Positions 1 through 64,000 of a stretch of DNA of 64,000 bases are shown piece by piece. Origin of the DNA: Malacoraja senta (lineage: Eukaryota); contig CM075988.1 in the NCBI GenBank assembly GCA_038087875.1, positions 8,744,001-8,808,000 on the forward strand. Direction: 5' to 3'. The translations under genes were made by a program, and so were the position numbers. Position 1 is the stretch's first letter, and each line of letters begins with the position of its first letter. The notes below the pieces were generated by a model. The model ran no database searches, was not told the DNA's origin, and saw only the letters and a list, made by a program, of their open reading frames with translations.

Positions 1-139
1 TTAAGTTCCCTCATGTGATGTGTCAAATTTTGTTTGAAAACATCAGGCCACATGAGATGATGAGGAGGAAGTGCCTAAACGTTTGTAGAAAGTGACTTGG
101 GGGCCTTCAGATCATTAATAGTGTAGTATAAGAGTCTTG

Positions 140-410
140 TTTTAGTATAGACATCATGATGCACCTTTATAAGACTGTGATTAGGCTGCATATTGAGTAT
201 AGCTTTAAGGTGAAGGGAAAAGTTTATAGGAAACGTGTGGGGTAAGTTTTATTTGGGTGGTGAGTGGCCTGGAACGTACTGCCAGGATGCTGGTTGATGC
301 AGATACAATAGTGGCATTTAAGAGACTTTTGGATTGGCACATGGATATGGAGGGAGATGGATTATGTGCAGGCCAATAAGAGTTGGTCTAGATATGTTCA
401 GCACAGACAC
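140..410 (+). mobile_element. Degraded 3' fragment of CR1 (HER1-like) LINE
   Basis: Motifs 'tagctttaaggtgaagggaaaag', 'gcatttaagagacttttggat..gcacatggatatg..ggattatgtgcagg' recur in the other CR1 3' fragments of this window (e.g. 31300-31470, 48040-48295). Confidence 0.7.
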
Positions 411-788
411 TGTTGATTCCGGATCTAATACTCTCTCCCTTGTCTGCTTCAGTAAAAACACTGAGTCGAACTCTGGAGACCAAACCCTTCTTTATTTGTA
501 TACAGCACTGCGGGCTGTCCTCGGATCCACTCACTCGAGCCCTCGGCAGCCTTTCGTAAACAGAACAGAAGGAAAGACAACTGACACACCCCAACGAAAC
601 GATCGCCCTTGTATACCCCTCAATGGTGGGAAAACTAACGCCGCAAAAGTACAGGGGGGGGGCAACCCCAACAAACCAATCACAGAGCCTATTCAGTGCA
701 CAGAAACAGAGTAAAACATATTAAGTGAGGTAACCCCTCTAGACCAATCACCAACATGGAACAAGCGTCAATGTATTGAAACATAACA
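411..788 (-). mobile_element. Candidate solo LTR (378 bp, TGTT...AACA termini)
   Basis: Starts TGTT at 411 and ends AACA at 788; flanks gacac/gaaac match 4 of 5 (possible 5-bp TSD); AATAAA on minus strand near 491-496; CpG-richer than flanks. Confidence 0.5.
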
Positions 789-1062
789 GAAACCTCTTTG
801 GGAACTCAGACTTGGTGGGTCACATGGGCAGAAGCTTCCTGGAGCTTCTTCAGAGGTCCAGACTTACTGACGACAGCTAGGTCACATGGGTCTCCAGCAC
901 CTTGCAATGTATTGTCACTATCAGTGAAGCCTAGTCTTTCACATACACCAGCCATTTCCCAAAGTACCCAAATTCCTGCATGTCCACAACACTGTGCCGA
1001 GGGGCCTTTTCACATGCTTAACTGTTCCATGCAAAAGTGGAAGGTAGAGAGGATGAGGTTTA

Positions 1063-1607
1063 AGGGCCTGTACCACTTAGGCAATTTTTTCGGCAACAGC
1101 CGAAAAATAGGCTGTCGCCACATGATCGCGGGGTGACGCCTGTATTGTCATGAGCGGTCTCCTCAAATGTCGTTACTTATTTCTTGTCACCGCTGGATTT
1201 TGAAATGTTCAAAACCTTTCGGTGACTGGGCTTGACGTTGCCTGTCTTCTGTCGTAGGTGCTGTCGTAGGTTGTCGCCAGGATGACGCCAGGTGATGTTG
1301 GTTGTCGCCGTGTCATGACCTCGGTGAATTACATTGGCGACAACCTAAGTCATCCGTATCTTCGTATATTGTCGCTGGTGGAGGTAGGTTGACTTTGGGT
1401 GTCGTAGGTGTGGTCGAAGGTTGTCTTAGGTGTGGTCGTCCCAAGTCGCGAGGAATTGTGTTGGTGGTTGATGTAGCTTGACATCGACTAGGTGGTAGCT
1501 TGTCATGGACATTGTCATGGGGTAGGTGCAAAAAGCGTCCGGCTTCACACCGCGACAGTGACTGTCGCCACAGTTGCTTAAAAAATCGCCTAAGTGGAAC
1601 AGGCCCT
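1063..1607. mobile_element. Non-autonomous PIF/Harbinger-type MITE, family A
   Basis: TIRs AGGGCCTGTACCACTTAGGCAATTTTT / AAAAATCGCCTAAGTGGAACAGGCCCT; TWA flanks (tta/taa); internal gtcgtaggt-type repeats; related to 51402-52169. Confidence 0.85.
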
Positions 1608-1610
1608 TAA

Positions 1611-3231
1611 AGGGCCTGTCCCACGGGCGGGCGATTTCATGCGGCAAGCGCGACCTAACAGGAAGCGGGGGCCGCCCGAGCGCGCGTTGGTTGCGGGGTC
1701 GGTCCCACGTAGATCGCCAGAGCCGTATGGAGTTAGTCCCGACACCGCGCGGGGCTCTGAAAAAGTGACACTGTCCAAAAATCTCGTGTGGCAACGGCCT
1801 GCTGACCCGCTGCCACATCAAGGCTGCGCGCACCGCCTCGACGCCGCGTGCACCGTCTCCGTGAACTCTGGAAGTGTTGTGATGGAAGGAACTGCAGATG
1901 CCCATTTACACCGAAGAAGTGAGAAGCAGATATATGTTATTGTGAAAACATCATCAAATATTCATGGGTTAAAGATAAGTAGTTAATGTATTTAATTAAA
2001 TATGTGCTTTGGGATCCAAGTATAAAATGCTGCTCGAATAATTCCTTGACACCTTTGGTAAACCATTTGCAGTTTAAAATACATCTTAATCACAAGAGTA
2101 TATTTATTAGACAATATTTAAAATGTCCCCTTATTTGGTCAAATGATGTTGGTGGTAAAGTGTGAATACCAAATCAATCCAAATTTTACAAATGATATTT
2201 GTTGTGTTGCTTGATCAGTAAGGTGCTTTGAATCTTCATTCATACTTATGACTCACATAAGAACGAAGTGTGTAAAAACATTACTTTCAGTTTTTAAACA
2301 GTAAATAGGTTTCACTTGCTGAAAAAAATTATATCATGAAGAAGGAAGAAGTAGAAAACGGAATTAAATGCCTCTTTTCATCCGTACGGCGTTGGCGAAA
2401 TGTTTCAGTTTATAATTGTTCATTTCGGCTCCATATATAATTACCTACTGCACATTTAAACCTTCAAGCTTACTGGTCCAGATCGTTCTAATTTATAATG
2501 ATAATGCATTCAGGACTCTCATGTTGTAAATTTCCCCAAAAGGAATATCAACGTTTCCTCCAGCTTACACAAAAGTAATTTTATTTCCATGAGTTTCAGC
2601 TGATTTTATACACTATTTTCCCTTGGCTAAGATGACACATACTTGCTTTGGAAAGCACCCTGATAGGTCTCCAAACTCCTTAATTTGGTACATTGAATTT
2701 GTTAACTTCATTGATGTTGATGATGAAAGATAGTACCACTCTCTTGTATAAGTCCCAGCCTGCCCAGCCTCTTCCTCTTGCCTTTGAACTCAGTAGTTGC
2801 TCAGCTATTTTGGAATTAATCTTATAGACACAAAAAGCTGTAGTAACTCAGCGGGTTAGACAGCATCTCTGGAGAAAATGAATAGGTGACATTTCGGGTC
2901 GAGACACCTTCTTCGGACTGAATTCTTCTGTAGTCTTCTATGGTCTGAGGAAGGGTCTCGACCCGAAACATCACCTACCCGCGTTCACCTACATAAAACC
3001 CAAAACATCACCTACCCGTGTTCACCTACATAAAAACCGCTCGAGCTTCCAACGGACTTTGCTCGAACTGGACGTCCGCTCACCCCCCGCTTCCAGTAAG
3101 GTCGCGCTCGCCGCATGGAAGCGCATGCCCGTGGGACAGGCCGTACGGTGATCACTCGGCCCCCGCGCGGCCCCCGCTTTCGGGGAGGTCGCGCTTGCCG
3201 CATGAAATCGCCCGCCCGTGGGACAGGCCCT
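1611..3231. mobile_element. Non-autonomous PIF/Harbinger-type element, family B, long copy with internal passenger sequence
   Basis: About 50-bp TIRs (AGGGCCTGTCCCACGGGCGGGCGATTTCATGCGGCAAGCGCGACCT...), flanks taa/tta; both arms collinear with the 712-bp copy at 50153-50864. Confidence 0.88.
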
Positions 3232-3774
3232 TTAGACAGTCAAATCCACAGCAATGTGCCAATGGAAATCGGAAAAATTAAACAAAGAATAACTGTTCCT
3301 TTACTTGGTTAGTGTTGCTGTTTAATAGCTACATTTTCTTGCATTTCCACAGACGCTGCTGGTGTGCAGACTCGAGCATCTGGGGAGTTAAACCTAGGCA
3401 GGCACATCCTGCTGATATCAACACAATGAGTAGAAGTTTAACAGTAATAATGCTACTTCTGAAAAATTTCCCTGCAGGCTGCTATTTCTTTGTGATAGAC
3501 AGGTGTTTGTTATATAGAAATTATTCATAGAGAAATAGATTTGCCTGAAAAGTCCTTGTATCACCTCATTTAGGTGGCACCTCATTTTAGTTTCAGGGCA
3601 AAGGACACATTATAACAATCCAAGTCCACCTTAATGTGACCCCACAGATTCCAGATCGATGGCGTTATAATGTCGAGCTGCCCTTAGCAATCGCTCATCA
3701 TATGGGCCCAATTAAATGTTATTATTCACCTCGTGCTCTCCAAAAACAATCAGTGTAGTACCAACTGAAAGGCG

Positions 3775-3925
3775 TGCTGGCTTGTAGGTTCATTGGCTTC
3801 TGTAAATTGCCCCCCAGGGGGTAGGATGCAAAAGTATGATAACATAGAACTAGTGTACAGGTGATTGATGGGTGGCATGGACTCAGTGGGCCAAAGGGCC
3901 TGTTTCCATGCTGTATCTCTGAACT
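3775..3925 (+). mobile_element. HE1-like V-SINE, 3' half
   Basis: 'tgtaggttcattggcttctgtaaattgccc...gggccaaagggcctgtttccatgctgtatctc' matches the 3' half of full copies. Confidence 0.8.
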
Positions 3926-4413
3926 ACATTTTAAAACTTGGGATCCCCCATACATTGGCATTGGTTAAAAATTATCATCTAAAGTGCAAAATATTGAGAA
4001 GAGATTTGAATCTTAATTCTTTAATTACCACAAGATTAAGTTGAACATTTGCAATCTTGTTGCATCATAGAATGCCGAAAGCACAAAGGTGACCATTCAG
4101 CCCATCATATCCTCACGGGTTCCCTGAGAGCAGCTTGCTCTTCCCTCTGGCTCCTCCATAGCCTTGCCGCACAGTTCTACAATTTCCTCCTGAAGGTTGC
4201 AATAAAACCTGTTCTATCACATCTGCAAGCAGAGTTCCAGAATCCGCCACATGCTATGTAAATCTTTTTCCTCATGTCGCTGTTAATTCTCTTCCCTTTT
4301 ATGCTTGTGACCTCTAGTCTTTGACCTGGCCATTAATGAGAACAACCTGAACTATTATATTTTTCTATCAGATCCCCAATGTTTTGCCACCCCCAGCTAC
4401 CTCAAAAAGCATA

Positions 4414-4613
4414 NNNNNNNNNNNNNNNNNNNNNNNNNNNNNNNNNNNNNNNNNNNNNNNNNNNNNNNNNNNNNNNNNNNNNNNNNNNNNNNNNNNNNNN
4501 NNNNNNNNNNNNNNNNNNNNNNNNNNNNNNNNNNNNNNNNNNNNNNNNNNNNNNNNNNNNNNNNNNNNNNNNNNNNNNNNNNNNNNNNNNNNNNNNNNNN
4601 NNNNNNNNNNNNN
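4414..4613. other. Assembly gap (200 N)
   Basis: Run of n characters. Confidence 1.
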
Positions 4614-4910
4614 TATCCATCCTTTCCGGGGGAGTCCAGAACCAGGGGTCACAGTTTAAGAATAAGGGGTAGGCCATTTAGGACTGGGATGAGGAAAAAC
4701 ATTTTCACCCAGGGAGTTGTGAGTCTGTGGAATTCTCTGCCACTGGAGGCAGTAGAGGCCAATTCACTGGATGTTTTCAAGAGAGAGTTAGATTTAGCTC
4801 TTGGGGCTAGCGAAATCAAGGGATATGGGGAAAAAGCAGGAACGGCATACTAATTTTAGATTATTAGCTAATGATGGCCTACTTCTGCACCTATTTATCT
4901 ATGTTCTATG
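4614..4910 (+). mobile_element. CR1 LINE 3' end fragment
   Basis: Encodes ...GESRTRGHSLRIRGRPFRTGMRKNIFTQGVVSLWNSLP, the typical CR1 ORF2 C-terminus, followed by a 3' tail ending 'tatgttctatg'. Confidence 0.85.
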
Positions 4911-6796
4911 TTTCCAATCTATCCACACAACCAGCTCATTATCCAAAGAACCATTCTTGAATGTCTCCTTTGGACCCACTCTGTACCTCACCAAACTTCC
5001 TGCAATGAGGTGTCCAGAATTGAACACTGTACTGCAGTGAAGGCTGGACTAGTGTTTATAAAGGTTCATCACCCCTTTCCTTTCCTTTTATCCTCAATGC
5101 CTCGTGATAAAGCCATGTACGTGTGTGTTGTTAACATTTTCTCAACCTACCCAGCCAACGTAAATGATTTATGCATCCTTATCCCCGGTGCCTCTTCCTG
5201 CACCCTTGCAGAACAGTATTCTTTATTTGAAATGACCTCTCCTCGTTCTTCCTATCAAAATGCATCACCTCATATTTCTCCACATTAAACTTCATCTGCC
5301 ACACATTTGCCCAATGCACCAGTCTTGTGTTCTGTGGGAAATTTTCATGATACTGCCAAGTTTTGGCCATCCTCACAATGTTATTTTTCAAGCCAAATTA
5401 TTAAGGCAAGCCCAGGGCATCACTGGGGACTATCTTTTTTTTATGCATCTTTGAGGCATTTCTATAGGAGTTAGGGGAATGACCTATGAAAATAAATCTA
5501 GTAGCTTGAGCTGTAACTTGATGCAAAGCCACAAGAGGGCAGCATTGAACCAGTATGCATAACCTTGGGACCCAGTCCATGGTGAATTGACCACTGATTT
5601 ACACAAGGTCACTTCAACCTAATTTTTTTTGTGTTTTGGCACTCTACTGGAGAAGACAATGGAATGATGTATGGAGAAGGGTTGGAATTGGGCCCATTTT
5701 AATGCTCGAGAAGATTGAAAAAGAGTTTCTGAGATTCCCTTTCACTAATTGGCCCCATTTGTTTATTAAATTGTATCATCAATCCCCTCCCCAGGGAATT
5801 GTATGGCTTTCAGGTAGAAGGTGTGTGTGTGTGTGTGGTGCTGAGTGCATTGTGATTTAAGACAGATGGATCAGTCAACCTTTCATATTGGTTCACAGAA
5901 TAGAAATGGGTCCTTTGTCTGAGTCCACGATGACTATCAAACACCCATTGATAAAAATTCCAAACCACTCCCATTTTATTTCCTTCCCACATTCCCCTAA
6001 TGCGAGGCTGAGGGATCAATGGGATGGTGCAACTCAGCATGGGCAGCAGAACAATAGGCTACCTTTACAGAGTTGGACTGAGGAAGTCCGGTGGTGGGAA
6101 TACTGGAATTAACAAGGGCATGGGTGTGGGTTTCAGCAACAGATAGGCAAGGTCATCAACTGATTCGGGCAGTCACAGAGGTGGCGGGAAGTTGTTCAGG
6201 TGAAAACATTATCTGACAATCTGAAATTCACTTGGAAGTAAAATGTGACAGCAGGGATAGGAAGAGTTGTCAATAGGGTGATTATATTGATGATTGGGGA
6301 GTTTGTCACACTGAAGACCAGGGCATTGATTTTCCAATATTTTACTGGATGCCCGGAAACCATAAATGGACTGAAGGATACAATACGTGGACACTGACAT
6401 AATGTAAACTTTTGTTGCCAATGGGCATTTGCAGTGAGATCCAGGTAAACCCTGAGGACACTGAAGGGATGGGAAGAGAAGCCATTGCTGGTGATCCATG
6501 GCAACTATTAGATGGGGGAAGAATGATACTCCCTGCTGGTGAAGGTGGTGGAGCACTGGAGAATGGCCATGTAGACAACAGTGGGAAGTGGGTGGGGGTG
6601 GGGAGGGGGTGCCAGGGGTGGCAGTAGACGGCTCGCAAGGAAGGGCACTGTCACACCCACAGCACAGGATGTTGTTTTTTAGTGATTGCAATGGGCTGTT
6701 TTGGCATTACTACAGGCATTAAACAAATAAAAAATAAAAAAAATCTTTGATACTTGAATGTTCTGTCTCACACATGAGCTCCTCGTTGCCAAAGGA

Positions 6797-6995
6797 TAGA
6801 TACAAAAAGCTGGAGTAACTCAGCGGGTCAGACAGCATCTCTGGAGAAAAGGAATAGGTGACATTTCGGGTCGAGACCCCTCGTGGTCCCAACCCGAAAC
6901 ATCACCTATTTCTATTCTCCAGGGATGCTGTGTGACCTGCTGAGTTACTCCAGATTTTTGTGTGTACCTTCAGTTTAAGCCAGTTCCTTCCATAA
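6797..6995. mobile_element. Penelope-derived fold-back (hairpin) element
   Basis: Inverted arms 'gctggagtaactcagcgggtcagacagcatctctggagaaaaggaataggtgacatttcggg' / 'cccgaaacatcacctatt...gctgagttactccag'. Confidence 0.85.
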
Positions 6996-7979
6996 CATTG
7001 CCACAACACCCACTTCATCTCTTCCTGGGTCTGCTTCATTTACAGCCATTCTGGTTTCCTCTCTGGCTTCAGTCGATTCCCTTCAGAGTTATGGGTGGAC
7101 TAATCGTTCCACCACTGCTACATCAATGGTGTACAAATTGAAAATAGGTGATTAACAATAGTAATCAATCAACAAACATTTAGGTGGAAATGATCAATCT
7201 GCTCCATAATTACCTCCCTGAAGCCTCTCCTTGGCCTTGAAGCTGCTTTGCCTTCACACCTAGCCCTCTGCCATCTTTCTGTGGCTTGGAATCATTTAGC
7301 GTAAATAGAATTAATAAAATTATCGAAGACAGATGGGAGTTGATGAGAATGAAGTAAATAGAGGATGGGGAAAAATCAGCTGTGAACCAGCTTGATTGGG
7401 CTAAAATTGCCACCCTCTGTTGTAAGGATGCAATATACGCAAGCAAGTGGCCTGATTTAACAGAGTTTCAATGGAGCAAAAGCAGATTTCTTTGCAACTT
7501 CAGTACTTCCAAAATATGCTTTTTATTTGCTAAATTATTTCATTTATGCTAAACATCTATGATTGTGTTTCTTATTGATTTGCTGTAAATCTATCAATTT
7601 GAAAGATATTTTTAAGCTGAAGTCACAAATTAATTTTCTGCATACTTGACAAATCCTAAATCCACACACTGAAAAAGATCTGTGTACTACATGCCTGTAT
7701 AACCTAATCTGGATTTAGGAATTTTCTTACGGTACAACAATAATGTTATTTAATGCCGGGAAAGCATTTTGGATGTCCTTAAACCATGCACATTATCATA
7801 CAGTTTCAAACATGTTCTTATTCCATAAGGCAAGTTAATACCCAATAAACCATTTTTTTCATGTGAAACCTCCTCAAATTGAATTTTACCGGCAGAGACC
7901 AAAAGGAAATGTTTTTGAAAGTTAAAAAATAATCAGATCAAGGACATTTATAAAAAAATTCAATATGCCATTTTAAGGA

Positions 7980-8178
7980 GACACTAGAAACTGCAGATGC
8001 TGGAATCTTGAGCAAAACACAACATGCTGGAGGAACTCTGCGGGTCAGGCAGCATCTGGGAAGGGAATGGAGAAGCAAAGTTTCGGGCCAGGACCCTTGT
8101 TCAGACTAGAAACGTCGCCTGTCCATTCCCTCCCCACATTTCCTGACCTGCTGAATTCCTCAAGCACTTTGTGTTTTG
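7980..8178. mobile_element. Penelope-derived fold-back element
   Basis: Same inverted arm motif, diverged subfamily. Confidence 0.75.
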
Positions 8179-8477
8179 GCACATTAAGGTTAATGTTCGT
8201 GGTTTAAATTCAGATGGAGAACAGCCACTTTAAAACTCCTTTAGATTTTTATCGTAAAACCATGTTAACATTAATTTAATGGGAATTTGTAACTTTGAGC
8301 ACCTATTATGGGCGACTATTTGCACACCTTGTAAAATCAAAGAATTTCACTGACTTGTCACATTTGACAATAAAGTATTCAATTCAATTCAATAATTGTA
8401 AATGTGCGACTTTTAAAATACAACGAATCATAACAGGATTCCATTATTGGTGCATATGACAATTAAGAACCCTTGAT

Positions 8478-8680
8478 TGACACAAAACGCTGCAGTAACT
8501 TAACGGGTCAGACAGCATCTCTGGCGAGAAGGAATGGGCGACGTTTCAGGTCAGAAGAAGGTCTTGACCTGAAACATCACCTATTCCTTTTTTCCAGAGA
8601 TACTGTCTGACCCGCTGAGTTACTCAAGCTTTTTGTGTCTGTCCGGTTAAAACCAGCATCTGCAGTTCCTTCCTAAACAC
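8478..8680. mobile_element. Penelope-derived fold-back element
   Basis: Inverted arms; right arm ends 'aaaccagcatctgcagttccttcc'. Confidence 0.8.
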
Positions 8681-9139
8681 TCTGGATTCTTGGCTTTGGT
8701 AAACAAATGCATACAAACTGCAGATATAAGCTGCATTCAGGTTGCTTCTTGTATTGGATGAGAAACTAATTTCTCTTTAGTTTGGCTACCGAGCAACGGT
8801 TTCAGCTGGTAATTTAAGCCTGAGTTACCATCTGTTAAGGTGTTTCCATCCATGGAGCTCTGTTTTAGTTGTAACTAGATCATCAATGGATTATATATCT
8901 TGAGTGTTACTGCTCTTAAAAAGGATGGATAAAAACAAGGAATTTATTTGCATATAATTACTGTTTTAATATGTAGTATGAGCTTGCACATAGGAAACTC
9001 CCACAAGTAGTAATTACAGTGATGAATGCATTTTGAGTTTCAGATATTGGTTGGACAATTTGCAATAGGTAGGTAAACCCACCTCCCACCACCCATCCAC
9101 ATTACTGTTCATTAAATAATGCCGTAGTCATGTGAGTGG

Positions 9140-9950
9140 CCAGAAAAGGTTAAACATTTTTGTTCCATCCAATGTTGGTGCTTCCAACAGAGTAACATCC
9201 CTCGGAGCTCCACGGAACACCTTGAACCATTTCCTCTGTCCTCAGGATAACCTGAAACAGTGAAAACACGTGGAATAAAATGTCTGTTTTGGCATAGCTT
9301 CTGGCATAAAAATGATGTGCCTGTGGTAGGATCCCACCTGAATGTAGGTAGGGTTCCAGTGCTGGGAATTTTGTACTGGGAAAGAATGTTGCCATTGGAT
9401 TGCTTGCCTGCTGGGAGGTATGGAGGATTTTACAGTTGTCATCTCTCCAGTGTTTTGAGGGGCCTTCTGTGTGTACGACTCCGAAGTATACAGGAGGGCA
9501 GGGACCGCTGAAACCTACGAGAAGATGGGTCTTACATTAAATCTTGACAAAATAAAGATCATCTGTCAGCATGCCCCACTGTCGTTCATGAGCTTTGTGG
9601 CCAGTTTGAGGTCTTGATCTTCAAACACTTTCCTCACATGACCAAAATCTGCGCTATCGGACTGAAAGTGATAAATATCTTCATCAATGTTTGCCTTCAA
9701 TGAGAGGTGGCTTCTGAAAAATAGGTCAATATTTTTGACGATCTTGTCTAACTCAATTACTGCCAGTCGGCAGTGTTGGTCAGTGGGGCAGGACATTCAT
9801 TTCAAGGGTAATGAAAACCTTCATTTCTGCTCCTGAACAAGCTGACCATGATTGCGACTTGGCCTCCCAACAAGCTTGATCGCTCCTCTGCAACTTCATG
9901 ACTGAAGGTACAAGTATCACCACCAATTTGATCCAGTCCAATCACTTTGA
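9140..9950 (-). mobile_element. Degraded RTE-clade LINE, C-terminal ORF fragment
   Basis: Minus-strand peptides SHLSLKANIDEDIYH..SADFGHVRKVFEDQDLK, AVPALLYTSES and HIIFMPEAMPKQTFYS..GQRKWFK resemble the post-RT region of RTE ORFs; frameshifted. Confidence 0.75.
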
Positions 9951-9954
9951 CACT

Positions 9955-10300
9955 GCGGCCAAGAAAGTAGAACATACACTCTATTTCTCCAGAAGGCTAT
10001 GTAAATTCGGAATGTCTCCAGTAACTTTTACAAATTTCTATAAAGCACCATAGAAAGCATTCTACCTTAATGCATCACAGCTTGATATATCAACTGCTAG
10101 GAAATTGCAGAGTTGCGTATGCAGTCCAGTCCATCCAACAACCCATCTACACTTCAGCCTGTCAATAAACAGTCAACATAATCAATGACCAGTCAAACTC
10201 TCTTCTCCCCTCTTCCATTGGACTAAAGATGTCAAAGCAGGAAAGCTCATCACCTGATGCAAGAACAGTTTTTTTTCCCAGTTATCAGAATATTGAACAA
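9955..10300 (+). mobile_element. Degraded Rex1/Babar LINE 3' fragment
   Basis: AKKVEHTLYFSRRLCKFGMSPVTFTNFY.. is homologous to the better preserved copy at 29321-29717. Confidence 0.75.
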
Positions 10301-10399
10301 GGCTGAATTTCCCAAACTTCCAATCCATCTCAAAGACATCCATGCACATTTTAGGTATTTCAGAAGCCTGCTCTGAGCTATCACTATTTCACAGTTATA

Positions 10400-10940
10400 A
10401 TCCTTAATTATGGCCTGATAACGGTGAAAAAATAATACTTAAATTTTGGAAACATACATCAGTCCCTACTCTTAAGATGTGGATTATAAACATGTCCGAG
10501 ACTCTACATCTTGAAATATTAGGCTTGTCTTGGCAGAAAAACCAGATCATTTTTCGAAGACATGGACACCATTCATTGATTTATTACAAGGATAGCATGG
10601 CACAACACAACTTTGGATTTAAATCTAATTACAGGTTGGGTGAGGTGGGTGGGGAGGGATGTGAGGCAGGTATATCACCACTTTTATCCTCTCTTATTCT
10701 TTTTGTCCTTTTTTTTTCTATTTCTCTCTTCTTTCTTTCATTTATTCACTCTTTGGCTACACTACTTTGGTAGTCTCGGGGTTCTATCTTTGCACATCTC
10801 ACTTGTTCTCTTTCTTGCTTTTTCTCCTTTATTTCTTCCAACTAAAGCTAAAAAGTTAAAATTGAAGCTGTACAATAACTGTATAATTGTATATGCCGTT
10901 GGTTCTGTTTTTGTACATTTGCTTCTAATAAATTAAAAAA
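10400..10940 (+). mobile_element. L1-clade LINE 3' end (ORF2 C-terminus, 3' UTR, polyA signal)
   Basis: Frameshifted peptide KKIILKFWKHTSVPTLKMWIINMSETLHLE..FSKTWTPFIDLL* resembles the fish L1 ORF2 C-terminus; T-rich UTR ending 'aataaattaaaaaa'. Confidence 0.7.
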
Positions 10941-11117
10941 TATATTTAATCTGTACTTTTGCTATTGTAATACTATATTTTGCACCCCATTTATTTTCTC
11001 CATTGAACTGCTTGATCTCCTCATGTACGGTATGATGTCTCTGGGCAGCACGCAAAGCAAATATTTTTTCACAGTATCTCGATACACGTGCAAAAATAAA
11101 ACTATATTATTGGAACG

Positions 11118-11420
11118 ACTCAAAGAACTGCGGATGCTGGAATCTTGAGAAAAACATAAATTGCTGGAGGAACTCATCAGGGCAGGCAGCATCTCTGGAG
11201 GGAATGAATGGGCAACCTTTTGGGTCTGAAGAAAGGTCTCCACCAGAAAGTCGCATGTCCATTCCCTCCTCAGATGCTGCCCGACCAATTGAGTTCCTCC
11301 ATCAGTCTGAAGAAGGGTTTCGGCTGGAAACGTTGCCTATTTCCTTCGCTCCATAGATGCTGCTGCACCTGCTGAGTTTCTCCAGCATTTTTGTCTACCT
11401 TCCTTTAGCACTATGTGTTT
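11118..11420. mobile_element. Penelope-derived fold-back element plus an extra tandem right arm
   Basis: Left arm about 11120-11225, right arms starting 'gtctgaagaaaggtc' (11224) and 'cagtctgaagaagggtttcgg' (11303). Confidence 0.75.
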
Positions 11421-11559
11421 TGGCTGTTTGTGGGGTTGTTTAGCTGCATGGGGAACTTTATCTAAAAGACAGGTCACAGCACCACGCAAACACAAGTCTT
11501 TGTAAAGTTAACCACGGATAGGGGGGCAAATTCCCTCCAGTTATTTTGAATTTGTAGAT

Positions 11560-11932
11560 GACGTGTTGCAGGTGCACAAGGAGGGGTAGACTGAACCCAC
11601 TGCACTGACCAATGCGTTGCCCCGTGTGGCGATTGTCAAGTGTTCTGGACTTGGGCGGCGCATAGTCCAGCAGGTAGAGATTTGATTGACCGTCTGCTGC
11701 CGGGGATCAGAGAGCGTTGCCATTGCTCCGGGCCACCCGAGGCAGAGTTGATGTTCTGTATTCTTGCTCGCAGCCTTCAGTGGCCAGTGTGGTTTAATCG
11801 CAACAGCGCAGTTACTCGAGGTCCTACAAGCTGGGCTCTTTGCAAGATTTTTTTCTCTCCAAGCGATTACCTTGCGGGAAACTGCGCCTTTCTTCTCCTG
11901 AGCCATTAGGATATTAGATCGGAAGAATCCCC
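11560..11932 (+). promoter_or_regulatory. Probable promoter / 5' UTR of a host gene
   Basis: Unique, CpG-enriched stretch with CCAAT (11609-11613) and GGGCGG (11653-11658) directly upstream of the candidate first exon. Confidence 0.45.
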
Positions 11933-11987
11933 ATGGATGCAATGAAATTAACACTCTGGTTCCTGGTGGCTGTAGCTGTAAACGACG
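11933..11987 (+). CDS. Probable first coding exon (55 nt) encoding a signal peptide MDAMKLTLWFLVAVAVND(+1 nt); secreted or membrane protein, gene unidentified
   Basis: ccATGG start with an in-frame TAG at 11915-11917; basic residue then hydrophobic core; phase-1 donor ACG|GTAAGA at 11988; non-repetitive CpG-rich context. Confidence 0.6.
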
Positions 11988-12042
11988 GTAAGAATTTAGT
12001 TTTAATTTCATTACCAGCGGAACGGAATTTACTTTATTCATA

Positions 12043-12200
12043 GAATAATAATAATAATAATAGCTTTTATTTACGGGCGCCTTATACCGAGGTCTCAAGG
12101 ACACCTTACAGAGATTGACAAATAGGAAACATATAATCGGAATAAAATAAATTATAAAGACCAATACACAAATTAAGGACAGAATTATTTCCAAAGACAC
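12043..12200 (-). mobile_element. Short 3' tail fragment of an L2-like retroelement
   Basis: Minus strand 'tgtaaggtgtccttgagacc..aaggcgcc..aataaaag(tat)n', same tail as 25185-25246. Confidence 0.65.
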
Positions 12201-13109
12201 AAAAAAAGAAATCAGAAATTCTAGATTAAAAAAAAATCTTTACTTCTTTTCACTTTTGCAATAGTTTACAGCTGCAACTCGAGAAAACATAAACCGCGTC
12301 ATTATATTTAATAGTGCATTTTTTAATATTTAATAGTCCTTTCAAAGTAGCTCTCTGCAATTTTCTTTAGCCAAACACACCAGGGATTTCCCTGGCCATT
12401 TGCTTTCCAAATAAACTTCACTTCAGCTCTCGGGATTTGGGTGTGAATTGGTTTAAGGCAAGCTTTAAGTGGAAGAATGCTACTGGTGGATTGGACATTA
12501 GACAGCTCTTGTCGACTCGCTCCGTAAGTACTGAGGGAACCGTGATCTTAAACCAACTCCCCTTTGACGCGTTTTTCTTTTGCTGCAAAAAAAATCTGCA
12601 CGTCAAAAATAACTATCCGATTCGAAATTGTTCTATTTTTCTGGTGACACTCGCAAAAAATGTGTCTTTGAAGGAGCCATTCAATAACCCGATGCTGACT
12701 CCAATGAGCGGCGATCGCTCTCTCGTTCCACCCAACTCCTAGTTCAGCAAACGGGCGATTTAGATGTTGGTGGAACTCAGCTGGTCAGGCAGCATGTGTG
12801 GAAGGGACCCTTCTTCAGACTGATTTCAACTTTGGGGTTGGAAGTTTGTGAAGTACAAATGATTTGGCCATTTGTTTTTTTTTAACATCTGTTAAAAGCC
12901 AGGATTTTGTGAACTTGGTTTTGTTATGGCACGATGTCTTGGTTTCTCCACTTATGCAAAGGAATTAAACCAGCCTTTATGTTCCCAATGAAAGACACAC
13001 AATGCTGGAGAAACTCAGTGGGTCAGACAGCATCTCTGGAGAACACGGATAAGTGACTTTTTGGAGTTGGGACCCTTCTTCAGACTGACTGTGGGGAGGG
13101 AGAGAGTTA

Positions 13110-15100
13110 TGTTCCCAGTTATCATGGTGACTTGAATCGACATATAGATTGGGCCAACCAAACTGGTAGTAGCGCTGAGGAGGACGATTTCCTGGAATGT
13201 ATACGGGATGGGTTTTTTAAACCAATGTGTAGAAGGACCGATTAGAGGGCAGGCCATCCTAGACTGGGTATTGTGTAATTAGGAAGGATTAGTTCGCGAT
13301 CTTGTTGTGCAAGCCCCTTGGACAACGGTGACCATAATATGGTGGAATTCTGCATTTGGATGGAGAGTGACACGGTTAATTCAGAGACTAGGGTCAAGAT
13401 TCAAGAGAGTTTATTGTCATGTGTCCCAGATAGGACAATGAAATTCTTGCTTTGCTTCAGCACAACAGAACATAGAAGGCATGAATACAGAACAGATCAG
13501 TGTGTCCATATACCATTATATAAATATATATACACATCAATAAATAAACAGATAAAGTGCAAATAAACAGAAAATGGGCTATTAATGTTCAGAGTTTTGT
13601 TTGAGTTGAGTTTAATAGCCTGATGGCTGTGGGAAAGTAGCTATTCTTGAACCTGGACTTTGCAGTCTTCAGGCTCCTGTACCCGGAGAGATGAGCGTGT
13701 GGCCAGGATGGTGTGGGTCCTTGATGATACTGCCAGCCTTTTTGAGGCAGCGACTGTGATAAATCCCTCGATGGTAGGGAGGTCAGAGCTGATGATGGAC
13801 TGGGCAGTGTTTACTACTTTTTCTAGTCTCTTCCGCTCCCGAACTTAAAGAAAGGAGACTTTGAAGGTATGAGACAGGAATTGGCTAGGATAGACTGGAC
13901 ATTTTTATTTAAAGGATTGACGGTAGAAATGCAATGGCAAAGATTTAAAGACTGCATGATGAACTCCAAAAAATGTTCATCCCTGTCTGGCGAAGAAATA
14001 AAACGGTGAAGGCGACTCAACCGTGGCTAACGAGGAAATCAAGGATAGCGTTAAATCCACGGAAAAGGCATATAAATTGGCCAGAGGAACAGAAAACCGG
14101 AGGGCTGGGAGAAATTTAGAATTCAACTGATGAGGACAAAGGGGTTAATTAAGGGGGGGGGAGAGCATGAAAGAAAGCTTGCGGGGAAATAAAAACGGAC
14201 TCTAAAACCTTCTTTAGATATGTAAAAAGGAAAAGATTAGTGAAGACAAATGTAGGTCCCTTACAATCAGAGACAGGGGAATTTATAATAGGAAACAAAG
14301 AAATGGCAGAACAGTTAAACGAGTTCTGTCTTCACCAAAGATCATAGAGCGGTCTTTGGTCTTCACTAAGGAAGACGCAAACAATCTCCCAGAAATACTA
14401 GGGGACCGAGGATCTAGTGGGAGGGAGGAACTGAAGGGAATCCGTATTAGTCAGGAAATGGTGTTAGGTGAACTGTTGGTACTGAAGGCAGATAAATCCC
14501 CAGGGCCTGATGGTCTGCATCCCAGAGTACTAAACGAGGTGGCCCTAGAAATCGTGGATACATTGGTGATCATTTTCCAATGTTCTCTCGTCTCAGGATC
14601 AGTTCCTGTGGACTGGAGGGTAGCCAATGTAACCTCACTTTTTAAGAAAGGAGTGAGAGAGAAAACAGGGAATTACAGATGAGTTAGCCTTGCATCAGTA
14701 GTGGGGAAGATGCTTGAGTCGATTGTTAAAGATGTAATAGCAGCCCATTTGGAAAGCAGTGACAGGATCGGTCAAAGTCAGCATGGATTTATGAAGGGGA
14801 AATCATGCTTGACTAATCTTCTGGATTTTTTTGAGGATGCAACAAGTAGAATTAAAGGAGAGCCAGTGGATGTGTTGTATCTGAACTTTCATAAAGCCTT
14901 TGACAAGGTCCCCACACGAGATTAATGTGCAAAATTAGAGCACATTGTATTGGGGTAGGGTATGGACATGGATAGAGAACTGGTTGGCAGACAGGAAGCA
15001 AAGAGTAGGAATTAACGGGTCCTTTTCAGAATGGCAGGCAGTGACTAGTGGGGTGCTGCAAGGCTCAGTGCTGGGACCCCAGTTATTTACAATATGTATT
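13110..15100 (+). mobile_element. CR1-clade LINE ORF2 fragment (endonuclease end, linker, RT N-terminal half), disrupted
   Basis: Peptides LDWVLCN..DHNMVEF, LKADKSPGPDGLHPRVL..VPVDWRVANVTSLFKKG..GNYR, SQHGFMKGKSCLTNLLDFFE..VDVLYLNFHKAFDKVP, VTSGVLQGSVLGPQLF; stops and frameshifts present. Confidence 0.95.
13393..13840 (-). mobile_element. Rex1/Babar LINE 3' end inserted into the CR1 fragment
   Basis: Antisense copy homologous to 29450-29880, with a (CTTGAAT)-type tail at 13393; the CR1 sequence GAGACTAGGGTC..GAACTTAAAGAAAGG resumes on the other side. Confidence 0.9.
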
Positions 15101-15602
15101 TGTATTCTACTATTATTCTACTAATAGCATTATTATAAAAATACGCTATTTTTATTCTACTAAAGTTTTCCAATATTTTCTCTTTTATTTCTGACTTCCA
15201 GCATCTTCATTTAAAAAAATAATGACTGACTATATTTCTTAAAGTAATGCCTTTTAGCAACAAAATTTCAGCACAATAAATGCTGAGCATCTGGAATAAA
15301 AGTGAAACTCACAGCAGGTCAGGCAGCATCTGTTGATGGTTATCATTTTGGATCATATCTGCCAAAGGTACTTCAACTTTAAACATTGATTCTGCTCCTC
15401 TTTCCGCAGATGCTGCCTGACCGGCTGAGTGTTTCCAGTGTTTTTTTTATTTTCCTTGCAGCACCAGGTTGCATTTATCACTGGTTTTATAGTGGCAACA
15501 CATTTTAAGATACTTCAGAGCTCGACACCAAGCCAGAGGTGGAAACATTAAGATGGGTTATCAAGTCCTCAAACCATTGGTTTTAAGCGTTGGGTAGGAA
15601 TG

Positions 15603-15890
15603 AGGGTGGCACGGTGGCACAGCGGTAGATTTGCTGCCTTACAGCTCCAGAGACCGGGTTCAATCCTGACGATGGGTGCTGTCTGTATCGAGTTTGTAAG
15701 TACTCCCTGTGACCGCGTGTTTTTTTTTTGGGGTGCTCCAGTTTCCTCCCACTCCAAAGACGTGCAGATTAATTGGCTTCTGTAAATTGTCCCTAGTGTG
15801 TAGGATCGAACTGGTTTATGGGAGGGGTGGTTGCTGGTCGGAGTGGGCTTGGAAGGATGAAAGGCCTGTTTTTCACACTGTATCTCAAAA
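15603..15890 (+). mobile_element. HE1-like V-SINE (tRNA-derived), near full length
   Basis: A-box-like GGTGGCACAGCGGTAG, B-box-like GGTTCAATCC, V-domain 'gggtgctccagtttcctcccactccaaagac', CR1-shared 3' tail. Confidence 0.9.
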
Positions 15891-16116
15891 ACTGAAAGAC
15901 GGACATCGGATGGCTGAAGGCAGTGTTGGGGCAAAGGAAGTGAATGGAGCTATAGGCTATATTTTGGGGGAAGATATTCCGGAGAACTTGAGATTTAATT
16001 TTGGATGCATGCGCTGACGTGACTGATTATAAACTAATGTTTTAGGATGGTTCTTCACCACTATCAGGATTTGGAATCTCTGATCACACAAGCTCCTGGG
16101 TGTCACAAGGTGGAAT

Positions 16117-16349
16117 ATACTCACAAAGTGCTGGAGTAACTCTGTGCGTCAGGCAGCATCTCTGGAGAAAAAGGATGGGTGACGTTTCGGGTTGTGACCT
16201 TCTTTCAGACTCCAGGGTCTGAAGAAAGGAGGTTCCGACCTGAAAGGTCACCCATCCTTTTTCTCCAGAGATGTTGCCTGATCAGCTGAGTTACTCCAGC
16301 ACTTTGTTTCTATCTTCGATATAAACCAGCATCTGCGGTTTCTTTCTAC
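16117..16349. mobile_element. Penelope-derived fold-back element with 14-bp TSD
   Basis: Inverted arms; flanks tcacaaggtggaat (16103-16116) / tctcaaggtggaat (16350-16363). Confidence 0.85.
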
Positions 16350-17399
16350 TCTCAAGGTGGAATGATGGGCAATTGATAGCACATGGCGACAGAAGGCGAC
16401 AGAAATCTCTCGCTTTGAGAAAATTCTACTAGTTTTATTCAGTTTCATTTTAAAAATGGACATATTTATTTCAAAAAACACAGAAAACGTTACAAATTTG
16501 CATGTTATTACAATTTATTGACCTCAAATTATTCGAGTAAAATAACTAAACGCCAGCATCATTGAACAGAAGTGAGACTAACTAAATTGAATCCTTTACA
16601 ATGATTAATATTTCCCAGTTTAATGGAAAACAACTGAGGAACACTTAGTTAGGAAATCAAGTGAATACAATGGAAGTCATGCACTATTACCATTCACCAA
16701 GGGTGAAGTATTTTAGGATCTTTGGAACTTTTTCCAGCAATTTGGTTCTTATTTAAACATTTATAATCTGTACTTTAAATAACATAGGACTCGGGAGGTC
16801 TATATTAGATGGCAATAGTTCCTGATGATCGGTCGATTCAATTAATCTCCTCCCTCCCCACCCACCCACCCAAAATTTCTCTCATCATCCTAGCCCCTTT
16901 ATCCACAACTAATGGCTGGGCTATTTTACACAGCACCTCTTCCAGAACCAGAAGCACCTGCAGGGACAGGGAAGTCCCACACACAGTTCAAACCCACAAG
17001 GTAGTGTCCGGAAGAAGAACCCTTGCTACAACCCTTTCCACGTCCACGCTTTGTGCTTGTTCGGTGTTCCCCGCTGAGCTCATTGTCCAGCGCATTTCCT
17101 CACAGCAGTTCAAGCTGCCATTGTGTTCCTTTGTTTCCACAATCAGGAAATTATCTTTGCCGGAATATTTCTGTAGCTCAGAGATTAAAGTTATCACCCA
17201 CTGTCCTGATTTAGACCAGACATTCTGGCTCCTATTCTGCTTTGGATCTGAAAATGAGTGGGATACACTTCATGTAAAACATGCACCAGTAACCTGGAGT
17301 ATGTCTGGATCCACACCGTTGGAAAAGAGCAGTCCCTAGTTCGAATTCATATCCCAAAACTCAGGGCACACCCTCAATACCAATTGTGAAATATGAAAA

Positions 17400-17532
17400 G
17401 TGTAGGAAGGAACTGCAGATGCTGGTTTACATTGAATATAGACACTAAATGCTGGAGTAACTCAGTGGGACAGGCAGCATCTCTGGAGAGAAGGAATGGG
17501 TGACGTATCGGGTTGAGACCCTTCTTCAGACT
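17400..17532 (-). mobile_element. Penelope-derived single arm
   Basis: 'gtaggaaggaactgcagatgctgg...gagacccttcttcagact'. Confidence 0.8.
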
Positions 17533-18026
17533 CGTATAGAATATGGAAATACTCGCAATACTTCCTGTTGTCTGAGAGCCCTGGAGTAAAGTATGGATTC
17601 AGAAAACTGAGGGAACCTTCGTTCCAAAATATGTCCATTCCCTTTTTCCTGTTAGCTGTTAATGGTTGTTAAAATTTCCATTGACTTTCATCAGCAGTTA
17701 AGGAAGAATTTATTCATATCTTACTCCGAGTTCAGGCTGTTGCCTCTTGTCAGCGGCTTGGTTCGAAGCTGTTCTTGCATCCACACATATGAATCCTTCC
17801 ATTGGCAGGCAAAATGTATTGATTTACTTAGTGAATAATTGGTTAGAAAGAGGTGCAGAGTAAGTGATGCAATGCGTGAGTAGGTTGTCCTCCTTGGATT
17901 GCAACAATACATTGAGATCCCACGTCCTCTTGAGTGAGTTAACAATTGAAGAGACAGGAGCATGGGAGGATCAAAAATCCTGGCCAATGTTTGTTTCACA
18001 ACCAAGATCTCTAAACTTGTCTGGAA

Positions 18027-18270
18027 CAGAAAGTGCTGGAGTAACTCAATGGGTCAGGGTGCATCTCTGGAGGACATTGATCGACAACATTTCAGGTCGG
18101 GATCCTCAGGTTGGGTCAGTTCCTTGCGACACCCCGATACGCCAGGACACACTGAGTGTAACTCAGCGGGTCAGGCAACATCCCTTTTCAGTCTGGTCTC
18201 CAGGCACCTGAGTTACATCAGCACTTTGTGTCCGTTTGTGTAAACCATCATCTGCAATTCCTTGATTCTA
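18027..18270. mobile_element. Rearranged Penelope-derived fold-back element
   Basis: Two left-arm pieces and one right arm. Confidence 0.65.
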
Positions 18271-18546
18271 CATCCTGCTAAACTTATTCTTCTGCTATTT
18301 ATTCCATTTCCACTTACAGATTCTCCTCTTGTACAGGCTACTGAGTTTAATTGCATTTCATTGGTGCTTCATTGGTGTGAAGATATTGGCATATCCTGAG
18401 GCCATGAGAATGATTTTTTTTTCTTTGTATCTTTCTCTCTTTGTTCCCCCAACTTGCCAAAGGTTGATACAGTCAGTTTGAAAAGAGGTCATTTAGATCA
18501 GTAATTGAAATAGAGAAACAGAGCATCTGGTAGAAGCAAGGAAGAT

Positions 18547-18900
18547 TCTGAAGAAGGGTCTCGACCCAAAACATTACCTATTCCTTTTCTTCAGAGATGC
18601 TGCCTGACCCGCTGAGTAAAGGACCTGTCCCACTTGGCCGTCATTTGCACGTAATTTACGCAACATCATTTACGCGTCACAACGCACTATGCACGTGATG
18701 CGCGCATGGTGATCATTACGCGTGCATGGTGCGTGATGACATAGGCAGTGACGCGTGGCCACGCGCAGCGTCGCAGGGTTTTGTGATGTACAAAATCTTC
18801 GCGAGCCATCTGCGTGACGTGCAAATGACGACCAAGTGGGACAGGCCCTTTACTCCAGCATTTTGTGTCTATCTTCAGTGTAAACCAGCATCTGCAGATA
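18547..18900 (+). mobile_element. Penelope-derived arm interrupted by a MITE
   Basis: 'ctgaagaagggtctcgaccc...gctgag' and 'ctccagcattttgtgtctatc...' are contiguous in other copies (gctgagTTActccagc). Confidence 0.85.
18620..18849. mobile_element. PIF/Harbinger-type MITE, family C (230 bp)
   Basis: TIRs AGGACCTGTCCCACTTGGCCGTCATTTGCACGT / ACGTGCAAATGACGACCAAGTGGGACAGGCCCT; flanks TAA/TTA; CpG-rich. Confidence 0.9.
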
Positions 18901-19219
18901 CAGTCTTACAAAAGACGCCACAAAGTGCTGGAGTAACTCAGCGGGTCAGGTAGTATCGCTGGAGAACATGGAAATGGTGACGATTCAGGTCGGGGCCCTT
19001 CTTCAGAAAGCAGAGCATCAGGAGTAGGGTTTGACCTTCTGAGCCTCCCTGCCATTCAATATGATCATGGCTAAACCTTTTGTTCAGTTCCGCGGTGCTG
19101 CCCACTCCACTGAGTTTCTCCAGCATTTTGTGTCTTCTTTTGTATAATCCAGCATCTGAAATTCCTTGTAACACCGGGTTAACATATACTCCTGGTCTCT
19201 CCACTTCTGCACCTATTCA

Positions 19220-19790
19220 TCATGAAGACATACAGTGTGGAAACAGGCCCATCGGCCCAATTGTTCACACCGACCAACATGCCCCATCTACACCATTATC
19301 TCCTAGCTCCCTAAATTCACCCTCAAGGTATGCCCCATCTACACTCGTACCACCTGCCTGCATTTGGCCCATATCCCGCTAAACTTATCCTATCCATGTA
19401 CCTGTCTAAATGTTTCTTAAATGTGGCGATAATACCTGCCTCAACTACCTTCTCTGGCAGTTTGTTCCATACACCCGGAGAAGGTAGTTGAAGGTAGTTC
19501 CATACACCCGGAGAACAACAAAAAAACGTTCCTCAACACTGAAATGGACACTGGTTGAGGAACGTTTTTTTGTTTCCTCTGGGTATGCGAATACTCAGGA
19601 AATGACAATAAAGATATACAATACAATACACCCGCCACCATTTATGTTAAAAAAGTTACCCTCTCGGGTTCCGATTAAATCTTTCCCCCCCTCAATTAAA
19701 CCTGTGCTCTCTTGTTTTCGAAGTCCCTGCTCTGGGGAAGACACTGGGGCATCTAACGGATCTATTCCTCTCATGATTTTGCACACATAT
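19220..19790 (-). mobile_element. CR1 LINE 3' fragment with internal duplication and a short insertion
   Basis: Antisense KIMRGIDPLDA..PEQGLRKQ..GNFF segment plus CR1 3' UTR; interrupted at about 19475-19630. Confidence 0.8.
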
Positions 19791-20779
19791 TTGTGCACAC
19801 ATTAGCACATTTTTTTTCTCTCTTAATAATTCCAACCAAAATATATCACTTGCCACTTAAATTTCATTTACCACATTTTCAATTTCCTTCACTATGGCAT
19901 CCAGACCACGCCAAAGACTGTTCTCACTGTTTTCCACAGTTAGTTTCACATCTTCAAACTTCCGAATTGCCTTCTATGTTCCCAGTCACCATATCAAAAA
20001 AAATCAGCGGCCCCAAAACTGACTGGCACATATGTAAGGAATCACCAGTGTAATCTTCTCTCCCATTCTGAACTACAGTCACTAATGTATGACTTTGATC
20101 ATTTTGTACTTGCATTATAACTGTCCTTTCAATCCTAAGGAACCACCTTTCCCCAAATGCACCTCCAACGTAGTATTTTATATCTCCGTGATATATTACG
20201 CACTGCACCAGCCCCAACACCCTCATCAGGGAACCAAATCAATTAAGTTAGACCAGATTTCTCTTTATCCACCTTCCATAAGACAGGAGTAGAATTAGGT
20301 CATTCGTCCATCGATCATGGTTCATCTACTTTTCCCTTTCAATACCATTCTCCTGCCTTCTCACCAGAACCTTTGATGCTTTTACTAAACGAGAACTGAT
20401 CAATCTTTGCTTTAAAAATATGCAATGATGTTCTCCACTGCCATCTGTGACAATGAATTCCTCTGGCTAAACAAATTCCTTTTCATCTCCATCCATGTCC
20501 TCCAGTGATGCTGCCTGTCCTGCTGAGTTACTCCAGCACTTTGTGTCTTATTTTGTAAACCAGCTGCAGTTCCTTGTTTCTAACGTCATCTATTCCCTTT
20601 CTCTAGAAATGCTGTCTGACCCGCTGAGTTACTCCAGCTTGTTGCATCTATCCTTGTTTCTACATATCTCTTTAAAACATCTGTGCTGACTTTAACTTGA
20701 TATATCTCAGTTTCCAGATGCAATTATTGTGTAAATATGATATTCTGCTGGTCGCACCACAAGGTAGGCCGAGTGTCCT

Positions 20780-21150
20780 GTGCAGGTTGGGTTCATCCCT
20801 TGCTCTTTTCTTGAATGAGGGGTGAATTCTATCCTCTTTCCTCCTATATCTAAAACATTGAAAAATCATGGCTGGAGCTTCCAAAAGATGAACAGATACT
20901 TCTCTCAGTAAACGAGAATGCTTCCTATTTGGGCTGAGTGCTTCTCTACTTTCAGTGTTTGGCATACCTAGGTAAAAGGATAGCACAACATAGCAGGCCG
21001 AAAAGTCTGTTTCTGCATTATATAACACTTTGACTCCAGCATATTTACATTCTGCCCGATAATGCCACTGCCTTTCCCTATATTGCTTCATCAGTATTAA
21101 CTTCTGATGAAGATAGATGGAAAGTGGTCATTTAGTACCTCAGCCATGTC
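20780..21150 (-). mobile_element. Highly degraded CR1 RT-proximal fragment
   Basis: LLREVSVHLLEAPAMIFQ..HPSFKKRARDEPN resembles the corresponding CR1 motif at 14500-14680. Confidence 0.55.
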
Positions 21151-21209
21151 CTTTGCCTTCACAAGATCTTTTTATTTCTAATTGTCCATCTTCTAGATGA
21201 CTATTATTT

Positions 21210-21470
21210 CACTGGTGCGACACAGTGGTTCAATCCTCACTGCGGGTGCTTGTCTGTATGGAGTTTGTGACCGTGACCGTGAGGGTTATCTCCGGGTGCT
21301 CCGGTTTCCTCCCACACTCCAAAGAGGTACAGGTTTGTAGGTTAATTTGGCTTCAGTAAAATTGTAAATTGTCCCTAGTGTACAGGACGGTGCTAATAAT
21401 CATGGTGATTGCTGGTCAGCATGGACTCGGTGGGCTGAAGGGCCTGTTTCCAAACCGTATGTCGAAAACC
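21210..21470 (+). mobile_element. HE1-like V-SINE
   Basis: V-domain 'ctccgggtgctccggtttcctcccacactccaaag' and 3' tail. Confidence 0.85.
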
Positions 21471-23049
21471 TGCTAAAGATGTGATTATAAGCTGGAATTT
21501 TATTTTATTTTTCCACAATGTGAGTGCTTGCAGAAATATTCCTGAGGCAATGTGTCTGGGGATGGCTGAAGTTGGGGACAACTATGTTTGTGTGTGTGTC
21601 TCCACGACATGCTTGTGACGGATTATGGAAACTTACTGGTATGGTATGTTTGACACTGGTATGTTTGCTTTTAGTGCTGACGTGATCTGTGTTACTGTTG
21701 GGAAACTTGCCCACTGTTTTTCTCACGACCCTGGGGCAGTGGGGCGGCATCTCACTGAAGAGAAAGGAACCAAAAATAACATTACTGTATATAAAGTGAC
21801 ATTAGAAGGAGAGACCGCCCCCTCCATTAACCCTCCACGAACCAGTGTTTACATCACAGAAACACACGGGACATTGTACCACATTTATGTCATTTCACTC
21901 TATAGACAAAACAGTTGCTCTAAATTTGATTCTAAATAGTGCTATGTGAGATTTGGAATATTTTTCTGAAAGCTCAATCATTATCTATTTTTAATTTCAC
22001 CAATACTTTGCATTAAACAGAAACAACTTAGCAAAGTTGAATTTTGGTACCAACAACATAATTATGAAGTAATTTGAATTGTTTTTTTATACAGAGAATA
22101 GTGGGGGCCTGGGAAGCACTGCCGCGGGGGGGGGGGGGAGGGAGTGGGAGGGGAGTGAGGTTACCTACCTCCCTTCCCGTCTCCCTTCCCGCCGCATCCC
22201 AGATTCCACATACTAGGAGCATTTTTACAGTAGCCAATTCACCTGCCAACTTGCACATGTTTGGGATGTAGGTGGACACTGGAGCACCTGAGGGAAATGC
22301 ACAATATCACAGGATCACAGGGAGAATATTGCTATTCAACCTGAGTCACTGGAGCTGTGAGGCAGAAACTAAACTAATTGTAGCACGTAACTATTCCATC
22401 CTCCCCCTCTCCAACCGCACGCCTAACCCCTCTCCCCCACCCTGGTGCTATTTTAACGCCATTTGTTGCACCTCTGCCGACTTTATGTGGAGCATTGTCT
22501 GAACTTGACCCCTTCGTGAGGAATCATAAATCTGCTGAAGCAATTCTTAACCAACTCTGGGAATGCTTCCAGATCAGTGCTCGGACAAGTCACAATATCC
22601 GTTACGCAGCACAAAAGGAAAAGATAACGCAGGAGTCTAATATAAACCTGAAATGAGAAATGAAATACCTTTAGTAGCGGCACAAAGGGTCTACTCCTGT
22701 TACATTAAGCAAAGTCATTATACAAGATGGAGTAACTATCATGACTAAAGTGGACAATGTGATGAGCATGGTTATTAATCTAATCTATGTCCTGAACAGC
22801 AATTCAAGCTCCATTATTGAATTATTCATTCACGGGACATGGGTGTGGCCACAAAGCTTTTATTGTTCATTTTCAATTGGATCCCAGGGCCTTTGGAGAG
22901 TAATTAGGAATCAACCGCATTAGTGGCTCTGAAATCACATCGAGGGACTTCAGGGAAAGATGGCAAGTTTCCTATGGGAAGAACATGTGAACTCACAGAG
23001 ATTTTATAACAATCCAGAGTCACCATTACTGAGGCTAACAACTTTTCAT

Positions 23050-23320
23050 GGAGTCACAGAGTTCGTACAGCACAGGAATAGACCCTTCGGCCCGATTCTT
23101 ACATGCCAACCAAAATGCAAATCTGTGCTGGTCCCATGTTCCTGTATTGGGCTAATTATGTTTCTTTCTTTCCGATCCATGCACCTGTCTGAAATCCTTT
23201 GAATACTTTGATTGTAGCTACCTCCAGCACCTCCTCCAGAAGCTTGTTCCAGATACCCAGCAACCTCAGTGTGGAAAATCTCCCCCCCCCCCCCCCAAAT
23301 CTCCTTCAATTATTTCCCCT
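23050..23320 (-). mobile_element. CR1 LINE 3' end fragment
   Basis: Antisense CR1 3' UTR motifs. Confidence 0.7.
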
Positions 23321-23604
23321 TGACTTTATGTCCATATCCAACTTCATCGTAATTTCCTAGCTGCCATCAATCACCTTCAAATATGCGCCCCAGGTTCAAT
23401 AATCTGGATTTTTGGATACATGTACAGTGACTTAGAACAGTAGCGCCCAAAATCAGACCATTCAGCCCATGACTTGGCACTACATCTCCCAACCCAAATC
23501 TAACCCATGCTTGAAGGGTAAGGCCAAACATACCTCAATCCAAATCATCATCCAAATATGAAACCTCTTGAAAATTCTACATTAAGATTCCCCATCCTCT
23601 CCGG

Positions 23605-23910
23605 AACCACAGTGGTGCAGCTGGTAGACCTACTGTCTCACAGAGGCAGAAGCCCGCTTTGATCCTGACCTGGGGTGCTGTCTTTATGGAGGTTGTACGT
23701 TCTTCCTGTGACCGTGTGGGTTTCCTCCGGGTGCTCCAATCTCTTCCCACATCTTCAAGAATTATGGGTTTGCCTCTACAAATTGTTCTTAATGTGCAGG
23801 GAGGGGATGACAAAGTGGGATAACATAGAACCAGTATAAATGGGCAATTGATGGTTGGCATGAACTCAATGGGCCGAAGGGCCTGCTTCTATGCTGTATT
23901 TCTGAAGCCA
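23605..23910 (+). mobile_element. HE1-like V-SINE
   Basis: tRNA-like head, V-domain, tail 'gggccgaagggcctgcttctatgctgta'. Confidence 0.85.
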
Positions 23911-24197
23911 AAGTAAACCCATTAGCCAGGCAATCTATTGGGCAACAAATGGGTTTTACATATTTGTTTTAATTGGCCGCTTCCATTACTGCCTCTTCTT
24001 AGATGAAACCCCCCAGCAAATAATTTTGGCTAATACATCCTTAAATGTGTGAAATTACTCAGCTCAGTCAGTAATACATGAAATGTAAGCCGGTCATGGT
24101 GAGAAAAGATATGCCGTTTATTCTTCTGAGGGTACTAGTTAGGTTAAACCTAAGGCCGGAGGAGAAATTCTACAGAACCCAAGGAGGTTAAGAATAG

Positions 24198-24319
24198 TGT
24201 TAAAGAAGGAACTGCAGATGCTGGAAAATCGAAGGTACACAAAAATGCTGGAGAAACTCAGCGGGTGCAGCAGCATCTATGGAGCGAAGGAAATAGGCAA
24301 CGTTTCGGGCTGAAACCCT
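24198..24319 (-). mobile_element. Penelope-derived single arm with perfect 14-bp TSD
   Basis: gaggttaagaatag at 24184-24197 and 24320-24333. Confidence 0.85.
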
Positions 24320-24519
24320 GAGGTTAAGAATAGGTCTTGACTAAAACAATTCAAAATGTTTTCAAAATTAATCAACTATTTCAAGCCAACTATTAATAGG
24401 AGATTAATAGAAAGTTTAAAAAAACAACAGAGTGCTGGAGGAACTCAATGGGTCAGGCAGCATCTGTGGAGGGATATGGACAGGTGACATTTCCAGTTGT
24501 GACCCTTTTATGTTTAGTT

Positions 24520-25390
24520 TTTGGTTTAGTTTAGAGATACAGCAGGGAAACACGTTCTTCAGCCCACCGAGTCTGCGCCAACCAGTATCCCCGCATATTA
24601 ACACTATCCTACACACACTAGAGACAATTTGCATTTATACAAAGCCAATTAACCTACAAACCTGTACATCTTTGGAGTGTGGGAGGAAACCGAAGATCTT
24701 TCAGGTGCCATGGATTCCGCTGGGAAACCGGCCGTTCCAGCCGCTGCGAGGACTCTCACGATGGCCAGGAACATCGGGCCTCCGTAGAGGCAACTGTGGC
24801 GGCCTCGATGGGCCTGACTCTGGGGAGAACTGGGTTGGGGACTGGACATTGTGCCTTCCCCCACAGTGGTAACCATTGTGGGGGGATGATTTTGTGTGTA
24901 GTGTTAAGTATCTGTGTTAGTCTATGTCCAACATGGCGGTCGGAAGGGAGAGTGTACGCTGACGCGGTTTGGCTGCCGCTGCTCTCCCTTCATATTGTGT
25001 TTTCTGAATTTTGTTGTTGTCTTCTTTGGATCAAATTTCTGTTTTTAATTTATGTATTTGTGATGTCTTTATAACTTATTTTACTCTGATTATATGTTTA
25101 TGTGTTTCTTTGTTAAATTGTAAGGTTTTTTATTTTTAATCAACTAGATTTTAATATTGATAAATGTATTGTGATTCTATGTCCTGTAAGGTGTCCTTGG
25201 GTGTCCAGAAAGGCGCCAGCAAATAAAATGCATTATTATTATTATTATCTTGGAGAAAACCCATGTGGTCATGGGGAGAACGTACAAACTCCATACAGAC
25301 AGCACCCATAGTCGGGATTGAATCTGGGTCTCTGGCGCAGAAGGTACTGCAAGGCAACAACTCTACCGCTGCGCCACCATGCCACCCTTT
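24520..25390 (-). mobile_element. HE1-like V-SINE split by a 546-bp insertion
   Basis: SINE halves 24520-24700 and 25247-25390 rejoin as ccgaagatctYggagaaaaccc. Confidence 0.85.
24701..25246 (+). mobile_element. Non-autonomous retroelement with L2-like 3' tail, nested in a V-SINE
   Basis: Duplicated atctt at 24696-24700 and 25247-25251; ends 'tgtaaggtgtccttgggtgtccagaaaggcgcc..aataaaatgc(att)n'. Confidence 0.7.
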
Positions 25391-26321
25391 TATTCATTCC
25401 TCCATTTTTTTTCCTTCAAGATTCATCATCTACAATCTCTTATGTCTCCAATAAATTTTGGACAAGGCTCACAAATTGTATTTACATACCTTAATGCTTA
25501 ACTCGGCCTGAGAGTGAGGGGAAATTATTTCTAGACGTCCTGCCCCATGTAACCTAAGGCATTGAGTCTGTAAGTTCCTCCTGTGACCGCATGTGCTTGC
25601 TCGGGTGCACCGGTTTCCTCCCAAAGACGGAGGAAATTGCCATAGACAATTCCAAAGATGTGCGAGTTTGTAGGTTAATTGGCCTCTGTAAATTGCCTCG
25701 AATGTGTTGATGAGCGGTAGATTCTGTGGGGAGTTAATGAGAATGTGAGGAGAATAAAATAGAATGCATGATTGATGTTGTGGGTTTGGAGGCCGTAAGG
25801 CTTGTCTCCATCGATGACTCTCTCCATCTATAACTCTTTACATCATTTTCAATGGGAATGGAACATGTGGTGGAGATTCATAAGATACATATCATTTTTC
25901 CATAATGTACAGTTTTGGACTCCATGTAGAAAGGTGTATCTATTTGCCATATAATATGAGCATGGTGTATAATATTTTTTAACATCATCTTCCAAATACT
26001 CAGTTACATAGCTGTCAGGAATAAAGAAAGCCCAAGTAACTGTGACAAATGATGCAGGCCTGTACCTTGAGATTGGTTGATTTCCAAAGACATCTGGATG
26101 AGGTCCAATCAGCTGTATATGAAGAGCGCAAAACGATCAGAGTTCCTGCTCCAGATTGCCCATCCCCTGATGTCCTATTGTATTGTGCAAGGATGTGGAT
26201 GTTGGGGAAATAGCTATAACAGGCTCAGAAGGTCAATTTGTGTCCCTGCACTGTTTGTCTACTGTTATGTAGGAAGGAAAGCTGCAAATGGGGCAAGAGA
26301 GCCTACAATGTTTTATTTTTT

Positions 26322-26615
26322 GTTTTAGAGATACGCTGTAGAAACAGGCCCCTCAGCCCATTGGGTCCGTGCCTACCAGCAATCACCCAAACACTAGTTC
26401 TGTCCTGCACACCAGGGCCAATTTACAGATGCCAATTAACCTACTGACCTGCACGGTTTAGGAATGTGGAAGTAAACCGGAGCACCCGGAGAAAACCCAC
26501 GTGATCACAGGGAGAACAGACAAACTTCATAAAGGACAGCACCCGTAGTCAAGATTGAACCCAGGTCTCTGGCGCTACAAGGCAGCAACCCTACTGCTGT
26601 GTCACTGTGCTGCAT
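26322..26615 (-). mobile_element. HE1-like V-SINE
   Basis: Antisense head, V-domain and tail. Confidence 0.85.
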
Positions 26616-27847
26616 CCTGTGGCCCATGTACTTCATTGCAGTAAGTCTATCAGAATGAAAGAAAAAATATAAAGGGGGAAAGAGAAATAAAAACTATGTT
26701 GTAAATGCTAGGAAAGAAACCCCCTGTCCTAAACTGGATAAGTGGTCTCCCTGTGTAAACATAGCTTCAAGATTCAGATCTAAGTACGGAACATATAATT
26801 TGGCCGAGTGCTTCCCTGAGTGTTATACCATCAAGTTTGGCAGGTTCAAGTTTGACAGTTTGCTAGAGGCCTGGGTTCAAACCGCGGCTGCTGTCTGTGT
26901 AGTTTGCACGTTCTCCATGTGACCGCATGGGTTTCCTCTGGGTGTTCCTGTTTCCTCCCACAACCCAAAGACACGTGGGTTTGTAGGTTAATTGTCTTTT
27001 GTGGTAATCAGATGGATGGTGATGAGATTCTCATCAGGTTAATGTGATGTTGATGACTCATTTGAATCTGAAGGCTCTAACACTCGTTCTCCTTGCAATG
27101 TTAGAAAGGTTAACTCTTTGATTTGATAGTATCCCCTTTTGACTTCTACTTGACTAATAAGAGGGCTGGCAAGGGAAGTTCAAATTCAGAAAATTCCCAG
27201 CCCAAAAATAATCTATAGTATGATTTAAAAGGGGAAGTGGCCCTGAGAATGCATAATAAGGAAATGTAAACAATAGGCATTCAACTCTGTTATATGGTAA
27301 GCAATCTGCCCAGACTGTGAGCTCTATGAGGATTGCACTATATACAGCCTTGGGCCCCAGCAATCTAACTCTAGACATGCATTCTTCATTTCTGCTCCCC
27401 ACAGCACTTCTCAGCCTGCTAATCATCACAAAAGTCTTTCACATAATCCACTTTTGAATTATTGTTACATTCGCAAACACTCAGTGATGGAACTGTCAGT
27501 GAAATAAATGAACTGGTTTTAGTGGTGGTATTTATAAAGCAAGGAATATGAATCGCTCATCAGTGGAAAAACATGTATTTACATATGTTATATATCTTAT
27601 CTTATCTGATACTTTCCCTGTGGGCCACCTGGTATTTTAATACTAACCACTGGAACAGTCAGATGCAGCCATGTCCAAAGAATACCTGCAAGGGTTTGAG
27701 GTCTGCTTGAGTATAAAATGAAAACCTAAGCCTGAAGATCTGTATGTTTTCCATACTCAACCTAACCCAGAGATTTAGGATATTGTACTCCAACATTGCC
27801 ACTGAGTTGAATTTGATATCAACATTTCAGAAAGACGCAGGGTGGGT

Positions 27848-27988
27848 CTTCTTCTTCTTGCGTATGGCGTGCACAGCCTAAAGTTGTAGGTCAACTTGTT
27901 CTATTTGATCTTATTTGATTGTGCACACCAGGCTGATTGCATTAGTCAAAACAGGGTGGACCATGTGAAGGTTGCAATCTCCCACCCC
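27848..27988 (-). mobile_element. 141-bp ribozyme-headed retroposon (Vingi/Ingi- or RTE-type non-autonomous element)
   Basis: TSD cagggtgggt at 27838-27847 and 27990-27999; 3' end ...CCATACGCAAGAAGAAGAAG; 5' end is an HDV-like fold. Confidence 0.85.
27935..27988 (-). ncRNA. Minimal HDV-like self-cleaving ribozyme (54 nt, P4 essentially absent)
   Basis: P1 GGGGUGG/CCACCCU with G1-U wobble, P2 GAUUGCA/UGCAAUC, P3 ACC/GGU, L3 UUCACAU, J4/2 CUAA with putative catalytic C at 27945. Confidence 0.8.
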
Positions 27989-28194
27989 ACAGGGTGGGTG
28001 TCAGTGCGTAACTGCACATCAAAGCCAGTTTGAAGCTGGGAAAGTGCTCTCTAATAGCTGGGGAATAATCCCCTCACATTGCCTGGCCAAGGAACCAGGT
28101 AATACTGTTTCCAATGAAGCTACTAGAATGAGTTGAATTAAGGGAATATGTAAAAAATATGTGGTAAATATGTCTCTTTATCATGTTGTGTTTT

Positions 28195-28460
28195 TGGAAC
28201 ACATGGAAGTACAGCACAGGGCCAGGTCCGTCACCCCACAGTGTCTGTGCTAAATGTGATGCCAAACTAAACTAATCTCATCTGGTTGCGCATGAACCAT
28301 ATCCATTTATTCCCTGCATTTCCATGTGCCCATCTAAAAGCTTCTTAAATGCCACTATCATATCTTTTTCCATTACCACCTCCGGCAGCACGTTCACCAC
28401 CACCCTCTGAGTAAAAACAAACTTGTCCTGCACATCACCTTTTACCCCTTTCACCTGAAA
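28195..28460 (-). mobile_element. CR1 LINE 3' end fragment
   Basis: Antisense CR1 3' motifs, similar to 52855-53070. Confidence 0.7.
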
Positions 28461-29320
28461 GTTAACGTAGTCTTTCTAAATCAATTCACAATCTACTCTG
28501 AATTAATCCAGGGTGAAACCAGCTCCTGTACGATTCCTCAAATGTGTGTGTTTTTTTTTTTTTTTACCCCTTTCCTTCACGTGGGCACCTAGGCACTCAC
28601 TTGGACATCTGAAGTTGAGAATGCACAATTGCTACATGAAAGCGAACACTCCCACACTGATAAGGGCTTTTTGGAAATGGGGAGCTAATACATTGAAATA
28701 ACTGAGTATGTTGTATATTTCATAGTTATTTCAATGCTCATCTGACAATTTGATAAGGAAAAGAAAATATGGAAGGCTACTAATTCTTGCGGCAGCAACA
28801 TCAAATTTCCTATAAAACAAGACCATTATTCTACAATAGTTTCTATGTAAAGATAGTCAGACAGACATAATTATGCCATGTTCCCTCCACCAAGCTGATC
28901 AATTACTTAATAAAATGCTTCCCATAAGCACGATAGTCATGAGTTAGGAGCAGTCATCCTCTCATCTGTTCCACTACTTTGCATTCTGACAGATCAGAAA
29001 TCTAATCCCACTTTGCCTCATAATTCATGATGCTCATTTATTGAAATTAATTATTGACTTCAGTCATTCAAAATTTAAACTGGCACTGAGAGTTCCAATT
29101 ACAAGCATGTGACATCGTGATAGACCCTCTTCAGGAAGCTGCTGTAATGTACTGATGGTTCATCTGGGAATGAACCTATAAACTTGTGGGATGAAAGCAA
29201 ACCCACTGGGATTAAAGGAGAATCATATCACGAATTCTGATGAAATCTGATGATGCAAGGATTGGGAGTCTCTTGATATGTTCAAATTTGAAGGAAAGCT
29301 TCAAATTCCAGGCGTGCATA

Positions 29321-29880
29321 TCAGCGCCTCTACTTCCTGAGAAGATTACGGAGATTCGGTATGTCAAAGAGGATTCTCTTGAACTTCTACAGGTGGACAG
29401 CAGGGAGCATACTGACTGGTTGCATCGTGGCCTGGTTTGGCAACTTGAACGTCCAGGAGCAGAAAAGACTGCAAAAAGTTGTAAACATTGCCCAGGCCAT
29501 CGCTGGCTCTGACCTCCCCACCATCGCAGAGATCCATCGTAGTCGCTGCCTCAAAAAGGCTGCCAACATCATCAAAGACCCACACGATCCTGGCCACACA
29601 CTCATCTCACCCCTGCCATCGGGAAGAAGGTACAGGAGCCTGAGAACTGTAACGTCCAGGTTCAGGAACAGCTTCTTCCCTACAGCCATCAGGCTATTAA
29701 ACACTACAACCTCATAAGCTATGAACTGCAATAGAGTATTATTATTATTATTGCACTGTTATTGTTTGGGGTTTTTTCTGAGTTTTTGGTATATTATTTA
29801 TTATGATTACATATTCTGTTGTGCTGCAGCAAGAAATAATTTCATTGTTCTATCTGAGACATATGACCACTCTTGACTTG
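29321..29880 (+). mobile_element. Rex1/Babar LINE 3' fragment with open C-terminal ORF segment and 3' UTR
   Basis: QRLYFLRRLRRFGMSKRILLNFYR..ILTGCIVAWFG..IIKDPHDPGHTLISPLPSGRRYRSLRTVTSRFRNSFFPTAIRLLN* (stop at 29717); tail 'ctcttgacttga'. Confidence 0.92.
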
Positions 29881-30859
29881 ATATGTTTTATTTGTGCTGA
29901 TACACTGTGGACTGCCAATAATCTAGCACCTTCAGGAATTTGGTGGCAGATTTTCTGAATTATCAGATGTTACTTGTGTTAATATACCGCAATGCATTTT
30001 CAGTTTGCTTTTTTTCCGATGTTGCACCGTACTATAACAAATATTTCAGTGAATCAATGGCTTTAAGCGGAGTGTGGGAAACAGGCCCTGGTGAGTTTAG
30101 AATAAGTGCAGGAAACATCAACCGGCGAGCCATCAGCGTTTCTGAACAACTCTTACGCTGAATCATGAGAATCCCTGCGCAATCAGATAGTAGATTAATG
30201 GAGTTCTATTGTATCAAGCAATGAATAACCTCAAGGAGGTCTGTAATTGTGTTATACTCCCTAGTGCTCTCTGGACCACTGTTCAAATTAGTTTAAAGAT
30301 GGGGAGCTGGAAGAAATGATCTCTATCTTTGCTATCGTGAAGGTGTGAGTGAATGTAAGATCAGCCCTGCTGCAAAGCCACTCTATGAGATTCCGACTAT
30401 GTGTGTCCCACAGTGGAACAGAGGGTGATGTATTGTGAACCCTGGTGCTGTCTGTGTTTAATTTTCATGTGACAGCATGTGCTTCCTTTGATGCTCAAGT
30501 TTCCAGATACAGCCCAAAGACATGTTAATAACTCAGTTTGCCACAGCAAATTGCCCCCAGTACAGATGGCCAACTGAGAGCGAATGAGTGTGGGGTGGGA
30601 CTAATGTATTGATATGGAGTCATGATGCAGCTTTACAGGACTTTGATTTGGTTGCATTTGGCTTTGGAAAGGGTGCAGAGGAAGTTTACCACAATGCTCC
30701 CTTGATTTAGAAGGGTTAAGCTACAAGGAGAGGTTGGACTGACTTGGATTGTTTTCATTGGAACGCCAAAGTTTGAGGAGAAACCTGATGGATGTATATA
30801 AAATGATGAGAGGCATAGATAGGGTAGACAGTCAGAAGATGGACACAAAAAGCTGGAGT

Positions 30860-31043
30860 CTTCTTCTTTTCGTGTCCATCTTGTTACAAATATTGACCTC
30901 GCTGCATCCTCCATCCTGAAAAGAACTCAAGCTTCCGGCAACAATCAGTGAAAGCCATCACTTGTCGCAATAGTGGTAGCAGAATTAGCTCAGGATACTT
31001 CCAGTTTCCAGACCCGCGACGTGGACGCTTCTGCTATGGGGCC
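30860..31043 (-). mobile_element. 184-bp ribozyme-headed retroposon (Vingi/Ingi- or RTE-type non-autonomous element)
   Basis: Perfect 11-bp TSD aaagctggagt at 30849-30859 and 31044-31054; 3' end ...GGACACGAAAAGAAGAAG; 5' end is an HDV-like fold. Confidence 0.9.
30977..31043 (-). ncRNA. HDV-like (CPEB3-like) self-cleaving ribozyme, 67 nt
   Basis: GGCCCC A UAGCAGAA GCG UCCACGU CGC GGGUCU GG AAACUGGAAGUAUCCUGAG CUAA UUCUGCUA: 8-bp P2, 3-bp P3, CC/GG P1.1, imperfect P1 and P4, putative catalytic C at 30988. Confidence 0.85.
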
Positions 31044-31769
31044 AAAGCTGGAGTAATTCTGCGGAACAGGCAGCATCTCTGGAGAGAAGGAATGGGTGAC
31101 GTTTCTGGTCGAGACCCTTCCAAACAGACTGAGGGTCTCGACCTGAAACATCACCCATTCCTTCTCTCTAGAGATGCTGCCTGTCCCACTGAGTTATTCC
31201 AGCGTTTTGTGACTATCTTTGGTTTAAACCAGCATCTGCAGTTCCTTCCTACACATGTAGACAGTCAGAACCTTTTTACCAGATTGGATAGATCAAATAC
31301 TTTAAGGTGAGAGGGGCAAAGTTTAAAAGAGATATGCAGGGAAAGTTTTTATACGCAGAGGGCAGTGAGTGCCGGGGAAGGTTGAAGCAGATACGTTAGT
31401 GGCATTTAAAAGACTTTTAGATAGGCACATGGATTTGTGGGGAATATTGGATATGGATTATGTGCAGGTTGTTAAGTGATGTTCAATTAACATTGTTTCA
31501 GTAAAAGGCTTTAGAAGGGATTGATTTAAACTGCATTGAATTGAGCAAAGTGTTTCCTATGTAGATTGCAGCTTCTAATTCATTTAAATTACTGATCAGA
31601 ACAGCAAGTCCAATAATGGACCATTTTAAGACAGCATTTTAACCTTTTTTTGACCTTGACCAATGCTACAATACTATTTGCAGTTAATTTTAACAACCTC
31701 CATTTTAATTGTTAAGCAAATAATTGGCAGTTTAAACCAACTTTAGTAAATTTGTAACTTAGAATTATT

Positions 31770-31935
31770 CATAGAGTCATACGGCACAGAAGGAGGCCCT
31801 TTGGCCCAACTCGCCTATGCCGACCAAAATTCTCCATCTAAGCTAGTCTTATTCGCGTACCTTTGGCCATATCCCTCTAAGCATTTCCTATTCATGCACC
31901 TGTCTAAGTGTCTTTTAAATACTGTTGTGTTACCT
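31770..31935 (-). mobile_element. CR1 3' tail fragment
   Basis: 'catagagtcatacggcacagaa..ggcccaac..catatccctctaa' antisense tail. Confidence 0.7.
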
Positions 31936-33039
31936 AAAAGGTCATACCTAGAATTTAGAAAGAACTAGGAATTATTTGTGAATGTAATGCAAAGTTGCTT
32001 CAAATTTTCAATATACCACAAACAGCAATCCTCAGTGTTTAATTTCTACATGGAATATTTTGGTCTGGAGTCTTTCCTGAACATCTTAAGTGATCTACTC
32101 AATGCAATGCAATTGTATACTGCCCAGTCTTCAACAGATTCTCCAACTAGTGAAACTTTCATCTTATTGTGGTTTTTGGCCCATTACATAGCAGGCTGAG
32201 GAAGTTGAAGACCCTTGAAAGATGGCTGGTGTTCCTGCCACACACTTTTTTACCTGGGTGCTGAATGTGGATGGAGGCTGTGGGCAACTTGCATTTACTT
32301 GTGTGGTTTGTGTGTGACTTTCAGTTATAGGTTTGGCTTGGCTACTCAGCCGTCAAATATCTCAGGTCATTGAACTAGCTGTGTTCTCATTGTTGAGGGC
32401 ACTGTATATATGCAGATTGGGTATGCACTCATAGGATGAAGTACATACCCTACATAGTAAGCCATTTGTCATAACATGGGTGATGATATGGGAGGAAAGG
32501 AATGGGCGGAGAGATCGTGAAAATATTTTTTATCTACTGTGCAGTAAGATGAATAGTGTTTTTAAGCTTATTTAACATTGAACGAGCAGGATGGAAAAAA
32601 TTACTAAGGTCAAAGATTAGGAAATTGTGGTCTGAAAAATTGGGGAGACTTTTTGTTATCTCCTGGAGTTATGTGACAGTGACTGTCTTTCCTCCTTGGA
32701 GACGTCAACAGCCTCTCTTCACAGGGAATGGAGTCATCTCATGGGAACAGAGTGGCTAACTGTGTTTATGTTGGTGGAATCAGGCAGTTGTACAGTGCAT
32801 GAGAAAATAGGAACAGGAGCAGGCCACTCGGCCCCTCAAGCTTGCCCAACCATTCAATATAATCATGGCAGCTCTGACTCACAAGTCCTCTGACAATTCC
32901 ATGCAGCCTTCAATTCATTGACCTTAACAAAATATAATTCTACTTCCGTTCTAAATACCTGAATACCTGAATGCCCATTACCCAAGTATTACCCATCTAC
33001 CGAGGTATAGGAATACCCAAAAGTTCAATTTTGGGGAAA

Positions 33040-34228
33040 TCTCCAGCAATATTGCATCTCTCCCAGATGAGCTTAATGTATTTTATGGCCATTTGAACAG
33101 CCAAACAAAGCTCCAACTTGGCATGTCCCCCCATCCATTGCTGGCTCTGTTCCATTCATCATGGTGGAAGAAATCAGATCTGCTCTCATGTGCATAAAGT
33201 CTCGGGAAGTGGCTGGCCCGGGTAGAGTCCTTGGTGTGGTTCCAAAATCATTCATTAATCAACTGGCCACAATCTTCACCGACACCTTCAACCTCTCACT
33301 TCAACAATCATCTGTCTCCATAGGCTTCAAGGAAACCTCCATCATTCCAGTCACCAAGAAAAGTAAAGTGACCTGTCTCAATGATGACCACCCCATAGCT
33401 CTAACATCCACCATAATGAAGTGCTTTGAAAGATTGGTAATGGTCCACATCTGTGCCAGTCTTCTGGACAATCTAAAGATGGATCCTGACCCAAAATGTC
33501 ACCCATCCATTCCCTCCACAGATGCCTCCTGACCCGCTGAGTGTTCTAACTCTTTGTGTTTTGCGAAGCAATCCAGCTTCTTCAGTTTCTTGTGTCGTCT
33601 GGCCAGGCCCTGTTATTGGCATTCAGGAAAAATAGGTCTATGGTGTACACGATCTTTTTAGCATTACATTCAACCCTGAATCACCTGAACCCCCCCCAAG
33701 TCAGAATGCCGTTTGTCGACTACAACTCTTGACTTAGTAGACTACAAGCCTTCCATAGCAAAATATTGAATTGGCTCATGCCTAAACCCCTGGACCTTGG
33801 CTTTGGGATCTCCATCTGCAACTAGCTTCTGGACTCCCTGACTAACATACCTCAATTGGTTAGCATTGGTAACACTTCCCCCCCCTCCTCTGACCCTCAC
33901 CACTGGTGCCCCTCGGGTTTGTGTGTTCCTCTACTCCCGGTATGCCCACGACAGTGTGGCCAAACACAACGCCACCTCGAATTAAGTTGGCCGGTGATAT
34001 CATTGTTGTCAGATGGACGTACTTCAACAATGGGACAAAGTACAGAAAATAAATCAAGTACGTAGTGTCAAAGTACAGAAAATAAATCAAGAACCGAGCC
34101 CTTCACGTTAGCAAGAAGAAAGCATTGGTTGTTGACCTTCGGCAGCAAGAGGCAGAACACAATCCATTTCTTTATCAACTGAGCAGCTGTAAGGATTGGC
34201 AACAGCTTCAAGCTCCTAGGCGTCCATT
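33040..34228 (+). mobile_element. Degraded Rex1/Babar RT fragment, interrupted by a Penelope arm at about 33476-33595
   Basis: QLATIFTDTFNLSLQQSSVSIGFKETSIIPVTKKSKVTCLNDDHPIALTSTIMKCFERLV; later MPFVDYNS, TGAPR.., KLAGDIIVV (degenerate FADD). Confidence 0.88.
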
Positions 34229-34568
34229 TTAGTTCAGTTTAGTTTAGAGATACAGCGTGGAAATAGGCCCTTCGGCCTACCAAGTCCGCACCGACCAGCG
34301 ATCCCTGTGTTAATCCCCGCACATTAACGCTATCCGACACACACTAGGGACAATTTATACTTAGACCAAGCCAATTAACCTGTACATCTTAACCCTACAA
34401 ACCTGTACGTCTGTGGAGTGTGGGAGGAAACCGCAGATCTCGGAGTAAACCCACGCGGTCATAAGGAGAATGTACAAACTCCGTACAGCCAGCACCCGTA
34501 GTCGGGATCGAACCCGGGTCTCTGGCGCTGCAAGTGCTATAAGGCAGCAACTCTACCGCTGCGCCAGG
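34228..34568 (-). mobile_element. HE1-like V-SINE, young subfamily
   Basis: Antisense B box (ggatcgaacc), V-domain, (TAAAC)n tail. Confidence 0.9.
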
Positions 34569-34796
34569 TAACCTAACATTGTCTCTACACACTCTGTGGT
34601 AAGTAAGAAAGTGCATCAGCCCTAGTCCCATCTGCCCGTGGGACTTTACTTCCTCAGGCCTCAGAGAAGTCCAGAGATATGTTTTACACTCGTTGTATTT
34701 AACATTACTGTACATATATAGTTCTCTCTATGAACTTCATGTGAACATGGAATTTCATTGCACCTTGTGTATATGACAATAAACTAATATAATTTG

Positions 34797-35270
34797 TATA
34801 AGGATGTTGCCATGACTTATGGTTCTGAGCTATAGGGAGTGGTTGGGCAGGTTAGCGCATTATTCCTTGGAGCAAAGTAGCATAAGGGGTGATCTTATAG
34901 AGGTGCATAAGATAATGAGGGGAATAGATAGGGGAAATGCACAGTCTTTTACCCAGAATAGTGGAATCAAGAACCAGGGACATTGGTTTAAGGTGAGAGT
35001 GGAAAGAAACAATAGGAACCTGAACTTTAGGAATAGGAACTTTTTCATACAGTGTGGTGGGTATATGGAATGAACTGAGAGAAGGAAGTTGAAGCAGGTA
35101 CTATAACAAAGTTTAAAAGACATTTGGACAGGTATATGGATAGGAAAAGTTTAGAGGGATATGGTGCCAAAGACGGGCAGGTGGGACTCGGGCAAATGGG
35201 GCATTTTGGTCGGCATGGGCATGTTGGGCCAAGTGACCTGTTTCCATGGCTACATGACTCTAACTCTAAT
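34797..35270 (+). mobile_element. CR1 LINE 3' fragment
   Basis: LSYREWLGRL..YSLEQ..RGDLIEVHKIMRGIDR plus 3' UTR. Confidence 0.88.
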
Positions 35271-36188
35271 TTAAATTCCACACTCTGTGGTAGGGAGTTC
35301 AAGCGATTCATCATGCATTTTAAATTAGTCTGCCTTGTAATTGTGTCCCTTCATTCAGCACTCTCCCAGAAGTGGTTTGATTGCATTAGCTTTAAATGAC
35401 CAGCTATTTCTTCCTTGATTATAGACTCCAGCATGTTACCAACAACATGATTGATGTTTAGCTAGCTGACCTATGGTTTCTTGCTTTTGTCTCCTCCCTT
35501 CTGAACGCGAGTCACATTTGCAGTCTCTAATCTACTTGCACCCTGTTAAAACTCAGTGACTTATGAAGAAGTTCAACCGTAGTCTCGTTTCTCTGCTGCA
35601 ATTTCCTTGGATGTAAACAAATGGGTCCTGGCGACTCGTCTGGCCTTAGTCCCATTAGTTTTCCAATACTTTTTCCCTTTGTGTTTGGAATTGTTACATA
35701 TTCTCTGCTATCTGAAACCACCCCATATGCTATCCATGGGATAGTTACAATGCCCTTACACCATGAAGACAAATGGAAACTATTATTTCTCAGAAATATC
35801 CAACCCAAAGTGCCAGCTGTCCATGTTCTCCAGGGATGCTGCCTGACCCGCTGAATTACTCCAGGACTTTGTGTCTTTTTTGTAAACCAGCATCTGTAGT
35901 TCTTTGTTTCTACAAATGTCTGATCTATTGTCCTTGTGTTAACCCTTTTTGTGGGGAGATACCAAATAGAAACAAGGATTGGGAAAAGTTGCCTTCCCCA
36001 ATTCAGGAACGTGAAGTCAAGTTAGTGTATGTGAACAGCAACCTCCTTCTCTGGAACACCACACCCTAGCATGCTTGATGAACCCTTTTTGAACATTTCC
36101 TCTTAAGAATGTGTGGAGCCCAGTGTCAATGATTAAATCAAATGCATTTTCTCATTGATGGGCAACAGATTGGCTGCTTTATTACTAA

Positions 36189-36391
36189 AGGGCCTGTCCC
36201 ACTTGGGCGTCATTTGCGCATCACGCAGATGGCGCGCAAACATTTTGTACATCCCCAAATCCTGGGGCACTGCGCGTGACCCTGCCTACATCACTACGCA
36301 CCATGCGCGCATCACGATGCGTGCGTCGTGACGCGTAAATGCTGTCGCGTAAATGCCGTCGCGTAAATGACGCCCAAGTGGGACAGGCCCT
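36189..36391. mobile_element. PIF/Harbinger-type MITE, family C (203 bp)
   Basis: TIRs AGGGCCTGTCCCACTTGGGCGTCATTT / AAATGACGCCCAAGTGGGACAGGCCCT; perfect TAA/TAA TSD. Confidence 0.92.
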
Positions 36392-36524
36392 TAACACTTT
36401 CTGACTTCTACAGTTGCACCAACCTCTCAAAGACTGTTGTTAATTCTCCAAATTTATTGTGCAAACAAAAACTTGATGGTAAGGATACCTCAGGACAATT
36501 CAACGAGGTATACATCTCCTACAA

Positions 36525-36818
36525 GTTAGTTTAGTTTAGTTTTGAGATACAGCGTGGAAACGGGCCTTTCGGCCCACCGAGTCCACACCGACCAGCGATC
36601 CCCCGCACATTAACACAATCCTACTTGGGGCAATTTACATTTTTTGTACCAAGCCAATTAACCTACAAACCTGCATGTCTTTGGAGTGTTGGAGAAACCC
36701 ACAAAGGCCACGTACAAACTCCGTACAGACAAGCACACATAGTCGGGATTGAGCCAGAGACCCGGGTGTCTGGCGCTGTAAGGCAGCAACTTTACCGCTG
36801 TGCCTCAATGCCGCCCAT
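36525..36818 (-). mobile_element. HE1-like V-SINE
   Basis: Antisense head, internally deleted V-domain, (TAAAC)n tail. Confidence 0.85.
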
Positions 36819-36954
36819 AATACTCCACAAATGTTAAGACATTTCAATGTAAGCCACAAGCTGACAACACCCGATTATTGTTTGTGGGAGAGATTGTGTA
36901 ATTTATTCCCTATGCTTGCCTGCGGACAATTTCAGAAATAATCCACTGCTTAGA

Positions 36955-37545
36955 CTCATGGGATCACACAGCACATAAACAGGCTATTTGGCCCAACTTG
37001 CTCAAGTGGACCAAGATACCCCATCTATGCTAGTCTCACCTGCCCACATTTACCCCGTATCCTTCTATGCATTTCCTATCCATGTACCTGTTAAAATATC
37101 TATTCACTTTTGTTATAGTTCTTCCCTCGACTTCCTCCTCTGGCAGCTTGTTCCATATACCCACCACCCAGAATAAAAAAGTTGCCCCTCGGGTTCCTAT
37201 TAAACTTCCCCCCTCTCATCTTAAATCTAAGTCCTCTGGTTCCTGAGCCCCCAACTCTGGGAAAAGGCTTTGTGCATTTGCCCTACCTATTTCCCTCGTG
37301 ATTTTGCACACCTTGATTAGATCACTCTTCAGCCTCCTGCGCTCCAAGGAATAAAGTCCTAGCTTACTCACCCCCCCCCCCCCCCATATAGCTCGGGCTA
37401 TTGAGACCTGGCAACATCCTCGTTAATCTTCTCTGCACTTCTTTCCACCTTAATGGCATCCTTCATCTAGCAGGAAGATCAAAACTGAGCACAATGCTCC
37501 AAATGCGGCCTCACCAGTGCATTTGTACAACTGTAACACTGCTTC
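36955..37545 (-). mobile_element. CR1 LINE 3' fragment
   Basis: Antisense ORF2 C-terminus and 3' UTR, homologous to 46215-46715. Confidence 0.85.
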
Positions 37546-38374
37546 CGAATTTCTTGTCGAGAGCATGGAACGTTCCAGGTGAAATGAAATGCTTATTCAT
37601 TCACATAATTGTGTCACATTTTCTTCTTCTGACACCCATTCTAAATCTAATTTAGTGGATTTAATATAGTGTGAGCCTGTGAAATATCTGTTCTGCACAG
37701 GACTCCATCTGTTCAGTCTGAATTTTTAGATTGCAAATTTTATGCAGGCACTCAGTAGTTGCACGCTTGTTCTGTATCTTTAATGCTGAAACATTACTTA
37801 GTGACATTTCCAATGAGTTTCTGCTTTATTCATATCATGTTCATTGCTCATTGCTATTGATACTGGGAAAGCAAATCGCAGAACGAGAGATAATCCCACG
37901 CTTTGTCCCGTTCTTATCTCACCAGCCATGTTCCAACTTGGCAGAAAACTAAATTCTAGGGATAAGACAGAGATTGCCAAAATGTCACTCAGCCACATAC
38001 ATCATTAAAACAAATGAACACTGATAAAACATTAGTTAGTGGACTAAAATGTACTGATTGAAATTGGGACAAGCATATTTTAACTACAGTTGGAGCTAGT
38101 CCTAACAGACATCCAGGTAATCTCAGGATTTTATTGGGTAGCACTGGTGGCTAATTCAAGTTTACTTTTGGAGTACACTTGTGGATTTTTTTGTCCCACC
38201 GCTATGAAATTAAAATGTGCTTCAGAACCCTGCATCTGTTATAGCATAATTTACGCTGCTGAGTTAATGCTTTGCTAATCTACTATTCTCCAAGACAGAA
38301 TGATTGCACCTTTAAATTTATCCTCAAGTATTTTGCTCTCACCTCCAGGGCTGAGTTGTATGATTATAGTGGAA

Positions 38375-38520
38375 CGCATGGTGCTAGAGTAGCTCGGCGG
38401 GTCAGGCAGCATCACCGGTGAACATGGATCCATGACTTCCAGAGATGCTGCCTGACTCACTGAGTTACTCCAGTACAGTTCCACTCATGATTCCAACATC
38501 TGCACTTCCTTGTGTCTCCA
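38375..38520. mobile_element. Short Penelope-derived fold-back element
   Basis: Inverted arms around 'gaacatggatccatgac'. Confidence 0.7.
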
Positions 38521-38574
38521 TGTGTGTTTAGTTTAGCTTAGTTTAGTTTATAGATACAGCGTGGAAACAGGAAA

Positions 38575-38640
38575 CGTATATATACATATACATATGCATA
38601 TATATTATGTTAGATCTAATATATTATATATCTAGATACT
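38575..38640. repeat. (TA)n-rich low-complexity tract
   Basis: tatatatacatatacatatgcatatatattatg... Confidence 0.7.
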
Positions 38641-39494
38641 TGAAGAGTTTTTGTTAACCATCTGCATCGTAGTTTCACCACTAAGATCAGTTTTTTAAAA
38701 TAGAAAATGGGAAAAAACCAGAGTAAATGCAAGATAGTTACTCAAACTAGGAAATAGTGGGAAGTGGGGTTCCATAAATTACACATGTAAAATTCACTAT
38801 TTTGTGTAAACAATTTGGCCTTTGGAATTGGAAGTACAATCAATCATTCAGAAGGATTTGGTTAATGAAAAGGACAGTAACAAAGTACATCAGTAAACAT
38901 AGAAATTAATTTAATTGGAAAAGTAATTTCAATACAGACAAGTGAGAGGTTAGTACTTTTTAGTTTACATAAAGAGAGCACGTAGACCTCCTGAAAATGG
39001 TTAACATGGCTCTGCCCATGGATAAATAAATGGGCAGAGACATCTGGGAGTGCAGATGAACCATCATTTAGTACAACACGTGTACATGGTCATCAACAAA
39101 TCATGGGCTCAATCATACGCTGACTGAACTGAAAAAACGAGAATATCACATATCTGGGAAGGAAAGTTCATGGGTAATGGTTTTAGGGTCATTTAGTGTA
39201 GAAGTAAAGATATTTCTAGATACGAGAAAAACAGGAACTGGGGCTCCAAGTATAAGATGGTAACCTGGAAATACAAAAGGGAATTTGGGGTGAAAATTCC
39301 TCATTGAGACAATTATTGCAAAAGGGTATGTGCTGCTACAGAGAGTAGTTGATGTAAATCGACATGTGCATTTAAGGGGCTTCTAGAGAGGTACACGAGG
39401 CAGGAAAGGATATACTGATTTAGTAGCACACAGTGGGCTGAGAGAAGGTCCAGATGGGTTGTAAATATCAGCCAAAATAATTTCATTGATTGAT

Positions 39495-39800
39495 AGATAC
39501 AGCATGGAAAGAGGATCTTAGCCTCACTGAGTCCACGCCAACCACTGATCGCCTGCTCACTGGTTCCATGTTATCCCACTTTCTCATCCACTCTATATAC
39601 ACACTAGGGGCAATTTACAGAGGCCAATTAACCTACAAACTTGCACATCTTTGGGATGTGGGAAGAAACCGCATCACCTGGAGGAACCCCATATGGTCAC
39701 AGGGAGAACGTGCAAACTCCACACAGACTCCATATCAGGATTGAGCCCGGGTCTCTGGCATTGTGACCAGTGGCTCTACCAGCTCCACCACTGTTCTGCC
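39495..39800 (-). mobile_element. HE1-like V-SINE
   Basis: Antisense V-domain and head. Confidence 0.8.
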
Positions 39801-40049
39801 CGAAATGTTTTTGTTGTCGAAACAATGTAATTCATGTCTTCAGGGTGACCCAAAATGCTTTCCGATAACTGCTCTACTTCTGAAGGGACCACTGCCACAT
39901 TTGATGGGTGGCAGTGGTCAATCTGTGCAGAGAAATATCAGACAGATTTGCAACCACATCATTCACAATATGTATTGGTGATACTGGTTGTGGACTAAAT
40001 GTTAACTAAGGTTGCAGCAGAATTCTCATGCTATTTGTCAATCCCTTTT

Positions 40050-40280
40050 ATCTCACATTTGTTTTTTCATCTCTGGCCTTTGCCCAACCATCTGCCTATC
40101 AACCCCCCACCTATTATCTGCCACACTTTGTTCTGCCCCTCGGTCAAAGTTTCTTACCCCCGCTCCGCCCCCCCCTCCCCCTCCAAATCAGTCTGAACAA
40201 GGATCCCGAACCAAAATGTCACCTATCCATGTTCTCCAGAGATGCTGCCTGACCCGCTGAGTCACTCCATTATTTGGCAT
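40050..40280 (+). mobile_element. Penelope/Neptune 3' UTR fragment
   Basis: Pyrimidine-rich UTR homologous to 51150-51372, ending in the hairpin-arm sequence. Confidence 0.75.
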
Positions 40281-40399
40281 CTTTCTACCTCTATGAGTTC
40301 TCTCTCGGTTATCTGAGAAGAGAGTTGTATATTTCTCTTCATATTTCGTTCAATTGGTCACCACAGATACACTCCCTCAGTTCTGCACTTGAGTTTCGT

Positions 40400-40870
40400 A
40401 GAGTAATGCAGTGTGGAAACTTTGGCCAAACTTGCCCACGCTGACCAACATGCCTCATCCACACTAGTCCCACCTGCCTGTGTTTTGCCAATATCCCACT
40501 AAACTGATCCTATCCTTGTGCCTGTCTAAATCTGTTTTAAACATTGTGATAGTACCTGCCTCAACTACTTCCTCAGGCAGCTCGTTCCATACATCCTTTG
40601 TGTAAAAAAAAATTGCCTCTCAGGTTCCTATTTCAGGTTTCCCCCCCTCACCTTAAACTTATGTCCTCTGGTTCTTGATCCCCCTACTCTGGGTAAAAGA
40701 CCATGTGGATTTAATCTATTCCTCTCATGATCTTATACACCTCTATAAGATCACCCCATCCTCCTGTGCTCCAAGGAATAAAGTCCTAGCCTGGTCAACC
40801 TCCTCCTGTAGCTCAGGCCCTCGAGTGGTGGAAACGTCTTCGTAAATCTTCTCTGCACCCTTTCCATATT
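40400..40870 (-). mobile_element. CR1 LINE 3' fragment
   Basis: Antisense ORF2 C-terminus and UTR. Confidence 0.85.
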
Positions 40871-40983
40871 AGTTTTGTGCTGAGCTTGGACAACAATATT
40901 TTGCCTGATATGTAAAGAGTGGTGAGCCAAGACTATTGCAAAGACTAGTAAGTCAAGACTGAGCGTCCATTAACGAACAATTC

Positions 40984-41290
40984 AGGGTGGCACGGTGGTG
41001 CAGCGGTGGAGTCGCTGCCTTAGACGCTTACGACACCAGAGACCCGGGTTCGACCCCAACTGCATGTACTGTCTGTACGGAGTTTGCACATTCTCCCCGT
41101 GACCTGCATGGGTTTTCTCCGAGATATTCGAGATATCCCACGCTCCAAAGACATACGTTTGTAGGTTAATTGACTTGGTACAGATGTAAATTTTCCCTAG
41201 TGTGTGCAGAATAGTGTGAATGTGCGGGGATCGCTGGTTGGTGCTGATACGATGGGCCGAAGGGCCTGTTTCCACGCTGTATCTCTGAAA
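40984..41290 (+). mobile_element. HE1-like V-SINE, full length
   Basis: Head GGGTGGCACGGTGGTGCAGCGG, B box GGTTCGACCC, V-domain, tail. Confidence 0.9.
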
Positions 41291-41609
41291 AAAAATTGTG
41301 CTCTTTTTATCAAGCCAACAGACTCCCCATTCAGCTGCAAGGTGACAGATGAGCTAAGGCCGAATTTGTTGGCGGTGACCTCTGAATTAATCTCCTGATC
41401 ACTGTAATCCTTCTCGTCATCCTTTCACCTTTGAACAGCCCAGTATGTGAATAAGATTTATATTGCAAAGTGCTTTATTGACACGATGCACATCTATGAG
41501 TTTATTTCAGCTCAGTTTAACATTTGCTTTTTTGTTAAATGTGGATGGTGCAGGCAAGATGAGATTTAAAAAACCCGTCCAAATGATTTGGCGAGCTGTG
41601 GTCTTTAAA

Positions 41610-41893
41610 CTTTACAGGTACAGCAAGGAAACGGGCCATTCGGCCCACTGAATCCATGCCAACCAGCAATCATCCCATACACTAACACAATTCTACACAC
41701 TCCGGACAATTTACAATTTTCACTGAAGCCAATTAATCTACAAAATCTGTATGTCTTTGGGATGTGGGAGGAAACCGGAGCATCTGGAGATAATCTCATG
41801 TGGTCCATACAGACAGCACCCGTAGTCAGGATCCAACCCAGGTCTCTGACGCTGCAAGGTAGCAACTCTACCGCTGTGCCACCACGCCGCCCC
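41610..41893 (-). mobile_element. HE1-like V-SINE
   Basis: Antisense full copy. Confidence 0.85.
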
Positions 41894-42251
41894 TATCCTG
41901 CTCTGCTGTTGTCAGTGTTATGAAGGTACAACCACAGCACAATTGGGTAGGGAGTTGCAGGATTCCGAAGGGTTAGCAGTAAACAATATTTCCAAGTGAA
42001 GATTTGGTGTGAGGCGAGTAAAGATTGTAACCTTTATCATTCTCGCTAGTGGAGGTTGTGGGTTTTAAAGGCACTGTTGTAGAAATTTGGAGTTGGTTCC
42101 GTTCACTTTGCTGCTTGCAAAAGCAGTGTGATTGATTGGCTTTCAGCACGCAAGGATGATTGGAATTCGCTTCCTTCTCTGGAGGGAAACACATGGGTGG
42201 AACTCAGGTTGCAGCTTCTGCTAAGGACTCCACGACGAGCTCAATAGCAGT

Positions 42252-42457
42252 AGGTGGGAAGGAACTGCAGATGCCGGTTTAAACCGAAGGAAGACACAAA
42301 AAGCTGGAGTAACTCAGCGGGACAGGCAGCATCTCTGGGGAAAAGGAATGGATGACGTTTTGGGACGAGACCCTTCAGTTTGAAACATCACCCATCTCTT
42401 TTCTCCAGAAATGCTGCCTGTCCCGCTGAGTTACTCGAACTTTTTCTGTCTATCTTC
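42252..42457. mobile_element. Penelope-derived fold-back element with 14-bp TSD
   Basis: agctcaatagcagt (42238-42251) / agctcattagcagt (42458-42471). Confidence 0.85.
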
Positions 42458-42682
42458 AGCTCATTAGCAGTGTTTCTTTCCTTAGTCATTAAAAACAAAT
42501 AACGTTCTTTCCTCGTCAATTCGAAGCAACTTGGCAATTAAAAAAAATATTCCTTCTTCACTCACTCATGTTGTGAGAAGCTGGAGATGCTTGAGTTCAT
42601 GAGGGTCCATGGCAAGGGAAAAACACAGTTTCAGAAGGTAGAAGGCTTTAGATGGAAACTTTCCTCGAGAGGCCAACTTTAC

Positions 42683-42968
42683 TAGGGTGGTCACGGTGGC
42701 GCAGCGGTAGAGTTGCTGCCTCACAGCGAATGCAGCGCCGGAGACCCGGGTTCGATCCTGACCATGGGTGCTGTCTGTAGAGTTTGTACGTTCTCCCCAT
42801 GATCTGCGTGGGTTTTCTCCGAGACCTTCGGTTTCCTCCCAAACTCCAAATACGACAGGTTTATAGGTTAATTGGCTTGGTTAATGTAAAAATTGTCCCT
42901 AGTGGGTGTAGGATATTGTTAATGTGCGGGGATAACTGGTCGGCATGGACCCGTTGGGCTTGAGGGCC
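42683..42968 (+). mobile_element. HE1-like V-SINE
   Basis: GGTGGCGCAGCGGTAG A box, GGTTCGATCC B box, V-domain; tail remnant displaced to about 43235-43255. Confidence 0.9.
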
Positions 42969-42969
42969 G

Positions 42970-43217
42970 TTGGCCGACTGAGTCCACGCCAAATAGTGAT
43001 CTCTCACCCCATGCACTAACACTCTTCTACACACTAAGGACAATTTACAATTTACAGAAGCCAATTAACTTACAAACCTCTACGTCTTTGGAGTGTGGGA
43101 GGAAACCTGTGCACCTGGAGAAAAACCCACACGGTCACAGGGAGAACGTACAAACTCCGTACAGCACCGGTAGTCAGGATCAAACCAGGGAATCTGGCAC
43201 TGTAAGGCAGCAACTCA
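42970..43217 (-). mobile_element. HE1-like V-SINE in inverted orientation
   Basis: Antisense V-domain abutting the previous copy tail-to-tail. Confidence 0.85.
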
Positions 43218-44312
43218 AGGGAGTCTCCATGCGTCTGTTTCCACGCCGTATCTGGGAAGTCTAAAGTGAGAGAATAAAAGAGAAGGAAATAGGGTGCAAG
43301 ATAAGGGGACAGATGAAGCATATCCCTAAAGTCTCCAATGAGGTGGATGTGAAGTTACACAAATGGATTCCTCAACTGTTTCTGCACTTGGCTTCAAAGA
43401 TGTGCTGGAATTATGTGTCACGAGGCCAGACCCAGGAAGTTCAAGGTGGCTTCAAGTAGGACATAGGGCAATGTTAGTTTGGGTCAGATTAGGATCCAAT
43501 TCTGGACTTGCCTTTTGCAGAGTAGCAAACTCACAGACTATCAGAAATGGAATGGTGTACCCACACCCTCCCTTCCTTGTCAATATCAAACCACAGCACT
43601 GTTGGAGTGCCTGCCCCTTTAAATGGCTGTAAAATCATCAGGCTTTTTCTTTCCCAGGAAGTTAAAAATATCCAGCATCATACTTCGAATTGCTCTTTAA
43701 CAGGACGAGAGTTCCCAGAATGGAGGGATTTTGTGATAATTAAATGAGATGAAGTCGCCAAAGAATGCATAGAATGCTCACACCATATATGTTTGTGAAC
43801 CGTGGCAATTTTTTTTTGCTGAAGTTTGGACACTACTCACACGGAATTTCACACGTTGGCCCTCAGTAGCCCAACAATTCCTATGTGGCTCCACTAAATA
43901 TTCAGTGTTTTCCCCGTGAGATTTGTAAACACTTCCTATATTTTTACATGTTTTAAAGCTGTACAGACTTTGAATGGATGAAATTAGTGTTGATTTCACT
44001 GCCAGGGAACAAACTTATAAGACTATTATAGCTGAGTTCTTAACACAGAAGGGAAATCATTAAACACAAGGTATGTTTTTATGTCAGAACTTTCCTACCT
44101 GTGGAGGCAAAGATGACCAGTGAGAGGTTGGTCTTGGGGATTTTGTGATCATAGAAACACAGCACAACAAAATGCCATTCAGCCCATCAAGTCTGTGTTA
44201 TGGCTGGCTCTATTTCCAGATAATGCTGCAGTATGATTTCTACCTTTCCAACATTTCCCTTTAGAAAGGTAGTATTGAATTTGCTTCCATTGCACTTTCA
44301 AAAGGATTCAGA

Positions 44313-44592
44313 GGTACAGCATGGAAATAGGCCTTACAGTCCGCCGATTCCACGCTGACCATCAGTCACCCACTTACACTGGTTCAAAGTTATCCTGCCT
44401 TTTCATCCACTCCCTACAAGCCCCATCGTCTTTGGGATGTGGGAGGAAATCAGAGCACCTGGAGAAAAACCACATGGTCACAGGGAGGATGTGCAATCTC
44501 CACCCAGACAGCACCCAAGATCAGGATCAAACCCGGGCCTCTGGCCTGATTTGTGAGGCAGCAGCTCTACCAGCTGCACCACTATGCTGCCA
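44313..44592 (-). mobile_element. HE1-like V-SINE
   Basis: Antisense head and V-domain. Confidence 0.8.
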
Positions 44593-45814
44593 CCAGGTGT
44601 GTTCTAGATTAGATATAGAATATATATTTTGCTGATTATTTTATCTATTACCTAAATCCTCTGAATGGGGGGAATTACGTAGTATGACTCGATAACTAAT
44701 GGGATGGGGGTGGGGGGAGACGGGATGGGTTGAAGTATTTGCAGTAAATCCTGTCCTCTGATATCTCCGTTGATGATGACCGTATTTATAATTCTTGCTC
44801 GCAACAGGAGGGAGGCGGATAGAGAGGGAGGCGAGCATTATTAGAAAATCGATTTTCTTGTTGATAATTTATAGCCTGTTAAACAACTAATGCCTTTTGT
44901 GGGGTCGATAGATATTCCGCGGGAATGCTCCACCATTTTTACTGTTCGTTTTGTTCGTTTTGTGTAGGCTAGTTTCAGTAGAGGGTTTGATGTGGTTTAG
45001 TGGTAGAATGTGGGTTTCGTTGGTGTTCTCTGTGGAGATGGAAAGTTTTAGACTGCGTCTTGAGAAGGGTGAGGTTACTGACGTAATCCTGTAACTTGAC
45101 ACCCTGCCAAGAGCTGCTCTCAGGGCCCAGAGCTATTGACCTCTATTCCATGGGCAACTAATGACAGCATCTCACACTCTGCTTTCCCAGGATTTGGTCC
45201 CTCCTAGCCTGGATCCCTACTCTTGACAACATTGTTTTTTTTCCCTCTGTGAAAGTCACTGAGTTAATGTATGTTGTCCTCACGAAATTGCTCCTGTGAG
45301 TCAGTTTCATTGTGAAGTTCAACATGTCTTTAACTAGAAAAAGCAGTCAAATGTTGAGGTGGAAAAGAAAGATGGTTCTGGTACTTTCCCAATTTGGACA
45401 AGGCATGATTAGAAAGTTTCAGATGACACTAATATAGGTGGTATGAGATAGTGAAGGTGGTATTCAAAAACCACAGCAGGCTTGATCAACTGGGCAAGTG
45501 GGCTGACGATTGGCTAATGACGTTTAATGCAGGTCAGTATGAGACGTTACATTTTGGGGAAGTTCAACCACAGATTTTCCAGCATTTTTTCATTTTAATT
45601 TTGCAATTTTATGCTTTTAAATGTAGGCTAAATCATTTCACGTAGCAAGTATATCAGGCCAGAGGGTAAGAAATGTGATTTTGGACTTTGTTTCTCAAAG
45701 GTCTACAACATAGGTTATTGTTATGACGCTCCTTGGATCTGGCATTAATCAACACAGATTGATTCATCAACACTTTTTAAATATTTCATAGAAACATGTT
45801 TTATAGGTTTACGG

Positions 45815-46050
45815 TAATGGGGGGAAGGATTTAATGGGAATCTGAGGGATAACTTTTGTACGCAAAGGGTGGTGGTGTATGGAACGAGCTGCTGGAGGAG
45901 GTAGTTGAGGCAGGTACTATTGTGATATTTAATAAACATTTAGGCAACTACATGGATAGGATAGGTTTAGAGGGATATGGGCCAAACTCAGGCAGTCGTG
46001 GGCAAGTTTGGCCGAAGGGCCTGTTTCCATGCTGTATGGCTCTATAACCT
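45815..46050 (+). mobile_element. CR1 LINE 3' end
   Basis: ..VVGVWNELLEEVVEAGTIVIFNKHLGNYMDRIGLEGYGPN and tail. Confidence 0.85.
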
Positions 46051-46214
46051 CTATGACTGTAACCACCACAATGACAGGAGGTAAATTGTGTGCTGATACA
46101 ATTAATCTTGTGTTCAAATATGTATTTGGTTTGTAAGTTCTGGACAATATGGCTTCACAAAGTTTCTTCAGATTTACTTGGTCACCAAAGTAGGAATAAA
46201 GTAGGAATATTGTC

Positions 46215-46715
46215 AAGCTTGAAAGGGTTAAGAAAAGATTTATGAGGATGTTGCCAGGACTAGAGAGTGTGAGCTATAGAGAGAGGTTGAGTAGGCTGGG
46301 TCTCTATTCCATGGAGCGCAGGAGGATGAAGGGAGATCTTATAGAAGCATACAAAATCATGAGAGGATTAGATCGGGTAGCTGCACAGAGTCTTTTGCCC
46401 AGAGTAGGGGAATCGAGGACTAGAGGGCATAGGTTCAATGTGAAGGGGAAAAGATTTAATAGGAATCCCAGGAGTAACTTTTTCACGCAAAGGGTGTGGT
46501 GGGTGTATGGAACAAGCTGCCAGAGGAGGTAGTTTAGGCTGGGACTATTCCATCGTTTAAGAAACAATTAGACAGGTACATGGAAAGGACAGGTTTGGAG
46601 GGATATGCACCAAGCGCAGGCAAGTGGAACTGGTGTAGTTTGGACATTATTGGCCGGTGTGGGCGAGTTGGGCCGAAGGACCTGTTTCCACACTGTCTCA
46701 CTATGATTCAGTGAC
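46215..46715 (+). mobile_element. CR1 LINE 3' fragment
   Basis: MRMLPGLESVSYRERLSRLGLYSMERRRMKGDLIEAYKIMRGLDRV..GESRTRGHRF..NFFTQRV. Confidence 0.92.
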
Positions 46716-46941
46716 TCTAAAGGCTTACCTGTAGATCTTGACAGCTGCTAACTGGACCAAGTGAAGCTTAATTTACCAAAGGGCTGCATCTCATCTGAAG
46801 GTCACTCTCAGTCTGAGCAATTGTCGTGGAAATGGCTTGTCTCGGGGAAATAATGTGTAATGAGGAACACACTGTCTGTTCTCAAGGCTAATGGCAGGAA
46901 ATGGTGATGAATCGCACATTGATCCTCCCAATTGGCGATTC

Positions 46942-47570
46942 TTCAAAGGTTTCAAAGATTTCAAAGGTCTTTTTATTGTCACATCTACCGATTAAGGTAC
47001 AGTGAAACACGAATTACCATACAGCCTTACTAAAAAAAAGCAACAAGACACACAACTACATAAGATAACATACATATCCACCACAGCGGATTCCCCACAT
47101 TCCTCACTTTGTTGGAAAGCAATAAAGTCTAATCTTCTTCCTCTTTATTCTCGTGCGGTTGGGGCAGTCGAACCATCCGTAATCTGGGCGATCGAAGCTC
47201 CCACGTCGGGGCGGTCGAAGCTCTTGCAGCTTGGAGCTCCCGAAGTCGGGCCCTAACCAGGGACCGGGAGCTCCACGATGTTAAAATCCGCAGGCTCCCG
47301 CCGTTTTTAGCTACCAAAGTCGATCTCCAGCAAGAGGCCACCAGCTCCTCGATGTTAGGCTGCAGTGCAGGAGGAGATACGACATGGAAAAAGTCGCATC
47401 TCTGTTGAGGTAAAAGTTTTTTTTAAAGTTTCCCCCAACCCCACCCCCACCCCCACATAAAACAAGTTAAAGAACACTAAAACATTAATTTAACACACTG
47501 TAAAAAAACAGAGAAGGAAAAAGGCGAGATGGACTGTTGACGAGGCAGCCACTGCGGCGCCACCCGGTGG
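46942..47570 (-). mobile_element. Non-autonomous non-LTR element (~630 bp) with AATAAA and (CTTTGAAA)-type tail
   Basis: Minus strand ends 'gtgacaataaaagacctttgaaatctttgaaacctttgaa'; GC/CpG-rich body; starts 'ccaccgggtggcgccgcagtggctgcc'. Confidence 0.6.
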
Positions 47571-47729
47571 TCAATTGTTGGTAGATGGATTGTGATGATG
47601 GGGCGAGGGAGCCAAGCTTTGCATCAAAATCACAAACAGTCTCACGCACTCGGGCCACTTCCCTGTGAGTTATTCAGACAAGAGATTTTTAAAAATCTTT
47701 TGTTCTTTTAAAGTAGGGAAATTGGGAAC

Positions 47730-47900
47730 CAACGGTGGGGAGGTTGGCTGGGCAATGTCCACCACCTTCTGCAGGCTCATTCATTACTGGGGTTTCAAAT
47801 GACCAAACCAGCCCGTGATGCAACCAATTAGTAAGCTCTCCACATAATTGTTCAATAGGGTGTTCTATCACTGAAGAAGGAGAGGTGTTGGTGAGGTTTC
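47730..47900 (-). mobile_element. Degraded Rex1/Babar fragment
   Basis: Antisense ..ESLLIGCITGWFG..LQKVVDIAQ, homologous to 29400-29500. Confidence 0.65.
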
Positions 47901-48039
47901 TTTGGAATTGTATCAATGTGCAAATTGAAATTTGGAGTTTTCATCCATTGCATTTTTCCAAAACCAGTATTAAAATCCCAAGAAAATCGTTTGAACAAAA
48001 ATTTGGATGTATTCAGAGCTAAAACCTGTGGGGAGACCT

Positions 48040-48295
48040 GATAGAATAGATAGGGTAGACAGTCAGAACCTTTTTCCCAGGATGGAAAAATCAAATACTA
48101 AAGGGCATAGCTTTAAGCGGAGCGGGGCAGCTTTTTTTTACACAGAGTACTAAGTGCTTGGAACAGGTTGCCAGTGTCGGTGGTTGAAGTGTTTGGAACA
48201 GGTTGCCAGGGTCGGTGATTGCGGCATTTAAGAGACTTTTGGACAGGCATATGGATATGCAGGGAATGGAGGGATATGGATTATGCACAGGTAGC
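48040..48295 (+). mobile_element. CR1 3' fragment with a ~35-bp internal tandem duplication
   Basis: 'gatagggtagacagtcagaacctttttccc' start; duplicated 'gtgYttggaacaggttgccagKgtcggtg'. Confidence 0.75.
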
Positions 48296-48894
48296 ATCGG
48301 ACAACTATGGATTTAGCACTGAGGTTGCATCATGTACTACGGCTTACACTAGCGTGCTTTGGTTTAACTGATAATTTTATTTGTTGTGTTGTGTTTAATC
48401 TACCTGCAAAGCTGCAGCAAATGAATAATTTCATTGTTCCAGTCCCAATGTATGGGACAATTAAACACACTTAACTACACTCTTGAAATTGATTAATTGA
48501 ACCAAGAGTTTCAAGGACCTCTTCCAAGTCGTACATTTTACATATCCTGAAGGAAGTACATCGTCCTCTAACAGACGGACCAGCTGTTAAAGTCTAAATT
48601 CTCACAATGTACCGACACACGCAAGCTGGTCTGTAAATGACTAAACACATGCACCCAAGATTGACACCATCTCTGATTTACTGCATTATTTACCACTCGC
48701 ACATTCCATTTGGAAGAATAATGTTTATCCATCATTATAAGCCTGTGAAAGGAAGGGGAGAAAAGGAAATGTGTGCACTGCAACAATGTGTGTTAACATT
48801 TTGATTACTTCTCTTTATATTTAGGTTTTCCATCTAATGGTTACGTAAAATTTGCCCAACAGCTATCTATTTGTAAAATAAACAGATCAGCACT

Positions 48895-49415
48895 GTTATA
48901 GAGTCATAGAGACATACAGCACGGAAATAGGCTTCAACCAACTTGTCCATGTCGACCAAAATGCCCCATCTACACTAGTCCCATCTGCCCGTGTTTGGCC
49001 CATATCCTTCTAAACTCCGACACAGACAGTGGCGTAATGGGAGAGTTGGTGCCTCACAGTGCCAGAGACCTGGGTTTGATCCTGACCACAGGTGCTGTCT
49101 GTCCACAGTTTGTATATTCTCCCTGTGACCGTATGGGTTTTCTCTGGGTCCTCTGGTTCCCTCGTACATTCCAATTTAGGTTAATTGGCTTCTGTAAATT
49201 GCCTTTAGTGTGTAGGTTGCGAAAAATGGGATAAAATAGAACTAGTGTACGGGTGATCAAAGGTCAGCGTAGACCTGTTGGGCTAAAGGGCTTGTTTCCA
49301 CACTGTATCTCTAAACCTTTGTGTATCCATGTACCTGTCGAAAAATGTTTTTTTTTAATGTCATCAGGGTACGTGCCTCCACTACCTACTCTGGCAAATT
49401 GTACCATATACCTAC
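48895..49415 (-). mobile_element. CR1 3' tail interrupted by a + strand V-SINE (about 49025-49312)
   Basis: CR1 tail breaks at 'tctaaac' and resumes after the SINE tail 'tatctctaaac'. Confidence 0.75.
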
Positions 49416-49449
49416 CAAATTTAATTGCAATGTTTATATAATGCAATAA

Positions 49450-49643
49450 AAAAGGAACTGCAGGTGTTGGGTTTGTTACACCAAAGCTAGACACAAAGCA
49501 CTGGAGTAACTCAGCGGGTCAGGCTGCATCTCTGGAGAAAATGGATGTCTGAAGAAGGATCCTGACCCGAAACATCACCTATCCATTTTTTCCCAGAGTT
49601 GCTGCATGATCCACTGAGTTACTCCAGCACTTTGTTTCTACCT
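49450..49643. mobile_element. Penelope-derived fold-back element with ~14-bp TSD
   Basis: ttgcaatgtttata (49425-49438) / ttgcaatgtttaca (49644-49657). Confidence 0.8.
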
Positions 49644-50152
49644 TTGCAATGTTTACATGTTCAAATGATCTGAGATAGCTATAAGTGTGTTAGTCACTTT
49701 GTAACTGCCTGCAGCCTTTTAGGTCTTGCCCTGATATAGGGCCATTTTCTTTGCGATTCATTGGTATTGACTGCAGCATCATTCCTGTGTTGGGGAGGAG
49801 TGTTTGCAGCAAGACTGGTCTCTGCATTGGATTCGAGTGACAAAGTGGAGGCATTTACCACTCAAGGTGTGAGCCTTGCAGTGGCGCCCCCTATTTTGAA
49901 GGGGCTGATCACAGGTTGTCCTCCTTGGAGCAGCCAGGTGCATCCAGGTATCAAAACCAATTGGAACCAACTGCTGAGGAATGTCTCCCACTTCCAACTT
50001 TCGTACCCTTCTCTCCCTCACAATCAGTCTGATGAAAGGTCCCAATGCGAATCGTCACCTGTCCATGTTCTCCAGGGATGCTGCCTGACCCGCTGAGCTA
50101 CTCCAGCACTTTGTGTCTCAATTTGGAACTCAGTCTGGATTCCACTCAGTAA

Positions 50153-50864
50153 AGGGCCTGTCCCATGGGCAGGCGACTCCATGCGGCAAGCGCGACCTAA
50201 CCGGAAGCGGGGGCCGTGCGGGGGCCGCACGGAGGTCACGGGGCTGGTCCCACGTAGATCGCCAGAGCCGTATGGAGTTGGTTCCGACACCGCGCGGGGC
50301 TCCGAAAAACTGACACTGTTAAAAAATTCCGCGCAGCAACTGCCTGCCGCCCCGCTGCCGCATCGAGGCTACGCGCACCGCCTCGACGCCGCGTGCACCG
50401 TCTCCGTCAACTCTGGAATTGTTGTGAAGGAAGGAACTGCAGATGCCCATTTACACTGAAGATGGACACACCAAAAATGCTGGAGTAACTCAGTAGATCA
50501 GGCAGCTTCTGTGGACAGGTGGTGTTTCGGGGCGAGACACCTTCTTCAGACTGAATTCTTCTGCAGTCTTCTATGGTCTGAGGAAGGGTCTCGACCCGAA
50601 ACATCACCTACCCGTGTTCACCTACATAAAAACCGAAACATCACCTACCCGTGTTCACCTACATAAAAACCGCTCGAGCTTCCAACGGACTTCGCTCGAA
50701 CTGGACGTCCGCTCACCCCCCGCTTCCGGTAAGGTCGCACTCGCCGCATGGAATTGCATGCCCGTGGGACAGGCCGTACGGTGATCACTCGGCCTCCGCG
50801 CGGCCCCCGCTTCCGGTTAGGTCGCGCTTGCCGCATGGAGTCGCCTGCCCGTGGGACAGGCCCT
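50153..50864. mobile_element. PIF/Harbinger-type MITE, family B (712 bp)
   Basis: Long TIRs AGGGCCTGTCCCATGGGCAGGCGACTCCATGCGGCAAGCGCGACCTAACCGGAAGCGGGGGCCG; flanks TAA/TTA; collinear with 1611-3231. Confidence 0.92.
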
Positions 50865-50867
50865 TTA

Positions 50868-51372
50868 GCATTTAACATCTCCTCCAGTGCCAGAGTGAAG
50901 TCACATGCAAACTGGAGGAACAGCACCTCATATTACACTTGGGTAGTTTACAGCCCAACGGTATGAAATTTATAATCCCCAGTTTTAGATAATACCCCCC
51001 CCTTCTGCCTCCCTTCTCTTTCCGGTTTCTCCTCCCTCACCTCACTGTGCACCCACTATTCCTCCTCTCTTTCTCACCCTGTCCCCTTCCACCTACAGTA
51101 TATCCCTCCCCTTGGCTTTACATTTCACTCCTTTCCTTACCTGACACACTTTTGTTTCCTTTTCATCTGTAGCCTTTGTCCAACCATCTACCAACCAAAG
51201 CCCCCTCACCCACATCCATCTATCACTTGCCAAACTTTGTCCCCCCCCTCTCCTCCCTTCCACCTTTCTTCTACTACAATCTGTCTGAAGAAGGGTCTTG
51301 ATACGAAACGTCACCTATCCATGTCCTCCAAAGATGCTGCCTGACCTGCTGAGTTACTCCAGCATATTTTGT
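50868..51372 (+). mobile_element. Penelope-like (Neptune-type) element 3' end: GIY-YIG C-terminus, 3' UTR, terminal repeat
   Basis: 50879-50992 encodes LLQCQSEVTCKLEEQHLILHLGSLQPNGM..*, resembling the EQHLIFRLGTLQP-G-N end of Penelope/Neptune endonucleases; the UTR runs into 'gtctgaagaagggtc..gaaacgtcacc..gctgagttactccagc'. Confidence 0.8.
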
Positions 51373-51401
51373 TGTACTCAATTATTGGAAAAATTAACTA
51401 A

Positions 51402-52169
51402 TAGCCTGTCCCACTTAAGCGACATTTTAGGCGACCGCACGAGACTATGCATTCGCCACATGGTCGCCACATGTTTGCGGGTGGTTGCCAGGGAGTCGCC
51501 TTCATGGTCGTGAGGAGTTCCCGCATTCTGGGAACTGGTCGCGGCCTCATTATGGTTGCCGCAAATTTTTCAACATCTTGAAAAATTAACGGCGTCTAGA
51601 ATGAAACCGCCATGGCGAGTTGGAAGAATTCTCGTGCCGTAGGTGGTCGTCAGGAGGTCCTAGTGGGTTGCCAGGAGGTCGAAGGTTCTCATAGGTTCTT
51701 GTAGGTTGTGGCTGGTGCTGACCGGTGAATTTCATTTGCTCATTGGGAGAAAAAAGATAAGCAGTAGTTTTCAGAACCAAGGATAACCGACCTGTGATGT
51801 TAAATGTCCGCCGAGCTTCACAGCCGTGTATCTCTGGCTTCTTAAAAGTTGTCTCCACTCCTTCTCCCTCCTTCTCCCCCCTCTTTTAAAGGTCTTAAAG
51901 GCCGTCTTAATTACAGCGCCAGCCTTCCTGTTCATCGCGGTGTGTGTCTGTATCACCTTGGCTTTGCGCCGTGTGAATTTCACTCAGACAGTGCTCCCCC
52001 CCATTTGCCCTGTCCCCTGCCTGCATAACGGGCTAGTGAAGGAAACGATGTGTGTTTGTGTGTTCCACTCTGACAGTCGTTGTTCCAGATGCCGGTTTAA
52101 CAGGCGACTGCCGGCAACTTGACAGTCACCGGCAGTCGCCTGGAAAATCGCCTAAGTGGGACCGGCCCA
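51402..52169. mobile_element. PIF/Harbinger-type MITE, family A-related (768 bp)
   Basis: Termini ..GCCTGTCCCACTTAAGCGACATTT / AAAATCGCCTAAGTGGGACCGGCCCA; TAA on both sides. Confidence 0.8.
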
Positions 52170-52854
52170 TAAAGCTTTCACTGCATAGTTGAAAATTCTG
52201 ATTAGCTGCTTATGTTGTCACTGTATCTGGGATAATAACGCTATGTCTTTTTTGGTCCATTCGCCATCCAGAATTTCCATATAAAGTGATTTGGTTTGAG
52301 GCAGTGTGCTGATATTTAGTTTGGACCCCTTCCATTTATACAGAATTACTCCATGCCCTTTTACAGGGGGTAGTGATCTAACTCATTGGAACAATATATA
52401 AAAAAAGGAGTGAAAATCAACAAAAAGGCTTCAGACACTAGAAATCTGCAATAACAACAGAAAACGCTGGAAATATTAAATGTGCCAGAGAGCTGAGTGT
52501 TTCCAGAATTTTCTGTTATCAGAAAAGACTTTCCAAACTACAGGGTAACAGAATGGTGGAGACTGATATTCAGACTTATTCCTCCGTTTCATTTCAAGTA
52601 GTCAAGGCTTTTACTGAAGTATCATCTTACAAATAGACCTGTGATTTGTTGAACCTGGAATATTGTGGCAGAGTAGAACCGAATATAGAACATAGAATCT
52701 ATAACAATACAATGTGTTGGAAGGAACTGCAGATGCTAGTTTCAACCGAAGATGGACCCAAAAAGTTGGAGTACCTCGAAGGAACTGCAGATGCTGGTTT
52801 AAACCAAAGATAGAGACAAAAAGTCTTATGAGTTTCTCCAGCTTTTTGTGTCTA

Positions 52855-53345
52855 TAGAAAGAGACGGCACAGGAGCGGGCCCTTCGGCCCACAATGTTTG
52901 CGCCAACATGTTGCCAAGTTAAACTGATCCCTTCTGCCTGTACATGATTCATATCTCACTATTCCTTGCATTTCCCTGTACCTGGCTGAAAGCCTCTCAA
53001 ACACCACTATCATATCTGCCTCGACCATCACCCCTGGCAGTGCTTCCCAGGCACCCACAACTCTCTGTGTAAAATCTTAAAGCTATGCGTCCTTGTCTTG
53101 ACATTTGCACTCTGAGAAAATGGCTATCCTATCTCTATGCCTCTCTTCATGTTGTGCACCTCTATCAGGTCTCCTCTCAGCATCCAGTGCTCCAGAGAAA
53201 GCAATTCAAGTTCATCCAACCTGTACTTGTAGCAATCCAGGCAGCCTTCTGCTAAACCTCTTCTGCACCCTCACCAAAGCCTCCACATCCTTCCTGTAAT
53301 GGGGTGACCAGAACTGCACACAATACTCCAAACATGGCCTAAGGT
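52855..53345 (-). mobile_element. CR1 LINE 3' fragment
   Basis: Antisense 'LEYCVQFWSPHYRKDVEALVRVQKRF' region and 3' UTR. Confidence 0.85.
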
Positions 53346-53354
53346 AAAGTCCAA

Positions 53355-53810
53355 GAAAGCTGCAGAAGTGACTTCCCAGAAGTGACTTCCCAGAAGATCA
53401 TCGGCTGCCCTCTCCTCACCTTGAAGGACCTATACAGTTCCCACTGTCTCAAAAAATCCAAGAAGATTATAAAGGACATTTTCCACCCTGGTCACTCCCT
53501 GTTTGTACTGTTGCCGTCAGGCAGACGGTACAGATCAATGAGGACAAGGACAAACAGACTCAAAAACATTTTTTATCCCACAGCAATAAATACACTTAAT
53601 GTAGCCACCAAATGAGTACAGGTGCGCTACACACCAAAGGGACTGGGAAATCAACAGAAGAATGTGTTTTTTCATGTTATTTATTTTAGTTGTTTATCTT
53701 AGACTTTTGCGCTAAGAAAATGTGTGCACTGACTGGTTGGCATTTCTAATTTCGTTGTATGTGTTTACATGTTATAATGAGAATAAAGTATTCATTCATT
53801 CATTCATTCA
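53355..53810 (+). mobile_element. Rex1/Babar 3' fragment with (ATTC)n tail
   Basis: SQKIIGCPLLTLKDLYSSHCLKK..IIKDIFHPGHSLFVLLPSGRRYRSMRTRTNRLKNIFYPTAI; AATAAA then ttcattcattca. Confidence 0.88.
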
Positions 53811-53889
53811 TACTCTTACACTTAATGCCCATGGAGGAAGGCAAGCAAAGAAGGTGTAAGCCTTCTTTATCTCTATCTAAATGTTTTTT

Positions 53890-54178
53890 GTTTTAGAGAT
53901 ACAGCGTGGAAACAGGCCCTTCGGCCCTCCGAGTCTGCGCTGACCAACGACCATCATACACTCGCACTATCCTACACACTAGGGACAATTTACTATTTTT
54001 ATCAAAGCCATTTAACCTATAGCATCTTTGGAGTGTGGGAGGAAACTGGAGCATCTGGGGAGAACCTTTGCAGTTACAGGGAGAACGTACAAACACTGTA
54101 CTGATAGCACCCATAGTCAGGATCGAACCCGGTGCTGTAAGGGCAGCAACTCTACCGCTGCACCACGGTGCCGCCCCA
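53890..54178 (-). mobile_element. HE1-like V-SINE
   Basis: Antisense full copy. Confidence 0.88.
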
Positions 54179-55074
54179 AATGTGTTGCCACTTTCAAGGG
54201 GCTATTGAACTCGATCCCGAGATCGCTCCGTACATGTGACCAAAACAGCAAATCTGCTCAAAATGATGTTGCTGTTTTGTCAGAGCTTGATGCAAATTAA
54301 CTGCTGTCTTGAGATGGCAGTATGTGATTCTTTAGATGTCATAGCTTCAGTTTTTTGTCATCTCCCATGGGAAATGGCAGCCAAAGCTGCTCTGCTCAGT
54401 CTGTTACGGGGATCATGAACTCACAACCTTGTGATGCTGAGGGCAGAGTGTTCCCACAGTGGGGAAGAGATGTAACCCACTGACCAGTTTCCCAAACAGA
54501 CAGAAACAAAGGAAAAGAAACAAATTAAGACTTCTTTCCCGACTTTCCCCGCAGTTGCTAGTAATTGACTGTGTTGGATTGATAGCGATTGAGCTGAGTG
54601 CTGCGAAATTGTTAACCATGCAGGCAAATGTGGAGGTTAAAGATTTAAAAACCACTTATCCACACTCCCTATAATGTTTCCTGCAGAGCTCACTGTTACT
54701 GCCTGACCTGTGGAATTAACACTGTTTGTTTGGACTTCTGTTGATTTGATCTTTTTAAGATCTGCTTATCTCCTGTTGGCAGCTCTTCCTGCCATTGCAA
54801 GTTACACTGCAGAAAAATATAGACCTAGCTGAATGTAGCAATTTAAAGGATACAGCTGCTTCCTTGTGATAAACTAAAAGGAGTGCGAAAAGGAGACACA
54901 AGATATATTTGCATTTATCACAACCCTGTTTAACCTAACGTGCTACCGTTTCTAACTCTGAATTAAGATCTTTGAATGTATAAAATGGAATTTAAAGTGT
55001 TAAGAACAGTTTGTGAATGTATAATAAGACTCTATTCATCACAATATGAAAGTTTTTGGTAACATTGGTCATCT

Positions 55075-55365
55075 GTGCTGGCATAGTGGCGCAATGGTAG
55101 AGTTGCTGCCTTATAGCGCCAGAGACCCAGGTTCGATCCTGACTATGGGTGCTGTCTGTACAGAGTTTGTACATTCTCCCTGTAACTCCGTGGGTTTTCT
55201 CAGGGTGCTCCGGTTTCCTTCCACATTCTAAAGACGTGCAGGTTCATAGGTTAATTGGCTTCTGCAAATTGTGCCTAGTGTGTGGGGTAGAAGTATTGTA
55301 CGGATGATCGTTGGTCCGTGGGCTGAAGGGCCTCTCTCAACGCTGTATCTCTAAACTAAACTGAA
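55075..55365 (+). mobile_element. HE1-like V-SINE
   Basis: A and B boxes, V-domain, (TAAAC)n tail. Confidence 0.9.
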
Positions 55366-56774
55366 ATCAAGTATGATGGCCTTTCTAGGTGGGACCAGTT
55401 TGAAGAAAGGTCCCGACCCGAATTCTCGACTGTCCATGTCTTCCACAGATTCTGCTTGACCCACTGAGTTACTCCAGCACTTTGTGTTGAAGTTTGCAAG
55501 ACTTTGCTAATACTCAATGAGTGCAACTCCCTAATGAAGGGTCCCAGACCTGAAGCATTGACAGTTTTACTCTGTTCACAGATGTGCCATGATCTCCTGG
55601 ATGTTCATAGTATTTTCAGTTTGTATTCATTTCCATTCATTTTCATTCCTTGATGAATCAGTCGACGAAGGGACTGGCCGTTGAGCCGGTTCATGTTGGA
55701 TAGTTCGCCCAATGACCTCAGCAATACTCGAGTCTTTTCTCTTAACATCAGTTAAAAGAGTTAAAATTTGAAAGTTGATGACTTTCGTGAGAATTATTCT
55801 CCCAATACCAGCTGAGAGACTCGTGCAATACCACATTTAGTGGTTGTAGTCAAATCAAACATCAGAGGAACATTTTTTATGGAATATTCTTAAATCACAG
55901 GATGCCTATTCTTGACTGGATTCTTAACACTCATTTCCATATGGTTACTCTGACCTTCAGCACAAAATTTGGACTTACCACTTCAAAAGATTCAACAGGG
56001 AGGGGAAATCATTATTGGATGAATTAAATCCAAGGTGTGGTTAACCTGGAAATGAATGTTTATTTGCGATGAACTGGTAAAGGAAATGTATCCCTTGCAG
56101 TTTGGAAGGGAAATTGGAGGTCGATTCTTGCAGTGAAATTACTCTGAAGTCAATTGGAGGTTGTGGGAGGATTTGAGAATGAACCAGAAGTAAGATTAAA
56201 TTAGATTGCTCTTGGAATAATGGCCTTCAATTTGCTCAGAGAATGCTGTGGGCACCAGAAAAGATTGAAAAGGTTGAGGTTCTTCTTTTGAGAGGAGTGG
56301 GGTACAGAGTGACCTAACGGGACTGAGTGACATTTTCTATGTATGTATGTGTATGTTTCGATGTTATCCTGACATCCACCATCTGACATCATGGTGTCTC
56401 TCTTCTTCCTAATGTACAATGTCATGGGTTAAATTGAAGTGGTGTTTCTGCAATAATGCTTATCTGTAAATAAATGAGTTTTACTTATTCCGGGACGAGT
56501 TCAATTATTATTGTTGAGGAAGTTTCTCAGTTATTATTAGAAGGATAATCCATCAAATGGTGTAGAAAAGAAACAACCTCTGGGAGGGAAGGGAAGTGAG
56601 AGGTTAGCAGTGACCGATTGATTTTGGAAATGCATTAGGGATAGAGAAGCTAATGAATATAAAAGTCGATAACCTTCAAACCCCCAAGGGCAGTCAATTG
56701 TGAGGCTCTGCTCTCCACGTAGTGCAATATAGGACAGTCTTTGCAATAAATATAGTGGACTTGTGTACTCGGGA

Positions 56775-56940
56775 GTTAGGTTTAGCTCTTAGGGCTAACG
56801 GATTGAAGGGATGTGGGGAGAAAGCAGGAACAGGGTACTGAATCTGCATGATCAGCCATGATCATATTGGATGGCGGTGCTGGCTCGAAGGGCCGAAGGG
56901 CAGAATGGCCTACTCCTGCACCTATTTTCTACGTTTCTGT
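56775..56940 (+). mobile_element. CR1 3' tail
   Basis: 'gatcagccatgatcatattggatggcggtgctggctcgaagggccgaa..tggcctactcctgcacct'. Confidence 0.8.
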
Positions 56941-57944
56941 GTTTCTATTTATATGGAAGTGTGAAGTGAGATGGCAAAGTTTGGCCCAGAATGTCTCTCC
57001 ACCCTGGCTTTCTATGGGCCTTATGCGGAAGGCAATCATGGTTTTCTATTATGGAGAAGCTGTGGCTGGACAGCAGTGGATTACATGGAAACAGCCCCTA
57101 TGTGCAGCAAATCCTGCACCATCTAACAAGTACACATTTCCTCAAACCTTAACTAACCCCAATGCATTGTGCCCACATTCTCATCCATACCACGAAGGTT
57201 CAACATCCACCTACACCAGGGACAGCACTGCCCAATTAACCTACCTACTTGCCTCCATCCACCTACTTAACCTACCCACTTAATATGTGGTCAGAACTGA
57301 TGCACACGGAGGAAACCCAAGCAATCAAAGGGAGAATGTGCAAACTCCTCTCAGACAGCACCAGAGGTCAAGATTGAACCCAGGCCACAGGAGCTGTGAG
57401 GCCACAGCTCTGCTTGCTGCAACGCCCTGTTGAGGGTTGTTGGAATGACAAGGGGGCGACGCTTCCTATTCTCAGCGTGTTTATGGCCTCAGTTAAAGTT
57501 CTCCAGGTGAAAGTGGGGAGGGAGTTGACGCAGCCGAGAATTCAGGTGTGGACAAAATAAACATGGCTGGAAGAAGCTGCTTGGCGTGGATCTAATTAGG
57601 AACCTCGAGCTGGCTTGATCATCAGGCAGTTGTGATATTTCCACCACACCAGTCTTACATGCGAGACACCATGAATGTATCTATCCCTCTGTGCAATTGA
57701 AGTCTGCCCTGTGATTCCAGTGAGAGAGTTGACGAAGTGTGTACTGGGTCACACAATCCCAGAGCAACGTCTTGCATTGCACTGTTCTTGGGTACCATGC
57801 AGTGTTGGCAGGGTGCCTGGTGCTTCGATTTTGGGTTAAGAAATGGTTTAAAATAACAAACCTGCTTCAAACCTGCTGCATTATGGTTCCATTTTAGTAC
57901 ATATGACAATTAAACTGTCTTGACTTGAAACTTGACTTGAGATT

Positions 57945-58410
57945 TCACCTGACCCGTTGAGTTACTCCAGCACTGTGTATCTTTTTTTTAGTATGAATAT
58001 TGAATTCACCAATTTTAAGTAACACCACCCCAATCCTTTTTTCCCCCTCCCTCCCCCAGCAGAGCACGCATTTCTCCCACTATCCGAGAATTCAGGTGTG
58101 GACAAAATAAACACCCTGCTTTCCCCTTCCACCTACAGTATATCCCTTCCTCTAGTTTCACATTTCACTCCTCATCGTTCACCATTTTGTCTTCTATTCA
58201 TCTCTAGCCTTGGTCCAGCTATATTCCAATCACCCCCCCCCCCTCACCTCTATCCACCTATCATTTGTCAGGCTTTGTCCCACACCCACTTTTTCTCCTG
58301 TTTTCTCTTCTCTACTACAATCAGTCTGAAGAAGGGTCCCAACCAGAATCGTCATCTAACCATGTCCTCTACAGATGCTGCCTGACCCACTGAGTTACTG
58401 CAGCATGCTG
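57945..58410 (+). mobile_element. Penelope/Neptune 3' end (last codons MNIEFTNFK*, UTR, terminal repeat)
   Basis: 57993-58022 ORF end; UTR homologous to 51000-51372; preceded by a same-orientation piece of the terminal repeat. Confidence 0.75.
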
Positions 58411-59569
58411 TGTGAGTGTGTTTTTTTAAAATGGTAATGGACTGTTTGGCTCCTTCCTATCCTCAAAAACGCACAGGGTTTCAGCAGTCAGCTTTCCTAT
58501 AGTTGCATTTTGCTGCACTAAATGCTGATACGTATTGTACTTGAATTTGAATTGATGACAACTAAATGAATGCAATTGCTGCCTGTTTTCCTGCCCTTGC
58601 TATCAATTGGCTCATCAGGGCAGGGTTTTGTTTTTTTTACAGGAAATGAGTTGAGTTACTCTTCCTGTGAAAAAGATAAAGTAGATTAAAGATTAATTTA
58701 TTTTAACTCCTCAGAAGGTTATAAAAAGAACAGTGATAAACCCAGTATTTTGTAAACCTTCTTAATCTCAGCGGTGGAGAAAGTTGTGGAAACAACCGTA
58801 GACTATGTTCGCACTGCAGATTGATTAGAAAAAGTGGCATGGATTTAGTAACGGGCAAATAATGGCTAACCAATAAACTTCTGGACATAACAGAGAGGAT
58901 CGATGGAGGAAATGTGCTTGGTGTGATAGTGTATGGATTTCCAATTTGAACTTGATAAAATACCAATGGCAGATATCGTCAAGTTCGAAAGCAATAAAAT
59001 AAAAGAGGCTGTAGCGACATTGGTCAAATATTGGCAAAGTAATAGGAATAATAGGGAAAAGTGTTGCTATTAGACAGATGTGTATAGCAGCGTACCTCCC
59101 GGTCAATAATAAACCCACGGTTTTTATATGTTAAACGACACAAAGTGCTGGAGTAACTCAATGGCTCAGACAACATCTTTGCAGAATATGAAAGTTACAT
59201 TTAGGTCCAGACCCTTCTTGAGACTCAATATTAATATCTTAACTTGGGAGCATAAGGCTTTATTTCCAAATTTTCACGAAACACGTGATAAGTGTGAACC
59301 GTGAGGAGGACAGTTTTAGAAACCCACAGGGAGATTAACGGTATGGATTGTCAGATTGAAATTTAGTACTGAAAAATGGGAAAATTATGTTTCGATCGGG
59401 GGAAATAGAAGATGCAATATGAACTAGGGGACCATTTCCTAGTGTGTGTGAATGCATACAGCTCATGTTAAGTGGCTGGAAAGACTGAGAAAGTGGGTAA
59501 AATACATGCAGCTGTTTGGACTTTCAAATAGAAGCAAAAAGTGCAAAAGCAGGAAAACCAATAGTGTTT

Positions 59570-59920
59570 AATTATCACATGGCCTGAACCAGAACAATGA
59601 TGTTCTTACTTGCTGCCGCTTTACAGGCATATTAACGCAACAACACAACAAATAAATATGTAATAAACAATAATACAATAAATTATCATTACATAAACAG
59701 ACCATAACAGTGCAAATTGATACCTTAATGATAAGTAGGGGTTGGGCGTGTTGAGGTTGGGTTGTGCACGGTGGTTCAAGAGCCTGATGGCTGAAGGGCA
59801 GAAGATGTTCTTGAACTTGGAGATAAGCAGCTGTGTGCATGGCCAGGGTGGTGTGGGTTTTTGACTCTATTAGCTGACTTTCTGTTTAACCCTTCATCGG
59901 TGGGGAAGTCAATATTCATC
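59570..59920 (-). mobile_element. Rex1/Babar 3' fragment
   Basis: Antisense 'KFKNIFCPSAIRLLN' and UTR. Confidence 0.7.
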
Positions 59921-59937
59921 CAATGTCCACTACTTTA

Positions 59938-60225
59938 TTTTTAGTTTAGTTTAGAGATACATGGCATGGAAACAGGCCCTTTGGCCCACCAAGTCCGCAC
60001 TGACTTGCGATCCCCACGCACTAACACTTGCCTACACACATTAGGGACAATTTTACAATTTTGCAAAGCCAATTAACTTACAAACCCGTACGTCTTCGGA
60101 GTGTGGGAGGAAACCAGAGCTCCCGGAGAAAACCCACGCAGGTCACGGGGAGAACGTATAAACTCCGTACAGACAGCACCAGAGGTCACGATCGAGCCTG
60201 GGTCTCTAAGCAGCAACTCTACCAC
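59938..60225 (-). mobile_element. HE1-like V-SINE followed by a Penelope arm (60225-60350)
   Basis: Antisense V-domain and (TAAAC)n tail. Confidence 0.85.
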
Positions 60226-61357
60226 TGGTCTGAAGAAGGGCTGCGACCTGAAATGTAGTCTATCTATTTCCCTCCACAGATGCTGCCTGAACCATTGAGT
60301 TCCTCCACCAATTTGTTTTTTGCTCAAGATTCTGGAGTTTGCGGTGTCCTGTTGTGTTGTAACCATTTTTGTGATTCTGTGATTAGTGGATGGTCCGGAT
60401 TAATCCCAAGTCAAATCCACTGGAAGCTGCTAGTTAGAAGCACAGATGTGTTGTGTTGACTGACCTGAGTTCACCTGACAGTAGAGTTTGTGAGGTGGGT
60501 GTCTGGATGCCCTGACTCAGACTGGGGAATGAAAACGTCAGCCTTTTTTAATTGTTGATCCTTATCCAATTACACTTGTACTTGGAGGGCTGGGAGACAT
60601 TCATTATGTTCCAACCCAACACGAGTTAGGACATTCAAAAGTAAACCAGATGAGAGAATATCTTCCCACACGTGGCAGCATACATTTGAAAGAATAGAGA
60701 TTTTATGGATACAATAGATATTTGTAGGATTGCTTTCTTGCAATGTGCATGGTTTGCACGAGGTTTTTATAGTCCTGTCTATTTAGTTATATTTAACCTG
60801 AAGCATTAACTGTCAACCACCATAAGATTATTTGTATATCAGTACTCATATTTGAAATCTCTAATCTTTTATGAGACAACTTTGTTCAAACTTTACCTCA
60901 GGCCATAAAGTACATTAATCACTAATTTTTGTGTTAACCTTCATAAACTAAAAATGACAGAGATGTTTCCTCTGGCTGCATTTATTGTGGTTTGTTGCTG
61001 GTGCATTGGAACCGAGATATAACATGCCCTCCAGATCATGAGTTTCATTATTAGAACCATGAACAAGATCATGTTACCAGTCCCCATTTTACACATAGGC
61101 AGACTGCTTGTTAGATTGTAAGGACCGAGGAGCTCCTAGCTCCTAGGCCTTTCTCGGCTCTGACTGGGACTCCACGTTGAATTGAAGATGAGTGAAGCAA
61201 GTGCAGAAATATCTGTTGGAGGAAGTCACTTGCTCATAGACAACCATCAGCAACTTGCTACTGCAATTTTAACAGGTGTTCATCCTTCCAAGTATAAGGA
61301 TTCAAAAAAATGCAGCTACTGGTTTACCTAATGCAACATGGCCTTTCCTGTAAAGAT

Positions 61358-61560
61358 AGGCTGGTACAATGGCGCAGCTGGTAGAGCTACTGCTTCACAG
61401 CACCACAGACCCCAGATCAACCCTGACCTCGGGCGCTGTCTGTGTGGAGTTTGCTCGTTCTCCCTGTGACTGCGTTGGTTTTGGCTGGATGATCTGCTTT
61501 CCTCCCATATCCCAAGGACGTGCAGGTTTGTTGGTTAATTGACCTGTAAATTGCTCCTAG
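61358..61560 (+). mobile_element. HE1-like V-SINE, 3' truncated
   Basis: Head and V-domain. Confidence 0.75.
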
Positions 61561-62669
61561 CTGTGAATCTCCCTCAGCCATGGAACCATGTGCTTTTCTC
61601 CATGTTCCCACTACTTCTAACCTCTCAAGCAACCCAGTGTAATCACACTTGTAGAGACAGATGAAGATATAGCATCCCAAGGACCTAAACTCCATCCTGA
61701 TGAAAAGTCATTGATATGAAACACTACCTCTCTCCATTTTTCTCTCTCCACATTTTCAATGCCTGTGTATTCCCTGTGTATTCCCTCCTTCTCTTCCAAT
61801 GAATTTGCCAAACTCCACCTTAGTATCCAATCTTCCTGTCTAAATTTGCTCAATATTTCTATGAAATGATTTATGCTCTTTTGATAGATTAATGATGACA
61901 CATAAATGCATGTTATCACTAAATGGCCATTTGGACAACTTATCGCAAGTTGTGGAGTTTAGGAAACAAAAACGCAAATCTTCCGTCGTTAATTTGTAAT
62001 GGCTTTCCTGTGCATTCCTAAAAAATAATGAATTGATAAGTGTCCAAAGTTATGTCAGCAGATATAGTAGCCAAATTGAGTATTGCAGCTTCTCAGTAAC
62101 AATAGATGATTGAAATATTAAATAGTATTTTGAAGGATTGGATTGAAGGAAGAATGAATATGCAGAACATGTCCAACTTTGATAAAAGTGCGGAGCAAAG
62201 AAAGAAAACAACAAAATCACCAGACATCTGTTTGGAATGGGAGAAAAATATTCTGCTTCCTGAGATTAAAAGTTAGACCAATTTTCGGAAGGTTGTGTCA
62301 ACTATTTTCGGCTCTGCTTCTAACGAGGCTTCCTTTCCATCAGCTGATCTGTGTAAACAATCAAGTGGTACACTAAGGAGAACTCTAGGACATTCCTATT
62401 CCTCCCTACATGGTAAACGCCCAACACTCCCCTGAGCATAGCTGTAGCTCAGAGATAAAGTATCTTTCAATGTTTACTGCTATAATTGGGTTCTGTTTTT
62501 AAGTAAACAAACGTAAGTGATGGGCAATAGACACCATAGTTTGAAAATGGCGTGCTCTCATGGCATTTGTGCCCTGCTGGTCTTGTATCTGCTGCTAACA
62601 TTCTGCAACGAGGAACTTTATGAAATGTTGAAAGGACAGCAAGAGGGAAAAGAGAACGATGGGCTTGCA

Positions 62670-62886
62670 GATTGACACAAAAAGCTGGAGTAACTCTGCG
62701 GGTCAGACAGCATCTTTGGAGAAAAGGAATAGGTGACGTTTCGGGTCGAGTCTGAAGAGTGTAGAATGGTCTCGATCCGAAACGTCACCTATTCCTTTTC
62801 TCCAGAGATGCTGCTTGACCCGCTGAGTTACTCCAGCTTTTTGTGTCTATTTTCAGTTTAAACCAACATCTGCAGTTCCTTCCGAC
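62670..62886. mobile_element. Penelope-derived fold-back element with 14-bp TSD
   Basis: acgatgggcttgca (62656-62669) / acgatggacttgca (62887-62900). Confidence 0.88.
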
Positions 62887-63772
62887 ACGATGGACTTGCA
62901 CTTGTGCAACACCACTCAAAATCTCAAAATGCTCCTTGGAAGATTACTGTTAATTAAAGTACTTTTGGATTGTGGTCATTGTGAAAATGTAGGAATCTCA
63001 ACTCAAATTTTTAAACATCAAGAGAACCCAAAGCAGTTTACAATGAATTTGTAGCATAGTTTCACTTGCAGGAAACACAGAAGCCAATCTGCATGCAATA
63101 AGATCTCCCAAGGGGTAACTTAACATTAGTTTATTGATGTGGGTTGAGGAGACAAATATTGGCCAGAACATTAGAAATGATTATCTGGGAGCGTCCAACA
63201 TTATTAATTTTATCTCCCGCACTAAATCTTCATGGTACAGATATATACAGTAATACTGCCCCAGGCCTCAGCTTCCCCCCTAGTCATTTTGACATTTTGT
63301 GAGCATCTGACCACCCTTTCCCACAGCACACTGTGCCCCAACACATTCCCACAGTTTTTCTAAACAGTTAGTACTAGAGGAAACAGCAGGATTTTTCAGA
63401 ATAGATTTAATAACTTTAAGTACATTACGTGACTATGTTTCCTGCAAGAATTAGTTCCACCACTTCCCCCTGCCAGTCTTCTGCCTTTCTTTCCATAATC
63501 TGTTTAAGTCTGGTTCCTGGGGGCAACTTCCCTCATCGGAAGTTGGATCTGAGTTTTGTACGTCCTGTCACTAAAGAGCAAATATATCTTCTCTACTTTC
63601 ATTCAGGAAGTCTGCTTGATTAGAACAGGTTATATACCATCAGACCACAGAAGGGGTAGCTCTGCTGACAGTGGAAGGCAGCTTCGAATCTTTGGTCAAC
63701 CATGCTGACTGGCATCAGAGCTGATGAACGAAACAGCAAAGAACCAACAACATTTGTTTAAGATGTTAAACG

Positions 63773-64000
63773 ATGGTTGCAGCAGTGGCACTGTGGTAGA
63801 GTTGCTGCCTTACAGCGCCAGAGACCCAGGTTCGATCCTGACTATGGCCGCTGTCTGTACAGAGTTTGTACATTTACCTGTGACCGCGTGGGCTTTCTCC
63901 AGGTGCTCAGGTTTCCTCCTACACTCCAAAGATGTACAGGATTGCAGGTTAATTGGCTTTGGTAAAAAAATTGTTAATTGTCCCTTATGTGTAAGATAGT
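63773..64000 (+). mobile_element. HE1-like V-SINE, runs off window end
   Basis: B box GGTTCGATCC and V-domain. Confidence 0.88.

What the first reader, a model, noticed from the sequence alone, without database searches (positions are those of the whole stretch)
30860..31043. A CPEB3-like HDV ribozyme forms the 5' end of a short mobile retroposon
Seen: a 184-bp minus-strand insert with a perfect 11-bp TSD (aaagctggagt) and an (AAG)n tail. Its first 67 nt read GGCCCC-A-UAGCAGAA-GCG-UCCACGU-CGC-GGGUCU-GG-AAACUGGAAGUAUCCUGAG-CUAA-UUCUGCUA. This folds into the HDV double pseudoknot: 8-bp P2, P3 GCG/CGC, P1.1 CC/GG, a 5-6 bp P1 with one imperfection, a P4 hairpin with one mismatch, and a J4/2 C at 30988. 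Established: HDV-like ribozymes occur at the 5' ends of R2, RTE and L1Tc/Ingi retrotransposons. From memory, the mammalian CPEB3 intronic ribozyme contains AGCAGAAGCGUUCACGUCGC and ends AAUUCUGCUG. The element matches 19/20 nt at 31035-31016 plus AAUUCUGCU, and has a compensatory U-A for C-G at the end of P2. P2 sequence is not fixed by the fold, so this identity is hard to explain by structure alone. Inference: this may be a mobile relative of the element that gave rise to the single-copy CPEB3 ribozyme.
Basis: partly seen in the sequence, partly recalled or inferred. Interest (0 to 1): 0.92.

Follow-up and report, generated by a model that had tools for sequence, protein, structure and literature searches.

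The report
CPEB3-like ribozyme heading mobile retroposons
A short jumping-DNA element in a cartilaginous fish genome starts with a probable self-cutting RNA motif very like the one conserved in the mammalian memory gene CPEB3, which suggests that the mammalian ribozyme came from such a mobile element.

Summary
Window 30860-31043 (minus strand) is a 184-nt insert with an exact 11-nt target-site duplication and an (AAG)n tail. Its first 67 nt fit the HDV double-pseudoknot fold.

It is an old, damaged copy of a ~192-nt non-autonomous retroposon, "SINE A". A junction 24-mer finds 1,519 matches in this 1.94-Gb cartilaginous-fish genome. Copies start exactly at G1 of the ribozyme, with duplications abutting it.

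The window copy scores 29.8 bits on Rfam CPEB3_ribozyme (cut-off 35). Sixteen of 20 other copies pass the cut-off.

The genome holds at least five more ribozyme-headed families. One is a young 3.1-kb RTE-type LINE with a 934-aa endonuclease-RT ORF. Its head scores 64 bits, and its last 16 nt plus (AAG)n match the SINE's end. Across the six families, 17 of 26 helix pairs show compensatory changes.

An RTE from metagenome contigs carries a similar head. Nineteen other RTE relatives checked gave no CPEB3-model hit; two carry weak, different HDV-like heads.

Self-cleavage is inferred, not shown. RNA reads showed no pile-up of 5' ends at G1. The architecture is a known kind. I found no paper reporting the sequence link to CPEB3, and that link makes the ribozyme's origin testable.

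The parts
31044..31054 (-). Upstream copy of the 11-nt target-site duplication. It reads ACTCCAGCTTT on the element's strand and abuts G1.
   Evidence: Exact direct repeat with 30849-30859; sequence read.
30977..31043 (-). HDV-like (CPEB3-like) ribozyme head, 67 nt. G1 = 31043. P1 is 31038-31043 with 31010-31015. P2 is 31029-31036 with 30977-30984. P3 is 31026-31028 with 31016-31018. L3 is 31019-31025. The P1.1 GG is 31008-31009. A rudimentary P4 lies in 30989-31007. The J4/2 C is 30988.
   Evidence: RF00622 29.8 bits, E 3.2e-6. The helices are supported by covariation across six families. The family boundary lies at G1.
31012..31012 (-). Private G-to-T change (nt 32) that breaks the C3-G32 pair of P1 in this copy.
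   Evidence: All 29 other aligned copies have G here.
30877..30976 (-). Element body of unknown origin. It carries an 8-nt deletion just after P2 relative to most copies.
   Evidence: Alignment of 30 copies. No similarity to LINE B or to the L080 element above shuffled controls. No tRNA and no Rfam family.
30860..30876 (-). 3' terminal motif GACACGAAAAG plus (AAG)2, the presumed recognition and priming end for the RTE reverse transcriptase.
   Evidence: Identical over 16 nt to the extreme 3' end of LINE B.
30849..30859 (-). Downstream copy of the 11-nt target-site duplication.

Best explanation
The insert is a fossil copy of a ~192-nt non-autonomous retroposon family, here called SINE A, in a cartilaginous-fish genome.

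Proposed mechanism:
1. A source copy has no recognisable promoter of its own and is transcribed as part of a longer RNA.
2. The 67-nt HDV-type double-pseudoknot ribozyme at its start cuts that RNA just 5' of G1, which sets the 5' end of the template.
3. The endonuclease-reverse transcriptase of an RTE-clade LINE recognises the shared 3' end, GACACGAAAAG(AAG)n. LINE B of the same genome is the candidate: 934-aa single ORF, same 3' end.
4. That enzyme nicks the target and reverse-transcribes the RNA to its very end. This gives 11-14-bp target-site duplications that abut G1.

Shown: the anatomy, copy number, exact 5' boundary, shared 3' end, covariation of the fold and the Rfam CPEB3 hits.

Inferred: self-cleavage, read-through transcription and which LINE does the mobilising.

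The ribozyme belongs to a sequence lineage shared by at least six retroposon families here, by an RTE from another source, and by the mammalian CPEB3 ribozyme.
For: Anatomy: an exact 11-nt duplication and an (AAG)n tail.

Family size: the junction 24-mer has 1,519 matches and the head 24-mer 1,282, both with up to 2 mismatches. Reversed-pattern controls gave 0.

5' boundary at G1:
- Among the 30 best-scoring copies (26 independent), flanks diverge directly upstream of GGCCCC. A duplication of 7 nt or more ends exactly at -1 in 24 of 30.
- In 20 copies picked only by an internal 24-mer (18 independent), 19 have the head at the expected place and 16 have a duplication ending at -1. One is 5'-truncated.

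Fold: on 25 natural heads from six families, 86.8% of 612 cells pair, against 32-47% when partners are slid. Seventeen of 26 pairs have changes on both sides. The covariation score is 0.391, against at most 0.116 slid, and 0 of 500 shuffles reach it. The P1.1 C-G pair is kept in 25 of 25.

Rfam: only RF00622 hits. Scores are 29.8 bits for the window copy, 35 or more in 16 of 20 sister copies, and 52.8-64.2 for LINE B heads.

Partner LINE:
- The LINE B ORF has Exo_endo_phos and RVT_1 domains.
- Three further full copies are 97-98% identical to the reference copy, L041.
- Two of the four full copies have duplications abutting G1.
- Its last 16 nt equal the SINE's.

No tRNA-like head was found.
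Against: - No cleavage assay exists.
- RNA reads from 4 runs cover the SINE body at depth about 30-190, but the tool listed no place where many molecules begin, so there is no excess of 5' ends at G1. The loose-ends table was cut off, with 244 rows not shown.
- The window copy is below the Rfam cut-off and has a broken P1 pair.
- P4 of family A is only 5 bp with a U-U mismatch.
- The nested-only MFE fold is no better than shuffles (z = -0.48).
- The 3' match to LINE B is only 16 nt (score 32 against a shuffled maximum of 28).
- No LINE in this genome carries the SINE's own head variant.
- Pol II or other internal promoters were not tested.
Confidence: 0.8

Rival explanations
1. The likeness to the mammalian CPEB3 ribozyme is convergence within the constraints of the HDV fold, not shared ancestry.
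For: HDV-like ribozymes share constrained core positions (L3, J4/2 C, G-rich P1). Weak hits in more distant RTE relatives (L153, L134, L149; 13-18 bits on my model) keep UUCACGU and CUAA while the rest differs. Only the 78-nt Rfam model stood in for mammalian sequences.
Against: - P2 and P4 are free to vary here: 5 of 8 P2 pairs and 7 of 7 P4 pairs have compensatory changes.
- Even so, the L080 head matches the CPEB3 consensus at 35 of the first 37 ribozyme positions (my count from the alignment).
- Family D copies carry the same P4 stem letters as the model consensus.
- Nineteen other RTE relatives gave no RF00622 hit: 17 scanned at E <= 0.1 and L153 and L134 at E <= 1. Two of them have different HDV-like heads that weakly match RF02682 instead.
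- No other Rfam HDV family hit any head.
Confidence: 0.15
2. The heads are homologous with the CPEB3 ribozyme, but the direction is reversed: a retroposon captured a host intronic ribozyme and spread it.
For: Retroposons can pick up host sequence. Heads look modular, since RTE proteins about equally distant from LINE B carry different heads (L080 against L078).
Against: The head occurs in at least six families in a cartilaginous fish and in an RTE from unrelated metagenome contigs. The passages I read place the CPEB3 ribozyme in mammals only (PMC8233481, PMC10919898). No RF00622 hit in this genome scored above the LINE heads, although only 59 of about 102,000 rough candidates were scored.
Confidence: 0.07
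3. The 5' end at G1 is set by transcription initiation or another RNA-processing step, and the ribozyme-like fold is inactive baggage.
For: No 5'-end pile-up at G1 in RNA reads. Family A has a weak P4. Activity is untested.
Against: Compensatory changes keep P1, P2, P3 and P4 across families whose bodies are unrelated. The same boundary at the first P1 base holds for LINE B, for the L080 element and, as read from flanks only, for family F. No tRNA-type head was found.
Confidence: 0.07

Closest known systems
Mammalian CPEB3 intronic ribozyme (Rfam RF00622)
   Same: Same HDV-type double pseudoknot. It is the only Rfam model that hits these heads. P3, L3 (one change in family A), the inner P2 and the J4/2 to P2 3' strand are near-identical. 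LINE B heads score up to 64.2 bits and family D shares the P4 stem letters.
   Different: The elements here are multi-copy and mobile, sit at the 5' end of retroposons, and are in a cartilaginous fish rather than in a CPEB3 intron. Family A has a 6-bp P1 with swapped G/C pairs, a 2-bp CC/GG P1.1 and a rudimentary P4. The window copy is below the curated score.
HDV-like ribozymes at the 5' ends of non-LTR retrotransposons (R2, R4, RTE, L1Tc/Ingi, LOA). Ruminski 2011, Eickbush 2010 and Sanchez-Luque 2011 are cited through passages of PMC5786205, PMC3774820 and PMC7761336; the Ruminski paper itself is not held.
   Same: The ribozyme is the first sequence of the element, and the cleavage site coincides with the 5' junction. 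LINE B is an RTE-type single-ORF element whose ATG lies about 100 nt after G1.
   Different: In the library I could search, I found no report of RTE heads with sequence-level likeness to CPEB3, nor of such elements in cartilaginous fishes.
Ribozyme-headed non-autonomous elements: NARTc of Trypanosoma cruzi (PMC3383444, abstract), R2-derived internally deleted elements (title seen in a reference list), and 'bipartite nonautonomous LINEs' of RTE (PMC5786205, passages)
   Same: A short non-coding element that keeps a LINE-type ribozyme head and a LINE 3' end, and depends on a LINE enzyme.
   Different: SINE A is not a simple internal deletion of LINE B. Its head is a different variant, its ~100-nt body matches neither LINE, and only 16 nt plus the microsatellite are shared at the 3' end.
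Minimal, P4-less HDV-like ribozymes (theta ribozymes; PMC10879173, abstract only)
   Same: Family F of this genome (2,673 head matches) has no P4 at all.
   Different: Family F heads a eukaryotic retroposon. Theta ribozymes lie next to tRNAs in gut phages.

Membership tests
HDV-like self-cleaving ribozyme (fold class) | Nested double pseudoknot: P1, P1.1, P2, P3 (and P4) | tested here: met
   86.8% of cells paired against 32-47% when slid. Seventeen of 26 pairs have compensatory change. P1.1 C-G is kept in 25 of 25. In the window copy one P1 pair is broken.
HDV-like self-cleaving ribozyme (fold class) | Catalytic C in J4/2, and a G at +1 closing P1 (G-U wobble) | tested here: met
   The C at alignment column 72 is nearly invariant in A1 and lies at window 30988. 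The G1-U pair is present in all 5 family A rows (pair 5-39).
HDV-like self-cleaving ribozyme (fold class) | Mg2+-dependent self-scission 5' of G1 | not testable with these tools
   The only indirect evidence is that element 5' ends sit at G1. RNA reads gave no 5'-end pile-up.
Rfam RF00622 CPEB3_ribozyme | Covariance-model score at or above the gathering score (35 bits) | tested here: not met
   The window copy scores 29.8 bits. For the family as a whole the feature is met: 16 of 20 sister copies score 35.1-42.8 and LINE B heads 52.8-64.2.
Rfam RF00622 CPEB3_ribozyme | Single-copy element in an intron of CPEB3, in mammals | tested here: not met
   The element is multi-copy (1,519 junction matches). 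The window is at C12:8.77 Mb, whereas the CPEB ZZ-domain exons are on C2259, C2128, C15 and C17. The host is a cartilaginous fish by COX1.
Non-autonomous partner of an RTE-clade LINE | Target-site duplications and a microsatellite tail like the LINE's | tested here: met
   Duplications in 24 of 30 and 16 of 20 copies. The (AAG)n tail occurs on both the SINE and LINE B.
Non-autonomous partner of an RTE-clade LINE | 3' end shared with the autonomous element | tested here: inconclusive
   The identity is 16 nt and sits at the extreme 3' end of both. The score is 32 against a shuffled maximum of 28.
Non-autonomous partner of an RTE-clade LINE | Mobilisation by that LINE's protein | not testable with these tools
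   Inferred from the shared 3' end and the intact 934-aa ORF.
Classical SINE (pol III head) | tRNA-, 7SL- or 5S-derived head | tested here: not met
   No tRNA by ARAGORN. The only Rfam hit with E below 1 is the ribozyme.

The most novel reading that the evidence does not exclude
The mammalian CPEB3 ribozyme is the domesticated 5' head of an RTE-clade retroposon. The families found here, and the L080-type RTE from other sources, are living mobile members of the same ribozyme lineage. Its origin, age and ancestral sequence can then be reconstructed from retroposons rather than from mammals alone.
Probability: 0.6. Interest if true: 0.85.

Novelty: new member of a known kind. Interest (0 to 1): 0.7.

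Why it matters
The CPEB3 ribozyme is one of very few conserved self-cleaving RNAs in mammals and has been tied to memory. In the paper I read, it could be traced only to the placental-marsupial split (PMC8233481, passages). I found no paper that says where it came from.

Here its close sequence relatives sit at the 5' ends of mobile RTE-type elements, where such a ribozyme has a known job. That turns an open question into ordinary comparative and bench work. It also supplies dozens of natural variants, including P4-less forms, for studying how this fold tolerates change.

Tried and rejected
- Whole-window Rfam scan at gathering threshold: 0 hits. The copy is sub-threshold, so I went on with a local E-value scan.
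- Nested MFE fold of the head: z = -0.48. This is uninformative because pseudoknots are not modelled.
- RNA evidence: one lay of 4 RNA runs on a near-intact copy (L016:1300-1900). The family is present in RNA, but no place was listed where many molecules begin, so this gives no support for in vivo cleavage.
- Search for a LINE carrying the SINE's own head variant, using the head 17-mer followed by non-SINE letters: 1 hit, which is a mutated SINE copy.
- SINE body against LINE B and the L080 element: nothing above shuffles except the 3' terminal 16 nt.
- tRNA-derived head: none.
- Earlier findings of this scan: nothing by place, words or sequence.
- Literature: eight searches found no paper linking the CPEB3 ribozyme sequence to RTE or fish retroposons. 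One search was swamped by its own design and says little. Ruminski 2011, Webb 2009 and Webb & Luptak 2011 are not held, so a statement there would have escaped me.
- The CPEB paralogue loci found were not scanned for an intronic ribozyme.
- Of the 51 genome hits to RF00622 I inspected the top 30. The remaining 21 (32-37 bits) were not looked at.

Full report
**The observation**

Read on the minus strand, window 31043-30860 is a 184-nt insert. It is flanked by an exact 11-nt direct repeat at 31044-31054 and 30849-30859 and ends in GACACGAAAAGAAGAAG.

The 20-mer at 31016-31035 is unique in the window, and no match arose in 100 shuffles even with three mismatches allowed. Rfam at gathering thresholds finds nothing in the window. 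A local scan gives one meaningful hit: RF00622 CPEB3_ribozyme at 30978-51 (minus strand), full length, 29.8 bits (cut-off 35), E 3.2e-6. The printed alignment confirms the near-identity over P2-P3-L3-P3 (one change, in L3) and over AAUUCUGCU.

A nested-only MFE fold is no better than shuffles. That is expected for a pseudoknotted RNA.

**It is one copy of a large family**

The window lies in a 1.94-Gb assembly. The 184-mer has 1,931 first-look candidates, and all 40 that were scored are full-length at 90-93% identity.

- A 24-mer spanning the ribozyme/body junction has 1,519 matches with up to 2 mismatches, and 0 for the reversed control.
- A 24-mer starting at G1 has 1,282 matches.

In the alignment of the 30 best copies, similarity stops dead upstream of GGCCCC. 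The other 29 copies read GGGGCT where the window copy has GGGTCT. The family therefore has a perfect 6-bp P1 closed by a G-U pair, and the window copy's 'imperfection' is a private mutation at 31012. The window copy also lacks 8 nt just after P2.

Target-site duplications of 7 nt or more, typically 11-14 nt, end exactly at position -1 in 24 of these 30 copies. Four of the 30 are duplicated loci. Those 30 were chosen by score, which favours intact heads. I therefore fetched the first 20 genomic matches to the internal 24-mer, 18 of them independent:

- 19 of 20 have the head at the expected place.
- 16 of 20 have a duplication ending at -1.
- 1 is 5'-truncated.
- 3 show no duplication.

A T precedes G1 in 24 of 30 and in 15 of 19 copies. 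It lies inside the duplication, so it belongs to the target, not to the element.

**The host and the partner**

Mitochondrial COX1 places the genome among cartilaginous fishes, with 97% and 95% identity to cluster representatives from two shark genera.

Searching the genome with RF00622 gave about 102,000 rough candidates. Fifty-nine were scored, 51 had E <= 1e-3 and 39 were over the cut-off. I looked at the top 30. Twelve of them (52.8-64.2 bits for the best) belong to another family, 'LINE B'.

LINE B is a 3.11-3.14-kb element:

- Its first bases form the ribozyme.
- An ATG about 100 nt later opens a 934-aa frame with endonuclease and reverse-transcriptase domains.
- Its 3' end is ...AAAGACACGAAAAG(AAG)n.
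- Three further full copies are 97-98% identical to the reference copy, L041.
- Two of the four full copies have duplications abutting the first G.
- Only 23 matches to its head 24-mer exist, some of them in odd tandem partial heads.
- Its protein has hundreds of relatives at about 50-63% identity in insects, amphioxus, echinoderms, bony fishes and a lizard. That makes it a widespread RTE clade.

SINE A shares with LINE B its last 16 nt plus the (AAG)n tail, and nothing else. No LINE in this genome carries SINE A's own head variant. LINE B is the best candidate for the mobilising enzyme, but this is an inference.

**Six families, one fold**

The remaining hits fall into further families.

| Family | Features |
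|---|---|
| C | Long P4 |
| D | Decayed copies; P4 stem letters equal those of the CPEB3 model consensus; a P2 A-to-G change is matched by U-to-C on the other strand |
| E | Short P4 |
| F | No P4 at all; 2,673 head matches |

These descriptions rest. As read from their flanks, family F copies also have (AAG)n tails and duplications abutting the first G.

I tested an alignment of 25 natural heads against the full pseudoknotted structure:

- 86.8% of 612 cells pair, against 32-47% when partners are slid by 1-3 columns.
- 17 of 26 pairs show changes on both sides (P1 4 of 7, P2 5 of 8, P3 1 of 3, P4 7 of 7).
- The covariation score is 0.391, against at most 0.116 slid. No shuffle in 500 reaches it.
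- The P1.1 C-G pair is kept in all 25.

The sequences are related and I drew the structure partly from them, so the shuffle control overstates significance. The slid control and the count of compensatory pairs are the fairer measures. The fold is conserved while the helix sequences change, which is what a working ribozyme predicts.

**Beyond this genome**

An alignment of RTE proteins found 543 relatives in metagenome contigs, of which 80 loci were kept. A covariance model built from the 25 heads hit three contigs holding one element at 70.6 bits (L080-L082). Rfam gives that head 55.6 bits on RF00622.

The L080 element has these features:

- Its head sits just upstream of a decayed RTE frame that is 51% identical to LINE B.
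- A duplication abuts its first G.
- The element ends GACACGAA(TCA)n.
- By my count from the printed alignment, 35 of the first 37 ribozyme positions equal the CPEB3 consensus.
- It shares with SINE A the CC in L3 and the GG after P1.

I scanned seventeen other relatives that include the 5' region. They gave no RF00622 hit at E <= 0.1. Two (L120, L078) have different HDV-like heads with weak, sub-threshold matches to RF02682. L153 and L134, scanned with Rfam at E <= 1, also gave no RF00622 hit. So HDV-like heads are common in this RTE clade, but CPEB3-like sequence is not a general property of them.

**What is not shown**

Self-cleavage is inferred. I laid four RNA runs on a near-intact copy.

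- The SINE body is covered at depth about 30-190, on both strands.
- Unique flank bins are near zero, so the family is present in RNA.
- The tool listed no place where many molecules begin, so there is no excess of 5' ends at G1.
- The loose-ends table was truncated.

Poly(A)-selected and single-cell libraries are poor at catching such ends, and most copies are mutated. Even so, this is a result against efficient cleavage of the bulk of transcribed copies.

The window copy, with a broken P1 pair and a sub-threshold score, is most likely dead. Only the Rfam model stood in for mammalian sequences, so flanks of the CPEB3 ribozyme could not be compared. The CPEB loci of this genome were not scanned. 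The top of the RF00622 genome search held nothing above the LINE heads, but few candidates were scored.

**Comparison and novelty**

HDV-like ribozymes at the 5' ends of R2, R4, RTE, L1Tc/Ingi and LOA elements are established (passages of PMC5786205, PMC3774820 and PMC7761336). So are non-autonomous elements that keep such a head: NARTc (PMC3383444 abstract) and RTE 'bipartite nonautonomous LINEs' (PMC5786205). The architecture is therefore a new member of a known kind.

I could not find the sequence link to CPEB3 in print. Eight full-text searches and passages of five papers give no statement on it. The study of ancestral CPEB3 ribozymes contains none of the words retrotransposon, origin or transpos-. 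Three key papers are not held, so priority cannot be excluded.

**Verdict**

- I put 0.8 on the ribozyme-headed, RTE-dependent retroposon mechanism.
- I put about 0.6 on the bolder reading that the mammalian CPEB3 ribozyme descends from this retroposon head lineage.

Noticed in passing
window 30831-30852 and 30866-30887: The 22 nt just beyond the downstream duplication are 86% complementary to the SINE's own 3' end, so the insertion made a hairpin. One search picked it up as a weak miRNA-like hit. The flank belongs to an abundant repeat with 6 matches in the window. Whether this is chance, target choice or shared ancestry of the two repeats is open.
   Followed up: partly
window 31050-31118 and 31132-31200: The host repeat into which the SINE inserted has 69-nt inverted arms, 88% complementary and 13 nt apart.
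   Followed up: no
L055, L057, L061-L064 (own genome): Family F is a short retroposon, about 165 nt as read from the flanks. Its HDV-like head has no P4, and it carries an (AAG)n tail and duplications abutting the first G. Its head 24-mer has 2,673 matches.
   Followed up: partly
L046, L048, L050, L056, L059 (own genome): Family D heads are the closest to the CPEB3 consensus, including the P4 stem. The copies share only about 100 nt and then run into unrelated sequence. This is unusual for LINE-mobilised elements, which are normally truncated at the 5' end.
   Followed up: partly
G000:C8:937661-937813 and C4:35489714-35489815 (L045): There are tandem arrays of partial LINE B heads with a 26-nt period upstream of a LINE B copy.
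   Followed up: no
L120:1089-1160 and L078:1269-1333 (metagenome contigs): Other RTE relatives carry different HDV-like heads upstream of their ORFs, with sub-threshold matches to RF02682 (33.1 and 30.9 bits against a cut-off of 44).
   Followed up: no
alignment A1, columns 83-88: A conserved ACCAC follows the P2 3' strand in families A, D, E and F and in the L080 head; family C copies read ACCACC there. LINE B reads ACCAAAC instead.
   Followed up: no
G000:C2915 and C6182: The mitochondrial genome is present as at least four tandem units of 16,723 nt in one contig, and once more in another contig. This is probably an assembly concatemer.
   Followed up: no
L016:1502-1717: In run X24, reads join 1502 to 1717/1718 with about 12 other letters between. 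They look like transcripts of sister copies of the host repeat that lack the SINE.
   Followed up: no
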